A DNA stretch of 64,000 bases from Candidatus Bathyarchaeota archaeon (GTDB taxonomy: Archaea > Thermoproteota > Bathyarchaeia > 40CM-2-53-6): contig CAWHWX010000016.1 in assembly GCA_963833125.1 (NCBI GenBank), forward strand, positions 288,001-352,000, given 5' to 3'. The notes beneath the pieces were generated by a model, which was not told the origin of the DNA, ran no database searches, and saw only the letters and a list, made by a program, of their open reading frames with translations. Both the position numbers and the translations under genes were made by a program. Shown one piece after another: positions 1-64,000 of the stretch; position 1 is the stretch's first letter; every line of letters begins with the position of its first letter.

Positions 1-734
1 CCATCAAGTCTCGACTTTTTGCGGGATGGTTTGGAAATGTACTCCAAATTAAGGGGTAGGATTTCTGCGTAGGTTTGCTGAAGTTCTGTTGGCTCGACGA
101 CTTGCAGGCTTGGATCCTTCGGATCTCCGCGAATAATTTGGAAATAGTGCCCGTCTAAGTCTTGGGTCTGTTTGAAGAACTGGCCTAACGGAATTATTTC
201 GCTTCGATTTTCGCTGGTTATTACAGAGTTTACGTAGAGTGTTAAGTTGGGGGCGTTCTCTCTGACTCGTTCAAGTTCAGCCATGGTTTTGAGGGCTTTC
301 TCGAAGTTGCCTGGGACAGCCCTAATTCTGTCATGGGTTTCGCTGAAACCGTCGATCGAGATATCTATCTCAAGTTGAATCTCGGGGCACTCTTCGAGAA
401 CCGCGACAACGGTCTTAACGGTCTGTTCTGTAGGAAGCCCATTAGTAGGGATTCGAACATCGCGAATGTTGTTGTTGGTATAGAAGAGGTGTATGATCTT
501 CGCGAGGTCTTTCCTTAAGAACGGTTCTCCGCCTGAGAGCCAGAGGTCGTGGAATGTTGGCATTGTTGATGATAGTTTGTTGAGTTCATCGAACGTCATG
601 TCCCCCTTACGGTTGAGTTCCAACCAGTAAAAGCACGTTCTGCAACGTGCGTTGCAGACCGAGGTGACGAATAATATGACCAGGTCGAGCTGTTTCTTGA
701 CTAGGGGTTTCAGAAATGCTTCACGGTGAGGCAA
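1..734 (-). CDS. Radical SAM protein (runs off the left edge of the window)
   Basis: Not in the ORF track. Manual minus-strand translation from TTG at 734 gives LPHREAFLKPLVKKQLDLVILFVTSVCNARCRTCFYW...LWLSGGEPFLRKD...IPTNG...ISIDGFSETHDRIRAVPGNFEKA, with the CxxxCxxC and GGEP motifs. Confidence 0.85.
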   Translation of the reverse strand, partial: MPHREAFLKPLVKKQLDLVILFVTSVCNARCRTCFYWLELNRKGDMTFDELNKLSSTMPTFHDLWLSGGEPFLRKDLAKIIHLFYTNNNIRDVRIPTNGLPTEQTVKTVVAVLEECPEIQLEIDISIDGFSETHDRIRAVPGNFEKALKTMAELERVRENAPNLTLYVNSVITSENRSEIIPLGQFFKQTQDLDGHYFQIIRGDPKDPSLQVVEPTELQQTYAEILPLNLEYISKPSRKKSRLD

Positions 735-740
735 GGGTGT

Positions 741-1916
741 TTAACCAACCAGTTTGTACTTTCGGCCTCGCCATTCGATCTCGTTCATTCGGGCCGACTT
801 GATTATGCAGTACGTCATAATCCATGGGACAATAAGGCTTGCTATCGAATCAGCCATTCGATTCTTCTCGAACTTTTGGGCATACTCCGGCATTGCTCGT
901 TTGAACGTGGTGATTCTTTGGCTACTCCTAAAGATCCCTACGATCGATGGAGCGAACAGGAGTGCACTAGGAATGAACCAATTTGGAGAGGAGAGTACTC
1001 CAGCGGCGAGGCAACCGAGAGCGAGTATCATGAGTATTGAGAAGAAAGCATAGGCTGCGAATCCATACCGCCATAGTGCGTGGTTGAATGCTTTCGTCAG
1101 GGCTATTTGGCGTGTGGCCCAATTGAAGAAACTACGACCTGTGGCTCGGTTGTGGGTAGCCACTGTACATTGAGGAAGGAAGATTGTTCCATAACCGTGC
1201 TTCTTCAGGGCTGAGTTCAGTGACAAATCGTCGCTGATCGCATCCTTCCACACCGTTTGTATGTCAATCGCGTTCAACGTTTCAGTGCGAATCGCCATTG
1301 CTCCACCCCAAGGGAAGTTGTAGCGTTCGTTGAACATCAGATTCGTGCCCGCCGCATTCCACGCCGACTCTACATGCGACCAGAATCCGCCTCGCAAAGG
1401 GAAGTACCACCGAAAACCCGTGGTTGCCCCTACTGAATCATCCGCTAGGGGAGCCACCAGATCTGCCAACCATCCCCGTGGAATGGAGGCATCACTATCG
1501 ACAAACGCGAAGGCTTCACTTGTTTTAGCGTCTTTTTCGATTGCTGTTAAGAGTGCGGCGACCTTTCCGCTGGCATTTGGGTAGTCGTTGGAATTGTACA
1601 GTTGAGCGTCTTCGCCTGCATGGCGGCTTAGAATTGCGTTAATGATCGAATACGCAGGGTCCTCCACGTTATCAGTCACTACGATCGTCCGATAGTTCGG
1701 ATAGTCTTGGTTGAGTATTGCTTCTACGTGCTTCTCTAACTCGGGTTCATCACCCTTGCACGCCATCACAATACAAGTCCGAAGAGTAAACCTGGGACAG
1801 GGCTTGTTGAGTGTGATGGCGACCTGATCGTCGAATTTGACTCCAAGATAATGGGAATAGGCTGATGCGAGAACTGCCACAATGCCAAAGAAGACTAGCA
1901 GATCATACGCAATCAT
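741..1916 (-). CDS. Membrane glycosyltransferase, GT2/GT21 (ceramide glucosyltransferase/HpnI-like)
   Basis: N-terminal TM helix, QDYP, GKV, FVDSDA (DxD), SDD and WATRQ motifs, C-terminal TM helices and a WRGRKY tail. Confidence 0.8.
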   Translation of the reverse strand: MIAYDLLVFFGIVAVLASAYSHYLGVKFDDQVAITLNKPCPRFTLRTCIVMACKGDEPELEKHVEAILNQDYPNYRTIVVTDNVEDPAYSIINAILSRHAGEDAQLYNSNDYPNASGKVAALLTAIEKDAKTSEAFAFVDSDASIPRGWLADLVAPLADDSVGATTGFRWYFPLRGGFWSHVESAWNAAGTNLMFNERYNFPWGGAMAIRTETLNAIDIQTVWKDAISDDLSLNSALKKHGYGTIFLPQCTVATHNRATGRSFFNWATRQIALTKAFNHALWRYGFAAYAFFSILMILALGCLAAGVLSSPNWFIPSALLFAPSIVGIFRSSQRITTFKRAMPEYAQKFEKNRMADSIASLIVPWIMTYCIIKSARMNEIEWRGRKYKLVG

Positions 1917-1962
1917 ATCGAGAGTCAGGAGCCTTCCACGCGGTAAGATTGATCTGCGTGAA

Positions 1963-2157
1963 CTAAGCTTCGATGACTTCGCATCGAATTTGCTTTAGCA
2001 TTTCTGCTGCTTTTTGAGGGTCAACTTTGATCGTATATAGATGATGCGTTGTTCGGAGCTTCAATCTTACAATGTCCTGAAGTCGTTTTACTCGGCACTC
2101 GGTTGCGCGTTCTGAAATCTTCACAAATTCTTCCGTGTCGCTAATTTCTCTTGGCAC
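1963..2157 (-). CDS. rpl38e: 50S ribosomal protein L38e
   Basis: MPREI...F...RA.ECRVKR...V.LKLRT..LYT.KVD is the L38e signature; 64 aa. Confidence 0.85.
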   Translation of the reverse strand: MPREISDTEEFVKISERATECRVKRLQDIVRLKLRTTHHLYTIKVDPQKAAEMLKQIRCEVIEA

Positions 2158-2214
2158 TGTGCTCTGACCGTCCGCCGCGTAAGAACTATTGGGAAATATA
2201 AACCTGAACCATCG

Positions 2215-3072
2215 TCAGCGGGAGAATACAAGCAATTCTTCGTCGTAACGTCTTCCCTCGACAATTGATCCAGGCGGCTTCTTGTCGATCCTCCTACTTG
2301 CTAGAAGTTCACGAAGCTTGTCATCCGCTTCTTGGCGTGAGAGGGTCGCATTTGTAAGTAGGGTTAGGGGTATGTCTACCGCAAGTGGCCGGGAAGGTAT
2401 TACATGGCGCGTCACTTTATGCGGTAATAGCCGGCCTTCCAGGCCGAAGTCGCGTATCTCTTCTTTCCTAAAGACCGGCATTGCGATGGCGAGGTTCGCT
2501 TTGTCAGATTTGAGCAGCTGCATTGCATTAGCCTCGGATAGATAGCTAACGTCGTGGCCGCCTTTCACAAGTTGTTCCTCTAGAGCAGTCGCTGTTCGGC
2601 AGCGTTCAATGGAGTCTGTGGGCGAGGGTAGGGAAAATATGGTTCCATCTTTGGTTAGGATAATCGATTCGGCATCATAATCTATGGTGGCTGCATCAAC
2701 CTTCCGCTTAGAATAATTCAAATTCATTTTCGAAAGCAAGTTCTCGGCAACAGATACGGGTTCGTTTACTGTGAAGAGTCTGAACCAAGAGCCAACTTTG
2801 ATTTGAGGACTGCTATAGTCGAGCAGGCAACAAGGAGCAAAACGGCAGCCGAGTCGCTTTAGGGCATTGAATCGGTGCATTCCGTCGAGGATTAGGAAGT
2901 CGCCTTGATCTACAATGAGTGGATCGTGAACCTCCGCATCCACCCTGATCTCTTTAGAGAGTCTCTGCACAACTTCCTCAATTACTTCCTCGTGGGGTTT
3001 CAGTTCTTCAATCCCAATCATCGATAGGCGGAGTTTCAAAGTTGAAGAACTGATTTCCAATCCCTTCTTCAC
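2215..3072 (-). CDS. ParB/sulfiredoxin-like N-terminal domain protein
   Basis: LKPHEE, PLIVD and ILDGMHR ParB-like motifs; C-terminal LLPHKVTRH. Confidence 0.7.
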   Translation of the reverse strand: MKKGLEISSSTLKLRLSMIGIEELKPHEEVIEEVVQRLSKEIRVDAEVHDPLIVDQGDFLILDGMHRFNALKRLGCRFAPCCLLDYSSPQIKVGSWFRLFTVNEPVSVAENLLSKMNLNYSKRKVDAATIDYDAESIILTKDGTIFSLPSPTDSIERCRTATALEEQLVKGGHDVSYLSEANAMQLLKSDKANLAIAMPVFRKEEIRDFGLEGRLLPHKVTRHVIPSRPLAVDIPLTLLTNATLSRQEADDKLRELLASRRIDKKPPGSIVEGRRYDEELLVFSR

Positions 3073-3126
3073 TTGAGGGGGCTGGTGACTCGGCCTCTAA
3101 GGCTTACTGGTGGATATTCCCGATGA

Positions 3127-3157
3127 AAAGGGGGAGGTTCGGTCGTTCGATCGAACC
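3127..3157 (-). terminator. Hairpin followed by a pyrimidine tract; possible terminator of the small Zn-finger gene
   Basis: GGTTCGGTCG (3136-3145) pairs with CGATCGAACC (3148-3157); on the minus strand it is followed by TCCCCCTTTT. Confidence 0.35.
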
Positions 3158-3206
3158 GACTGATGGGAAATAGTGGACCGGTCTTACACGCGGCGTAAGG
3201 GGTGCA

Positions 3207-3353
3207 CTACTTCGTGAATTTCGTCATCTTCGTGCCGCAAGTTGGACAAGTCGCACGCATCATGTTGCGGCCCTTAGCGGTCTTCTCCATCGTAGTCTGA
3301 TCGTCAGGTACAGTTTTCTTCTCTTTACACTTTACACAAAACATTTCAGCCAA
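3207..3353 (-). CDS. Small CxxC...CxxC protein, DUF5679-like (48 aa)
   Basis: Below the ORF-track cutoff. Manual translation: MAEMFCVKCKEKKTVPDDQTTMEKTAKGRNMMRATCPTCGTKMTKFTK. TTG start preceded by purine-rich AGGGGAGGGA. Confidence 0.8.
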   Translation of the reverse strand: MAEMFCVKCKEKKTVPDDQTTMEKTAKGRNMMRATCPTCGTKMTKFTK

Positions 3354-3553
3354 TGAACATTCCCTCCCCTTTCTGAATCGAGTTAAGTTTAGCGGATGTT
3401 CAACCCATAAAAGCCTTGCTAGAGAACCTAAACCCGCGATATTTCACGCGAAATAGACAAACAGCATATCAAGAATAGGTTATTTCGGCGTGAGAATTGA
3501 CGAAAACGATTAGACCATATGGAAGGGATGAGAGTGGCGTTTGGGTGTAATGG

Positions 3554-4494
3554 TTGTCTGCGCGTAAACTGATCTCAATTATTGGTACAGGTAAGTTAGG
3601 GAGTGCTGTGGCACTACAAGTCGCTCAAAGAGAGCTCGGCGATCTAAGACTCGTCGATATAATTCAGGGGCTTCCGCAGGGCGAAGCGCTTGACTTAGGG
3701 CAAATGGTGGCAGAGCAAGGAACCGATCTCGACATTGTCGGATCGAACGATTACAAAGACATCGCAGGTTCGGATGTTGTTGTCGTGATCGGTGGTCTAG
3801 GAAGGAAACCGGGCATGACTCGCCTCGATTTGCAGGAAAAGAATGAGAGTATAATTCGAGACATTTGCGAGAAGATTCGGGAGTATGCACCAAAAACGCT
3901 TGTGTTGATGGTTACGAACCCGCTTGACGTTATGACCTATTTGGCGTGGAAAGTTACGGGGTTCGAACCAGCTCGAGTGTTCGGACAGAGTGGGATGCTT
4001 GATACTATGCGGTTCAAGTACTTCATCGCGAAAGCATTGGGAGTGTCGACCAGCTCCATTCGATGCGGTTGTGATCGGTGAACATGGAGACTCGATGGTA
4101 CCCCTTCCCCGATTCTCAACCGTGAACGGTGCGCCGATTACTGAATTGCTTTCTCAGGCTCAAGTAAACGAGGCCATCGAACGGACTAGAAAGATCGCCG
4201 CAGAAGTCATAGCGCTCAAAGGGGCGACAATTTTCGCTCCGGCGCACGGCATTGCTAGGATGGTTGAGAGTGTGATCAAAGACAAGAAGATGGTGCTCTG
4301 CGTTACGGCTCACTTGAACGGCGAGTATGGCCTAAAGGATGTGTATGTGGATGTTCCAGCGGTTCTTGGTGTGCGAGGCGTTGAACAGCGTGATTGAACT
4401 AAAATTGAATAGTGAAGAGAGAGCGGCTTTCATGAAGTCTGTTGACGTTGTGAAAGCTGCCTGCGGCCACCTAAAGACCGTCACCGTTTCCTGA
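3554..4494 (+). CDS. mdh: Malate dehydrogenase (LDH-like), two apparent frameshifts near 4060 and 4390
   Basis: IIGTGKLG, GEALDL, RKPGMTRLDL, VTNPLD and VIGEHGDSMVP motifs spread over three frames; the last frame reads IELKLNSEERAAF...TVS-stop. Confidence 0.85.
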
Positions 4495-5271
4495 TTAATG
4501 AGCGGCTCTTGCCCTAGCCACGCGATTTGCTATCTGTGCGGCAACAACTCCTGCGGCTACGCCTGAGTCAATATTGACTACCGCGAGGCCTAGAGAGCAA
4601 GCCTGCAACATGGCCATCAATGCTGCTTCACCCTGGCCGCCATAACCATAACCCGAGGAGGCTGGGACAGCAATCAAAGGCAGGTCAATCAGACCCGCGA
4701 CGACGGTGGGCAGTGCACCTTCGCGGCCTGCAATAACGACTAGACAATCCACATCACTCTCCAGCATCCTCTTCAAGGGTTCTACTAGTCGGTGTATTCC
4801 AGCCACTCCGGCGTCAGCCTCCAAGAACGTTTGACATCCCATCTCCTGCGCAATCATCACCGCCTCCTCAGCTACCGCCAAGTCCACGGTACCCGCCGTT
4901 AGGACACCTACTCGGCCACCGGTCTGTCGGCCTTCAAAGTTCTTCGTACGAACTACGAGAGACTTAGCATGTGAGAAAATCTGCAGTTGATGAGCGTTGA
5001 ACTGTTTCTTTAATTCGTCGAGTTGTTGATCGTTCAGCCGCGTCGTGACTACACGGCCATTCTTCTCAAGCATCCTCTTGCAAATGAGAAGAAGATCCTC
5101 ATTGCTTTTTCCTTCTGCGAAGATTATTTCCGGAACGTTGCGTCTCGTCTCCCTACCAATATCGAGCTTCGCCACGTTGGCTACATTCTCTATAACATTC
5201 ATCTTCAACTCTTTCTCTGCTTCGTCAACCGAGATCTTGCCCTTGGCAAGTTTTTCGAGAGTTTCACGCAA
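4495..5271 (-). CDS. larB: Nickel-pincer cofactor biosynthesis carboxylase LarB
   Basis: PEIIFAEGK, TAGTVDL.VAEEA, DAGVAGIHRL, AGREGALPTVV and VVNIDSG motifs. Confidence 0.9.
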   Translation of the reverse strand: MRETLEKLAKGKISVDEAEKELKMNVIENVANVAKLDIGRETRRNVPEIIFAEGKSNEDLLLICKRMLEKNGRVVTTRLNDQQLDELKKQFNAHQLQIFSHAKSLVVRTKNFEGRQTGGRVGVLTAGTVDLAVAEEAVMIAQEMGCQTFLEADAGVAGIHRLVEPLKRMLESDVDCLVVIAGREGALPTVVAGLIDLPLIAVPASSGYGYGGQGEAALMAMLQACSLGLAVVNIDSGVAAGVVAAQIANRVARARAAH

Positions 5272-5304
5272 GAATTTTCGCCAATTAGGAAATGCCTAAG
5301 TACC

Positions 5305-6213
5305 ATGAGCAACGTGACCTCTCATAAAATGTTAACAGAAGAGCGCCCGAAAGAACTTCTTTTGCCCGAAGGCTCGGAAATTACGCCGGAGCTCTACGCC
5401 AAGGCAACGCGTGTTCTGGATGAATTAAGGACGTACCGAAAGGTTATGGTTGCGTTTTCGGGGGGAGTCGACAGCAGCCTCGTAGCACTTATTGCCACTG
5501 TGGCATCACAGGAGAATGCAATCGCCGTCACAGCAGATTCGCCAAGCCTGCCAACCTCTGAACTTAGGGAGGCGAAGGAACTCGCCCTACGAATCGGAAT
5601 CAAACACATCGTAGTCAGAACGGATGAATTGCAGGATCCTAACTACTTAGCTAATCCCGTGAACCGTTGTTATTTCTGCAAGAAAGAGTTAGGGGAGAAA
5701 CTCCTAGAATTGGCGAAAGAACTCGGAGGATACACAATCGTTGACGGGACGAATGCGGAAGATTTGAAGGGCCACAGGCCGGGAGCTGTGGCGCTTTCTG
5801 AGAAAGGAATACGAAGACCACTTGCGGAGGCAGGATTGATGAAGGATGAAGTCAGGCAGTTAGCCAAGGTTCTCGGTTTACCTAATCATGACAAGCCCTC
5901 AATGCCATGTTTGTCCTCGCGAGTGGCTTACGGTGAAATAATTACGCCCGAAAGATTGCTGAGAATCGAGCGAGCAGAGAGCTTGATTCGCTCGTTAACT
6001 GGCGTTAGGGAACTGCGGGTGCGAGATCACGGCAGTGTTGCCAGGATTGAGGTTGGCGTTGGTGAAAGAAGTCTGTTCTTTGATGAGGAACTTCTAGATA
6101 GAATTTCGGACGCCCTTCGCGAATTAGGGTATGTGCACGTGGCGTTGGACATGTCCGGTTATCGTTCGGGGAGTATGAATGGGAGTTCATCCTCCATGCG
6201 CGATCGGAAGTAA
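5305..6213 (+). CDS. larE: ATP-dependent sulfur transferase LarE
   Basis: PP-loop AFSGGVDS, NRCYFCK, DGTN.EDL..HRPG, PCLSSR and LRVRDHG..ARIE. Start trimmed to ATG 5305 (or 5329) to avoid overlap with larB. Confidence 0.9.
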   Translation: MSNVTSHKMLTEERPKELLLPEGSEITPELYAKATRVLDELRTYRKVMVAFSGGVDSSLVALIATVASQENAIAVTADSPSLPTSELREAKELALRIGIKHIVVRTDELQDPNYLANPVNRCYFCKKELGEKLLELAKELGGYTIVDGTNAEDLKGHRPGAVALSEKGIRRPLAEAGLMKDEVRQLAKVLGLPNHDKPSMPCLSSRVAYGEIITPERLLRIERAESLIRSLTGVRELRVRDHGSVARIEVGVGERSLFFDEELLDRISDALRELGYVHVALDMSGYRSGSMNGSSSSMRDRK

Positions 6214-6480
6214 AGCCAGCTCGTCGCCAACCTTTAGCCTAGTTTCCAAACCGTCCAGCGAGTTTATCTCACGTCCTGAAACCATTATCAACGCGTTAGG
6301 GCGCGGATCCAGTGTTTCTCCGTCGAGAACGAGATGCTTCAACTCGCTAAGTTCCGGTCTAGTTGCTATGTCCGCTATCGCAACCCGCACAGTCGGTTCG
6401 CCGTCAGCAAGGTTGAGTTCAACCTTCTCCGACCCAGCAGCTGATCTGAAGACTCCATAGAGTCTGAGTGAAACCTTCAA
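6187..6480 (-). CDS. MoaD/ThiS/SAMP ubiquitin-like sulfur carrier
   Basis: Beta-grasp size (97 aa), GLETRLKVGDELALLP and a C-terminal diglycine (HGG). Confidence 0.85.
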   Translation of the reverse strand: MKVSLRLYGVFRSAAGSEKVELNLADGEPTVRVAIADIATRPELSELKHLVLDGETLDPRPNALIMVSGREINSLDGLETRLKVGDELALLPIAHGG

Positions 6481-6701
6481 GGCTCTTCGAACTTCCAGTC
6501 GAAACAGGAGGGTGGCGTGTAACTAGGCCTAAAGTGGTTCTTTGAGAGGGCAGGAATGAGCCGAGGGCTGCTCTGCATTGTGAAATCATCTTTGCGACAA
6601 GAATTAGGTCAAAGACATGCTGAGGTTTAACATGTAATGCTTACTTAATGTTATTAATTGTGCAGAATAGGCGACTCCTATCACTGTGAAGTTGGTTTAC
6701 G

Positions 6702-9512
6702 ATGCGAAAGACTAGACTCTGTGCAATGATTATTGGGATTTCTCTAATCGCCTTAGTCGTTTCCGCAGTTCCCGCAACTGCCCAAATGGGTGTGTGGCGC
6801 GACATCAACCCAGACGCATACATCAGCCCACCCGCCAATCCGCAACTGAATTCCGTCTACATGTTTTCAGCCGCAGAAGGATGGGCAGTCGGCGATTCGA
6901 GACCCACCACTAACCAGACGACGGCTTTGCCGGCGATATACCACTACGACGGGTCCACCTGGAATCTGGTACCTGCTCCAAAAATCCAGGACTTCCCGGC
7001 TACCCAGGCACCCTACAACTTGACATCAGTCTCTTTTGGGCCTCCAGGGAACTTCATCAGCAAAAATGATGGATGGGCCGTCGGCTACAACAACTTACTC
7101 CCAGTGTACGGCGGACCACCGCCCTCAGCTTTGGCTCTTCACTGGGACGGCATCACTTGGAGGAGTCAGTTAGCGGGATTATCCGGACCGAATGCTGGAC
7201 CCCTTTGGTCTGACTTCATGGTTAGTAGCACTGATGTTTGGGCTGTGGGTCAGGATCCATCTGGGACTCATGGGGTATTTTGGCATTGGACCGGTACCGC
7301 TGGGTTAGGTGGAGGTTGGAATATGCCGCAAGCGCTTGTTCCATGTCCAGGTGTTACGGCAGGAAACTGCGGCATCTATTCAGTTTTCATGGTGAGTCCT
7401 ACTGAGGGATGGGCAGTTGGTGCAGGGGGAGCAATCTTTCACTATTTTGGTGGAGCGTGGAATACATTCACCTCACCGGTAGCTAACTGTCCTAATCCGG
7501 CTCCAGCTTGTACTCCTCTAAGATCGGTCTTCATGATCTCGCCAACGGAAGGGTGGGCGGTTGGTGATGGTGGCATCATAATTCATTACTCCAGTGGGAT
7601 TTGGTCAGGCCCTGTCAGCCCTGGAACAACATCGAATAATCTGTTTTCAGTCTTCATGGTCAGTTCGACCGAAGGCTGGGCATTCGGTGCGAAAGGGTCG
7701 ATCCTCCATTACTCGGGTGGGGCTTGGACGCTTCTTTCATCAAATCTGGTTCCTACGTCTCCGGTATCGTTGCTGAACTTCAACTCAGGTTTCTTTAATT
7801 CAGCGAATGACGGTTGGGTTGTTGGAACAGATGGCGTCATCGTTCACTTCGACGGCGTCAATTACGGCACCGTTACAAGTCCGACAATAAACAACTTCAC
7901 TTCGATTTCATTCGGACCGCCCTTAACTGGTCCAATAAATCCATCTGATGGTTGGGCTGTTGGCAACTCGTCGGTCACGGATGGCGTGACACCGAATGAA
8001 CCAACAATCTTCCATTGGAACGGATTCGCCTGGACGAAAGGCGTCGCAATAGGTACAACGAATAATCTCAATTCAGTGTTCAAGGTGAACACTGGGGATG
8101 TATGGGCAGTCGGTGGCGGGCCACACCCAACGGCTTCATGCAGTAGTGCATTGTGCCCCATTATACTCCATTTCACTGGTGGATCGTGGAATACAATAAC
8201 GCCTCCTCCCGGGTCGTATACCTTGAAATCGGTTTTCATGGTTAGTTCAAACGAGGGTTGGGCCGTCGGAGAGCAGGTCGCTTCACCTTATCCGACAGAA
8301 ATAATTCTGCACTACACGGTTACCGGCGGTGTAGGAACATGGGCGATATTTCCGGCCCCCTCAAGTCCTTCTCCTTTACAGGGTTTGAATTCTGTGTTCA
8401 TGCTGAATCAGAATGAAGGGTGGGCGGTTGGTGACAATGCAACAATCATTCACTACACAGTTAGCGGGGGCGTCGGGACTTGGAATTTGGTCGCAGTGAG
8501 TGGTTCTCCGACTCTTTCCTTGGACGCGAATTTGACATCAATATTCATGCTCTCTCCCACCAGCGGTTGGGCTGTTGGAGGAATTCAGGCAGCGGGATCA
8601 TTTTCCGCTGGGCCGGTCATAATCTACTGGGACGGAACTAAATGGGAACCTGTCGCCGTACCGAGCATACCTGGTGGTATTTCACCAACAGGTCATACGA
8701 GCGCGACTCTGAAGTCGGTATTCTTTTCCGCGCCGAAAGATGGTTGGGCTGTCGGGTTTCCAGGTAAACTAGTCGCGACGATATTGCACTGGGACGGGTT
8801 CTCTTGGGAACATGTTACACTTTCACCAGCCCTCTTAGGACAGGTCCCACCAATCCTAACGTCAGTCTACATGACCAGCGAGACGGACGGTTGGATAGTC
8901 GGTGGAAGCCCTGACTTCAACTTCTGTTCCGATGTTAGACCGTTGCCCACTAGTAATTGTTACTTCAGCCAAACAGCGCCGATTGGACCATTCGGCTATA
9001 AGACGCCGCTTTCAACAATGTTGAGGTTCTCGCCGTTCGGTGGGATATTCTCGACAACTTCGACTTCCATCGTTGTGTCAACTGTTTCGACCCAAACTAC
9101 AGCACTTACTACGACCATATCGTCGACTACTACTCCAGTTTGCCCGCCGAACGTCACTTTGACTGTCAAAGTTGTTGACAACCAAGGCAATCCATTGTCA
9201 GGTGTTAATGTTGTGCTTACGCCTGTAGCTTTCACGCCATGCCTGCCGGGTCCGGTGCAGGGCGTTACTAACTCGCAAGGGCTCGTTACTTTCACGGTTC
9301 CACCAGGAACATACACGGTTTCGCTCAGCAAGAATGGGGTCACGTCGACTCAGACAATCACGGTCACGTCGAGCGGTGGACAAGTGTTTACACTAACCCT
9401 CAACGTTACTCCCGGAGGAATGATACCCGGCTTCCCGCTTGAATCAATCATAGCGGGGGTCATTGTTGGGGTGGGTACGCTTGTGTTCCTTCGCCGGAGG
9501 CGTACACGTTGA
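6702..9512 (+). CDS. Large secreted surface protein with GWAVG repeats (probable beta-propellers), Ser/Thr linker, Ig-like domain and IPGFP-type C-terminal anchor
   Basis: Signal peptide; more than 10 repeats of L.SVFM.S..(E/D)GWAVG..G.I.H(Y/W).G..W; ends IPGFPLESII-TM-RRRRTR. Confidence 0.8.
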   Translation: MRKTRLCAMIIGISLIALVVSAVPATAQMGVWRDINPDAYISPPANPQLNSVYMFSAAEGWAVGDSRPTTNQTTALPAIYHYDGSTWNLVPAPKIQDFPATQAPYNLTSVSFGPPGNFISKNDGWAVGYNNLLPVYGGPPPSALALHWDGITWRSQLAGLSGPNAGPLWSDFMVSSTDVWAVGQDPSGTHGVFWHWTGTAGLGGGWNMPQALVPCPGVTAGNCGIYSVFMVSPTEGWAVGAGGAIFHYFGGAWNTFTSPVANCPNPAPACTPLRSVFMISPTEGWAVGDGGIIIHYSSGIWSGPVSPGTTSNNLFSVFMVSSTEGWAFGAKGSILHYSGGAWTLLSSNLVPTSPVSLLNFNSGFFNSANDGWVVGTDGVIVHFDGVNYGTVTSPTINNFTSISFGPPLTGPINPSDGWAVGNSSVTDGVTPNEPTIFHWNGFAWTKGVAIGTTNNLNSVFKVNTGDVWAVGGGPHPTASCSSALCPIILHFTGGSWNTITPPPGSYTLKSVFMVSSNEGWAVGEQVASPYPTEIILHYTVTGGVGTWAIFPAPSSPSPLQGLNSVFMLNQNEGWAVGDNATIIHYTVSGGVGTWNLVAVSGSPTLSLDANLTSIFMLSPTSGWAVGGIQAAGSFSAGPVIIYWDGTKWEPVAVPSIPGGISPTGHTSATLKSVFFSAPKDGWAVGFPGKLVATILHWDGFSWEHVTLSPALLGQVPPILTSVYMTSETDGWIVGGSPDFNFCSDVRPLPTSNCYFSQTAPIGPFGYKTPLSTMLRFSPFGGIFSTTSTSIVVSTVSTQTTALTTTISSTTTPVCPPNVTLTVKVVDNQGNPLSGVNVVLTPVAFTPCLPGPVQGVTNSQGLVTFTVPPGTYTVSLSKNGVTSTQTITVTSSGGQVFTLTLNVTPGGMIPGFPLESIIAGVIVGVGTLVFLRRRRTR

Positions 9513-9547
9513 CTGAGCAGTTCTCTCTATCCAACCGCAGATCACGG

Positions 9548-9685
9548 ATGGCAAACATAACCGCAACCCTTCCCATACAGCTTCTCGATAAGATGGACGA
9601 CCTGATCGACAAGGACAAGGTACCTTCGCGTTCTTTCGTGATTCGTGAGGCTGTAAGGCGGTACCTTAAGGAGTTGGAGAAATGA
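9548..9685 (+). CDS. Ribbon-helix-helix (CopG-like) regulator, 45 aa
   Basis: Below the ORF-track cutoff. Manual translation MANITATLPIQLLDKMDDLIDKDKVPSRSFVIREAVRRYLKELEK fits the RHH pattern (beta strand, helix, SRS.VIR.A). Confidence 0.8.
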   Translation: MANITATLPIQLLDKMDDLIDKDKVPSRSFVIREAVRRYLKELEK

Positions 9686-9695
9686 ACGTTCTGTG

Positions 9696-9724
9696 TTTGT
9701 GTTGCACAAAACAACACTTATATG
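9696..9724 (+). promoter_or_regulatory. Inverted repeat next to a TATA box upstream of the second GWAVG gene
   Basis: TTTGTG-ttg-CACAAA (9696-9710), then TTATAT at 9718-9723, about 40 nt before ATG 9760. Confidence 0.4.
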
Positions 9725-9759
9725 GGGAACCGGAAGGGAATAGGAGTTAGCGATTACGC

Positions 9760-12370
9760 ATGAAGAACCGTCTCATATGGAGCGCTTCGATCATTGTAGT
9801 CATGCTTCTAGTCCTCAGCGCAACTCCAATTCAGGCAGCGATAACCTTCGGCCGCTGGCGGGACATCAACCCAACTCAATATACCGGCGATCCTGCCGGC
9901 ACCTTACGAGGAATATACGTTCGCAACGGAGGCTCAGGCTCGATTGGAGCAGGAGATGGCTGGGCTGTGGGAGGAGACAACGTTAGCAACACTCAGCAAC
10001 CCGTTCTCGCGCACTACGACGGGTTTTCATGGCCGATCATCTCTTCCCCAATCGATAATGCTACTTACAATGCAGTAAACTTCTGCACCAGCCCTGGCGC
10101 GCCCGGAGTTGGACTATGTAATCCAAACGGCGACGGGTCCGACGGATGGATTGTAGGAAACTCAAATTCTTCAACTCACCCTGCTGGCTCAGCAGGTGGG
10201 ATAGCGCTATACTGGGATGGAGCCGCGCTGTCAGTACAAGATACAGGTCTGTCGGATGCTACAGAACCTGACTTCGGTCTTCATGGTTTGTCACTCGCCA
10301 GCGTACTCAACCGGATGCCCAAGCGGAGCAGCATTCGTCTCAGGGTTAACGTACGCCGTCGGCACGAATACCACCAATAGAGGCTCAATCTGGGCGTTCA
10401 GCGGGGATCCAAAGACCAGCGGCGGATGGATAGAGCAAAAGGTGGTTGGCGTTGCTACAACGCGTTACAACAGCGTCTACATGTTCCAGGACGGTGCTGG
10501 GAACCTGGAAGGATTCGCAGTCGGTGAGGGTGGAGTTGTAGCCAGACTATTCAGCGGAGGAAACACTTGGACTGCCACCTCAATCGGCGGAGCAGCAAAC
10601 AGTCTACTTGGCGTCTTTGTTGATCAAACAAATCCAATTGATGCATGGGCTGTTGGCCGCGGCGGACAAGTTTGGCATTTCTCTACAGGTATCTGGGCAG
10701 GTCCTGTGACACCCGCGGGCACGTCACGAGATCTGTATTCAGTTCAATTGGTGAGCACAAGTGAAGGATGGATTGTAGGCTCTAACGGCACCATACTTCA
10801 CTCAACAACACTTGGTGGAAGCAACAGCTGGTTAACGCTAACAACTCCCCTGCAAACTGCGGTGGGAGATGGTCACGGAAATGTGGGAACTGGGTTATAC
10901 AGTGCCAGTTTTCCAGCCAGCGGGAACGGATGGGCGGCAGGCGCTAACGGAGTGATCCTGCAAACCAGCAATTCAGGATGCGGTTCCGCAGTACCCCAAC
11001 CATGTTGGGGCGGGAGTACAAACATTTTGGACAGTACTCAACTCAATGCCGTTTGGGAATTGGGCCAGAGCGATGCTTGGGCAGGTGGGTTATTCAACGC
11101 TAGTAACGACTGTTGTTCACTGATCCATTGGGACGGTATCAAATGGCATAGGGCAAACGTCGCACCCAGCCAAACAATCCACCCAGACATCTGGACGATA
11201 TACATGCTCAGCTCAAGTGAAGGATGGGCTATGGGCGGTAACAGCACCCACACTGGTCCAGAAGCCTTGTTGTGGAACGGCCAAAGCTGGAATGGCCAGC
11301 CGATAGCGGGATGTGGCGCCGGCAACCCATGCGAACCCAGATCAGTATTCATGTTGAGCGGAGGAACCGGAGGAGATGGATGGGCGGTTGGATTGCATGG
11401 TGAGATTTGGAGGCATCAATCCGGTAGTTGGACTCTCTTCTCGCAGCCAACACTGAACAATCTAAATGGTGTGTTCATCAACAACCAAGGCGCTCCTGCC
11501 GGTACACCTGCGGGCTGGGCTGTCGGAAATAGCGGTACTGTTCTTGTGCTGACTATAACTGGCGGTGTCCCAGTTTGGACGGCACATGCGATCCCGCAAG
11601 TTGGTTCGAGTAATTTGAATGGTGTCTACTTCACTGATTCTACCCACGGCTGGATTGTTGGGTCCTCGTCCACAATCGTTCAAACAACCGACGGTGGAAA
11701 TACTTGGAGCGGCGGAACCGGACAGGTTACGGGGATAGCTACCGCGAACCTAACCTCCGTCTTTGTTGACACATTCGGAACGGGGTCAGGAAATGGTGAT
11801 GGTTGGGCCGTCGGCGATGATCAGTCCTCACCAGGAAATGCTGTATTTGCTCATTGGGACGGCGTATCATGGGTGTACACTCCACTCGTACCTCCAATAT
11901 TGGCAGGAAGTGTCACTCCGGGTATGTCCCTGCGATCAGTTTACCTGACTAACCCTCAAGACGGCTGGGCAGTTGGGCGACCCGTGAAAGGCGGAACCCT
12001 ATCGGGCATCATCCACCTCGATCCACAAAACCCGCCGGTTGTCGGACAACAAGCCACCGCTACAAATTCAACGAGTTCAAGTTCTGCAGCGACGACAACA
12101 AGCTCTTCAGCTTCAACAATAGAATCCAGCTCAAGCGCATCGACGATACCTGTGACTACTACGAGTCCGCTGACTATTACCTCGGTAAGCACGTCAGTAT
12201 CCACGATGACGGTAGCGAGCACGCCTACGACAGAGAGTAGTTCAACTACGATCTCGGTTTCGACTCCAATGGTGATGCCCGCAATACCGGGCTTCCCCTG
12301 GGAATCAATTATCGTGGGCGTCATGATTGGAATGACGGTGCTTGCAATAGTTAGGCGACGCAAGAAGTAA
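9760..12370 (+). CDS. Paralogous GWAVG-repeat surface protein, apparent frameshift near 10250
   Basis: ORFs 9760-10380 and 10217-12370 join into one protein. Shares the WRDINP start, GWAVG repeats, Ser/Thr stalk and IPGFPWESII-TM-RRRKK with the 6702 gene. Confidence 0.8.
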
Positions 12371-12391
12371 CGCAGGATTCGTCATCCTGCG
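12371..12391 (+). terminator. Hairpin directly after the stop codon
   Basis: CGCAGGAT-tcgtc-ATCCTGCG, a perfect 8-bp stem. Confidence 0.4.
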
Positions 12392-12594
12392 CTCTCCTAT
12401 TCTGAAGTATATTCAGAATATTGAAATTTCCTTGTAAAATTCTTTCAAGCAAGGGCTTTTCGGAACGGCGATTGTTGACTCGAAACAGCATATTGTTAAC
12501 TAATCTTTTGAGAGCCGCGGAAAAATGACATGTGTTTGAGTGCGACCCTGGTTAGGTTTATCTTCAATGGTTCCCGCATTTTCTCAGATTCCAT

Positions 12595-13161
12595 TTGCGC
12601 AAACGGTCCTTGATCGTTGGGTCCATGGTGCTGGCCGCGGTTCTAGGCATGCTTAGCCTATCCGCGGCCTCCGCCGTGAACTCCCCCCAACAGTTAGCGA
12701 CCATATCCTTCACGATGACGACCACGTCTAACTACCTGGTTACAACCGCAGGTCCGCCATCGGTGAGCTTCAATTCCATTCAACTGGACACTAGCACGCC
12801 TCAGGCTTTCGCATTCGGAGTCAACGCAAAAGCTTCACAGGGTTTCACCATAACTGAGTTAGATTGGCAATTCGGCGACGGTTCGCCTATGCTCCGTGTG
12901 CCCTACTGTTGCCAGAGCGTGGTGAGCGAGGTACAATATCATTCATACCAGCCGCCATTCCAACAATCATACACCGTCACCGTCATTGCCTACGATAACA
13001 GCGGAGGCAGCCCAGGTTACGCAACTGCAACAGTGAACTGGCCCACACCCGTCCCAGAATATCCCAGCCTGGCCATCCCACTACTAGGCGCACTCTTAGC
13101 CGCACTAGCCACGGTCAAGTACGCAAAGAATACTCGACCTAGGCGTTCAGCATTCTTCTAA
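12595..13161 (+). CDS. Secreted PKD-domain protein with PEF-CTERM-like anchor
   Basis: Signal peptide, WQFGDGS...YHSY...YTVTV PKD motif, VPEYP-TM-basic tail. Confidence 0.7.
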   Translation: MRKRSLIVGSMVLAAVLGMLSLSAASAVNSPQQLATISFTMTTTSNYLVTTAGPPSVSFNSIQLDTSTPQAFAFGVNAKASQGFTITELDWQFGDGSPMLRVPYCCQSVVSEVQYHSYQPPFQQSYTVTVIAYDNSGGSPGYATATVNWPTPVPEYPSLAIPLLGALLAALATVKYAKNTRPRRSAFF

Positions 13162-13463
13162 CGGGCCACTCGTAAGCGGCCAGTTCGTAACCTTTACCAC
13201 AGCCTAGTCGTTGAGCCATGATCGTAGATCTGGCCTCCAAGTCTCATCGTTATTGAACTTGCAGCGGCGATTCTTCCAGTCTGTATCCTCTGTGACGCCT
13301 GCTTATTCGAAGGCGGGGCAGGTGATTTTTGTTGCATGAATGCTCTATTAACAAGGGAGTGGGAGATGGGATTTATTCTCGTGAGGCAAGAAAGTAATTT
13401 GCGTTCGCTAGGCTCCTTCTCCTCAAGAAGCGTAGCGTTATGCCTAGGAGAACGGGTTCCTTT

Positions 13464-14139
13464 CATGCTGAGTGTCGTCTTAGGAACTCTTCTGATTACC
13501 GTCGGCCTTTTTCCTGTTCACGCCGCCTCGGCACTCGTGCAGCAGAATAATGTGGAATGTTCCAACTGCACAAGTACACTTTCTGTCTCTTTCAAAAGTG
13601 GTGTTACAAGTGGGGATGTGATAGTAGTAGGTGTCGTTGTTGCTGATGCTTCCTTCACATTAAGCTCTCTCACAGACTCCTTGAGTTCAACGTTCACTCA
13701 AGCAGTAACATCAACCAACACACCGCCGCCAACCGTCTATATTTTCTACGCCACCCTCTCTTCTACTGGGACTGATATCGTTACAGCGACCTTTAGCGCT
13801 GCTGCACCAGCCGAGAGCGTTTACATCTACGAAGTCTCAGGTGTTAGAACTACGGGATTGGCAACAGCCACCGGCTCGGGTCTAGGCGCATCCATTTCAA
13901 CCTCGTTGCCTGTCACCTTTCAGGCTGGAGCCTTTCTACTTGGAATCATAGCAACGAACAATTTCGCTGGAAACGTTACTACCGGAACAGGTTTTGCTCC
14001 TAGCGAGGATAATTCTGGCATAGGCGTTACGCATGCTCAGTATTCTATATCCAATTTCACTTCAACCACAAACTTCCCAGCGACTACCAATTCGGTAGTC
14101 GGTTGGGTGGAAGATGGGATAGCGCTCATGTCCATTTAG
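13464..14139 (+). CDS. Secreted Ser/Thr-rich beta-strand hypothetical protein
   Basis: Signal peptide MLSVVLGTLLITVGLFPVHAAS, then VTSGDVIVV...YEVSGV beta-rich domain; start uncertain. Confidence 0.55.
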
Positions 14140-14291
14140 ACCGACAGCTTCGTTCGCAGTACCGACCCGCATCCCGTTAATCAGTGTCGTTTGAAGAGCA
14201 GGTTTTGAAAGATAGGCCCCCCTGTGGGGCGCTTAAAAAGGGCTTATATATGGAGGTGGTTTACGAATTTGTTAAACCCGCTTTATATAAG

Positions 14292-14873
14292 GTGGAGAGT
14301 CTGCCAATAGTCAAGAAAGCTTTCATCAACATCGAAAACGTCGTCGCCTCTGCGACTCTTCATCAGAACATTGACCTAAACTCCATAGTTCGCGTATTCC
14401 CAGGCGTTGAATATCGCCCCGAGCAATTCCCCGGACTAGTCTACAGGCTCAAGAAACCCAAGACTGCGACGCTAATCTTCAGTTCTGGAAAAATGGTTTG
14501 TACAGGAGCGAAGTCAGAGCGACAGGCTAGAAAAGCGGTCATGAAAGTTGTTGATGAGTTGAAGAGAAACGGGATCGTAATCTTCGGAAAGCCTGAGATT
14601 ATGATTCAGAACATAGTCGCCTCGGCTGGACTAGGAGGCGCCATTGATCTAGAGAAATCAACCTATTCACTCAAGCGCACCATGTACGAACCTGAGCAAT
14701 TTCCTGGTTTGATCTACCGAATGGACGACCCGAAAGTAGTGATCCTGCTTTTCGCAAGCGGAAAATTGGTTTGCACAGGCGCCAAGAAAGAAACTGAAGT
14801 ACACAGGGCTGTAGCAAAACTGCAAGGAACTCTCGAAGAGAAAGCTCTCATAAGCTACGAACCACCACCCTAA
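14292..14873 (+). CDS. tbp: TATA-box binding protein
   Basis: Two TBP repeats: IENVVAS...YRPEQFPGLVYR...LIFSSGKMVCTGAK and IQNIVAS...YEPEQFPGLIYR...FASGKLVCTGAK. Start is GTG 14292 or CTG 14301. Confidence 0.97.
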   Translation: MESLPIVKKAFINIENVVASATLHQNIDLNSIVRVFPGVEYRPEQFPGLVYRLKKPKTATLIFSSGKMVCTGAKSERQARKAVMKVVDELKRNGIVIFGKPEIMIQNIVASAGLGGAIDLEKSTYSLKRTMYEPEQFPGLIYRMDDPKVVILLFASGKLVCTGAKKETEVHRAVAKLQGTLEEKALISYEPPP

Positions 14874-14969
14874 ACCGGAAATCGATTCCTGGCCATCTCC
14901 GATGGCCGAGCAAATGAACCAGTCAATCCAACGCATCTTACTCGTTAAGCGTAACTGAGAATAGCAAGG

Positions 14970-15260
14970 ATGGCATTGGTGTCTTCCGTGGTTGTGATGT
15001 CAGAGAAGCGGAAGATTGGCGCTTATGTTCTTATCAAAATTGCACCTGGAAAATCCAGGTCAATCACCGAGCAAATTTCTAAAGTCGAGGGTGTAAAGAC
15101 GGCCCATCCCGTGACGGGCATGTTTGACATCATCGCATTCGTCGAAGGGTCCGACATCAACAACCTCACCGGAATCGTCAGGTCCAAAATACAAACGATT
15201 GAAGGTATCTTGCGAACTCACACGGCCATCGTAGGCGAACTCATGACAACAGGCGATTAG
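14970..15260 (+). CDS. Lrp/AsnC ligand-binding (stand-alone RAM) domain protein
   Basis: AYVLIKI.PG...VEGV..AHPVTGMFDIIA...IEGILRTHTAI; likely start near 14997. Confidence 0.8.
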   Translation: MALVSSVVVMSEKRKIGAYVLIKIAPGKSRSITEQISKVEGVKTAHPVTGMFDIIAFVEGSDINNLTGIVRSKIQTIEGILRTHTAIVGELMTTGD

Positions 15261-15272
15261 CCTGGTGCCAGA

Positions 15273-15902
15273 TCAGTTGCTCATTTCTAATGCGAACGCT
15301 TTCGCGGTTTGCGATTTCTTTGACTCATCATATTCCATTGCTATGATCAAGAAGACAAGTAATACGATCAGTATCCAACCCAGAGGGCCTCGAAGTTCCA
15401 GGCTGAGCAGGCCAATGTAGGGTATCTTCGTAACGTAGACGCCTATCAGGTTCGCTCCGGGTACTTTCCATCCGTCGGCAACGCCGTTGTTGTCGCCTTT
15501 GGTCGAGAAGAATATTTGCCCGCCTTCATTGTCGATGGCGATGACCCTATGCACGATCACGGTGGGATAATCATATGGGCTGTGGAAGATGATGATCGTT
15601 CCAACAGTCACAGTGCTCGGGTCCGTACCCCTAACAATTATGATGTCACCGACATTTAGGGTGGGGATCATGCTGCCTGAAGAAACGACCATCAACGGTG
15701 AGTCGGTTTGAAGAGCAACCCGCATCGCTCCCACGGAGCCCAGGGTTACACCGAATAGAATCACGATCAGTACTACAACTCTTGCGACAGGATTAGCCTT
15801 CAGTACACTTCGGACTTCGGAAATTGGGCCGTTTGACAAATACCGATCGCAGCTTCGAACTCGTTCTTGATTGATATTGCTTTCCGTTCCGACGAAACCC
15901 AA
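15273..15902 (-). CDS. Signal peptidase I (archaeal Sec11 type)
   Basis: VVSSGSMIPTLNVGD, IVHRV and TKGDNN catalytic motifs with flanking TM helices; true start probably near 15800. Confidence 0.9.
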   Translation of the reverse strand: MGFVGTESNINQERVRSCDRYLSNGPISEVRSVLKANPVARVVVLIVILFGVTLGSVGAMRVALQTDSPLMVVSSGSMIPTLNVGDIIIVRGTDPSTVTVGTIIIFHSPYDYPTVIVHRVIAIDNEGGQIFFSTKGDNNGVADGWKVPGANLIGVYVTKIPYIGLLSLELRGPLGWILIVLLVFLIIAMEYDESKKSQTAKAFALEMSN

Positions 15903-15910
15903 TTCTAGAA

Positions 15911-16255
15911 CTAGGGCTTCTCCGCAGCCGTTTGGCCTTGTATGATTCTTGCCAGTTCGAGGGTTGCGCGTTCCCCTGCTTCCAGGAAGTTGATTCCACC
16001 TTCTGTTATCTTATAGATTCTTCTTCCCCGACCTTTTTGTGCTTCCCATTCGCCTTGGATGTAGCCGTCTGCTTCCAACGAGTGCAGGAGTGGGTATAGA
16101 GTGCCAGCGCTCAGGTAAACGCGATATCTATCTCGAATAGCTATGTTGACCTCATATCCCCATTGTGGCTTGGCTCGCAGGAGTCTGAGTATGATCAGGT
16201 CTAGGTTGTTTTTCACAACCCGTTCGCGCCAATCTTTCTCTATGTTCCTGATCAA
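15911..16255 (-). CDS. PadR-family transcriptional regulator
   Basis: LIILRLL...WGYE...SAGTLYPLLHSLE..G.I...W....RRIYKITEGG. Confidence 0.9.
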   Translation of the reverse strand: MIRNIEKDWRERVVKNNLDLIILRLLRAKPQWGYEVNIAIRDRYRVYLSAGTLYPLLHSLEADGYIQGEWEAQKGRGRRIYKITEGGINFLEAGERATLELARIIQGQTAAEKP

Positions 16256-16387
16256 GTATTCGGCCCCATGAAGCTCTCGCTATCATTCCTCTGGAATTCT
16301 GCATTTACAGCGATTGTTCTTGGAATTATAATTACCCGTCGCCTGGATGCCCTATTTGAACGATTTACCCAATATACGGAACTTAGA

Positions 16388-16627
16388 TCATTCTGCTATT
16401 GCGACTTGGCTTCCTTGTCCAAGGCCTAAGGGTTGTTCTTCGAACTTCACGATGAGAAAATCATCTTCCACGCCAATGACTTTGCCCTTGAAATCCTTGG
16501 TTTTAGAGAATTGGAAGGTCGCTTCGTGGCCGATGAATGAGTCAAGGTTCGGCTCGGAAAGGGTTATCCAGGCTTTGTTTTCCTGATCGTCGAACGTTAT
16601 AACTACACCAATCATAGATTCAACCAC
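16388..16627 (-). CDS. Small acidic beta-barrel hypothetical protein
   Basis: 79-aa ORF with plausible composition (FKGKVIGVEDDFLIVKFE). Confidence 0.55.
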   Translation of the reverse strand: MVESMIGVVITFDDQENKAWITLSEPNLDSFIGHEATFQFSKTKDFKGKVIGVEDDFLIVKFEEQPLGLGQGSQVAIAE

Positions 16628-16717
16628 AATATTCTACCTAACAATACCTATTGTTGAAGCTTTGCCAACCCGCCACGCATCTTCTAACCTAGCCGTTTAA
16701 TTATGGTGCGTCAGTGG

Positions 16718-17200
16718 TCATTCCTCGCGTCTGCCGATTTCCTGGAGTCTTGCCTTCCGCCTTTCCTGCGCTTCTGTCCAACGTCGCTTGTCTTCGTCGG
16801 TCTCCAATTTGAGTGGGGGTACGGCGGCGGGTTTTCGGTTCTTATCTAGTCCGACATAGGTCAGGAAGGAGGTTCCTGTGTGGCGTACCTCTCCTGTGAA
16901 GGGGTTCTCGGCTTCGACGCGAACTCCCACCTCCATTGAGGTGCGGTGAACGAAGTTGATGGATGCGTTTAGCCGGAGCATGTCTCCTATGTAGACGGGG
17001 GAGTAGAAGTCCATTCTGTCAACGGAAGCGGTGACAACGTTTGTGCGTGCGTGTTTTAGGGCCACCACTGATCCAACCTCATCGATCAGTCGCAAGATTG
17101 CCCCTCCGAAAACATTGCCGGAATTGTTCGCGTCCATAGGCATCATGATCCTAACCATAATAGTTGTGGACTCTCGCGGAGTCTTTGCCGCTTGGGACAT
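16718..17200 (-). CDS. Acyl-CoA thioesterase (hotdog fold, YciA-like)
   Basis: DANNSGNVFGG.IL..IDE, VVTASVD.MDF, RTSMEVGV.V. Confidence 0.9.
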   Translation of the reverse strand: MSQAAKTPRESTTIMVRIMMPMDANNSGNVFGGAILRLIDEVGSVVALKHARTNVVTASVDRMDFYSPVYIGDMLRLNASINFVHRTSMEVGVRVEAENPFTGEVRHTGTSFLTYVGLDKNRKPAAVPPLKLETDEDKRRWTEAQERRKARLQEIGRREE

Positions 17201-17478
17201 GGTTTCACTCGTCGGAACCCGAGATGTTGCCGGGCAATTAATTGCTTTTGAGAGACAGGCCCTTAACCAAGAGTGTTAGAGCGAATTTTGTAGAGGCCAC
17301 GAGATTTCAGGAGTTTCAGACGGTAACGTCAATTTGTCGGGGTTGCTGCTGCAAACTGCTTCGTATGGGGGGATCGAGGCGTAAAATGAGCCGAGGGGAA
17401 CCTTCATTTGGCACCGTTTGGCACCACCCCTCGAGGGGTGGATCCACCCACTTAATTCCGCACAGAAAACAAGAAGAA

Positions 17479-17613
17479 CCCCTTAACAACCGTTACGTGA
17501 CGTTACCTTTCAGACTGCAGGTACTGGGTTGAGAACCGTCCAAGTTCTTTCACAAGGTCGTTCATGTGGTGGAAGGGGGGATGTGTCATACATCCCATGT
17601 CGGTTGTTAGAGG
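17479..17613. ncRNA. Candidate structured non-coding RNA of unknown family
   Basis: Closing stem CCTTAACAACCG / CGGTTGTTAGAGG encloses three hairpins in a 600-nt intergenic gap. Confidence 0.35.
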
Positions 17614-17816
17614 CCTCTGGGGGAGGGCGTAGTTTTCTATGGCGGAAGGGAGCTGGGCGGATGGTGCGTTTCGGTCATTTCCCACGGTTTTGATGGAATT
17701 TACGGGTTTAGATGGGTCTAGGATGGCAAAGCGGGTACCCACGTTTCACCTTATCTTTGGTTTGGAAACCGTTAATATAGATGGAGTCGTTCGGCGGGAT
17801 AAGTTCACCTTAGACG

Positions 17817-19493
17817 GTGGTTAATATGGAAACAATTCAGATAGAAAGAACTGAGACTAAACAAATTCGAGAGACCCGAAGCATCTGCCCCGACTGCAAC
17901 AGAATCCTTCCCGCAAACGTGTACGAACGAGAAGGAAAGATTTGGATAAGCAAAACCTGCCCAGAGCACGGGGAGGTTGAGGAACTTTACTTTGGTTCCG
18001 CTGACATGTACTATAAGTTCGCCAAGTATTCGCACAATGGAAAGGGTATCGAGAACCCGAACGTACCCTTAGAGAAGTGTGCTTGCCCAACCAACTGCGG
18101 GCTGTGTACAAGCCATCTAAGCCACTCAGGCTTAACTAACCTAGTAATCACTAACCGATGCGATCTTACCTGCTGGTACTGCTTCTTCTACGCCAAGAAA
18201 GGCGTCGAAGGCGCCTACGTGTACGAACCGACCCTCGAAAAGATCCGTGAAATGGTTCAGGTTCTCAGAGCTGAGAGACCAGTTCCTGGAAACGCAATCC
18301 AAATCACTGGTGGAGAACCAACTCTACGCAGCGACCTTACTGAGATTATCAAAATCTGCAGAGAAGAAGGAGTTGAGCACATACAGCTCAACAGCAACGC
18401 CATCAATCTGGCGCAAGACCCCGAGATGGCGGGACGAATTCGAAGGGCAGGCGTGAACACTGTTTACATGAGTTTTGACGGAGTTACGCCGAGGACGAAC
18501 CCTAAGAATCACTGGGAAGCCCCGATTGCAATTGAGGAGTGCAGGAAGGTCGCTTTGGGTGTAGTTTTAGTCCCAACGGTCATTAAGAGCATTAACGACC
18601 ACGAACTAGGCGGTCTCATCCGGTTCGGACAACGGAACATGGATGTAATTCACGCAGTCAACTTCCAACCAGTTTCTCTCACAGGCCGACTATCGAAGAC
18701 CGAGAGGGAGAAATACCGAATAACGATCCCCGACTGCATCGAACGCATCGAGGAACAAACAAACGGAGAAGTAGGGAGAGAAACATGGTTCCCAGTCCCA
18801 AGCTGCGTCCCAATCACACACTTCGTCGAAGCCTTAACGAAGCGTCCCCGATACGAGCTCTCCATACACTTCGCGTGCGGCGCAGGTACCTATGTGTTCA
18901 AAGACGGCGACAAACTCGTCCCACTAGCCTCCTTCGTCGACTTAGAAGGGCTACTGGAATTCCTGGAAGAGAAAGCGGACGAACTCAATGCCGGCAAGAG
19001 CAAGTACCTGGTCGTAGCCAAAGTGCTAGCGAAGATGGGAACATTCATCGACAGAAGCAAACAACCCAAAGGCTTAGCGTTGAGTAAACTACTCTTCAAC
19101 GCACTCGTCAAGAACGACTACACCGCCCTGGGCGCTTTCCACCACAAATCAATGTTCCTCGGCATGATGCACTTCATGGACAAATACAACCACGACGAAG
19201 AACGCCTACGAAGATGCGACATCCACTACCTCAGCCCAGACATGAGAATAATCCCATTCTGCGCCTTCAACGTAATCCCAGAATGGTACAGGGACGCTAT
19301 CCAACCAAAGTACGGAATCCCAATCGCGGAATGGGAAAAAGCCCACAACACAACCCTAGAACAAGGCCTCTACAAGGGCACTCTACGAAAAGGTAAAGGT
19401 CACTCCGCAGGATGCGGATGCCCACTCGGCGCAGTCAACACACCAAGCTCCGAACTCTTGACCATCGAAAACGGCATGATCAAGACAAAGTAA
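17817..19493 (+). CDS. tes: Tetraether lipid synthase Tes (GDGT macrocyclase, MJ0619-like radical SAM)
   Basis: N-terminal TRSICPDC...KTCPEHG, CP.NCGLC..H, TNRCDLTCWYCF, IQITGGEPT, NFQPVS.TGR, CGAGTY and RC.IHY..PD.RIIPFC.FN. Confidence 0.8.
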   Translation: MVNMETIQIERTETKQIRETRSICPDCNRILPANVYEREGKIWISKTCPEHGEVEELYFGSADMYYKFAKYSHNGKGIENPNVPLEKCACPTNCGLCTSHLSHSGLTNLVITNRCDLTCWYCFFYAKKGVEGAYVYEPTLEKIREMVQVLRAERPVPGNAIQITGGEPTLRSDLTEIIKICREEGVEHIQLNSNAINLAQDPEMAGRIRRAGVNTVYMSFDGVTPRTNPKNHWEAPIAIEECRKVALGVVLVPTVIKSINDHELGGLIRFGQRNMDVIHAVNFQPVSLTGRLSKTEREKYRITIPDCIERIEEQTNGEVGRETWFPVPSCVPITHFVEALTKRPRYELSIHFACGAGTYVFKDGDKLVPLASFVDLEGLLEFLEEKADELNAGKSKYLVVAKVLAKMGTFIDRSKQPKGLALSKLLFNALVKNDYTALGAFHHKSMFLGMMHFMDKYNHDEERLRRCDIHYLSPDMRIIPFCAFNVIPEWYRDAIQPKYGIPIAEWEKAHNTTLEQGLYKGTLRKGKGHSAGCGCPLGAVNTPSSELLTIENGMIKTK

Positions 19494-19660
19494 CACCTCC
19501 AGAATTAATACCCCCTCAACTCCTTCCCTTCCCATTTCCATTTTTATCATGTAGAGTACTCTCTGAAACTTTGGTGTGAAACAGAGGTCTTTTCCAAGGC
19601 CTCAACCTGAACGTTTTTCAGTGAAACAGATTCTTACTAAGGCCTCAGAGGTAGTCCGGC

Positions 19661-21119
19661 ATGAAAACCGATTACGATTTAATCATTGCCGGAGCAGGCA
19701 TAGCCGGAATGGTGACGGCTGCCTCGGCAGCAAAACACTCTAACCAGAATCTCAAAATCTTAGTAATCGACCGAAACTCCAGAGACGAGGCCGGGAAGAA
19801 AACCTCGGCCGGCTGGGTCTGCGGAGACGCAGTCAGCAAAGGAAGCCTAGATTACCTGGAGCGAGAAGTTGGAATAACTTACGGAAGACCAGAGCTTGAG
19901 CATTCAATCCATGGCGTAGTAGCTTATTCTCCAGATCACGAATCCAAAGCGATGTTCGACGGTGAAGGATATGTGCTTAACCGCCGAATCTTCCCCCAAC
20001 GTCAAATGCGTGATGCCGAGAAACTCGGCGTTGAATTTCAGTTTGAAGCATCTGCCGACTCGCTAGTTGTCGAAGACGGCTTCATACGCGGAGTGCATTG
20101 CCGTTCATCGAAAGACAACTCCACATTCAAGAAAACGGCACAGCTCGTAGTTGACGCCACTGGATCAGCCTCACGTCTCAGAACCAGCCTCCCGATCGTG
20201 AGTCACATTGAGAAAGAGATCGATAAAGAGAACGACATGGAATCAACTGGCCGGTACATCCTCAAATTCGAAAAGGGGAAACGAGATAGCACATTCTTCG
20301 ATCCCCACATTTGCATTATCCACCTGGATCAAAACATTGCTCCAGGCGGATATGCCTGGGTGTTCCCTAAGGGTGAAGACAAAATGAACGTGGGTTTGGG
20401 GATTCAGAAGCGGTTGCTGGAGCGGAGGAACAAAGAGTTAGGTAGGAATGACACCCTCCAATCTCTGATAGACGATTACATAAGAACCAACCCTGTAATC
20501 AAGAGTTGGAAGCTGACGGACGAGGTCGACGATAGGGGAAACGAGAGGGGAAACTGGCAGGTCCCAGTTCGGCGGCAGAACGATTGCATGGTCGCCAATG
20601 GTTACATGATTGTCGGCGACGCTGCATGGATGCCTCGCCCAATTGACGCCGGCGGGATTGGCCCCGCACTCTACGCGAGCACGATTGCAGGAAAAGTAGC
20701 GGCGGAATCTCTTGAATCTAAGGACGCTTCCGAGAAGGGACTATGGAAATTCAACACCGAATACGTTAGAACTTATGGTTATCGAATGGCAAGTTCCGAG
20801 ATTCTTCGACGCTTCCTACAGATACTCAGTAACGATGAACTAAACTATGGAATGAAACATTTCCTAGACCAGGATGATGTGGATAGTATTATCAAACGGG
20901 AGCACCCCGACTTCAAGCGCGTAACCTTTGGAAACCCCGCACGAGTACTCTGGGCATTGCCCCGGCTTGCGTTGGCCAGGGGGTTAAGATACACCGCTGA
21001 GAAGAGCAAGAAACTGATTCAACACTACATGAATTACCCCAACGTCACCTGAAGAGTTTGACGGATGGCATACAAAATTCATGGCGGAACTCCAAGAAGC
21101 TTACGCGAGGTTCTCATGA
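19661..21119 (+). CDS. Digeranylgeranylglycerophospholipid reductase (GGR family), apparent frameshift near 21040
   Basis: GAGIAG FAD motif, VCGDAV, VVDATG, PGGYAWVFPKG, VGDAA...PIDAGGI; C-terminus continues SPEEFDGWH...ARFS in another frame. Confidence 0.8.
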
Positions 21120-21230
21120 AGTCATCAACATTCACCGGATTACTCACCCTCTCTCTGCAAACCGGCACGCATCAGATTCAAATAGGCCTGAAGTTGACTT
21201 GAAATCGAAATTACAGAGTGCTGAACACAC

Positions 21231-21617
21231 ATGGAAGAGTTTCTCGAGAAGGTTAACCCAAAACAGAAGAAATACTTCATGCAACTCCGAACAAAACTAC
21301 GCACACTTCCAGATATCGAAGAAACGATAGAGATCGACGAAGTCTCAGGGGAATGGTGCCCGGCCTATAGGGTGAAAGGCTCGGATCTGGTTTGGGTTCA
21401 CTTTGACGAGCATCTATGGGTCAACTTCCCCGTAGAACCAAAATTCGAGAAGAAAGTCCTACAAGACGAGAACCTTGACAACTATGTGATCGAGTGTGTG
21501 AAAGAAGCCGAACAGAACGGGAGCGAGAAATGGGCGACCGTCGCGATCAAATCTGGCGAAACCGTAGACCAAGTTGTTCCACTTCTAGAACTCCGGCATT
21601 CGGTTCTCGCTTCGTAA
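21231..21617 (+). CDS. Hypothetical protein (DUF3788/DUF1801-like fold possible)
   Basis: 128-aa ORF, WCPAYRVKG.DL.WVHF; no firm family match. Confidence 0.55.
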   Translation: MEEFLEKVNPKQKKYFMQLRTKLRTLPDIEETIEIDEVSGEWCPAYRVKGSDLVWVHFDEHLWVNFPVEPKFEKKVLQDENLDNYVIECVKEAEQNGSEKWATVAIKSGETVDQVVPLLELRHSVLAS

Positions 21618-21623
21618 CACATT

Positions 21624-22421
21624 TCAGTTCGTGCGACTCTTGGGCTTAGCCGCGTCCTTAATCGCGGACGTGCTCTCATCTGACCAGAGATACTCGAAAT
21701 AATTCTTGGCGAACTTCGAGAGCCCTATGTGATCAGACCATATTGCAAGGCTGATGGCTTCATCACCCTCTTGACCCAATAGGAGAATTACCTCGCGGCC
21801 GTCCGCGATTATTCCGCCACCAAACATTTGCTCACGCACGCGAACTTCGCAAAATTTCGATAATTTAGCCATCGTTTCACTCATCGGGCTCTTCATAGTC
21901 ATGATCTGCACTTTGACCCCTCGTTCCGCGATCGACTTCACCGGAGGAATCAACAATTCCACGACGTCGTCCGGAATAGCGGGCACTGCCGCTAGGACTT
22001 CCTTTTGCACATGTTCGATTGTTTCCCTGATCTTTGAGAGAACGTTGAAATTTCCGCGAACGATCCAAATGTCAGGATGTTCCCTCACACCCTTCTTCTC
22101 ATACAGCGGCTGTAGCTCATCATGAATGAGCGCTTCGTTCGTTTTCAAGGAGTTCTCAAGCTGTGATCTCGTGATCTCCATCGCCACTGAGGGCGGCTTT
22201 GGATAGTACCTGCTCGGGCGGCCGTGCTCACTCTCTATCCATCCCTTCTTCTCGAGCGAGCCGAGCACTTCGTAAATCTTTGAGTATGGAACATCGGATG
22301 CTTCGCTAAGCTCACTCGCCGTGGCAGGCCCTATCTCAAGCAGAGAGGTATAGGATCGGATTTCGTAATCCGTGAGCCCGAACTCCTGAAGCGAACGCCG
22401 AACCCTATCTGTTACCGGCAG
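21624..22421 (-). CDS. TrmB-family transcriptional regulator
   Basis: Frame extends upstream of the listed ORF: PVTDRVRRSLQEFGLTDYEIRSY..LL..GPATASELSEASDVPYSKIYEVLGSLEKKGWI...GRP..Y. Apparent CTG start at 22421. Confidence 0.9.
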   Translation of the reverse strand: MPVTDRVRRSLQEFGLTDYEIRSYTSLLEIGPATASELSEASDVPYSKIYEVLGSLEKKGWIESEHGRPSRYYPKPPSVAMEITRSQLENSLKTNEALIHDELQPLYEKKGVREHPDIWIVRGNFNVLSKIRETIEHVQKEVLAAVPAIPDDVVELLIPPVKSIAERGVKVQIMTMKSPMSETMAKLSKFCEVRVREQMFGGGIIADGREVILLLGQEGDEAISLAIWSDHIGLSKFAKNYFEYLWSDESTSAIKDAAKPKSRTN

Positions 22422-22596
22422 GCTAGTACACTCCTAGATGCGAATGCCAGTTAGTTTCCAGGCCAACCCAATATAAGATTTAACAACTAAAGGTGGTTAA
22501 CTCCCCGCCAACGCTGCGCCTAACCCGGTTCGCTAAGCAGACTTGGGTGGACTACCCCCTAAACTGAATGAGCTGGGACAGACGACCTTGGTTTCT

Positions 22597-23046
22597 TCAA
22601 CTGTGGGCCGTTTCGGTTGAGACCCAATGCGATTCCTTCGAGGTGAACTCCTTCTTCCAGATTGGGACTTCCGTCTTCACGCGTTCAACCGTTTCAGCTA
22701 GTGCCGGGAATACATCTTGCCGGTGTTTGCCGAGAACTACGACGAAGATGCTGGGCTCACCGACCGATAAGGAGTCGATGACGTGGTGAATTGCAACCTC
22801 AACAACACCGGGGTGTTTCTTGGTTTCCGCCCTGATTTCCTCCATACGTTTCAAGGCTACATCGGCATACGCTTCATACTCTAGGTACGTGACTTTGGAA
22901 TCTGAATCGTGGACAGTGTCCCCGCGAACTACTCCGATGAAGGAGGCTATTGCGCCGGAGTCGTGGTATGCTGGGTGTGTCTTGAGGTGGTCGATTATTT
23001 GTTGGAGGTCAATCTCGCCTTTGCGATGAAGCCCCACTGATTCCAT
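22597..23046 (-). CDS. moaE: Molybdopterin synthase catalytic subunit MoaE
   Basis: GAIASFIGVVR, LEYEAY, V.GKHR...F, VKTEVPIWKKE. Confidence 0.92.
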   Translation of the reverse strand: MESVGLHRKGEIDLQQIIDHLKTHPAYHDSGAIASFIGVVRGDTVHDSDSKVTYLEYEAYADVALKRMEEIRAETKKHPGVVEVAIHHVIDSLSVGEPSIFVVVLGKHRQDVFPALAETVERVKTEVPIWKKEFTSKESHWVSTETAHS

Positions 23047-23107
23047 AGCTGGATTCCGAAGTACCTGTATGGGTTCCTGAATGAAAACTGAGCGTTCGGC
23101 TCAACGT

Positions 23108-23353
23108 CTAACTTTGGGCAGGTGCCGGATTGAGTCCGGCTTTCATCTTCTCTAAGTGTTGACCCTCCGTGTCGAACATAGTTCCCACGATCTGGACTTG
23201 GTAGATTGTCCTTGCTGTGTTGCAAAAGTCGCATGGAGGACCGAACCCGTCCGGGTTGGGGGATGTTCTTAGCCACATTTGGTTTATTCCCGCGAAAGTT
23301 AGGTCAAGTCTGACTTTATCCTTGGCGCAGTTCTCGCAAAGATAGAAAGGCAT
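23108..23353 (-). CDS. Small protein with two CxxC motifs
   Basis: YLCENC...PCDFC; 81 aa. Confidence 0.55.
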   Translation of the reverse strand: MPFYLCENCAKDKVRLDLTFAGINQMWLRTSPNPDGFGPPCDFCNTARTIYQVQIVGTMFDTEGQHLEKMKAGLNPAPAQS

Positions 23354-23416
23354 GTCGAATACCGACTGCGATAGGGTCCGACTGAATATTAATACTTTGA
23401 AGAGTTTCAGCTAGGA

Positions 23417-24448
23417 TTAGGCCTGATCCATCATACTACTTACCTTGCTCTCATTGAACTGCTCCGAATCCCTATTCACCATCGTCATCGTGAGCCTTGC
23501 GCCGTCAGTCAAAACCTGCCACTGCATCCCTCCGATCGCAAACCCCTCATTGCGGATTACTGCACGAGCTGCGAGAGTAAACGGGCAGGAGGATAAGCTC
23601 CTTCCATTATCCAGTAATCTCTTGAGGACTGGGAGATAACAGTAATTCTTGAAATCCACAATTACCTTTTGTCGAGAGAGCTGAATCTCGATCGCGTGCG
23701 CTAAACCTCCATTAACCATGAATGTAGATAATGTACGCAAGGATCCTTCGAGGTCATCTCGTAGTTGCATTCTTGATTCGTCGCGCATGAACTCCAGCAT
23801 CCCCTGTCCCACGTTGTCGAGAATGAGTTGCGCCTGTGCTCCAAGATATTCGAATCCGCACGCCAACCCGTATGCAATCGCCTCGAACGCAGGTAGTCCT
23901 AGACCCTCGTCGAGCTGACTTTCCAGCTTGGTATCTGTGAAGTCGGCTGGACTGTGGGGAATCACGGTACTCTCAGTATGCGTGATCCCGGGAGCAATCT
24001 TCAATTTCATTGAGAAGATTCCGTCTCGCGTCACGCTGTCCGAGATTCTCTCGTTGACAACTCCTACAGATTTCGTGATCGCATTATTGGCCATGCAGAC
24101 TGGGCAAGTGAGGAGGAATGAGTTACGGTTGCGTAGCTTCTGCATGAGTGGCAAGAACCTATAATTCTGCATAACGATGTCTAGGGTGTCGCCGTTCTGA
24201 TCGATGGTTATGTTGCTCATGTAGCCGCTCTTGACAAAGAATTTCACTATGTTGCCTACAAATTGATGTGGATCGTTTGACTTTTCGAAGTAGCCTTCGC
24301 TGAGTCCATATTCTATTATTCCATCCCCTATTCTGTCAAGCATATCCTGCCCCCTGAACCCCAAGTACTCAAAGGCCCTCGCGGTTCCGTAAAGCATAGG
24401 GTCAACTACCGAAAGCTGGATCATACCGTGCTCGGACGGAGTAGTCAA
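23417..24448 (-). CDS. Internally duplicated V4R/MetOD1-like domain protein
   Basis: Two halves share YG.A..FEYLG...Q..LD..G.G..E and NY..LP....L......L..CP. Confidence 0.55.
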   Translation of the reverse strand: MTTPSEHGMIQLSVVDPMLYGTARAFEYLGFRGQDMLDRIGDGIIEYGLSEGYFEKSNDPHQFVGNIVKFFVKSGYMSNITIDQNGDTLDIVMQNYRFLPLMQKLRNRNSFLLTCPVCMANNAITKSVGVVNERISDSVTRDGIFSMKLKIAPGITHTESTVIPHSPADFTDTKLESQLDEGLGLPAFEAIAYGLACGFEYLGAQAQLILDNVGQGMLEFMRDESRMQLRDDLEGSLRTLSTFMVNGGLAHAIEIQLSRQKVIVDFKNYCYLPVLKRLLDNGRSLSSCPFTLAARAVIRNEGFAIGGMQWQVLTDGARLTMTMVNRDSEQFNESKVSSMMDQA

Positions 24449-24996
24449 AGTTTCACAACCTTATCGCAGAACGGTGCGAGTTGCGAAACAACATCTTTCT
24501 CTGCATTCATTTCTACGGTGAGCAGTGAACCGGATGTGTTCCATCGCCTCATTTTCTCGGTTAGTAGGTGTGCGAATTTCGAGACCGACTTGGGGTCATT
24601 GTAAATCAGAAGAGTTGAGAGGCTGTCGAGGAGTAGGAACTTTTCACCTTCGAACAAGTTTACAGCTCTGGATATGCCGATGCACAGGTTGCTCAGGCCG
24701 ACACCTGACCCTAAACAGGCATGGTCCTTTCCTTCCTCTGGGGACGGGACGTTGGTGATTCCATCCACAAAGTAGAGGGATTCGGCTGGGACTCCGGCGT
24801 TTCCGAAGGTCTTCATGAGAACACTAAACGGTTTGTTAAGGGTAACATAGATTCCACGTGATGACTTCTTTGAAAAATAGTTGAGAATGTCAACGGTCGC
24901 TTCCTGGTATCGCATAGGGTCGATCAGGGTTAAGACGATGGGATTGTCGAAATCCCGTAAGGTCTCAGAAATGCGTTCGTATGTTTCAGCACACAT
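24445..24996 (-). CDS. Degenerate KaiC/RecA-superfamily ATPase-like domain protein
   Basis: GIYVTLNKP, YFVDGIT and FLLLDSLSTLLIYN (Walker B-like); no Walker A; start overlaps the downstream gene. Confidence 0.65.
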   Translation of the reverse strand: MCAETYERISETLRDFDNPIVLTLIDPMRYQEATVDILNYFSKKSSRGIYVTLNKPFSVLMKTFGNAGVPAESLYFVDGITNVPSPEEGKDHACLGSGVGLSNLCIGISRAVNLFEGEKFLLLDSLSTLLIYNDPKSVSKFAHLLTEKMRRWNTSGSLLTVEMNAEKDVVSQLAPFCDKVVKL

Positions 24997-25128
24997 GATT
25001 GACGTCGCTGCTTGGTAGAATGAGCAGCGAAAAACCTTTCGAAACGTGATTTTCGAACGGTTTTTGATGTCTCTTTGAGACGCTTTACTTTAATCCCTAT
25101 GCCGTAAGGGAATGTATCTGAGCGCGTT

Positions 25129-26004
25129 ATGGCCCGAAGAGAACTGATAGTGCCCGCAGTTTTGCTCTTTGTAATTGCTTTGATCACCACGCTTGCGACC
25201 GGCGCTGGATCACGCCCTCCATGGATTGGGACGTTCGCTGAGTACTTGTTGCCTGCAATCTTGACGATCTACCTTCTAGCAGTACTCGCATATGCCAAGG
25301 TAATTGTTGAGCTCCTTGCGGCATTCTTCCTAGGTAACCGTAAACAGAATGGATCGGGTGGAAGATCTTTTGCTGTGATCCTAGGATACGTCATAGGATT
25401 CGTTCTGTTCTTTGTGTTCCTCCGAACCGTAATGCTTCAATCGGTCGCTGGATTCTTTCAAACCGCCGCAAACCTCGTAGGGACGTGGTTCCACGCCACC
25501 CAGGCTCAAACCACTGCACAACCCAATAGCCCGGCCGCCAACCCGTTTCTTTTCTACTACACTCTCATAATCTTCGGATTGATAGTAGTGGTGGCAACGG
25601 CCTTGTTTTTCGGTGGGATTCGCAAGGCTTACGAATGGGCGCGGGACGAGTACACCCCATACAATGCAGAGGTGGCGAAACGCGAAGCCTTGAGAGTGGT
25701 ACAGAAGACCGTTGCCACGCTCAAACTAAGTGGAGACTACCGTGAGGCGATATTGAGATGTTACAGGCAAATGTGCCAAGTACTGTCTAACCATGGATTC
25801 AATATTAGCCTCCAAGAAACTGCACGAGAGTTTTCGGAAAACATCTCGCACAAACTGGAACTTGGGGGCGATGCCATCACAAGCCTTACTTTCCTATTTG
25901 AAGAAGCAAGGTACAGTGATCATCAAATCGACGATAGCAAGCGCACGGTCGCGGTAAATCAACTTGAGAGCTTGGAACGCTCTCTGGCCACTTCAAACAG
26001 CTGA
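25129..26004 (+). CDS. Membrane protein with C-terminal DUF4129 domain
   Basis: Several TM helices; REAILRCY..M...L.......ETAREF...LT.LFEEARYS.H. Confidence 0.8.
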   Translation: MARRELIVPAVLLFVIALITTLATGAGSRPPWIGTFAEYLLPAILTIYLLAVLAYAKVIVELLAAFFLGNRKQNGSGGRSFAVILGYVIGFVLFFVFLRTVMLQSVAGFFQTAANLVGTWFHATQAQTTAQPNSPAANPFLFYYTLIIFGLIVVVATALFFGGIRKAYEWARDEYTPYNAEVAKREALRVVQKTVATLKLSGDYREAILRCYRQMCQVLSNHGFNISLQETAREFSENISHKLELGGDAITSLTFLFEEARYSDHQIDDSKRTVAVNQLESLERSLATSNS

Positions 26005-26009
26005 AAATT

Positions 26010-26522
26010 ATGAAGAAGCAAATCAAAACTCTGATGCAGATTGGAGTCGTCTATCTGGCCGTTTCAATCGTCCTGGATTTCTTTCTCGCTGGCTACCCAA
26101 TCCTGACATGGGCCGGCCTCGGCTTCGCCTTCATCCTCTTCGGAGCCGTCATCTTCAACGTAATCCTAGAACTAACTACTCGCCCCGCGGTAAACAAGAG
26201 AGTACGTCAATTCACGAAAAGTGAGGACGACCTCATGCGACTGGACAAGCTATGCCAGCAATCCCTCGAACATGGTGACGCAGCCGCAATCCAGCTTCTC
26301 TTCGAGAGAGTTAGATCGCTCGCGTTCGCAGCGGCAGCGTACCACTTCGGCATTACTGAATCCATGCTAAGAAACTTGGTTCAGCATGATCCATCTTCAC
26401 TCGAGCAGCAGATACAAGATCGACGTATGTTCGAAGTGTTGACTCAGACTGGTTCTGCAGACAACCTGCGGAAGGGCGACTTTGAAAGTTGTCTGGCGAA
26501 GATTGAGGATTGGTCACGCTGA
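26010..26522 (+). CDS. Two-TM hypothetical protein of the MoxR operon
   Basis: Two N-terminal TM helices; overlaps the moxR start. Confidence 0.65.
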   Translation: MKKQIKTLMQIGVVYLAVSIVLDFFLAGYPILTWAGLGFAFILFGAVIFNVILELTTRPAVNKRVRQFTKSEDDLMRLDKLCQQSLEHGDAAAIQLLFERVRSLAFAAAAYHFGITESMLRNLVQHDPSSLEQQIQDRRMFEVLTQTGSADNLRKGDFESCLAKIEDWSR

Positions 26523-27469
26523 AGATTGAGAACGTCGCCGAGAGTTGCAATGCGATACTCGCGGAGTTGAACACTGCAATTGTCGGCAAGGAGGCTGTGC
26601 TTCGTAAGATACTTGTCGGAGTACTCGCTAACTCTCATATTCTTCTTGAGGACTTCCCTGGCCTCGCGAAGACGGTTATCGCGAAGTCTCTGGCCGTTGC
26701 GGTTGGGTGTAAATTTGCGAGAGTTCAGTTCACCCCCGATCTTCTTCCAGCTGACATTACCGGGACATACATCTACAATCAGAAGCTGAGCGATTTCGAG
26801 CTCAGAAGGGGTCCGATTTTCACTAACATTCTTCTCGCAGACGAGATAAACCGAAGCCCTCCTAAAACTCAATCAGCATTATTGGAGGCTATGCAGGAAC
26901 GTCAAACTACATTGGACGGAAGAACGCATCCGCTTGACAACCCGTTCATAGTAATCGCGACTCAAAACCCGATCGAGTTCGAGGGCGTATACCAGCTCCC
27001 TGAAGCTCAACTTGACAGGTTCATCATGAGGCTTCGAATCGGGTATCCCGATAAGAACTCGGAGATTGAGATTCTCAAGAGACGTGTCATGCGGAGAAGC
27101 GATGACTTCTCGATCAAAACGATCATCAACTCAACAACCCTATTGGAAATGCAGGATGCTGTGGAGGGGGTGCACGCCGACGACGGAGTGCTTTCGTACA
27201 TTACCGATATTGTCCGTGAAACGCGGACACATGGTCAGGTCGAGATAGGTGCTAGTCCTCGCGGGTCTCTATCACTTCTAAAGTTGGCGAGAGCGAATGC
27301 GGCGTTCTCCGGCCGAGACTACATCATCCCAGATGACGTCAAGGCAATTTGCATTGAGGCCCTTTCACACAGAATAATTCCCAAGGCCGCGTCTTGGGTT
27401 CGCGGTTTCGATGCAGGCTCGATCATTGAAGAGATTGTTAGACGAGTTCCGGTCCCCAGGGTAGATTAA
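26510..27469 (+). CDS. MoxR-family AAA+ ATPase
   Basis: HILLEDFPGLAKT, RVQFTPDLLPADITG, LADEINRSPPKTQSALLEAM.E, ATQNPIE.EG.Y.LPEAQLDRF. Confidence 0.95.
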   Translation: MVTLKIENVAESCNAILAELNTAIVGKEAVLRKILVGVLANSHILLEDFPGLAKTVIAKSLAVAVGCKFARVQFTPDLLPADITGTYIYNQKLSDFELRRGPIFTNILLADEINRSPPKTQSALLEAMQERQTTLDGRTHPLDNPFIVIATQNPIEFEGVYQLPEAQLDRFIMRLRIGYPDKNSEIEILKRRVMRRSDDFSIKTIINSTTLLEMQDAVEGVHADDGVLSYITDIVRETRTHGQVEIGASPRGSLSLLKLARANAAFSGRDYIIPDDVKAICIEALSHRIIPKAASWVRGFDAGSIIEEIVRRVPVPRVD

Positions 27470-28742
27470 TGGCGTTAACTCGAAAAACTCTCGCATACTT
27501 AGCTGCCGCATATGGAATCATTTTCTTAGCCCTGCTTTTCCGAGCTCCATGGCTGACTGTATTTGTCCTCCCAATCGCTTTCCTGATATTCACCTCCTCC
27601 AAGCTGCCAAAATTGGACCCCTTTCCCCTTACGGTAACGAGAAGGATTCAACCCTCGCGATCGTTTGGCGACGAGGATGTAGATGTGACTCTAAGTGTCA
27701 CAAACAAATCATTTCGACCAATTGAGGCTCTTCAACTCGAAGACAATCTACCCGATGGACTGAAACTGAAGTCGGGAACCAGCCGACTGATACTCTCACT
27801 CCGTCCTGGTGAGTGTGCGGAATTCAAGTATAGACTTTCAAACCCGAAGCGTGGCACCTACGTGATTGGACCCAGTACCGTTAGTTTCGCCGATACGCTA
27901 CGACTAAGGAGTATGACCAAGAGACTCTCGAATCTTGACGAGTTGGTCGTACTTCCGAAGATAGAAGATCTCGGAACTATTGATTTGCATGGTCGTCGGG
28001 TGGGTCCATGGCCCGGTCTAGTTCCTTCGAGACGAATCGGAATCGGAACTGAGTTCTTCGAAACAGCACCCTACAATCCCGGCGACGATCTTCGCCGTGC
28101 GTCAACTGGAAAGCATCAGCCAGATCAAGGCAACTTATCACCAACGAATTCGAAGGCGAACAAGTAGTCGATGTCTTTGTTGTGCTTGACTGTTCGGAGG
28201 ATGTATTTTCTGACATCTTTGATTTTGATGTACTGGAGTTTCAGGTCGGCTTTGCAGCTTCACTCTGCTCTCAGCTGATCAAGCAAGGTAATCGTGTAGG
28301 TCTTTCCGTTTATGGAGCCGTCAGAACTTGGGTTGACCTAGATTTTGGCAAAAGGCAACTGTTGAGGTTACTCGATAGTTTGGCTATCGTGAGACCTGGA
28401 CCGACGACTCTACCGATCGAATACGTAGTCGAATCCGTCATTGCTGCCATTCTTCCCGCGAGATCAGTCGTCTTGCTGATCACGCCAATGGTCAGTGATA
28501 AGGTTCTAACATTGATTGAGAACATCACAATGAAAGGATACACTGCGATATCTTTCGTACCCTCACCTAGAACCACTCCTGGAAATGTCAATGAATCATC
28601 AAGGATTGCTCGACGAATCTTTGCTGCCGAGAGGAAATTGAAGATAAACAGGGCGAAGCAGCTAACACAGGTGATCGAACTCTCGCCGACGACCGCCATT
28701 AAGCCACTCCTTAGGATGAGAAGCCGATGGAAAACAGCTTAA
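27469..28742 (+). CDS. DUF58 domain protein, apparent frameshift near 28100
   Basis: GTEFFE...Y.PGDDLRR continues as VNWKASAR in the next frame; later LDCS...G.RVGL. Confidence 0.8.
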
Positions 28743-29332
28743 CAGCGCTACGCTTACGCTGGAAACTTCTTAGAGGCGTTGCAAGTGCAATCGTGATAGC
28801 CACGTTCACTCTTATTCTCTCAACAATCCCAGCAACATTCTGGATCCTTTGGCTTCTGGCACTTTTGATCGGAGTTTTCACCAGTGTAGTTGCGCTCGTT
28901 AAATGTGATTTAATTTGGAATAGGTTAACCCTACTTGGACAGGGGATCCTTCTAACGATCGCACTCTTATCCGCCTTTTCTGCACGTGTACCAGGAGAGA
29001 ACGTTCCAATTCTTCTTCTAGCGTTTGTCATGGTGTTGGCAACTGAGCATCTTCTTAGTTTGATATCTCAATACAGCGCTCAATTCTCATCCAGCAATTC
29101 TGCGACGGGAATGGATTTCAATGTGACAGTTCTGCAACAGTCCCTTGATCGTCTTTACCGAAGACTAGCTTGGGATGGAGCAATTTTCGGCGCGGGCTAC
29201 ATGCTCGCGCTTGCCGTTGCCACTGTAGGGAACATACTGGGTTCAATTGCACCGGTTCTATCCGACGTATCAGTCTACGTGCTAGTAACCTCTATCGCCC
29301 TTGCTATTCTGATTGTGTCAAAAGACGAATGA
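28727..29332 (+). CDS. Multi-pass membrane protein, last gene of the MoxR operon
   Basis: About 6 hydrophobic segments; overlaps the DUF58 gene. Confidence 0.65.
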   Translation: MENSLTALRLRWKLLRGVASAIVIATFTLILSTIPATFWILWLLALLIGVFTSVVALVKCDLIWNRLTLLGQGILLTIALLSAFSARVPGENVPILLLAFVMVLATEHLLSLISQYSAQFSSSNSATGMDFNVTVLQQSLDRLYRRLAWDGAIFGAGYMLALAVATVGNILGSIAPVLSDVSVYVLVTSIALAILIVSKDE

Positions 29333-29567
29333 TAGCAGTTTACGCGACTCGGGGTAAATGCCTTCTCAACACAACTTGTTCAGGTTAACTCTGATTCCCT
29401 CATCGCCGCAGCAAAATGCTCCGCCATCATGTTGCTAAGTATTTTGGTCAAGCATCAGTGCGTTGCCTCAGCAGTTGAGCCTCGTTTCTGGATGTTCTGG
29501 TTTTTGCCTTGTCTTTAACTTAAAATACCAAACTCGGTATATCTGTACTCTAATCTGAGTTGAAACT

Positions 29568-31094
29568 ATGTCGGGAAGGTTGAAGCTGCTCGTCGTCCTT
29601 CTCCTAATGTCTGTTGTACTTGCGTTTCCGCCCAGAGCTAACGCGGCTATTTTCGTTTCAATTTCCCCAACATCACAAAGCGCGCCTCAAGGTAGCCAGG
29701 CTAGCTATACTGTGTCATTTAGTGGTGGATTGTTGGGGGCGACTTATGCATTCAGCCTCTCAGGCCTGAGTGGATATGCCAGCTACTATTTCTCACCTAG
29801 CCAGGTGAACGCGATCTCAGGATCCAGTACTCTGGTCATAAGCACTACACAGGTTCCTGGGACGTACTGCCCCGGAAGTTACGCATTCACTGTCAGCGTA
29901 ACCAACACTGGTGCTCCAGTGGATACAGGTTCGGCGTCCGCGAGCTTGTACGTGTCTCTCGTTCCTCCACCTTTGATTGTGGGCGTTTCGACGGATAAGT
30001 CGTCTTATGTGCAGGGTGACAAGATAATTCTGCAAGTTTCGGTGAACAGGCCGGCCGAGGGCACCATTAGCGTGAGACCCCCTAGTGGTGCGCCAATAAC
30101 GTACACCTTCGCCACGTATTCCGCAAGGATTGTGACGAGAACGCTGACTGCTTCCCAACCATACGGAACCTACACTGTAAATGTTCAGGCGGATGATTAT
30201 TGCAACTCCTTCAACAGCGCGACAACCTCCTACTCGGTCGGTCCAAACACTTACTCGGTTTCGATCCAATTATCAGGCGTACCAACACAGTATTCCGCCG
30301 CCATACAAATTGACGGAGTAAATGAGGGAACAGCTCCTGGGTCTCAACCCAAAACACTTTCGTTCCCGATTGGCACGACCCACACTCTCACGGTTGATCA
30401 ATACGTTTCCGGAGACACAGGCGTTCGATACTACTGTGCCCAGAATACTTGGAGTTTCAGTTCAACCGACAGTCACACATTCAATTACCAGACACAATAC
30501 CAACTCACGGTTACAACAAATCCTGCTAATGTGACGCAAGTTTCTGGCGGAGGTTGGTTCAACGCTGGGGACAGCGCGCAAACAAGTCAGGCCCCGCAAA
30601 CCGTCCCGGGAGCAACTGGCGTTCAGTATCAATTCCAGAATTGGACCGTAGATGGCAATCCGCAAACCGGGAACCAAATCACTGTGATCATGAATGGGCC
30701 CCACACTGCCGTTGCCACGTATGGCACGCAATACCTCCTAACACTAGTTTCGCCCGGAGGACTTGGGAATCCTCAGGGCGGGGGCTACTATAACGCAGGA
30801 TCAACTGCTCAATTCTCAGTAACCTCACCCGTAGGCTATTTGGTTCAGCAGGTTTTCGTACAATGGCAGGGCGACTACTCGGGCACATCACCGCAAGGCT
30901 CCATAACTATGGATGGCCCCAAGACTGTTAACGCAGCATGGACCACGAGCTACACAAATGCGTACCTTGCTGGCGGGGCAATCATAGTGCTTGCGCTAGT
31001 TGCGGCGGTTTTGGTTTTGCGTCGTGGCCGTAGCAAGGGAACGGCGAAAGAGACTAAACCTGAAGACAAACCCGAAGAGAAGAAGGAAAAGTAA
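29568..31094 (+). CDS. Secreted multi-Ig-like protein with divergent InlB B-repeat-like units and a C-terminal TM anchor
   Basis: Signal peptide; TQY.LTV...G.G(W/Y)Y.AG...F..W.GD...TM..P..V.A.W repeats; TM followed by a charged tail. Confidence 0.7.
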   Translation: MSGRLKLLVVLLLMSVVLAFPPRANAAIFVSISPTSQSAPQGSQASYTVSFSGGLLGATYAFSLSGLSGYASYYFSPSQVNAISGSSTLVISTTQVPGTYCPGSYAFTVSVTNTGAPVDTGSASASLYVSLVPPPLIVGVSTDKSSYVQGDKIILQVSVNRPAEGTISVRPPSGAPITYTFATYSARIVTRTLTASQPYGTYTVNVQADDYCNSFNSATTSYSVGPNTYSVSIQLSGVPTQYSAAIQIDGVNEGTAPGSQPKTLSFPIGTTHTLTVDQYVSGDTGVRYYCAQNTWSFSSTDSHTFNYQTQYQLTVTTNPANVTQVSGGGWFNAGDSAQTSQAPQTVPGATGVQYQFQNWTVDGNPQTGNQITVIMNGPHTAVATYGTQYLLTLVSPGGLGNPQGGGYYNAGSTAQFSVTSPVGYLVQQVFVQWQGDYSGTSPQGSITMDGPKTVNAAWTTSYTNAYLAGGAIIVLALVAAVLVLRRGRSKGTAKETKPEDKPEEKKEK

Positions 31095-31252
31095 CAGCTC
31101 TCGCCTCGGAAGATCTGTTAGCGCGTAAGGATTCCCCATTTGGAGCGCGTTTTACTGCGCCGTTCAAGGGGTAATTTTGCAAAGTTCTAGTCATCTAGCT
31201 TAAATAATGTCACATGGTGCGAGGTAGTTAGGAAATCAGGGTTGCATTTGTT

Positions 31253-32909
31253 GTGAGATACTCGCACTCGCTCACACTGATTAGTGTGGTAATCATCGCT
31301 ATTCTTGCATCTCCTCAGGCATATGCATCACCCGTAAGCGTCTCCATTTCACCCACCAACCAGGCCGTCCCGCAGGGAACGAGCGCATCGTATACGTTGT
31401 CTCTTACGGGCGCCTCGGCAACATCTTTCGCTCTTACCACGTCCGGCCTGTCTGGGTCGGGGGCATCGTTTTCGTCTAACCCAGTCTCGACCCCACCCGG
31501 AAGCGGCACTGGTGCGGGAAGTACCACCTTAACGATTCCTACGACGGGTGCTCCAGGGTTCTATTGCCCAGGCAGTTACTCATTCACAGTCATGGCGACA
31601 AATGCAACGGATGGCCCTTTACCCAGTCCTCCAGGTGCACAGAATCCTGAGACTGGCTCAGCCAGTGCTACGCTTACCGTTGTTCAAGTTGGTCCACCAC
31701 TTTCAGTCAGTGTCGCAGCGGATAAGTCTGTGTATACTGTTGGCGATAAAGTAACGATTCTTTTGTCGGCGAACAGGCCTGCTGAGGGTCGGCTCACTAT
31801 ATCCCCTCCATCTGGAGCGCCGTCAGTCTTCGATTACCAGCTGCTCCTAGGAAGTTATAGCATAACTAAAACCCTAACGGCATCTACGATCGGGCACTGG
31901 ACGGTGTCATTTCAAGCCGACGACTACTGCTCTGGAGTTAGTAGCGCACAAACCTCTTTCGACGTGTCACCGAACACTTACGATGTTTCACTCTCACTCA
32001 ATGGCGTCGCAACGCAATACTCGGCGCAAGTGCAGGTTGACGGGCAACCTCAAGGAACGATCGGAGGTGGACAGATCGAGAAACTTACTTTCAAGCTTAA
32101 CACCTCACACACGATCTCTGTCGATCAATATGTCGCTGGAGACACTGGTGTACGCTTCTACTGCGCTCAGAATACTCTTAGCGTGACTTCGAGTGGAAGC
32201 TTCACCTTCTCGTATCAAACGCAGTACCAATTTACCATAGATACTGATCCCACCGGTGTGACCCCAGTTACCGGGGGCGGCTGGTTCCCCGCAGGAACCT
32301 CGGTTCAAACTAGTCAAGCACCTCAGGTCGTTGCCGGGGGTACAGGGACGCAGTACGCGTTCAAGGGTTGGGAAGTTAATGGGACTCCGCAATCAGGAAA
32401 TCCAATCTCAGTTACGCTCGATAAACCTTACACGGCCATTGCAAAGTACACTACCCAATATCAACTCGTTGTGGACTCGGCTTATGGTAATCCGCAAGGT
32501 TCAGGCTATTATGACGCGGGCTCTCAGCGCGCAGTTTTCTGTGACAAGCCCATCAGGCTTTCCCATCCAACAAATTTTCGCCGGGTGGCAGGGAGACTAT
32601 ACAGGCACCTCGGCACAGGGTTCGATCACGATGGACAAACCGCATGTTGTCACCGCCGTTTGGTCCACCAGCTACTTACCCCTCATCGCGATAATTGTCG
32701 TAGCTGCCGCAATCGTTGGCGGTCTTCTGCTCTGGCGGTCGAAGCGACGTCCCCCACCAGAAACAAAACCTACCCCAGGTACAACTGCGAACACAAGTAC
32801 CGCGGCAACTGGAGGGACGGGGGCGCTCAAGTGCGAAAAGTGTGGCACAGAAAACTCCTCGGACCAAAAGTTCTGCACAAACTGCGGCGGAGAATTAAAG
32901 CAACGCTGA
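31253..32909 (+). CDS. Paralogous surface protein with cytoplasmic zinc ribbon, apparent frameshift near 32525
   Basis: Shares YCPGSY.FTV, QADDYC and GDTGVR.YCAQNT with the 29568 gene; ends TM then KCEKCG...KFCTNCG. Confidence 0.7.
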
Positions 32910-32957
32910 AAACATCACCCTTAACCGCGCTCTCCGCTACACCCGCATCGTCGGGCA

Positions 32958-34034
32958 ATGAGCTCAGTTACGGATTCTCAGGATGAGTCAAACCGCCCAA
33001 ACACATTATTCTTCGTACTGTCCGGCGAGCACCAGTCACTACCAGCGGCTGAGATTGAAGCCATACTTGAATCGGAAGGATTCCAATACTCATCCGTCGC
33101 TTCCACCTATCGACTTCTCACTCTAGCAGCACCTGCCAAGGCCCTGACGAGAGTGGCAGCGAGGAGTCTGATGTACAATTGGTGTGGCGTTCGCGTGGGC
33201 GAATGCGAGGCAGACGAACGTCAAATCCTGAGCTTCGTGAAAAATCAGCCTTTGGACGAATTAACAAAGGGAGTTCACACTTTTGCGGTCCGTTCAACTC
33301 GGATAGGAGGAGTAACCAGACCTATTCAACGCGTCAAATTGGAGCGAGATGTCGGTTCAGTCGTGAAAGAGTCCGTTCCGAGGTTAACGGTTGAGCTAGA
33401 GCATCCGGACCTAACCTTTGCCTGCATTCTATATGGAACCCAGTTCATGTTCGGCATATCTGGCGTTAAGAAACCCTCCGGCCTAATGGCACCTAGGAGG
33501 CCACGAAAGCGGCCCGTATTTCATCCCTCCACTATGCCCCCGAAGATCGCTCGGTGCATGGTTAACCTCGCCAGAGCAAAACCATGGTCACTGTTCGCAG
33601 ATCCCTTTTGCGGAGTTGGGGGTATTCTGATCGAGGCTGCAGTAATCGGGTGCAGTGTGTTAGGAGAGGATGTCAGCACACGGATGCTTAGAGGGGCGCG
33701 GCGTAATCTTCGTTACTTCAATCTCGATGCGTTGGGTTTCGTTCGTGCCGACGCTCGGACCCCTCCCTATAGGGGGGGGTGGGGTGCTATGGCAACAGAC
33801 CCGCCGTATGGTCGGGGGTCGTCGACGTTCGGAGTGCGGCTGGCGAAGCTTGCGAAGGAGTTTCTCAGTGGGGCAAGGGATTCGTTGAGTAAGGGCGCAT
33901 GCCTTTGTATTTCTGCGCCGATTGAGATTGACATCGAGACCTATGGCCGCGATGCCGGTTTCAGACTGAAGGAAAGACACGCTGTGAAGGTTCACCGAAG
34001 CCTAACTAGGCAGTTCGTCGTTCTACAACATTAG
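32958..34034 (+). CDS. THUMP-domain tRNA (guanine-N2)-methyltransferase, Trm11/TrmG10-like
   Basis: LSGEH..LP.AE, RPVFHPSTMPPKIARCMVNL, DPFCGVGG.LIEA, TDPPYGR, VHRSLTR. Confidence 0.85.
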   Translation: MSSVTDSQDESNRPNTLFFVLSGEHQSLPAAEIEAILESEGFQYSSVASTYRLLTLAAPAKALTRVAARSLMYNWCGVRVGECEADERQILSFVKNQPLDELTKGVHTFAVRSTRIGGVTRPIQRVKLERDVGSVVKESVPRLTVELEHPDLTFACILYGTQFMFGISGVKKPSGLMAPRRPRKRPVFHPSTMPPKIARCMVNLARAKPWSLFADPFCGVGGILIEAAVIGCSVLGEDVSTRMLRGARRNLRYFNLDALGFVRADARTPPYRGGWGAMATDPPYGRGSSTFGVRLAKLAKEFLSGARDSLSKGACLCISAPIEIDIETYGRDAGFRLKERHAVKVHRSLTRQFVVLQH

Positions 34035-34035
34035 A

Positions 34036-34956
34036 ATGGAATCGAAAATGCCGGTCTCTGTGACATTCCTCGGGACGGGCGGAAGTGTTCCGAACAAATT
34101 CAGAAACCTACCCAGCGTGTTAGTGCGGCTAGGTCCCGAACTTTTGCTGTTTGATTGTGGTGAGGGGACACAGCGGCAATTCCTGCAGGCCAGAGGCGGT
34201 GTGAATAGGAAGATGCGGATATTCATCAGCCACCTACACGGAGATCACGTGTTCGGGCTTCCGGGATTGATTCATTCACTCTCATTCATGGGACGAAGGC
34301 GCGAGCTAGAGATCGTAGGTCCGAAGGGCATTGCGAAGCTCGTGACCTCAGTCAACAACGTAGTCAAGCTCTATTCGAATTATCCAATCCGAATCCTCGA
34401 AACCAAGGCAGGCTACAAAATCAGGGATCCCCAATACACGGTTCAAGTCGCATCGGCGAAGCACGGAATCCCGTGCCTAGCCTACGCTTTTGAGGAAAAA
34501 CCAAGACCAGGCAGATTCGATCCCGCGAAAGCAAGAAGATTAGGCGTGCCAGAGGGACCCCTTTGGAAGAAGCTGCAGTCAGGCAAATCGATCAAGCTTG
34601 GACGCCGTCGGTTAGCGCCTCGGCTCGTAGTCGGACCTCCGAGAAGAGGGGTAAAGATTACTTATGCCGTCGACACCCGCCCCTGCCCTCAAGTAATCAA
34701 GCTTGCCCACGGCTCGGACCTGCTCATACACGACAGCTGTTTCGATGAGTCTGCATCCACCAGAGCGCGTGAGTACGGCCACTCAACGGCAGCGGAAGCA
34801 GCCCGAGTCGCGAAGAAGAGTAGGTCTCGAAGGCTAGCACTATTCCACATTAGCGCCATGTACGAAGACGCGAGCCCACTCCTCCGTCAGGCAAAGGCGA
34901 TCTTCCCTAACACCATCCTTCCGCAGGACATGGTCACCGTCTCCGTCGATGCATAA
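34036..34956 (+). CDS. rnz: Ribonuclease Z
   Basis: FLGTGGSVP...RN, FDCGEGTQRQ, ISHLHGDHVFGL, GVPEGP exosite, DTRPC, GHST, HISA.Y. Confidence 0.95.
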   Translation: MESKMPVSVTFLGTGGSVPNKFRNLPSVLVRLGPELLLFDCGEGTQRQFLQARGGVNRKMRIFISHLHGDHVFGLPGLIHSLSFMGRRRELEIVGPKGIAKLVTSVNNVVKLYSNYPIRILETKAGYKIRDPQYTVQVASAKHGIPCLAYAFEEKPRPGRFDPAKARRLGVPEGPLWKKLQSGKSIKLGRRRLAPRLVVGPPRRGVKITYAVDTRPCPQVIKLAHGSDLLIHDSCFDESASTRAREYGHSTAAEAARVAKKSRSRRLALFHISAMYEDASPLLRQAKAIFPNTILPQDMVTVSVDA

Positions 34957-35374
34957 CTTCAGTATCTTGGTGCAGGTTTGGGGGCGAAGCTAAGTAATCG
35001 ATTACTGACAGCGGATTATCGCAATCTAATTCAATCGAGATCGGTCCGTTCGGTGATTCTCCAACCGCTTCGCAGAAAGATACGCGCCCCATGAATGCTG
35101 CCTGTTTATTCAAATAGATCTGAATTCTTTGCCCGCTCATGTTGTGAATAAGAACTGATCTTGCAGCGTTTCGAATTCTCTCCTGTTTGATTAGATTGCG
35201 AATGTTGGCTAGGGACTCAAACCCGGTCCCCCGAATCGTCAAAATCACCGTTTCACCTGGTCCAGTAATTTTCTCGATGTGTGCCGATGGGAAGAGCTTC
35301 AGCAGGGCTCGTTCAACCTTTGCCTGATCTTCAGTTGGTTGAAGTTGCGTTTTCGCTACGATGGTTAAGTTCAT
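34934..35374 (-). CDS. DUF54/UPF0201 putative RNA-binding protein
   Basis: PTED..KV..AL..LFP, ERI..AAR, LNKQAAF.GRV, GPI. Confidence 0.8.
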   Translation of the reverse strand: MNLTIVAKTQLQPTEDQAKVERALLKLFPSAHIEKITGPGETVILTIRGTGFESLANIRNLIKQERIRNAARSVLIHNMSGQRIQIYLNKQAAFMGRVSFCEAVGESPNGPISIELDCDNPLSVIDYLASPPNLHQDTEVMHRRRR

Positions 35375-35925
35375 TCCGAGTTCAGCTTATCTAGCGCTGC
35401 TTTGAAACTCGACTGAAGCATATCGATCGTACCTTCGTTCACCAGAACCACATCGGCTAGAGCAATCACGTGTCCTAATCCAACGTTCAGTTCGCGAGTG
35501 TCACGTTCGTAGAATGTCTCCCAGGTTCTAGGGTCGTCGCTCCTGCCTCTTGCGAGGAGCCGCTGGAATCTTGTTTTTGGTGAGGCGTGTATGGCGAATG
35601 TTAGAACCTCGAATTTGTTTCTTAGTTCCAGGAGTTCATCTTCACTCCTTATTCCCTCAACGATAAGCGTCGCTGACCGGTTTGCTTCGATCTTCGGCAC
35701 CAACCTCTTCACCACGACGGTCGGGCCCTCATCCTTTCTCACCTGTAGCATAACGCTTCCCACGTTCTTCGGAGTCGGTTCTAACCCCCTTCGCTGAGTC
35801 TCCTCCCTGATTACATCGCCTAGAACCAAGACCTCTAATCCAAGCCTCTTTCCGGCTAAGGATGCAACACCTTTACCCGCGCCGGGCATGCCTGAAATCG
35901 CAATCACTCGTTTTTTCGTTTGCAT
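35371..35925 (-). CDS. P-loop kinase, UPF0200 / archaeal dephospho-CoA-kinase-like
   Basis: ISGMPGAGKG, GDVIREE, EGIRS..E, RF.RL..RGR.DD, RD.REL..GLG. Confidence 0.8.
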   Translation of the reverse strand: MQTKKRVIAISGMPGAGKGVASLAGKRLGLEVLVLGDVIREETQRRGLEPTPKNVGSVMLQVRKDEGPTVVVKRLVPKIEANRSATLIVEGIRSEDELLELRNKFEVLTFAIHASPKTRFQRLLARGRSDDPRTWETFYERDTRELNVGLGHVIALADVVLVNEGTIDMLQSSFKAALDKLNSE

Positions 35926-36018
35926 GCGCTCGTCGCCTTCTCCTTTGTTCTAGCGGCACTCTGTGCCGTGAATCGTTAAATTCAGTCATTCAATATTAGC
36001 CTTCGCTGGAAGAACATA

Positions 36019-36591
36019 TTGTCCCAAGAACGAGTGCGAAGTTTCGTGTCAGTAGATCTAGATGATCCGACAATATTAGATCGCATAACTGCCGCCCAAC
36101 GAAGTCTGGAGCAGACCCGCGCAAGCTTGAAGATTGTTGATCCAGCGATAATGCATCTAACCTTAAGGTTCCTAGGCGAGATTCCGCAGGCAACGGTGGA
36201 ACAAGTCAAAGCGGGGATGGATGAGCTGCGATTTCAAACGTTCGATGTTCAATTTGCTGGTCTCGGTGCATTTCCGAATCTCAGGAGAATAAGTGTGGTC
36301 TGGGTTGGAATAACGCAAGGGCATGGGGAGTTGGGTGCAATCTTTCAGCAACTTGAACCAAGGTTTCGGAAGATTGGCCTTCCACCTGATGACAAGAGTT
36401 TCAGCCCTCACATGACAATCGCACGTGTCAGATCAGGGCTAAACAGAGAGGCGTTAGCTACGTTCATCGAAAGCATGCAAGAACACGACTTTGGGAAGAT
36501 GACTGTGAAGGCGGTCAGACTAAAGAAAAGTACGTTGACACCGAAAGGCCCCATTTACACAACGATTCACGAAGTAAACTCCCTTCCTTAG
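36019..36591 (+). CDS. thpR: RNA 2',3'-cyclic phosphodiesterase (2H family)
   Basis: Two HxT motifs (HLTLRFLGE, PHMTIAR); KSTLTPKGPIY. Confidence 0.93.
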   Translation: MSQERVRSFVSVDLDDPTILDRITAAQRSLEQTRASLKIVDPAIMHLTLRFLGEIPQATVEQVKAGMDELRFQTFDVQFAGLGAFPNLRRISVVWVGITQGHGELGAIFQQLEPRFRKIGLPPDDKSFSPHMTIARVRSGLNREALATFIESMQEHDFGKMTVKAVRLKKSTLTPKGPIYTTIHEVNSLP

Positions 36592-36611
36592 GGGAGAGCT
36601 AGTGTTCTCTC

Positions 36612-38042
36612 TTGCCCAGCCTCGCGTCGGTGTGCCGTAAGGTAAAGCCGGAGATAATTCCGAATTCAGAATTACGAGCCGCCGTTCAGGAGAAAGCTGA
36701 GGAAATTAGAGCCGCCGTAGAGCGTGAATGCACGAGAGCAGGGCTTTCAGCAGAAGTGCGACTTAACGGCTCGGTGGCGAAGGATACTTGGATTCGGGAT
36801 TATGCTGATGTCGACGTATTCATGAGAGTATCGCCCAACCTCACGAAAACCCAACTCCGCGAGGTTTGCTTACCGCCTGCCAAACGCGCACTCTACCCTA
36901 ACAAGATAGTTGAGAGGTTCGCGGAACACCCATACGTCGAATCCTTCGTAGAACTCAGTAAACGAAGAAAGCTTCGAGTCAACGTCGTCCCATGTTACAA
37001 CGTCCAATGGAGCCAATGGTTAAGCGCTACGGACAGAAGTCCTTACCACACCGAATACATCCGCCAACACCTCACCCTTCAGCAGCGTGATGAGGTGCGA
37101 TTGCTCAAGGCATTCATGAGGGGCATCGGCGCTTACGGTGCCGATACGAAGACCGGAGGTTTTAGCGGGATGCTATGTGAAACCCTCGTCGCATCTCGCG
37201 GCGAATTTGAGCGAGTGGTAGAGGATTTTACGGTTTGGCACGAGTCTCAGTATATCGACCTAGAACACTACTATCAAGACAGAGCAGATGAAGTGCATCG
37301 AATATTTCAGGACCCCCTGATTGTGATCGACCCCGTAGACAAAGGCAGAAACCTCGGCGCAGCGGTTCGTCGAGAGCAGTTGTGGAATTTTGTTGCCGCC
37401 TGCAGATCCCTCCTCGCAGAACCTTCAACAACATTCTTTCAGGAACCCAGAATCCGAGGACTGACCGCCGCCCAATATAGAAAGCAGGTGAAGATGCGTG
37501 GATCAACAATTCTCGCCATCGTAGTTGGAAGGATGGACATAGTCGTCGACATCCTTTGGAGTCAATTGTATAGAACTGAAAGGGCGCTAGTGAACCTGCT
37601 CCGGAGCAACGACTTCAGCATCATTAGATCCATATCCTGGAGCGATGAAAAATCCCTGAACGTGATTCTAATTGAATTGGAACAAGATGAACTTCCTTCC
37701 TCGAAGAGGCATCTTGGGCCCCCTGTTTCCAGGTCTACTGAAAGCGCCTCATTCCTAAAGAAACATCTGGGAAGCAAAGTTACGGTTTCAGGTCCGTGGC
37801 TGGAGGGAGGGAGATGGGTGGTTGAGAAGAGACGAGGGGTCCCTTCAGCAATTGGGCTTTTGAAAACGGCATTGAAATCGGGAGGCAGTGACATCGGCGT
37901 TGCTTCGGAACCCGCCCGTTGCTTTAGAAGGCGGGTTCAGGTTCTGAGGGATGAATCCTTGGGAGGCCTGATCTCAAGGAATCAAGAGTTTGCAAGAGCA
38001 ATGAATACGCTCCTCTCCGGGAGGCCTGCGTGGCTTGAATGA
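36612..38042 (+). CDS. cca: Archaeal class I CCA-adding enzyme
   Basis: GSVAKDTW....DVDVF, AEHPYV, SATDRSPYHT, EVRLLK.F..GIG.YG, GFSG.LCE, IDPVD..RN. Confidence 0.93.
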   Translation: MPSLASVCRKVKPEIIPNSELRAAVQEKAEEIRAAVERECTRAGLSAEVRLNGSVAKDTWIRDYADVDVFMRVSPNLTKTQLREVCLPPAKRALYPNKIVERFAEHPYVESFVELSKRRKLRVNVVPCYNVQWSQWLSATDRSPYHTEYIRQHLTLQQRDEVRLLKAFMRGIGAYGADTKTGGFSGMLCETLVASRGEFERVVEDFTVWHESQYIDLEHYYQDRADEVHRIFQDPLIVIDPVDKGRNLGAAVRREQLWNFVAACRSLLAEPSTTFFQEPRIRGLTAAQYRKQVKMRGSTILAIVVGRMDIVVDILWSQLYRTERALVNLLRSNDFSIIRSISWSDEKSLNVILIELEQDELPSSKRHLGPPVSRSTESASFLKKHLGSKVTVSGPWLEGGRWVVEKRRGVPSAIGLLKTALKSGGSDIGVASEPARCFRRRVQVLRDESLGGLISRNQEFARAMNTLLSGRPAWLE

Positions 38043-38797
38043 AATCCAGCCAGTTCGGCTCAAGGACATACCCGGTACTCGGTACGAGCGTATCCTCACC
38101 TATCCAGCCGCCGACCGAAGTCAGGCTGAAGCGAGAGTCAAGGAACTGGCATCCATAGGGGTTACTGCGATTCGCTTCATTGGCCACACAACGATAGGTG
38201 GGATTCCAATACTGGGCAAAGGTTGCGTGGGTATAGTCACTCAAGCGGTAATGGACGGCAAACCTGTGGCGGTTAAGATGAGGCGTTTGGACGCCGACCG
38301 CCCGTCAATGAATGAAGAGGCCAGGTTTCTGCGGTTAGCGAATGCGGTGAGGGTTGGGCCTCGACTTGTCGCGGCAACGAGGAATCTGTTGGCTATGGAA
38401 CTCTTCGATGGAGTTCCGTTATTCAGATGGGCGGAGGGGTCAGTGGGCAGAATCGGGGACCTGAAGCAAGTTCTTTCGGATCTGCTCAACGCTTGCTTCC
38501 GGCTTGACGTAGTCGGTTTGGATCACGGCGAGCTGAGCCATGCACCAAGGAACGTTCTAATCGGCCAGTGATAATGAGCCATGCATTGTGGATTTTGAAA
38601 GCGCAAGCATGGTTAGACGCGTGGCAAACGTAACGTCGCTGCTGCAATACTTTTTGTTCGGCAGTCTCTCCAAAACCCTACATAGCTCAAGGATTTTTCC
38701 GGCGAAGAGAAAAATCCTGAACGCTCTAACCGAATACAAACAGGAAGGGTCGATCGAAAGTTACGAGCATGTTCTTCAAGCCCTCAAACTCGTATGA
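38035..38797 (+). CDS. Atypical Ser/Thr kinase (RIO/Bud32-like), apparent frameshift near 38570
   Basis: LGKG..GIV, VAVK, GLDHGELS...RNVL, then DFESAS in the next frame. Confidence 0.8.
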
Positions 38798-38808
38798 AAG
38801 ATTATTAT
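38796..38808 (+). promoter_or_regulatory. Putative BRE/TATA promoter of tRNA-Pro
   Basis: GAAAGATTATTAT, about 30 nt upstream of tRNA position 1. Confidence 0.45.
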
Positions 38809-38835
38809 GAGCCCTGGAGCGTCTTTGCGGAGGGC

Positions 38836-39018
38836 GGGGCCGTCGTCTAGAAGAGAATCAAGGCGTTGCCTCTCTGGACAACTTGGTCTGGGAACACGAT
38901 TTCCGCCAACAGGATACCAGAGCGCAGATGCGCGCGGTGAACCTGGGGCGCTGGCGTCCCTAAGAAACAAAGGTCTCAGGGCCAGAGGTCGTGGGTTCAA
39001 ATCCCACCGGCCCCACCA
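38836..39018 (+). tRNA. tRNA-Pro(GGG) with four introns and encoded CCA
   Basis: Exons 38836-38850, 38882-38889, 38911-38920, 38942-38956 and 38988-39018 join to GGGGCCG TC GTCT AGCTTGGTCTA GGAT A CCAGC CTGGGGC GCTGG CGGTC GTGGG TTCAAAT CCCAC CGGCCCC A CCA, a complete 79-nt cloverleaf. Confidence 0.93.
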
Positions 39019-39484
39019 TACATCGAACCGACCCCACTACTCAGTGAAATAGCTACATTCGCTTTCTATCTTAAGAAAAATGGTTATCGGGAATCAACAA
39101 TCAGGGGATCCCGCCACAGTAGGAACCGACCCGGTTCGTAAATTGGCCGCGTCGAGCGTCCTGCGTTAGGAAGAACCGTTACTGAGAAGCAAGTGACTAG
39201 AGAGCAAGAACATTGAGGCATTGAACATTCTTATGCGGATTTTGTCTACCTTTTCCTATCAACCGTAGACTATCCGTTCCTCTTCAAGGGTGGGGTTGAA
39301 GAGGTATGTACATAAGAGTTAACGTTTGGCAGTTAGTAAATACGTTGAGAACGACGACAAAGCAAACGAAGCGCAAGAAAGAGAAGACACAACCGTTACT
39401 ACAGAACTTGGAGACCACCGACCACACGCGCGAACGAGGTCTTATTAACTTCAGAAATCCCGTCTGCCGTAGGGTACGTGTTCC

Positions 39485-39919
39485 TTGAAACGTGGAACGG
39501 CAGGGTTTGGTTTACTGGTAGTCCTGTTCACATTCCTGTTGGTTTTGGTTAATGTTGGACAAGTGTGGGCTGATACGACTAATCCAAACCCGCCCATGGC
39601 AGGTCAACCCTTCACAATAAGCGGAACAGCTACGACGGGAGGATTCGGCTCTCTGTATGCTGGGTCAGGCTGTTCTGTTGTCAATAGCATCACCAACGTG
39701 TTTGACCCGTCGCCTGGGTCGTTCACTGATTCGTTTCCTGGACAGCCAGCAGGTTCATACTCCTTCTCCCATGAAGGTGACGCATCTGGTTGTGTGAACT
39801 TCACAGTCAACTCTCCTCCTCCAATCCCAGAATATCCACTTGGATTACCAATCCTCGCAATCCTCCTGATAATCGGGTACGGTTTAGTTAGACGCCGAAC
39901 AAGAAACAATCCACGTTAA
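39485..39919 (+). CDS. Small secreted protein with PEF-CTERM-like anchor
   Basis: Signal peptide; ends PPIPEYPLGLPILAIL-TM-RRRTRN. Confidence 0.7.
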   Translation: MKRGTAGFGLLVVLFTFLLVLVNVGQVWADTTNPNPPMAGQPFTISGTATTGGFGSLYAGSGCSVVNSITNVFDPSPGSFTDSFPGQPAGSYSFSHEGDASGCVNFTVNSPPPIPEYPLGLPILAILLIIGYGLVRRRTRNNPR

Positions 39920-40030
39920 GGTCGTTGGGCCGTCGAGGCACAATCGTTCCAGTACATTCACGATAATGCTTCTCGACACGTTACGTTAAATAGATATGAC
40001 TTCCTCACATTGTTGTGGCTTGGGGAGCTT

Positions 40031-40525
40031 ATGGTTCAAAGGTTCATGATTGTTACGGTCCTTTCGATTCTAGTGTTCACGATTATCGGAGCTACCTTCC
40101 TCTCTCCAGTATACGCACCACCATGCACCCAGACTGCTTCCCTTTCTTCATCAACCATAACGCAGGGAACTTCCAGCGTAGGTGTTAGTGGAACAGATAC
40201 TTGCGACTCCTTTCCAGCAGGAGGAGCTTTTGTGGCAACTATTCTTTCGTCGGGCGCGTGTCCTGGTGGTGCAATTGCTTCTGGGCCTGTCGATACCTCC
40301 ACCGCTGCCGGTACTGGTGCTTTCTCCGCTACTATTCCTACTGATTTCCTCAGCCCAGGTGCATATTGCGTCCGTACGAGTTTTCTCTCTGGCGACCCTA
40401 TTTTCAATCCTCTCAGCATTACTTCCTCAGCTCCACCCATCCCTGAATACCCCTACGGGTTACCCTTGCTCGCAATTCTCACGATACTCTCCTACGCCGT
40501 GATTAGACGCAGAACTCGAAACTAA
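40031..40525 (+). CDS. Small secreted protein with PEF-CTERM-like anchor
   Basis: Signal peptide, four Cys; ends PPIPEYPYGLPLLAIL-TM-RRRTRN. Confidence 0.7.
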   Translation: MVQRFMIVTVLSILVFTIIGATFLSPVYAPPCTQTASLSSSTITQGTSSVGVSGTDTCDSFPAGGAFVATILSSGACPGGAIASGPVDTSTAAGTGAFSATIPTDFLSPGAYCVRTSFLSGDPIFNPLSITSSAPPIPEYPYGLPLLAILTILSYAVIRRRTRN

Positions 40526-40619
40526 ACTTCGATAGAGCCGTTCGCAGGCTGTTTGAAGCAGGGCGCAGCCAACCAAAAAATAATATCGTCCATATCGAAG
40601 CCCTCAAAATGACGGTGAT

Positions 40620-41036
40620 ATGAAAATGAAGATCAAACTTACCAGCGTATTTGTGACCGATCAAGACAAGGCTCTGAAATTTTACACTAATGTTTTAGGC
40701 TTTGTCAAGAAACTGGATTTTCCTGCCGGGAAATTCAAATGGCTGACAGTTGTCTCCCCGGAGGAGCCCGAGGGCACCCAGCTGCTTCTTGCGCCAACCG
40801 ACATTGGGGGCTTTCACGGGCCAGCAGCCAAGACATACCAAGGAGCTCTTTTCAAGCAAAGTATACCCGCAGCGAATTTCTTTGTTGAGGATATTCAGAA
40901 AGAATATGCGAGGCTGAAGGACCTGGGCGTGGTGTTTACCATGACACCATCAAAAACGACAGGGTCAATCATAGCTGTGCTTGACGATACATGTGGTAAC
41001 CTCATTCAACTAACTCAGCTCACTTGGTCAATGTAG
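40620..41036 (+). CDS. VOC/glyoxalase-family protein
   Basis: SVFVTDQDKALKFYT.VLGF, WLTV.SPE, F.VEDI...Y..L...GV.F, DDTCGNLIQL. Confidence 0.9.
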   Translation: MKMKIKLTSVFVTDQDKALKFYTNVLGFVKKLDFPAGKFKWLTVVSPEEPEGTQLLLAPTDIGGFHGPAAKTYQGALFKQSIPAANFFVEDIQKEYARLKDLGVVFTMTPSKTTGSIIAVLDDTCGNLIQLTQLTWSM

Positions 41037-41068
41037 CAAAAAACAACCTACTATACGCAGAGTGAGAC

Positions 41069-41506
41069 TTGACGATGAAGAAGAGTAGTTCCCAAGGAGT
41101 CGAATCTGCATCTCGACTGATAGATGCGAGAATCCAGGAGCTAGGCGACTGGCGCGGAGAGATGCTTTCCCGCCTCCGCGCTTTGATCAAGCAAGCCGAC
41201 CCCAACGTGGTCGAGGAGGTGAAATGGAGGAAGCTAACGAACCCTGCCGGGGTTCCGGTATGGTCCCACGACGGGATTATTTGCACCGGCGAGACCTACA
41301 AGAACCATGTGAGGCTGACCTTCGCCAAGGGAGCTTCTCTCAAGGACCCGAAAGGCGTCTTCAACGCCAGCCTCGAAGGCAACGCCATGCGCGCAATAGT
41401 AATCCATGAGGGAGACGAGATTGACGAGAAGGCTTTCAAGATTCTCGTTCGCGCCGCCGTTTCTTTGAACACGTCTTCGGCCAGAAGCAGAGAGCGTCAT
41501 ACCTAG
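41069..41506 (+). CDS. DUF1801 domain protein
   Basis: LGDWRGE.L.RLR.LI..ADP.VVEEVKW...GVPVWSHDGIICTGETYK..V.LTF.KGA.L.DP. Confidence 0.88.
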   Translation: MTMKKSSSQGVESASRLIDARIQELGDWRGEMLSRLRALIKQADPNVVEEVKWRKLTNPAGVPVWSHDGIICTGETYKNHVRLTFAKGASLKDPKGVFNASLEGNAMRAIVIHEGDEIDEKAFKILVRAAVSLNTSSARSRERHT

Positions 41507-41711
41507 AGGCAGCTAAGTCGCTGGTGGGCGACCTCACTTGGGCGCCTCCGAACGGATTGACAAGGAGATCTGGCCCTCCGACTGAAGGGGAGTACATGAC
41601 TGAGGGGGATATACTGGCTGGGATCCGTATCCCACCTGTCCCACCATATCACTCCAATTTCAGTAAATGTGTAGCATTGAACTCGCCGGCCTTCGCAAGC
41701 CAATGATCGCT

Positions 41712-42410
41712 CTATTTGTTCAACGAAAGAAAGGCGTTTACCAGTTCTACCGGTTTGGTTATCATCGGCCAGTGCCCTGATTCTATGACCTTGTGGGGGC
41801 CGTCTAGCTTTCCCCACTTTCCTTTCAGGATCTCGTCGACGGGGTCGCCGCCTCCGGTGCAGAATATGTAAGCACTCTTCACGGAATCAAAATTCTTTGA
41901 TAGGGTTATCGGTTCGCTCGAGTGTTTCATGGGCCAGGGCGTTGACTTGGACAGCATCCATTCGCGGTCTGCACCCTGAACATCCTTTCCGATATTGTCA
42001 AGGATTTCCGCGGTTAGAGGGATCGCCCACTCACCTGGCTTGAGACCTCCAAACTCATTGGGATCGAAGCCCCCTTGCGGTGTCCTGACCTTCTGGGGCC
42101 GGAACGCGTCCAAGTAAAGAATCATCCTCACTTTCTCGGGTGCACGGTCTGCTACAGCCCCAACGACCTTACCGGCGAAGCTGTGACCCACCAGCACGAA
42201 ATCGCGGAGGTCATTGTATTTGATCACGTTCAGAACGTCTTGAACTGCGGTCTCAATGCCAACGTCCTTGGAAGCGAGGTGAACTCTTTCTCCCATACCG
42301 GTCAAGGTGACCGGATATGCTTCGTGCCCTTCCTCCTCTATTAGGGGTGTAACCTTCTTCCAGGCCCACCCTCCCAACCAAGCACCCGGGACGAGCACAA
42401 ACACAGTCAT
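41712..42410 (-). CDS. Alpha/beta hydrolase (methylesterase-like)
   Basis: FVLVPGAWLGGWAW, LVGHSFAG nucleophile elbow, SGHWPM. Confidence 0.9.
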   Translation of the reverse strand: MTVFVLVPGAWLGGWAWKKVTPLIEEEGHEAYPVTLTGMGERVHLASKDVGIETAVQDVLNVIKYNDLRDFVLVGHSFAGKVVGAVADRAPEKVRMILYLDAFRPQKVRTPQGGFDPNEFGGLKPGEWAIPLTAEILDNIGKDVQGADREWMLSKSTPWPMKHSSEPITLSKNFDSVKSAYIFCTGGGDPVDEILKGKWGKLDGPHKVIESGHWPMITKPVELVNAFLSLNK

Positions 42411-42456
42411 ATCGAAATCGACACCTGAGTGTTAGACCCGAACCAGCTGTATGAAG

Positions 42457-42833
42457 TTACGCCCCGTATCCCTTCTTCCTTAGATTTTCCTTAACTCGAA
42501 AGGTTACGATTTTTCTCACTAAATCGTATGGAATCGGCTTTTCGATGGGAAATTGCACCGAGCCTTTTGCGGTTTTGTATGGCGATAATTCCTTTTTGAA
42601 TTCGTCAATGCCTGAGGATGTGGGATAAAACCCAATATGTTTTTTGAATGCTGCAAACCACACTACGTTGCCGTTTAGTTTGAATGTGGGTATTTGATAG
42701 CTAATCGCTTCAATAGCTCCAGGTGCCGCTTTTCTGATTGTTTTCCTCAATTTTTCTAGAATACCTTGAACATTCTTCGGATAGGATTTGATGTACTCAT
42801 CTACCGTTTCGACTTGTTTCTTGCGGTGGACAT
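42457..42833 (-). CDS. DUF1801/YdhG-like protein, 5' end apparently frameshifted
   Basis: Upstream frame reads VETVDEYIKSYPKNVQGILEKLR, then ISYQIPTF, FAAFKKHIGFYP and KGSVQFP. Confidence 0.85.
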
Positions 42834-43171
42834 AAATTTGGTTTAGAGAATTGTAGATAATTAAGCTTCGTTGATCTTCGAGTTTAGTTTCTTAGCTTTC
42901 AGCCTTCAAGAAGTTGGAAACTATTCCATTCTACCCGAAGGATAAGCGTTGATGATACTGAGGGCACGCCGGTGCGTGTTGATCTTGCGGCTTATTTTTG
43001 GAAGATGAAGACCAATCGAGTAAGCGGGATAACGACAGTTTGGGCTAGCGAAGTCAGTAAGATAATTCCTGAAGCTTCGTCCAAGGCAGAATCACGCTAA
43101 TCCTATGAGAAAACCATTTTAGGTGTTCACGCGTCCTGAAAGACATGTCCATGTGAAATGGGATGGTTTAG

Positions 43172-43670
43172 ATGATGTCCAGACCTGTGCAGGGTAATGT
43201 ATTTCAAATAAATGTAAAGCCAGAGACAGATGGGGCGCGGGGTATTCCAAAATTACCGACTCCGCAGCACACGAGTTACCAGATCTGGGTTGGATGGCGA
43301 CTTCAATCGGTGGAGGCATGAGGAGGCTCAGGATAATTTAGCGATGGCGGTTCTACTCATGCCCTTGGAGACCATTGAGGAACTCCAAAAGGAGGGTTGG
43401 CCCCTCAAACCGGGAGATATAGGCGAGAATTTCACAACCCAAGGAATTCCATATAATTCATTCGCGCCTGGAAAACATTATCGAATCGGAGAGGCCGTGA
43501 TCACTATTACCAAACCCTGTGACCCCTGCAGCTTCCTATACTCACTCCCAAACATCGCAAAGGACAAAGACATTGTCAAAGCCATGTACAACAGGAGGGG
43601 CTGGTATGCCAGTGTGGAAAACGAAGGATGGGTCGCGAAAGGCGATTCAATAGCGGAAGTAATCAGTTGA
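43172..43670 (+). CDS. MOSC-domain protein, apparent frameshift near 43265
   Basis: GNVFQINVKP...RGIPK in the first frame, then GLDGD, PGDIGENFTT.G, ITKPCDPC and RRGWYA.V...G.V..GD.I. Confidence 0.85.
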
Positions 43671-43821
43671 CCAGTTCCTAAACGACACGCTTTTCGTCTC
43701 GTAGTAAGGGCGGCGTTTTTTTAGAAGCAATTGAAAGATGGAAAGTTCGATTTCAGGGACTTGTAACTCTGTGTTTCACGTTATATCGATGCGATTGCTA
43801 GTGTGTGGTATGTGATTTCGC

Positions 43822-44802
43822 GTGGTCACTGATCGGTACGTGGTGGGTGTTGACGGAGGAGCAACAAAAACACTGGCTATGATTGGAACGGCAGCAGGAA
43901 AAGTTCTTGGAAGAGGAGTCGGGGGCTCCTCAAACCATCACAACATAGGCGAGCTTGCATCAAGTAAAGCCATCAGGGCCGCTGTTGCTAACGCAAAGAA
44001 GCAGGCAGGTCTCGCTAGGCGGAAAGCAGCCATGGCGATTGTCGCTTTGGCAGCAGTTGACTCTACTGAGGACTTTCGTGTTGCTCGGCGTTTTGTTCGA
44101 CGCGCAAATGTCGCTGAAGAAAGCCTAGTGATTCATGACTCGGTAGCTGCTCTGTACGCTGCAACTCAAGGAAGACCTGGAATAGTGGTGAACTCGGGCA
44201 CAGGATGCTTTGCAGCTGGAGTCAACCACGCTGGCGAATATGTTAGGATTGGAGGGTGGGGATACTTGATAGACGATAAAGGAAGCGGGTTCGACATTGG
44301 AATGAGCGCGATCACCATGGCCTTCAGAATGATGGATGGACGCACACCGCCCACCAAGCTACCGACTCTTCTGAAACGTAGACTGGGAGTGAAGATGTTC
44401 GATGAAATTCTCGATAACATCTACGCGAATAAACTGAGTGTTGAGGATATTGCTCGCCTGGCTCCGTTAGTATCTAAGGCAGCGAGCAACGATAGGATCT
44501 GCAGACGAATCTTGAATGCGGCAGGGACGTCACTTGCCGAATTAGCCATCACAGCAGCGAGGCGTCTGAAGATGACGAACCGCCCATTTCAGCTTGCTAC
44601 GGTTGGGGGAGGCTTCAGATCCGGCCGTTATCTTCTCGAACCCTTCACCTCCACCGTCAAAAACGAATGCCCTCATGCACGTTTCGTAACTCTAAGAGAT
44701 GAACCGGCTAGGGCAGCATACCTGATTGCCACGAAACTAGCACAGTATGGCCTCAAGGGTCTCCCGCGCAATGATCGATGGCTAGTCCGGCTTGTCAACT
44801 GA
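43822..44802 (+). CDS. BadF/BadG-type N-acetylglucosamine kinase
   Basis: GVDGGATKT, IHDS..AL, VNSGTGC, RIGGWGYLIDD.GSGF.IG. Confidence 0.85.
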   Translation: MVTDRYVVGVDGGATKTLAMIGTAAGKVLGRGVGGSSNHHNIGELASSKAIRAAVANAKKQAGLARRKAAMAIVALAAVDSTEDFRVARRFVRRANVAEESLVIHDSVAALYAATQGRPGIVVNSGTGCFAAGVNHAGEYVRIGGWGYLIDDKGSGFDIGMSAITMAFRMMDGRTPPTKLPTLLKRRLGVKMFDEILDNIYANKLSVEDIARLAPLVSKAASNDRICRRILNAAGTSLAELAITAARRLKMTNRPFQLATVGGGFRSGRYLLEPFTSTVKNECPHARFVTLRDEPARAAYLIATKLAQYGLKGLPRNDRWLVRLVN

Positions 44803-44984
44803 GACGTCACCCGTGGGAACTTTCGCTGATTGCGACGAATGCAAAAAAGACGTCGCAAATCGTTGAGCTTATTATCAATCTTCGTCTGTTAACTGTCGAG
44901 TCTTATGATGAAGCTCGCCTGAAAATGATGATAACTGAGTCCAGTAAGATGTGTAGGAAGTAAACAGGGTCAGCAGGCCGTTCC

Positions 44985-46046
44985 TTGCAGCATAATATGT
45001 TAAGGGAGATTCACGAGCAACCTAAAGCCGTAGGCGATACGCTACGAGAAGAATTCAAGAAAGCACGAACAGTCCTGCAAGAATTGGATGCTCCCAAGAT
45101 TTCCATGGTTTACTTCACAGGGAGTGGGACCAGTTATCATGCCTGCTTGGCTGCAAACTACGCGCTATCCGCCTTGACAAGGATTTCCTCCACCACCCTC
45201 CCCGCTTCAGAGTTCTCATCCTGGGTCAAGCAAAACGTACAAACAAATACAGTCGTGGTCGCACTCTCGCAATCCGGAGAGAGCGTTGACGCCTTAGCCG
45301 CCGTTAAATCCGCGGCTGCCGCCGGCATGAGGACAATCAGCATAACCAATGCAGATCAAAGTAGCTTAGCTAAGCAAACAGAATTCCAACTATTTGGGCG
45401 GGCGGGAGAGGAGAAGGCTTTGGCTGCGACCAAGAGTTACACAGCCACGTTGGCTGCGGCTTACGCACTGGTCGTCGAGTTGGCTCGAAGTATCATCCCG
45501 ACTTCCGAGAACATCGAGCTTATGGAACGAGGTTTGCGAAATGCAGCAGACCAAATACAACTTACCTTAACCCTCAGCGAAGATCGAGCTAGGTCCCTTG
45601 CGTCAAAGTTCGCTGACAAGCAATTGCATTTCATGCTTGGAAGCGGCCCCAATTATCCTACTGCCATGGAGGGTGCCCTAAAGTTGAAAGAATGCTGTAA
45701 CCTCTACGCGGAAGGGTTTGCTACTCGAGAGTTTCTGCATGGGCCTATGCAGCTGGTAGATTCTCGGACGCCAGTCTTCTTACTCCAAGGTCCCAATGAA
45801 GGCGAACAAGTGGCTCAGCTGGGAAAGAGTTTCCTCAAGTTCGGTGCTCCAACGGTAGTGATAAAACGTGAGGACGGGGAAGGTATGGCAGAGGGTTTCG
45901 ACATTATTTGCGTCGCTCCAGACATCGAGGAAGTATTCTCTCCGCTGGTATACGTCATTCCGCTTCAACTGTATGCATTTTACTCAGCTTTGGAGAGAGG
46001 ACTTAACCCAGATAGTCCGATCAAGCTAACGAAGGTAGTGAAATGA
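44985..46046 (+). CDS. Double-SIS sugar-phosphate deaminase/isomerase (GlmD/FrlB-like) #1
   Basis: MLREIHEQP, GSGTSYHA, SQSGES, ATKSYT, EGALKLKE, EFLHGP, GLNPD.P..LTKVV. Confidence 0.88.
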   Translation: MQHNMLREIHEQPKAVGDTLREEFKKARTVLQELDAPKISMVYFTGSGTSYHACLAANYALSALTRISSTTLPASEFSSWVKQNVQTNTVVVALSQSGESVDALAAVKSAAAAGMRTISITNADQSSLAKQTEFQLFGRAGEEKALAATKSYTATLAAAYALVVELARSIIPTSENIELMERGLRNAADQIQLTLTLSEDRARSLASKFADKQLHFMLGSGPNYPTAMEGALKLKECCNLYAEGFATREFLHGPMQLVDSRTPVFLLQGPNEGEQVAQLGKSFLKFGAPTVVIKREDGEGMAEGFDIICVAPDIEEVFSPLVYVIPLQLYAFYSALERGLNPDSPIKLTKVVK

Positions 46047-46732
46047 TGACCAGAGTGAAGGCGGTCTTATTCGGAATCGACGATGTTCTCTACGACGCCA
46101 CGTTCCAGACGACTAATGCGAGGTTAAGCGCCGTCAGAGCGATGATCCAGGCGGGTCTCCCTGTTGACCTGGAGACGGGATATCGAACGCTTGAGGAAAT
46201 CGTGAAGGAGCTTGGGTCCGACAACACGAAGCACTTTGATAGGCTAATGGAGAAACTTGGCTTGAAGTGGAATCCAAGCGTTGTCGCTGCTGGAGTTGTG
46301 GCTTACCGTGAAACTAATCCGATCTACCTCAAGCCATACCCGGACACTATGCCTACAATCCTACGACTTAGGGACCTGGGAGTTAAAGTTGGATGCGCTT
46401 CTGGTGGCAAATCGGTAAAGCAATGGCAGAAACTCGTTAGCCTAGGACTACAGTATTGCTTCCACGCCGTTGTAATCTCAGAAGATCTGGGATTGAATAC
46501 GTTCAATAAAGAAGTCATTGAAAAGACCGTGAACTTGCTCGGCGTCCCGGGTCCTGAGACCTTCTATGTCGGCACTAACCCGAAGACAGAGCTCGCAGTT
46601 GCGGACGATGCCCATCTAATCCCAGTTCGTCTTCGCAAAGGAGATTCGCGATCAGAGAAAACCATTGAATCTAAGGCTCGGCACGAGGTCGACAAACTTT
46701 CGGAGATTTTGGAGCTAACTGAAAGCCTCTAG
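46043..46732 (+). CDS. HAD-superfamily hydrolase-like protein (TIGR02253-like); first catalytic Asp replaced (FGIDD)
   Basis: KAVLFGIDDVLYD, AR..AV.AMI.AGL, AAGVVAY, PYPD, KQWQKL. Confidence 0.75.
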   Translation: MMTRVKAVLFGIDDVLYDATFQTTNARLSAVRAMIQAGLPVDLETGYRTLEEIVKELGSDNTKHFDRLMEKLGLKWNPSVVAAGVVAYRETNPIYLKPYPDTMPTILRLRDLGVKVGCASGGKSVKQWQKLVSLGLQYCFHAVVISEDLGLNTFNKEVIEKTVNLLGVPGPETFYVGTNPKTELAVADDAHLIPVRLRKGDSRSEKTIESKARHEVDKLSEILELTESL

Positions 46733-47847
46733 AGTTTCAGATGTTTTCTCAAATCTCTGACTCTCTTCAATCTGAGAGCTGGGTCTGTCAAAAAGTCAGC
46801 AATGTCTGAAACGGTTGAGTAAACACGTTTAGAGTAGCTGGCATACCGACCAGCAACGGCGTTCGCGAAGAGTAACCCCTCTTCTTCCGTCAAACCTAAA
46901 GCATCTGCTATCATGATTCCTGCATTCCAGGAGTCCCCTGCCCCAGTTCCGCGCCTTGGCACGATTGCAAAAGCCGGAACGAGAGTAACCTGGTCCTCTA
47001 TAATTGAAGCTGAATAGTCAGCTGTGTGAAGGTAGATTTTCGCTCCAGTATTAGCACTAATCACTTTTCCGGCGGCTAAGACGGCATTGTCCGATCGTCC
47101 TCGTAATTTGTGTCCATACAGCCTTGCGAAGATCAAAGCCTCATTCTCGTTTACACCCCAAATGTCTATCAATTCATTCCGCAAAACCCTCCTATTGAGG
47201 TCAGAGAGATCCCTTATCCTAGGCCGTGGGTCCGAAGAATCAAAGAAAGTACGCGCTCTCGAATGCGTGCGGCAGTATTCGAAAACCTTCTCGGCTAGCT
47301 CCGTTCCTTTCTTATTGTACAGCCAATTGAAAACACAGACATAACGAGCCTTAGTGATTATGGCGAGATCATCTGAATCCAGATCCTCAAAACTAAATGG
47401 CGTGATGTTTGAAGCGTCACCCAGCATAATGTTGGTTGAACTATTCCGATTCCGAAGCTCGAGAATAATCGTAGGTGAGAGAGTTCCAGTTAGTTTGATT
47501 CTGGTAAGATCGACCTTAGGCGTTTCGTAAAAGTATCGCATTAACCGTAATCCAAGAGCATCTGTCTTCATTAGCGGATGAACCTTGGCGCCTAAGTTTG
47601 CGAGCGCAATTGTGCATATTGCCGCGTTTCCTCCAACTTCCAATGTTTGTGGAACATTAGAGATCTCGCCACCACCCCTTCCTGCAGCCGACAAGATTCT
47701 CCTCGTAAGGTATCGTGCATCGAAGTCACAGGACGATGAGTGATCTAAGAAGAAGTCAGGCATCGCAACAACATCCAAATCGACCTCTGCATTCTCTAAC
47801 TTCGCAAGTAATCTTTGACGAAGATCTTCAAAATGCGACGTTGTCAT
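46729..47847 (-). CDS. PfkB-family carbohydrate kinase #1
   Basis: MPDFFLD, GGNAA, NENEA, GTGAGDSWNAG; start taken at MTTSHFEDL. Confidence 0.82.
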   Translation of the reverse strand: MTTSHFEDLRQRLLAKLENAEVDLDVVAMPDFFLDHSSSCDFDARYLTRRILSAAGRGGGEISNVPQTLEVGGNAAICTIALANLGAKVHPLMKTDALGLRLMRYFYETPKVDLTRIKLTGTLSPTIILELRNRNSSTNIMLGDASNITPFSFEDLDSDDLAIITKARYVCVFNWLYNKKGTELAEKVFEYCRTHSRARTFFDSSDPRPRIRDLSDLNRRVLRNELIDIWGVNENEALIFARLYGHKLRGRSDNAVLAAGKVISANTGAKIYLHTADYSASIIEDQVTLVPAFAIVPRRGTGAGDSWNAGIMIADALGLTEEEGLLFANAVAGRYASYSKRVYSTVSDIADFLTDPALRLKRVRDLRKHLKL

Positions 47848-47939
47848 TGAAGAAGACTGAATACCACTTCCACTGGGTTCTATAAAGAACCAGTCCACCC
47901 TGTAGACAGATTGCAAACTTTGGGAGGAAGGGCGGATTC

Positions 47940-48985
47940 GTGTCCAGAACCAACATGTACTTCTTCGAGAGATACGCGAACAACCAGGTGCAATACGCAA
48001 GTCAGTCGGAGCCGAGAGACACGAAATTAATCAAATAGCACATCTGCTGCAGAGGCGAATCCATTTCATGGGAATGGGCTCATCATACTTTGCCTCTCTG
48101 TACGCTAACTACTTGTTTGCAGAGCTGATTCATAGCACGCCAGTGAACTATCTTGCGTCTGAGTTCATCCACTACCCATCCACGATCCCAACAAACGAGA
48201 TTATCCTCGCATTATCTCAATCAGGCGAGAGTATAGAGACGGTCAAAGCAGTTCAAAGCCTGAAGAAGAAGGGTAACGTCGTCATTGCGGTAACTAACGA
48301 GCCCAGAAGCACTCTAGCGAGACTCAGCGACCGAGTTCTCCTGACCCATGCCGAAAAGGAGAGGGCGAGTTCTACCAAAACCTTTGCATCAACTTTGGCA
48401 ATCCTCTATTGCCTCATCGCCTCGATCGCCGCGCAGAGCGGGCAGATCAGCGAGAGAAAGCGGGATATCCTTTTTGAAAAGTTATTGCAAATGACTCGGA
48501 CAATGGATGAACGCATGGAGTCTTGGAGCCAGAAAGCAAAACACCGTGCGATCAAACTACTCAACTGCGAGGCAGCTATGATACTCGGACGTGGACCAAA
48601 TCTACCTGCAGCACTTCAAGGCGCCCTTCTCCTGAAAGAGGTGACAAAGTTCCCTGCTGAAGGTATGTCGTCAGGCGAGTTTGCTCATGGACCCATCGAG
48701 GCCATTTCTAAGAAAATCAGTGTAGTCGTTCTGGGCGGGGGGCGAACTTCAAAGCTTCAAAACAGAGTTGCACTCCGTTCGAAGAGCTTGCATGCGAAAG
48801 TTCTCATGATTGCACCACACGAAGTTAGAAATATGGATTCAATAAGTTACGGTGAAACCGATGAAGACCTAGCGGTATTCCCTTGCGCAGCATTGCTCGA
48901 GCTTCTCGCGTACCATGCTGCAATTAGAAAGGGATTGAACCCGGATCAATTCAACGTCATCCACAAGGTAACAAGACGAGAGTAG
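47940..48985 (+). CDS. Double-SIS protein #2 (start codon unresolved)
   Basis: Frame extends upstream of the listed ORF (QNQHVLLREIREQPGAI); GMGSSYFA, SQSGES, STKTF, GALLLKE, EFAHGP, GLNPD. Confidence 0.85.
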
Positions 48986-49934
48986 TTGGTTATGGAGACC
49001 TCTGGCCTCGTCGCCTTCGGCGAAGTGGCTCTTGATATCATTCTTGCGGGAGTCGATAAGGTCCCGAGACGTTGGTCTATCCTTGGAACTACAAGGGCCG
49101 CTTGTGCTGTATCAGCTGGAAGTGCTGGGTACGTTGCGCAATGCTTCGCTAAACTTGGAGGTCGCGCCTCCATCCTCGGGAAGATAGGCAACGATAACGT
49201 TGGGCGACTGGTGTTAGATGGATTCGATCGTTGCGGTGTATCCACTAAAGAATTAATCATCGACAGGGAAGCGGAGACTGAGATATCCACGGTCTTCTTG
49301 TACAACGACGGCAACAAGTCGTCAGTGGTTTCAAATATTCTACCCATAGGGCCATACGAGTTCAATAAAAATGGTCTTACCAATGGCAGAGCGTTCCATT
49401 TTGCGGGATACTTACTCTACCCAAACCTATGGGGTAAACGTGCGATCACCCTATTCAAAACGGTGAAGAATCAGGGACTTTTGGTGTCCGCAGATCCTCA
49501 GATGAGTGCCACTGGGGATTGGAGCCGACCCTTCCAAGGTACCCTTGAGCATCTGGACGTGCTCCTTCTAGATGAAGAGGAGGCTAGACGGATTTCTCGA
49601 AGAAACCGTATACCGGATGCAATTGAGAAGTCTTCTGAGAAAGGGGCCCCGAATCGTGGCGGTCAAATCAGGTCGAAGAGGCTGTACCGTGGGGTTCGGA
49701 GACCGGATTCGGAGAATCAAGGCCTACGAGGTGAATAGCATTTCAACGATTGGTGCAGGAGATGCATTCGACGCCGCATTCATCTATGGCTCCCTCAAGA
49801 ACTGGAGCGTTGAGAAGACCGCTTGCTTTGCGAATGTTGTAGCAGCAATCAGCACAACCCAATACGGATGCATGACTGCAATACCCAGAGCGAAGACGGC
49901 GGAAAGAATTTCGCAAGCGTATTATCGCGATTAA
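48986..49934 (+). CDS. PfkB-family carbohydrate kinase #2, apparent frameshift near 49635
   Basis: AGSAG..A...AKLG, GKIGND..G, then VAVK.G..G and TIGAGDAFDAAF. Confidence 0.85.
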
Positions 49935-49990
49935 CTATGGAAATGTTAATACCGTAACCGGTTCGGAAGTTTGAGCTGAGGCATTTTGTT

Positions 49991-50160
49991 ATGATAGATG
50001 TTCATGTTCACCCGATGCTCGTGAAGGAATTGACCGACAGCCGACCAGCGCTATTACAGGATGCTAGGGAACTATTCGATTTACGAACTGGTCCCCAACC
50101 ATTGTCTACGCTACTGGATGAAATGGATGTCTGCAAGATCGACTATTCAGTGCTAAACCT
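49991..50160 (+). pseudogene. 5' fragment of an amidohydrolase-family gene
   Basis: MIDVHVHP...LLDEMD...ID.SVL metal-binding N-terminus stops after about 55 codons where the convergent SIS gene ends. Confidence 0.55.
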
Positions 50161-50165
50161 AGCCT

Positions 50166-51246
50166 CTATTGTCCGATTTCGGTCGTCACGAATTTCGTTA
50201 GGTTGCGTGGTTGGTCAGGATTTCTGCCATTCTTGACGGAGTAGTAGTACGCGAAGAGTTGCATGGGGATCATGTAGAGTAATGCTGCAAATGTCGATCC
50301 TATGGATTCGGGCATCTCAATCGTTTCCTTGAAGTTTTTCACAATCTCAGGTTCATTTGAGATTGGCGTGACAGTGGCGCCGGTGGCTGCGATCTCTCTG
50401 AGTATCTTGAGTTGTTCCGAGATATTCCTGCCCTTTGGAACCACCGAGATTACCTGTATACCCTTCTCCAGTTCAGCGAAGGGCCCATGTCTGAATTCCA
50501 TCGTGTGATAGGTTTCAGATGCTACATACGATGTCTCACGAAGTTTCAATGCTCCTTCGAGGCAGGACGGCGTAGTTGGCTCCTGAGCCGAGGTAAATGA
50601 AACGAGAAGCATTTGCTGATTCCGCGCTTGTTTTTACACGATCCTCAACGGTAGAAATGACTTCCTCAGCATCATTCGGTAGAGTGGCCAATTCATTTTC
50701 AAAACGGGTAGGATCGGGGGTTTTTCCGCGAAGTTTCGCGAACTCGATGCCTAGGAGGGTGCAGCAGAGGGCGCCTCCTGTGAATGTCTTAGTCATTATA
50801 ATGCTCTGCTCATTTGACACTCCAGTATCTAAGCTGAATTCGCATTCTTTACTCATCGTACTAGAGGGATCGGATGTCACCGCGATCGTAGGGATTTTTG
50901 CTTTAACGGCTTTTCTTATGGCTTCCACGGATTCGGAAGTCTTGCCGGATCGCGAAAGTGAAATTAGAATCGAGGAGGAGACGGCGGCGGGACCTGGCGC
51001 GTACCACACGAACTCGGATGACGGAACTGCGTGACCATCTAGCCCCAGAAGATAATCATAGTAGAAGGCGGGAATCATCGCAGCATAGTATGACGAACCA
51101 CATCCAGTGAGGAAAAATGTTGATGGATGGTTTCGGTTCCAAGCTGTCTGGGCGATCTGCTGGATCCGTGGCCTAGTAGCGCTCAATATTTTCTTGAACG
51201 CTTCTGGTTGCTCCCGAATTTCACTTAACATGTGATAATTGTTCAT
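50166..51246 (-). CDS. Double-SIS protein #3, apparent frameshift near 50560
   Basis: MLSEIREQP, GCGSSYYA, SRSGKT, MTKTFT, EGALKLRE, EFRHGP, GRNPDQPRNLTK. Confidence 0.87.
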
Positions 51247-51310
51247 CTGGAAATCCCCGAGACCTTACTTCTGGGTATTATTGAGCATATGTAATGCTTA
51301 CCGAAAATGC

Positions 51311-52022
51311 TCAGAGCGATTTATGCTGGGAATTCAAGCCCAGCCCAGCAAGCAATTGCTTGGTCGGTTTCAGGTTTCGGTAAACCTGCTTCGCCCCTGC
51401 CTCGTGCAGCTCGCGCAGGGAGAACCCGCTGCTTGCGATGCCAATCGAGGTGGCTTCGGAAGCGTTCGCAGCTGCAATGTCACGAGGTGTATCGCCGACA
51501 ATCATTACCCTCATGCTCGTGGACAACGAATATTTCTCAACGCAAGAATCAACGGCATCCGCCACTAATCTTGCGCGGTCAAAATAATGGTCAGCGCAGT
51601 AAAACTCCGAAAAGTACGATACGATCTCAGCTCGAGTCAATTTTTCCTTAGCGATCCGCTCGAGGTTCCCCGTAAGAACACCAACAACGTGCACGGGCGA
51701 CTTGACCAGAGACGGTAACAGTTCTCTTACACCGATGTTCAGCTCTATCGTCTTATCCATCTCTACGTACAGTTCACTCATACGCGCGAGCACTTTGGGA
51801 ACGAAATAGTCAATCTCTTCATTAGTCAATCCAAGTTCGTTCAGGAGTATTTCTGCAGATCTGCGGATCAACCATGCCCGCGAATCGTCCGGGAGATACC
51901 TGAGGAGTGCGACCGACAACATCCCGTATGGCATCTGAGTAGCGATGCCTCTCATCGTCTTCAGCCACCACGCTTGAGAGTAGGGTGCCATCTATATCGA
52001 AGAGGACCGCATACTCTACCAA
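51311..52022 (-). CDS. HAD-superfamily phosphatase, frameshifts near 51860
   Basis: VLFDIDGTLL, LTGN...IA..KL, IVGDTPRDI.AA. Confidence 0.82.
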
Positions 52023-52105
52023 TAATCTCGCACCCCAATAACCAAATGAAACGCGAACATTCGAACCGGGCTACGGCTGTCACTTGTCGTTAATGTTATA
52101 TTTGG

Positions 52106-53060
52106 TTGAAGTCAGGAACTCCCTCGACCACTTTGAATCCTCGCATAGGAATGTGCTGGCTGTACGCAATTACAAAGTATGGGTACGTAATGAGCCTAGA
52201 TGACATCTACAAAGCGTTTGAGGATGCACGAAGGCTCGGCTTCAACTTATTCGAGATGGAAGGCGTCGGCGGTCCACAGCTGCACACCGAATCGGAAAAC
52301 AAAGCGACAATAAAAAAACGAGTTAATGAGGCCGGGCTTAAGATTGTGAATTTCGTACCCGTACTTCCAGATCTGACGAGTACTGATGAAGTAAAGAGGA
52401 AGGCCGCGTTAGCCGATTTCCGATTGGGTTGCGAAATTGCGGACTTCTTAGAGGCTGATATGGTAGAACTGGACTCGTACTACGCTCCCTTCTACGACAT
52501 CAAGCCTTACGACATATCTCGTGACTTTAGTTACGCCTATCAACCTCCGAAAATGAAAGTTGAACCCGGTTTCGATTTTTGGAAGTATTTCAAGGAAGTA
52601 GTGGTTGACTCTGTGGCTCAGTGCACTGATTTCGCTGCCAGTCATGGGTTACGCTTGTGCATTGAACCTAGGGTTTGGGAAACGGTCTCCAGCGTCTGGG
52701 GATTAGAACTCCTTATGCTGCGAAGTAAACAGCAATAGTCTGGGGGCAGTCTTCGAAACGGCGCATTTTGCTTGCCAAAGGACGGCCCTCGTTCAGGCTG
52801 CCGAAATGCTGGGCAAGAGAATCTTCTACGTGCACGCAAGTGATTCCGACTATACTAGCGAAGACCACTTAGAGATTGGAAAAGGTCTCATTGATTGGGA
52901 TACCGTCATGAAGGCACTTGAGAAGCAGCATTTTGACGGAGTGTTTGGTATTGACATTGGCGGAAATACTAGAATGCTCGATTCAATAGACGGGATGTAC
53001 TCGAGGTCTCGGACTTACCTCCAAAACGTAATTGCCCGGACTCCGATGACCAAAACCTAA
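52106..53060 (+). CDS. Sugar phosphate isomerase/epimerase (xylose-isomerase-like TIM barrel), frameshift near 52730
   Basis: GF...EME, LCIEP, FETAH, YVHASDSD...DHL.IG.G.IDW. Confidence 0.82.
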
Positions 53061-53144
53061 CCGCGCTTCCCGCTTCAGATATCGAATTATCTGACCTTCA
53101 GTTAGATTTCAACAGGTAAACCATCGCGTGGTCCCGTTTAATAT

Positions 53145-54279
53145 TCAAGCTGAAAGGCAACTTTCTAGCCATTTGAAAGCGTCTTCCTGCATTTCTACAT
53201 TGAATTTGTGTGGTCCTGGGTAGAATTTGCCTACATAGTTCTTTGGGTGGCCGCTCTTGGAATAAATATCCATGATCTTTTGGTCTGCGTCGCGCTGGCC
53301 TTGGGGAGTGAATAGTTCGTCTTCTTCGTTGTACTCGACCATGAGAGGGGCTGGTGTTCGTATCGCAATTACATCTGGTAGATCTAGTAACTTGAAGAGT
53401 TCTGGAACATACATGAGTAAGCCGTGCCCTGGGGGGCATCGGATGTTGTTGCGAAGTACGCCCCGCATTGTGGTCATGAACCCTACACAGAAAGCGCACC
53501 GGACTCGGGTGTCCAAGCCTGCGAGGAAGATGGTGCGGAGGCCGCCCATCGACAATCCCCCACACCCGATTCGGTTCGCATCTATCTCTGATCGGGTTAG
53601 CAAGTAGTCTATGCTGCGCCTGTCTTCGTATGCAAAGATCGCGGGCCAACTCGTCCCCGAATTCAGAATTGAGTCCACCACGAGAACGCATTCGCTGCTT
53701 GCCCAGAATTCATTGTATTTTCGAATATACTCTTCACTTTCTGGATTCACTCCTTCAAACTTTTTCTGTAACTCCTCGTTCACGGATCCTATCGGGGATT
53801 TTTCGGCTTCCCCAAAGAAAACTGTCAACCGCTAAAACGGCGAACCCTCTCTTCGCTAGTGCGGTTGCCCAGCTCCTGCCACCGTAATACTTGTCTCTGT
53901 ACTCGCTTAACACTCTGGGTTCGTTTGGGAAGCTCGCAAGTTTCTCTTTACCGTAATAGAAGAATTCTCCATGGTCGTGAAGGGCCACGACCGCCGGCAG
54001 CTTGGTTCCAGCCTCTTTCGGGTAGAGAAAGAGGCCGTGGGTCCGAGGGCCATAAGGCATATCGTACGAAATCTCCTCCACAACCACACCGTCTTCATAA
54101 TGGCGAGCTCCGATTGATGGGTTCAATTGAACATTAGGTGGCTCGAACGAGAGTAACTCCAAAGCCTTTGCCCTCGCTTTCGACTTCCAGGTTTCTACAT
54201 CAGGCCACGTTCCTGTTAGAAAAGAGAGGGAAGGCGGTGTTGCAGCTATCGCGTCAAGCATCTCATAGTAAACTCCCAT
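53145..54279 (-). CDS. Alpha/beta hydrolase (dienelactone hydrolase / acetylesterase-like), frameshift near 53800
   Basis: PAVVALHDHG...YYGKEK, LAKRGFAVLA.D...WGSR, D..RIGC.GLSMGG, YPGPHKF. Confidence 0.8.
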
Positions 54280-54484
54280 GTCCGGCTTCATCTTTACCAC
54301 AACGCAGGTCTTCATCGGCAGTTCAGATTTAAGAGGCGCGGGCAACCTCGACCCAGAATCGGCCCGTATTTAATTGGTCTTCATCGATCGTCTCATGCTC
54401 TCGTTCAGGTGGCCGCAAGGTATTTGGAGAGGGATAAGCGCCATCCAGTACTCGAGTTAATTTCGATCCTAGCAGGTTTTGTTC

Positions 54485-55561
54485 ATGCGGAAGGACGATC
54501 TCGACACTCCATTCATAGCAGCCGATGTCGACAAGGTCAGGGCTAACATTGAAAGGATGCAGACGCTCGCGACAGGGCATGGTAAGAAACTTCGCCCTCA
54601 CGCCAAGACTCACAAACTTCCACTGGTTGCATTATGGCAAATAGAAGCCGGAGCGATTGGAATCTGCGTGCAAAAAACGGAAGAAGCCGAGGTGATGGTG
54701 AAGCATGGAGTCAAAGATGTCTTCGTTAGCAACGAAGTAATTGGAATGCAGAAGACTGACAGATTGGCGGGGCTAGCCTCGATGGCGAAAATTTCCGTTG
54801 CGGTCGATTCAGAAATGGGCATAACGCAACTCTCTCAGTCAGCTCAGTCGCATGGCGTTGAAATCGGGATCTATGTCGACGTGGATGTTGGAATGCATAG
54901 ATGCGGTGCTGACCCAGGAAAGGCTGGAACGCTGGCTGACTTGGCCTTGAAATCTCCGAACTTGTATTTCGTGGGCGTCATGGGTTATGACGGACACAGT
55001 TTCAAACCTCTAGGAAACGCTGAACGCAGTAAGATTGTGGTGGAATCCAGCAAGCTCGTTCAGAAGGCAGTAGATGAGATTAGGAGGAAGGGTATAGACG
55101 TGGAGGTTATTTCAGTCGGGGGAACACCCTCGACGCCGATCTGGGCTGAAATGAACGAAGTGACCGAGCTACAGCCCGGTGCTTATGTCTACAATGATGC
55201 TATGCAGTATGAGCGAGGGGTTCCAAAATCTGATTGTGCCGTTACTCTCATCGGAACTGTAATGAGCAAACCGTCAAGCGAGCAAGCGGTTGTTGATGCC
55301 GGGTCTAAGAGTTTCTCGCTTGATCAAGGTAGATTTCCCATTCCACTCAAGGACATGAACGCTGAAGTTGTAGGTCTATCAGAGGAGCATGCAGTGCTCA
55401 GGTCCAAAAGCGGTGAGATAAGCGCAGAACTCGGTCAGAAGCTTGAGTTCATTCCATATCACATATGCCCCTTCATCGACCTTTGGGATAGAATCCACTT
55501 TTGTCGCGGCGACGAAATAACGTCGACCCTTAGTATTGATGCAAGAGGAGCCAGAACCTAG
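54485..55561 (+). CDS. PLP-dependent DSD1 / D-threonine aldolase-family enzyme
   Basis: LDTP, LRPHAKTHK, DVGMHRCG, GYDGH, GGTP, ELQPG.YVYND, DAGSK, SEEH, PYHICP. Confidence 0.9.
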   Translation: MRKDDLDTPFIAADVDKVRANIERMQTLATGHGKKLRPHAKTHKLPLVALWQIEAGAIGICVQKTEEAEVMVKHGVKDVFVSNEVIGMQKTDRLAGLASMAKISVAVDSEMGITQLSQSAQSHGVEIGIYVDVDVGMHRCGADPGKAGTLADLALKSPNLYFVGVMGYDGHSFKPLGNAERSKIVVESSKLVQKAVDEIRRKGIDVEVISVGGTPSTPIWAEMNEVTELQPGAYVYNDAMQYERGVPKSDCAVTLIGTVMSKPSSEQAVVDAGSKSFSLDQGRFPIPLKDMNAEVVGLSEEHAVLRSKSGEISAELGQKLEFIPYHICPFIDLWDRIHFCRGDEITSTLSIDARGART

Positions 55562-55708
55562 AACCTATCTTCCCTCCAAACTTCTTAACGTCCACTGGTC
55601 TGCGTTCGCGGGTACTGACGAAAAGTTAAGGCATACGAAACTGTTGGGACGGAGAAAAATCGGGAGACAGTACGACCAGTTGAGTGGCCGTACTGCTTCG
55701 TATTCGGG

Positions 55709-57611
55709 TTACGCGTTCGGGCCGAAAGTTACTGTGTTGAAGATTGGCTCCGTGGCTTGACCTGTCCAGACTGGGTCTACGAGAAAGCCAGATACGACTC
55801 CTGTCTTCCAGACGATGGAGCCTCCCCAAGGCAGCCAGAGACCGAATGTGCCTAGCCACGCGTATGGAGCGTCTTGGTAGATTTGACTCTGGGCGGCCGC
55901 CACTAGTGACTGTAGGTAGGCTGGGTTGGAACTGTTGGTGAAGAAGGCGTTCACTGCTTTCTGTACGGTTGGGTTGTAGTATGCTGCGTAGTTGCCCCAA
56001 GCCGATTGGTTGCTGACGAAGGTGACCCAGTAGTCTGTTGGAGTAACCGTTGCCGGACCCCAACCAAACCCAGAGTTCACGTATTCAAGTTGACCAAGCT
56101 GCGCGGCGTTCGCAACATTAGTCTGGTATGTTCCCAACTCGGTGTTGTACAAGCTTGGTTGTATTACTGCAATGTTAACGTTGATCCCTATCATTGCTAG
56201 ATCCGATTGAATGACTTGCGCTGCGTTAATGCAGAGTGGGCACCCACTTTGCACCCTGAGTAGAAACGTGGGCATGTTTGTGATGTGGGCTTCAGCTAGA
56301 AGTTGGTTAGCTAGGGTTAGGTTGTATTGGTATGGTGCGAAATTGCCTAGATCGTAGTAATCCTTCCACCATGGGTATTCAGGGCCCACGTAGGAAGAGA
56401 GTTCTCCTCCGTACGCTTTCACTGCAATGTCAGTGTAGTTAAGAGCGTGCACTATCGCCTGCCTCACCAGTGTGATGTCTGTGGGATACTCGTGAGTGTT
56501 CAGACCCACCAACGCAACTTCTCCGCTCCAGGATGGGGGATTGAAGTAGGAATATGTCTGCGGGTTCTGAGATACCAGATTCCAGTCTGGTGTTTCTATG
56601 TCTGCGATTTGAGCAGCTCCAGTGGATAAGTCCGTGTATCTTGCAACGTCATCTGGTTTGTAGTCGACAATCACGGTTCGTGCGTGTCCAGGGTCGAATA
56701 GGGGTTGCTGAGCGATCTGGTCAGCGGTCATGTTCGCGCCCCAATACGTAGGGTTCTGGGCGAACTTAATGTAGGAGTTCTCTGACAGCCCGGTGACTAC
56801 GTATGGGCCTGTTCCTGGAATCGGATGTTGGTTGAAGTATGAGTTGAATGCGGTTGGTGTCCCAAAGCCGCCGTTCTGGAGAACCCACTGCGTATCATAG
56901 AGTAGTCCCTCGTAGACTACGAGTGTTCCTGGGAACCAGACGAACGGTGCGATTAGCCGGAAAACGATTGTATTTTGATCAGTAACGTAAATGGGCCAAG
57001 CGCTGTTCATCATTAGGTTGAGCAGGTCTTGTGAGGGGTTGATGAGGCCGCTCTGTGTCATTAGGGCGATTGTTGCGGGGCCGAAGTTCACATTCGACAT
57101 ATCCATAAGGTGGTAGGATTCTAGCCACGCTGTGCTGTTTCCGGAGAGGTAGTAGAATCCATACATCTCCGCCCATACCTGGTAGGCGTTGAGTGGATCC
57201 CCGTTCGAGAATTTTACGTTCTGTTTCAAATTGAAGGTGTAGGTCGTCCCGTCGGGGGAAACCGTCCAAGTTGCTAGGCCTGGTAAGAACTGGACGGTAC
57301 CTTGCTGGTATTCCGGCGGTCATATTCACATTAACTAATGCTTGGTATACTGTGAATGCTAAGGTGTTTGGCCACGGGATCTCACTGACAGCATAAAGCT
57401 CATTGAGGTCGCTTAATGGCCAATACGCGGCAGACATGGTGAGCGTGTCAATGATCTTTGATCCGCCTTGAGCTGAGGTGGTTGACATCTGAGCGGGTTG
57501 AGTGGGCTGCATTGAAGTGTAAACTCCACCTGCGACTATTGCAAGGACGATAACTCCGATGATTACGACGGTCTGTACCCGGGTTATTGCTATCTTCGTA
57601 AAATTTGACAT
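55709..57611 (-). CDS. ABC transporter substrate-binding protein (family 5), frameshifted near 57230-57320
   Basis: N-terminal TM, YTFNL.QNVKFSNGDPLNA, GTGPY, NPTYWG, VRQAI.HA.NY. Confidence 0.85.
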
Positions 57612-57749
57612 ACAAGTGGGTTGGCTTAGATGTATTTAACATCTTGTCAGAGGGGAATCAGGGCATATATACAACACATACCAGCTGATGGCAAATTGTT
57701 GGGTGGATAGAAAACTTCGTGAGTATTTTCAGAGTCGCAAAACGTGCGG

Positions 57750-58730
57750 TTACATAGTTTTCTCAATGAAGTGGCATGCAGCCAGTCGTCCTGGAGAGAT
57801 TTCTCTGAGCTTCGGTCGTTCCTGAGAACAGATAGATTCGGCATAGGGGCAGCGTGGGTGAAACTTGCAGCCGCTGGGAGGATCAATTGCGCTTGGTACT
57901 TCGCCTCTAATGTCGACTTGGAGCAAATTTCTCTTCCAAGGGTTGGCGATTGGCGCTGAGGAGATTAAGGCGATCGTATATGGGTGCCGTGGTTTAGCCA
58001 TCATCTCTTCCGTTTGGCCGTACTCGACGACGTCGCCTGAATACATAACTAGCATGAAGTCTGAGAGGTACTCTGATACGGCGATGTTGTGCGTTATTAG
58101 CATGTAGGATAGGGAATATTCTTTCTGAAGTTCTAGGAGCAACCGCAGTATCTGCGCTTGGACAGATGCGTCAAGCGCGCTTGTGGGCTCGTCGAGAATT
58201 ACAAGTTTCGGTTGCGGTCCAATCGCGCGGGCTATCGCGACACGCTGTTTCTGTCCTCCGCTAAGTTGACCGGGCAATCGCTCTGCAACGTCGTGAGAGA
58301 GGCCCACGACTTCTAGACTCTTCTTGATCGCTCTGTCGACCTCCTCTTTACTCCATTTCATTAAACCGAACAGTGGTTCTCCAATTGAGGCGCCCACCGT
58401 GATGTTCGGATCTAAGGATGATTCAGGATCCTGGAAGACGATCTGCAAATCCCTGTATACAACACGGGTCTCCGTTTTACCGTTAACTATGCTTTTTCCG
58501 TTGAAGATTACGTCTCCGCTCGTCGGCTTGGTGAGGAGTGCGATCGTTCGTGCCAGAGTCGTCTTACCACATCCTGATTCTCCCACGACTGCTAGCGTTG
58601 TTCCCTTCCATAGGGTCATGTTGACTCCGTCAACGGCTTTGACGAATTTCTTAGCCTTTGAGAATGGGTTGATTCCACGTTGAACCGGGAAATATTTCTT
58701 TAATTCAACTGTTTCAAGTATTGCTTCCAT
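57750..58730 (-). CDS. Opp/Dpp-family ABC ATPase (OppF-like)
   Basis: GESGCGKT, LSGGQKQR, ILDEPTSALD, HPYT, PPSGCKFHPRC. Confidence 0.93.
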   Translation of the reverse strand: MEAILETVELKKYFPVQRGINPFSKAKKFVKAVDGVNMTLWKGTTLAVVGESGCGKTTLARTIALLTKPTSGDVIFNGKSIVNGKTETRVVYRDLQIVFQDPESSLDPNITVGASIGEPLFGLMKWSKEEVDRAIKKSLEVVGLSHDVAERLPGQLSGGQKQRVAIARAIGPQPKLVILDEPTSALDASVQAQILRLLLELQKEYSLSYMLITHNIAVSEYLSDFMLVMYSGDVVEYGQTEEMMAKPRHPYTIALISSAPIANPWKRNLLQVDIRGEVPSAIDPPSGCKFHPRCPYAESICSQERPKLREISPGRLAACHFIEKTM

Positions 58731-59797
58731 TTGCCTCACCATGTAGATAACATGCCACTCTATGGTCCGCTTCGACCTCGATCAGTTGCGGTTTCTTCTC
58801 CGAGCAAGATTTCATTGCGTAAGTGCACCGGCTTTCATACTTACATCCAATTATGGGGGTTCTGAGGTCGGGCACAGATCCGTGGAATCGGTTTGAGTAC
58901 GATCTTGCGTTTTGACCCTGTAGGTAGACAGGAGAGAAGCCCCTGAGTGTATGGGTGTAGTGGTTTGGAGAAGAGATCGTAGACGTTAGATGTTTCTACA
59001 ATGTCGCCGGCATACATGACTGCGACTCTGTCAGCTACTTGGCAGGCGACCGCTAGGTCATGGGTTATGAGCAGTATGCTGGTTTTGACTTTGTCCATTA
59101 GCTCCTTCATGAGCTTGAGGACCTGCGCTTGGGTCGTGACATCTAGCGCAGTGGTCGGCTCGTCTGCGATAAGTAACGCGGGCTCCTGTGAGAGAGCCAT
59201 TGCTATCATGACTCTTTGTCTCATTCCTCCAGAGAGCTCGAATGGATATCGATCGATCATTTGATCAGGATCAGGGATCCTCACAAGTTTGAGTGCGGCA
59301 ATTGCCTCTTCTTTTGTCTCTGCATTGATTTTCCGTTTGGTAATGGAATGCTTTGAGGCTCTAGGTGGGACGATCTTGTGTGTTTTCTGCATTATTTCGG
59401 AATCTACCGTGGAATGCCCTTCTTCCCGCATCTTCTTGATTGTGATTGCTTCAGCGATTTGGTCTCCGATCTTGTAAACCGGGTTGAGGCTGCTGAGGGG
59501 CTCCTGGAAGATCATTGCGATTTGTGTTCCCCGGTATTCTCTCATACGTGTGGGTCCAAGTTGAACGAGATCGGTTCCCTTGAATTCAATCGCCCCGTTC
59601 TGCACGCGTGCAGGTGGGATTGGGAGTAAGCCTATCATCGCTAGCGCTAAGGTAGATTTCCCGCACCCTGACTCTCCCACGACTCCGAGCAATTCGTTTT
59701 CTTTAATGTCGAGACTTACTTTGTCGAGTGCTGTGACTGCGCCTCCTCTTGACTCATAGTTGACTGTCAAGTCTCGTACGGTTATCAGGGGAGCCAT
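58714..59797 (-). CDS. Opp/Dpp-family ABC ATPase (OppD-like), frameshift near 58885
   Basis: GESGCGKS, LSGGMRQR, IADEPTTALD, HPYTQGL; C-terminus GSVPDL...GC.Y..RC in the next frame. Confidence 0.92.
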
Positions 59798-59798
59798 T

Positions 59799-60677
59799 TC
59801 ATCTGGCCTCAAGAGCGTCGCGTATACCGTCTCCAAGCAAACTGAACCCAATCACGCCCAAAGCAATAACGAATCCAGGAATGACGGGCAGCCAAGGCGC
59901 CGTAATCAGATAATCCTGATAGGAACTCACCATCTCTCCCCAGTCGGGTTGAGGTGGCCTAACTGAGAGGCCAAGGTAGCTTAACCCTGAATAGACCAGT
60001 ATGACGGTTCCAATGTCAAGTGTTGCATAGACTAGCATAGTCACTAGAATACTTCGGAATACGTGCTTGAACAGTATCTTCGCCGTTCCCATCCCTGATA
60101 GTCTGGCTGCCTCGATGTAATTTTGATGAGCAACTCTAAGCGCTTCTCCTCGTGCCAGCCTCGCATATGGCGGCCACCAGATTATCATCAGGGCGAACCA
60201 TCATGTTCGTCACTCCTGGGCCCAGGGTTACTCCGATTGCCAATGCGAGAACGAGCGCGGGTAGTGCGAAGATCACGTCCGTGAATCTCATCAATGCCTC
60301 ATCTAGAAGACCGCCGCGGAATGCTGCTACTGATCCTATGATTGCTCCAGCCGCCAATGCAACGCCTACGACCGCGAGACTGACAGACACGTCATTCGGT
60401 GTGGCTACTATGATGCGGCTTAGCAAGTCACGCCCTTGAATGTCCGTGCCCATGAGATGTAGAATAGATGGTGGAGCCAGGGCTGGGCCAACATTCTGTT
60501 GGATAGGATCGTATGGGGTAATTCTAACTCCTAGTAGGCCTGCTACTGTAACTACGGCGGCGATGATTAGAAACCCTAACGCGATTATGCCTCCGATCAA
60601 CGCCTCTTTGCTCCTTCTGAACAATTGGAGCAGGCCGAGAATTCTGCGCCGGACAGTTGGGTTCAGAAGTGATTCAT
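59799..60677 (-). CDS. Opp/Dpp-family ABC permease (OppC-like), frameshift near 60195
   Basis: HLMGTD.QGRD, MRFTD...ALP, YARL.RG, YIEAAR..G, LSYLGL...PP.PDWG.M. Confidence 0.9.
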
Positions 60678-61697
60678 CCTAATCTTACTTGGGGATCGAC
60701 GACTGCATATAGGATGTCGGCAATGAGATTCGAGGCTACTATGACGACTGCGAAAACTATTGTGACTCCCAAGATTCCAGGGTAGTCTTCTGCTGATAAT
60801 GCGGTTACGAGGTATTGTCCCATGCCCGGGTAACCAAAGATGTTCTCTACGAATATCGTTCCCGTTATTAGCCAAGTGACCATCAGGGAGGAGATCGTTA
60901 CTACTGAAATCATCGCGTTCCTGAGTGCATGCTTGAAGAATACAGTATGCTCATCGAGACCTTTCGCCCTAGCCGTACGAATATAGTTTGAGTGCATTAC
61001 GTCAAGCATTGAACTCCTCAAAACCCTGGTGAGAACTCCAAAGGTGACCAGCGCGAGCGAAACGCTGGGTAGGATAACATGCTGCAAGGAACTGAGAAAA
61101 TATGGTCCGTTGCCCTCGATTGCAGCATCTACCATCGGAACCCCAGTGATGGCAGTCGGAGGTGTTAGTGAAATATCGAATGCGCCTCCGCTGGGCAGAA
61201 CGCAGGAACGTGAAGGCGAATACAATGAGAAGGATCAACGCAATGAAGAATGGTGGAGAGGAGTAGCCCCCGAGGTAGAAAGCCCGAATACAAGTGTCCA
61301 AGGGCTTATGTTGGTATTGAGCCGCCAAAACCCCCAGCCCAACCCCAAGAGCGACTGAAATTACGAAGGCGAAGAACGCTATCTGTAAAGTGAACGGGAG
61401 GGTTATCGAAATCACTTCAGCAACCGGTTGGAAGCCACGTGACGGCGAAAAACCCAGATTTCCCTGGATCAGATTCAGTATATAATAGTAGTATTGAACT
61501 GGGATTGGATCGTTGAGATGATATTTCTTGGCGTAGAGGGCGGCAAGCTCAGGATGAATGCTCGCGCTCTTTCCGAGCCATGCAACGACCGTATTGCCGC
61601 CTAGACTACGTGACAAAACAAATGTGACGGTTATGACCGCTACTAGCACCAGGGCCCCGAAGAGAAGTCTGCGCAGGATATAGCGAAACGGATTCAC
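60674..61697 (-). CDS. Opp/Dpp-family ABC permease (OppB-like), frameshift near 61200
   Basis: YILRRL, LNDP..VQY, GNLG.S, YIRTARAKGL, KHALRNA, E.IF.YPGMG, DILYA.VDP..R. Confidence 0.9.
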
Positions 61698-62017
61698 ACA
61701 TCTCGCTTCCTAAGCTAAGCGTCTTCAGAAGGTAGAATGAAGGTAACCATCACTATTTGTCGCTTTGCCCATTCTATCATGATTGGGCGAAACAGTATTT
61801 ATTCTGCCGAAATCTCGGGTAATTGAGGCAGGCGCAAATTGTTTCACATCCGCAAGTCCGCAAGCCTGCCTTTCCTTTCAGGACCCCTTCGTAAGTGTGT
61901 GGTTCAGAGCGTTAGGTCAAATCTAGTCTCGTATACCGATCAATCATCCATTTGCCTTATAAATCGCCCAAACTTATCCGACCATGTTCGGCAGTCGGGA
62001 CAACTTCTCAGACGTGA

Positions 62018-63328
62018 ATGACAGTGCGCTCTGCCCTCTCCGCTTTCGTCATCATCGTCACGATCACAGCGTTGGCTATTCCATCGGCCAGGATCTCTTC
62101 CGCATCAGGAGCATCGATTGCTGATTCAAGCTATGTACTGGTGGGTGGGCAGAATGGCACTTGGTTCGTAGACGGTCAGGCACCGCGGTTGGAGCGAATC
62201 GGCCTCTCCAACGACTCAATGGCATCGCTTGCCCCGGTTCAAAGCGAAGGAACTGTGTGGAGCGGTGGATGGAATGGGTCCCAATGGTTAGTGTCGGGTT
62301 GGGGGGACGATGATGGCCCGAACGGATCGAATCCCTACATTTACCTTTACAACGGGATGAACCAAGTGCCGGCGGGATCCCTGGACCTATACCAAGCAGA
62401 ATCGACATGGCATGGTGGTGATGTATTCGCAACTAGTTACAACGGCAAAGAATGGCTATTATCGGGATTAGGCTCAGGCGTCTTGCCGTCGTTCAGCAGC
62501 CTAGAACAGAACCACATGTCGCTCGCACTTTTCGACGGTTACGATTTCACGGATCTCTCCGCGCTAGTTCCAAGGCAACGCGACGCGATCCTGTACACGA
62601 ATGCTTGGAATGGTCGATATTGGTTGGTCGGAGGAGGATTCGATGATGATGGTATTCTGCTTTCTTTCGATGGCACGAACCTAGTGGACCTAACGGGCTT
62701 AATCGCTCAATCCGTCTTCAATTTTGGATCTGTCCAGGCGGTTGCTTGGAATGGATATTACTGGCTCGTTGGAGGGCAGAACTTTCTGGCAGCGTATGAC
62801 GGTAACAAATTCACCGACCTCACCTACAGACTTGATTCAGCCCTGAAGTTAAACAGCGCCTGCTGCACCACAGTTAATGCAATTGCTTGGAACGGGGCAG
62901 AATGGATGATTGGTGGAGGTGCCCCTATAGCGCAAACTTCTTCCGACAGCCAAGCGTGGCTTGTCACCTACTCACCGCCAAACTTCGTAGACCTCACACA
63001 AGAAATCCGGCCCCACGCTACAGACTTGATCCCAGACTCCAGCATACTAGCGATAACGGCCACACAAAGTTTGTGGATAATCGGCGGATACTCCAACAAC
63101 CACGGATCCCTCTACGAATATTTCGGAAAATCCTTTACGAATCTTTCAGAACTCGTCAGCAATTATACCTACGTGAATTGGGTGGGCGCAGGCGCTACAC
63201 AAAACAACGTTCAGATAGCTCCAACAACCTACAACCCCATATTTCCAGACTTGAAAGCGCTAACAAGCCAATCGATTCAGCATGTTCGTGAAACTCTGCA
63301 AGCGATCGAGGTTTACCGTTTCGACTAG
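62018..63328 (+). CDS. Secreted repeat protein with WNG..WL.GG units (probable beta-propeller)
   Basis: Signal peptide; about 6 repeats such as WNGSQWLVSG, YNGKEWLLSG, WNGRYWLVGG, WNGYYWLVGG and WNGAEWMIGG, most followed by (F/Y)DG..FTDL. Confidence 0.7.
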   Translation: MTVRSALSAFVIIVTITALAIPSARISSASGASIADSSYVLVGGQNGTWFVDGQAPRLERIGLSNDSMASLAPVQSEGTVWSGGWNGSQWLVSGWGDDDGPNGSNPYIYLYNGMNQVPAGSLDLYQAESTWHGGDVFATSYNGKEWLLSGLGSGVLPSFSSLEQNHMSLALFDGYDFTDLSALVPRQRDAILYTNAWNGRYWLVGGGFDDDGILLSFDGTNLVDLTGLIAQSVFNFGSVQAVAWNGYYWLVGGQNFLAAYDGNKFTDLTYRLDSALKLNSACCTTVNAIAWNGAEWMIGGGAPIAQTSSDSQAWLVTYSPPNFVDLTQEIRPHATDLIPDSSILAITATQSLWIIGGYSNNHGSLYEYFGKSFTNLSELVSNYTYVNWVGAGATQNNVQIAPTTYNPIFPDLKALTSQSIQHVRETLQAIEVYRFD

Positions 63329-63356
63329 ATGTTCCTCGGATCAGGTTCATTATCGT

Positions 63357-63926
63357 TCAGCATAGTCTAAGGCTGTGGAGTATGTTCTTGGTGTCTACGA
63401 CTGTGGCGAATTCCTTGTCCAGGCTAGCTAGGTTCACCGCGTGAATTTCTTCAGCTTTGTAGAGTTTCCCGTCTGGTCCTGCGCGGTCGAATGTAGCAGT
63501 CGCGTCGGAAACTACGTAGACATCGAAGCCCATGTTCCCGCCCATCCGCGCTGTCGTTGAGACACAATGATCGGTTGTTATTCCAACGACTACGAGTGTT
63601 TCAATGTTTTTCCGCTTCAATTGGGACTCAAGATCTGTTCCGATGAAAGCGCTATTCACGGTCTTCGTAACGATCGGTTCTCCATTCAAAGGGGCAATAA
63701 TTTCTTTGATTCTATTTCCCGGCGTACCCGGCCTAAGTGGAGAACCTGCCACTTGAGAGCAGTGTTGGATGTAGAATACCGGCATACGTGATTTCCTCCA
63801 CGCTTCCAGTAACCTCTGGATGTTCAATTCCGCTTGAGGGTTGTTCCTTCTTCCCCACTGAGGAGCGTCAAACCCGTTTTGCACTTCGACAATAATGAGT
63901 GCAGCATTCGAAGGAAGCTGAACCAT
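63357..63926 (-). CDS. Isochorismatase-family cysteine hydrolase
   Basis: ALII.EVQ.GF, K.VNSAF.GTDL, GITTDHCVSTTAR, SDATATF. Confidence 0.9.
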   Translation of the reverse strand: MVQLPSNAALIIVEVQNGFDAPQWGRRNNPQAELNIQRLLEAWRKSRMPVFYIQHCSQVAGSPLRPGTPGNRIKEIIAPLNGEPIVTKTVNSAFIGTDLESQLKRKNIETLVVVGITTDHCVSTTARMGGNMGFDVYVVSDATATFDRAGPDGKLYKAEEIHAVNLASLDKEFATVVDTKNILHSLRLC

Positions 63927-64000
63927 TGAAAACACCCACCCATTGCTCCGGTGAGCGTCAGATTAAGAGGCTCTCTGTACAGGGGTGAGTTCGATGATTT

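What the first reader, a model, noticed from the sequence alone, without database searches (positions are those of the whole stretch)
38836..39018. tRNA-Pro(GGG) interrupted by four non-canonical introns
Seen in sequence: four inserts, each with a 4-bp central helix, a 3-nt bulge cut after its second base, and an intron-internal stem. Intron 1, 38851-38881 (31 nt, position 15/16): GTCT/GGAC helix, AG|A and AA|C, AGAGA/TCTCT stem. Intron 2, 38890-38910 (21 nt, 20b/21): TGGT/GCCA, CT|G and AC|A, GGAA/TTCC. Intron 3, 38921-38941 (21 nt, 30/31): TACC/GGTG, AG|A and AA|C, GCGC/GCGC. Intron 4, 38957-38987 (31 nt, 45/46): CTGG/CCAG, CG|T and AG|G, CCCT/AGGG. Removing them gives a 79-nt cloverleaf with a GGG anticodon and CCA. 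Internal exons are only 8, 10 and 15 nt, and none of the introns is at canonical 37/38. Established: archaeal EndA cuts BHB motifs, and Thermoproteales (Thermofilum pendens) have tRNAs with up to three introns. Inference: four exceeds the maximum I know of, and standard tRNA finders would probably miss or truncate this gene.
Basis: partly seen in the sequence, partly recalled or inferred. Interest (0 to 1): 0.92.

Follow-up and report, generated by a model that had tools for sequence, protein, structure and literature searches.

The report
Four-intron proline tRNA gene, Bathyarchaeia
This is a real proline tRNA gene of a peat or soil archaeon (class Bathyarchaeia) that is cut into five pieces by four short introns; such extreme fragmentation has been reported before only in other archaeal groups.

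Summary
Window 38836-39018 (+) holds five exons (15, 8, 10, 15, 31 nt) and four inserts (31, 21, 21, 31 nt). Each insert has a 4-bp central helix, two 3-nt bulges and a 4-5 bp intron-internal stem.

Joining the exons in a script gives a 79-nt tRNA-Pro(GGG) cloverleaf. This product is co-linear, without gaps, with compact 76-nt intronless tRNA-Pro(GGG) genes of six other Bathyarchaeia genomes.

G000 and 17 of 22 other same-genus genomes carry the same four introns. Their exons are almost invariant, and the intron stems show compensatory changes.

The genome encodes a two-subunit, crenarchaeal-type splicing endonuclease and the ligase RtcB.

The novelty claim fails. An October 2026 preprint reports up to five intervening sequences per tRNA gene in Asgard archaea. 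Four inserts also occur in at least three other tRNA genes of this genome and in other Bathyarchaeia.

The lineage appears to be new. My library searches found no paper on heavily interrupted tRNA genes in Bathyarchaeia. Here about 49 archaeal tRNA loci average roughly 2.2 inserts each. No RNA data were available.

The parts
38796..38811 (+). Promoter-like element. A purine-rich BRE-like GAAAG is followed by a TATA-like ATTATTAT (38801-38808), 28-35 nt upstream of the mature 5' end.
   Evidence: The motif ATGAAAG-TT-TTATGA is conserved at the same distance in all 18 same-genus loci, whereas the sequence between it and the gene varies. The promoter function is inferred from recalled knowledge of archaeal promoters.
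38836..38850 (+). Exon 1 (15 nt): acceptor 5' strand, U8, D-stem 5' strand, A14, G15. Its last 6 nt form the H1 strand plus the first two bulge bases of intron 1.
   Evidence: Invariant in the 18 same-genus sequences.
38851..38881 (+). Intron 1 (31 nt, position 15/16), HBh' type.
   Evidence: Central helix 4/4, inner helix 5 bp. Absent, with exactly these boundaries, in family relatives G023, G024 and others, and in compact homologues.
38882..38889 (+). Exon 2 (8 nt): D-loop positions 16-20b, including G18 and G19.
38890..38910 (+). Intron 2 (21 nt, position 20b/21).
   Evidence: Central helix 4/4, inner helix 4 bp, outer helix 2 bp. Two inner pairs show A-U to G-C double changes in 2 of 20 sequences.
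38911..38920 (+). Exon 3 (10 nt): A21, D-stem 3' strand, A26, anticodon-stem positions 27-30.
   Evidence: Invariant in 20 of 20 sequences.
38921..38941 (+). Intron 3 (21 nt, position 30/31).
   Evidence: Central helix 4/4, inner helix 4 bp. Two inner pairs have double changes.
38942..38956 (+). Exon 4 (15 nt): position 31, anticodon loop with GGG and G37, anticodon-stem 3' strand, positions 44-45.
   Evidence: The 13-mer that includes the anticodon occurs once in this genome.
38957..38987 (+). Intron 4 (31 nt, position 45/46).
   Evidence: Central helix 4/4, inner helix 4+3 bp. Three inner pairs have double changes in 1, 5 and 7 of 20 sequences. The boundary is ambiguous by one G in a motif-free alignment.
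38988..39018 (+). Exon 5 (31 nt): positions 46-48, T arm, acceptor 3' strand, A73 and the encoded CCA.
   Evidence: CCA is encoded in 19 of 20 aligned loci.
38807..39052 (+). Mechanical 81-aa ORF overlapping the tRNA gene; judged spurious.
   Evidence: Listed. Same-genus orthologous loci range from 176 to 184 nt, and these length differences lie in the intron loops and are not multiples of three.

Best explanation
This is a functional tRNA-Pro(GGG) gene of a Bathyarchaeia archaeon, transcribed as a roughly 183-nt precursor in which four short introns interrupt the D loop (15/16, 20b/21), the anticodon stem (30/31) and the variable loop (45/46). In the precursor each intron forms its own self-contained hairpin of the relaxed bulge-helix-bulge class HBh'. 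The last six bases of the upstream exon supply one strand of the 4-bp central helix and two bulge bases. The 3' part of the intron supplies the other strand, and an intron-internal stem closes the motif. The four motifs do not overlap (precursor positions 10-47, 49-76, 80-107, 116-153), so all can exist at once beside the acceptor stem and T arm. Inferred steps: the genome's two-subunit (alpha-beta)2 splicing endonuclease cuts in each bulge; RtcB joins the exons; RNase P and 3' trimming finish the 79-nt tRNA, whose CCA is encoded. The internal exons of 8 and 10 nt have no exon-exon helix to hold them. I therefore infer that cleavage and ligation must be ordered or tightly coupled, otherwise these pieces would be lost.
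For: Anatomy: the exon and intron coordinates and all four motifs were verified. The spliced product is a tRNA-Pro(ggg) cloverleaf by ARAGORN. It is the only solution of a strict BHB-plus-cloverleaf solver for this locus.

Motif-free junction test: the spliced product aligns end to end without gaps to intronless 76-nt tRNA-Pro(GGG) genes in 6 other Bathyarchaeia genomes at 67-70 of 76 identity (G171, G047, G157, G044, G056, G094). Positions 8-48 are identical in G171. Two of these compact genes score 57.8 and 59 bits with the Rfam tRNA model.

Conservation: the same four introns are present in G000 and in 17 of 22 other same-genus genomes. Across 20 aligned loci, 98.5% of 932 pair cells form a standard pair, against 32-48% when partners are slid. 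Seven pairs (21 cells) have changes on both sides, all in the intron-internal helices. None of 500 shuffles reached the observed value for four of the five measures.

Intron 1 is missing, at exactly the predicted boundaries, in other genera of the family. A conserved BRE/TATA-like motif lies 28-40 nt upstream.

Machinery: a 185-aa EndA alpha-like protein matches the A. pernix catalytic subunit 3P1Z_B at E = 7.8e-40, and K and K align with K44 and R46 of the Crenarchaea-specific loop. That loop confers broad specificity according to PMC3241643 (abstract and passages read). A second, 19%-identical 190-aa paralogue lacks the catalytic His in the pairwise alignment. RtcB scores 574 bits.

Only one GGG-anticodon arm occurs in this genome.
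Against: There is no RNA evidence of transcription, splicing or circular introns; no RNA run could be listed. tRNAscan-SE and SPLITS were not available, and the spliced sequence could not be given to Infernal.

The outer helix h is absent, so these are relaxed motifs. The minimum-free-energy fold uses slipped registers in the same four hairpins, and the fold with the BHB pairs enforced is 5.1 kcal/mol less stable (-71.8 versus -76.9).

The outermost central-helix pair is unpaired in 3 of 20 sequences for intron 3 and in 2 of 20 for intron 2.

The structure tested was derived from one of the aligned sequences, and the genomes are close kin, so the controls overstate the support.

Five of 22 same-genus genomes gave only short matches; they are 67-93% complete.

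The ordered-splicing idea is inference only.
Confidence: 0.92

Rival explanations
1. The locus is a decaying or non-functional tRNA relic (pseudogene) whose inserts are not spliced.
For: There is no expression data. Standard finders give no hit. The motifs are of the relaxed HBh' kind, without the outer helix.
Against: The exons are almost invariant across 18 same-genus sequences, whereas the intron loops vary freely and the intron stems change in compensating pairs. The promoter-like motif is conserved. This is the only GGG-anticodon arm found in the genome. All other archaeal-type tRNA loci found in this genome are also interrupted, so they cannot all be relics.
Confidence: 0.03
2. The gene has a different exon-intron structure. 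One example is the two-intron parse (78 nt and 31 nt) that ARAGORN accepts as 'tRNA-Gln(ttg)'. Another is a version in which some inserts stay in the mature RNA as enlarged loops.
For: ARAGORN accepted 11 alternative spliced forms of this locus, including a 71-nt 'Gln(ttg)' with two introns.
Against: Those forms fail a strict cloverleaf test, for which only the four-intron Pro(GGG) form remains. They are not co-linear with the compact homologues, which match the four-intron product without gaps. Relatives lacking intron 1 join exon 1 to exon 2 exactly as predicted.
Confidence: 0.03
3. The region is protein-coding (ORF 38807-39052, 81 aa) or another structured RNA such as a tmRNA-like molecule.
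For: The ORF exists mechanically. A permissive Rfam scan gives a tmRNA match spanning exactly 38836-39018 at 29 bits.
Against: The length differences among same-genus orthologues (176-184 nt) sit in the intron loops and are not multiples of three. The tmRNA score is below the gathering score of 47, and the match rests only on the acceptor stem and T arm, with 124 nt unaligned. It is recalled knowledge that archaea are not known to have tmRNA.
Confidence: 0.01

Closest known systems
[quoted passage not shown] Sources: Valentin-Alvarado et al. 2024, PMC11291895 (passages read); bioRxiv 10.64898/2026.10.13.758758 (abstract, sections 1 and 2.1 and passages read).
   Same: Several short (about 20-30 nt) non-canonical introns per gene, many in the D arm. 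They sit at BHB-type boundaries and are missed by standard annotation. Nearly every tRNA gene is interrupted, at about 2.2 inserts per gene, with up to five in one gene.
   Different: A different phylum: this genome is Bathyarchaeia, which the preprint's main text does not mention (0 occurrences of 'Bathy'). The endonuclease here is the crenarchaeal two-subunit type. The maximum seen here is four.
Multi-intron tRNA genes of Thermoproteales, for example Pyrobaculum calidifontis tRNA-Glu(UUC) and P. islandicum tRNA-Pro(UGG) with three introns (PMC4390854, passages read; PMC8450103, passages read).
   Same: The same phylum-level group (Thermoproteota; recalled). BHB-type introns at non-canonical positions. 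An (alpha-beta)2 endonuclease with the Crenarchaea-specific loop. A proline tRNA is among the most interrupted genes.
   Different: The reported maximum there is three introns per gene and 1.54 per gene genome-wide. This gene has four, and its genome averages about 2.2. Thermoproteales are hyperthermophiles (recalled), whereas this genome's closest named relatives are peat or soil MAGs. tRNAscan-SE 2.0 describes introns so close together that one must be removed before the next motif forms. Here all four motifs can form at once.
Ectopic and multiple tRNA introns of the red alga Cyanidioschyzon merolae (PMC3728597; search listing and abstract only).
   Same: Several BHB-like introns at non-canonical positions in nuclear tRNA genes.
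   Different: A eukaryote, with permuted genes as well. No relation by descent is implied.

Membership tests
Archaeal endonuclease-spliced (BHB-type) tRNA intron | A 4-bp central helix flanked by two 3-nt bulges on opposite strands, with the cut after the second bulge base | tested here: met
   4 of 4 central pairs and exact 3-nt bulges in all four introns. The cut position is inferred from the geometry, and it reproduces the junctions seen in intronless homologues.
Archaeal endonuclease-spliced (BHB-type) tRNA intron | At least one flanking helix (exon-exon h or intron-internal h') of 2 bp or more | tested here: met
   h' is 5, 4, 4 and 4 bp. h is 0-2 bp, so the class is HBh' and not the full hBHBh'.
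Archaeal endonuclease-spliced (BHB-type) tRNA intron | Removal restores a canonical tRNA | tested here: met
   ARAGORN calls tRNA-Pro(ggg). There is a unique strict-cloverleaf solution. The product aligns without gaps to six compact homologues.
Archaeal endonuclease-spliced (BHB-type) tRNA intron | The motif is kept by selection (pairs maintained through compensating changes) | tested here: met
   98.5% of cells paired, 7 pairs with double changes, 0 of 500 shuffles. Caveats: the sequences are close kin, and the structure was derived from one of the rows.
Archaeal endonuclease-spliced (BHB-type) tRNA intron | The host encodes a splicing endonuclease able to cut non-canonical sites, and an RNA ligase | tested here: met
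   Two EndA paralogues, alpha-like and His-less beta-like. Positive residues align with K44 and R46 of the A. pernix loop. RtcB is present. Enzyme activity was not tested.
Archaeal endonuclease-spliced (BHB-type) tRNA intron | Cleavage and exon ligation observed in vivo or in vitro | not testable with these tools
   No RNA run could be listed.
tRNA-Pro(GGG) | A cloverleaf with 7/4/5/5-bp stems, U8, A14, G18-G19, U33 and a T loop of TTCAAAT | tested here: met
   (score 38, the highest reached among all loci scored).
tRNA-Pro(GGG) | Anticodon GGG with G37 and discriminator A73, as in related proline tRNAs | tested here: met
   The sequence of the spliced product. The D arm and anticodon arm are identical to the compact Bathyarchaeia tRNA-Pro(GGG) genes. 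That these are identity elements is recalled, not tested.
tRNA-Pro(GGG) | Scores above threshold with a tRNA covariance model | tested here: inconclusive
   The unspliced locus gets no Rfam tRNA hit. The spliced sequence cannot be submitted to Infernal here. The compact orthologues score 57.8 and 59 bits.
tmRNA (Rfam RF00023) | A score at or above the gathering score, with a tag reading frame and pseudoknots | tested here: not met
   29 bits against 47. Only the acceptor stem and T arm align.

The most novel reading that the evidence does not exclude
Soil and peat Bathyarchaeia of this family, and more weakly of its order, form a further lineage, independent of the Asgard families and apparently undescribed, whose whole tRNA gene set is fragmented. 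Every archaeal-type tRNA locus found in this genome has at least one insert. The mean is about 2.2 per gene, and several genes have four, which equals the most interrupted sets reported for Asgard archaea. The same four sites of tRNA-Pro(GGG) are occupied in different combinations in different families, while other families keep a compact gene. Internal exons of 8-10 nt with no exon-exon helix imply that cutting and joining must be ordered or coupled, a requirement that could be tested directly.
Probability: 0.5. Interest if true: 0.62.

Novelty: new member of a known kind. Interest (0 to 1): 0.5.

Why it matters
The finding shows that extreme tRNA gene fragmentation is not confined to hyperthermophilic Thermoproteales and a few Asgard families. 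It also occurs in abundant, mesophilic soil and peat Bathyarchaeia.

There is a practical consequence. ARAGORN and the Rfam tRNA model find only a minority of the tRNA genes in these genomes: 19 Rfam hits in this genome against 38 and 42 in two compact-gene Bathyarchaeia. Public MAG annotations of this group probably under-report tRNAs and may call spurious ORFs over them.

There is also a biological use. tRNA-Pro(GGG) occurs within one class in forms with 0, 1, 2, 3 and 4 introns. This gives a natural series for asking how introns are gained and lost, and how an endonuclease and a ligase handle 8-nt exons.

Tried and rejected
Expression evidence: the look-up of sequencing runs (kind rna) listed no RNA holder for window 37000-41000. 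This is no evidence either way.

Intron mobility: short-word BLAST of the four introns with their flanks against the whole genome gave only chance 12-20-nt matches (best E = 0.16). This gives no sign of recent copying of these introns between genes.

Same-genome control: I meant to compare the spliced product with the intronless tRNA-Pro(CGG) on contig C28. That tRNA looks bacterial and is dissimilar. Its region was found in 0 of 15 same-genus genomes, although the composition of C28 is not an outlier. I treat C28 as probably foreign and dropped its loci from the census mean.

Census methods: ARAGORN as a filter for spliced candidates was too permissive and gave many contradictory solutions per locus, so I rejected it. 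A spliced alignment with a cheap insertion penalty over wide regions produced junk alignments with 8-12 'inserts', which I also rejected. The census I report uses bounded loci aligned to 41 compact tRNAs of genome G044, some of them mislabelled by ARAGORN. It is approximate. A separate BHB-plus-cloverleaf solver solved 29 of the 52 loci and agreed on the intron number in 25 of those 29. One candidate with a span over 200 nt was dropped before the count. Duplicated loci (C12/C17, C2/C3/C16, C6/C18/C29) are counted separately.

Class-wide Rfam tRNA counts were capped at 32 scored candidates per genome, so they are only a rough proxy.

Among the class-wide tRNA-Pro loci, 6 of 34 alignments (L047, L054, L055, L061, L066, L067) were junk or truncated and are not counted.

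Supplementary Data 4 of PMC11291895 and Tables S3/S4 of the preprint may list four- and five-intron genes. They were not seen.

Claims of 'not in print' rest on searches of the held library only.

Full report
WHAT IS THERE. A script cut the five proposed exons (15, 8, 10, 15, 31 nt) and the four inserts (31, 21, 21, 31 nt). ARAGORN calls the joined 79-nt product tRNA-Pro(ggg), with a 7-bp acceptor stem, 4-bp D stem, 5-bp anticodon and T stems, a TTCAAAT T loop, A73 and an encoded CCA. On the unspliced DNA, ARAGORN finds nothing in the whole window and nothing at the locus even in intron mode. Rfam gives no family above threshold. A permissive Rfam scan returns only a sub-threshold tmRNA match (29 bits against 47) that spans exactly 38836-39018. 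That match arises because the tmRNA model tolerates a large interior between an acceptor stem and a T arm.

THE FOUR MOTIFS. I tested each insert against the geometry of the bulge-helix-bulge motif. In that geometry the four exon bases ending two bases before the 5' cut pair with the four intron bases ending two bases before the 3' cut. Both cuts fall after the second base of a 3-nt bulge. All four inserts have 4 of 4 central pairs, the stated bulges and an intron-internal helix of 5, 4, 4 and 4 bp. The outer exon-exon helix is absent or at most 2 bp. They therefore belong to the relaxed HBh' class.

The four motifs occupy precursor positions 10-47, 49-76, 80-107 and 116-153, so they do not overlap. 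The minimum-free-energy fold of the precursor is the acceptor stem, the T arm and four hairpins at these places. It is more stable than all 200 dinucleotide-preserving shuffles (-76.9 versus -64.1 kcal/mol, z = -2.93). The fold with the exact BHB pairs enforced is 5.1 kcal/mol less stable, mainly because the AGAGA/TCTCT repeat of intron 1 can slip by one register.

IS IT MORE THAN CHANCE? I wrote a SPLITS-like solver. It enumerates BHB candidates, removes non-overlapping sets and tests the product against a strict cloverleaf. With the acceptor 5' strand and the 3' exon kept and the 145-nt interior shuffled, 1 of 300 shuffles gave any solution. None gave a solution with four or more introns in which every intron has a flanking helix of at least 4 bp. 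ARAGORN alone is too permissive as a judge. It accepted 11 alternative products of this locus, including a two-intron 'tRNA-Gln(ttg)'. Those products fail the strict test and the comparative test below.

WHOSE GENOME. The window lies on contig C16 of a 3.07-Mb, 39-contig assembly with 50% G+C, 87.8% completeness and 7% estimated contamination. A 936-aa protein of the window has its closest relatives (63-83% identity) in MAGs labelled Candidatus Bathyarchaeia or Bathyarchaeota; several isolate names suggest peat or soil surveys. The organism is therefore neither Thermoproteales nor Asgard.

COMPARATIVE TEST OF THE JUNCTIONS, WITHOUT USING THE MOTIF. The 13-nt anticodon-arm motif of exon 4 occurs in 36 of 151 sampled Bathyarchaeia genomes, and once in this genome. 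I fetched 31 such loci and, with three loci held earlier, aligned the script-joined product to 34 loci, allowing long insertions. Six alignments were junk or truncated and are set aside. The rest show the following.
- Six genomes from five families have a compact 76-nt gene that matches the spliced product end to end without a gap, at 67-70 of 76 identity. In G171 positions 8-48 are identical. The differences sit in the acceptor and T stems. Two of these compact genes score 57.8 and 59 bits with the Rfam tRNA model.
- Four loci in three genomes have one insert, at 20b/21 or 15/16.
- Two loci have about two inserts.
- Twelve have three inserts.
- Four have four inserts: this genome; G127 and G172, where the extra intron lies at 7/8 with a 4/4 central helix; and G082 of another family, which has inserts at the same four sites as here.
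No locus examined had five inserts. This independently fixes all four junctions. Only the intron 4 boundary is ambiguous, by one G.

CONSERVATION WITHIN THE GENUS. The whole locus is found at 83-96% identity in 17 of 22 other same-genus genomes. The other five, which are 67-93% complete, gave only short matches. In the alignment of these 18 sequences plus two from other genera of the family, the exons are almost invariant. The intron loops differ in sequence and length, so the locus ranges from 176 to 184 nt within the genus. The two other genera lack intron 1 and join exon 1 to exon 2 exactly as predicted.

I counted the acceptor, T-arm and BHB pairs across the 20 rows:
- 98.5% of 932 cells form a standard pair, against 32-48% when the partners are slid by 1-3 columns.
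- Seven pairs (21 cells) have changes on both sides, all in the intron-internal helices of introns 2, 3 and 4.
- None of 500 shuffles reached the observed value for four of the five measures; the fifth measure was reached in 143 of 500.
Three caveats apply. The rows are close kin. The structure was derived from one of them. MAFFT misplaced exon 1 of the two outgroup rows, which the count treats as gaps. The outermost central pair is broken in 3 of 20 rows for intron 3 and in 2 of 20 for intron 2.

A GAAAG-ATTATTAT motif 28-40 nt upstream of the mature 5' end is conserved in all 18 same-genus loci, while its surroundings vary. I read it as a BRE/TATA promoter from general knowledge of archaeal promoters.

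MACHINERY. The genome has two separate genes with both tRNA-intron-endonuclease domains.
- The first is a 185-aa protein that matches the catalytic alpha subunit of the Aeropyrum pernix heterotetramer (3P1Z_B) at E = 7.8e-40. It keeps the Tyr-His-Lys region, and K and K align with K44 and R46 of the Crenarchaea-specific loop. That loop and K44 were shown to confer cleavage at non-canonical sites (PMC3241643, abstract and passages).
- The second is a 190-aa paralogue, 19% identical to the first, with a gap where the catalytic His lies. I read it as the structural beta subunit.
RtcB is present at 574 bits. The enzyme set therefore fits the crenarchaeal (alpha-beta)2 type that is known to cut relaxed motifs. 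Its activity is inferred.

HOW IT LIKELY WORKS. Shown by sequence and comparison: the anatomy, the junctions, selection on the hairpins and the presence of the enzymes. Inferred: transcription from the upstream promoter, cutting of the eight bulge sites by the endonuclease and ligation by RtcB.

In every intron the exon strand of the central helix is sequence that pairs elsewhere in the mature tRNA: the D-stem 5' strand, G18-G19, and anticodon-stem bases. The intron thus supplies a surrogate partner.

Exons 2 and 3 are 8 and 10 nt long, and no exon-exon helix holds them. If the introns on both sides were cut before ligation, these pieces would be freed. I therefore infer ordered or coupled cleavage and ligation. 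This is untested.

CONTEXT IN THIS GENOME. The Rfam tRNA model finds only 19 loci here, against 38 and 42 in two Bathyarchaeia genomes with compact genes. I used 41 compact tRNAs of G044 as templates and found 52 bounded tRNA-like loci. Counting inserts of at least 10 nt:
- 2 loci have none;
- 13 have one;
- 18 have two;
- 15 have three;
- 4 have four.

Both insert-free loci and one weak three-insert call lie on contig C28. That contig carries bacterial-looking tRNAs, and the region I tested from it was found in 0 of 15 same-genus genomes. Without C28, 49 loci carry 107 inserts, about 2.2 per locus, and none is uninterrupted.

The four-insert loci are this gene, a Gln(CTG) gene, and an initiator-like Met gene present twice. 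The BHB solver adds Leu(CAG) with four introns. These counts are approximate and include duplicated loci.

A capped class-wide Rfam count points the same way. Family f1 has 5-18 hits per genome, the rest of the order 7-26, and most other families 25-33.

COMPARISON WITH WHAT IS KNOWN. Reviews and the tRNAscan-SE 2.0 paper give three as the maximum number of introns per archaeal tRNA gene. They name Pyrobaculum calidifontis as the richest genome, with 71 introns in 46 genes (PMC4390854 and PMC8450103, passages). Valentin-Alvarado et al. 2024 found introns in 92-95% of the tRNA genes of three Asgard genomes (PMC11291895, passages). The October 2026 preprint 10.64898/2026.10.13.758758 reports 2.20 intervening sequences per gene and up to five in one gene in three Asgard families, many in the D arm and missed by tRNAscan-SE. 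Four introns are therefore not a record.

None of my five searches on this question returned a paper that links Bathyarchaeia with tRNA introns. The preprint's main text does not mention that class. Supplements were closed.

VERDICT. The mechanism is the known archaeal one, acting on relaxed motifs. The claim of a record is superseded. What remains of interest is that Bathyarchaeia join the short list of lineages with wholesale tRNA gene fragmentation, with a graded 0-to-4-intron series for one tRNA and very short internal exons. I file it as a new member of a known kind, with interest 0.5.

Noticed in passing
G000 contig C28: 34937-35013 (-), 57281-57357 (+), 110482-110559 (+) (outside the window): Three intronless tRNAs (Pro-CGG, Val-GAC, Arg-CCG). 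The Pro-CGG looks bacterial. They are the only uninterrupted tRNAs in the assembly. The Pro-CGG region was found in 0 of 15 same-genus genomes, yet the G+C and tetranucleotide profile of C28 are not outliers. C28 is probably a foreign or contaminant contig (the contamination estimate is 7%), but a mobile element is not excluded.
   Followed up: partly
G000 C34:81686-81846 (-); C12:31530-31675 (-) and C17:35138-35283 (+); C9:6775-6961 (-) (outside the window): Other tRNA genes with four inserts: Gln(CTG), an initiator-like Met(CAT) present in two copies, and Leu(CAG). Some of the inserts lie in the T loop and some are only 12-13 nt long.
   Followed up: partly
G000 contigs C12/C17, C2/C3/C16, C6/C18/C29 (outside the window): Near-identical tRNA loci occur two or three times on different contigs (Gln-TTG, an Ala-like gene, Met-CAT; Val-CAC three times; a Gly-like gene three times). 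This suggests either a strain mixture in the bin or real duplications.
   Followed up: no
L040 (G127) and L041 (G172), tRNA-Pro(GGG) loci: Two genomes of other genera in the same family also have four introns in tRNA-Pro(GGG). Their fourth intron is a 25-nt one between positions 7 and 8, at the junction of the acceptor stem and U8, with a 4/4 central helix and 5-7 bp flanking helices.
   Followed up: partly
window 38836-39018: A permissive Rfam scan reports a sub-threshold tmRNA match (29 bits, gathering score 47) with exactly the ends of the tRNA gene. This is a side effect of a tRNA-like acceptor stem and T arm around a large interior.
   Followed up: yes
window 38807-39052 (+): An 81-aa ATG ORF runs across the tRNA gene. 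Automatic gene callers may annotate it as a hypothetical protein.
   Followed up: no
L099 (G000 C28:34400-35600), positions 395-467: A 73-nt stretch next to the bacterial-looking tRNA-Pro(CGG) recurs in inverted orientation at 93% identity within the same 1.2 kb.
   Followed up: no
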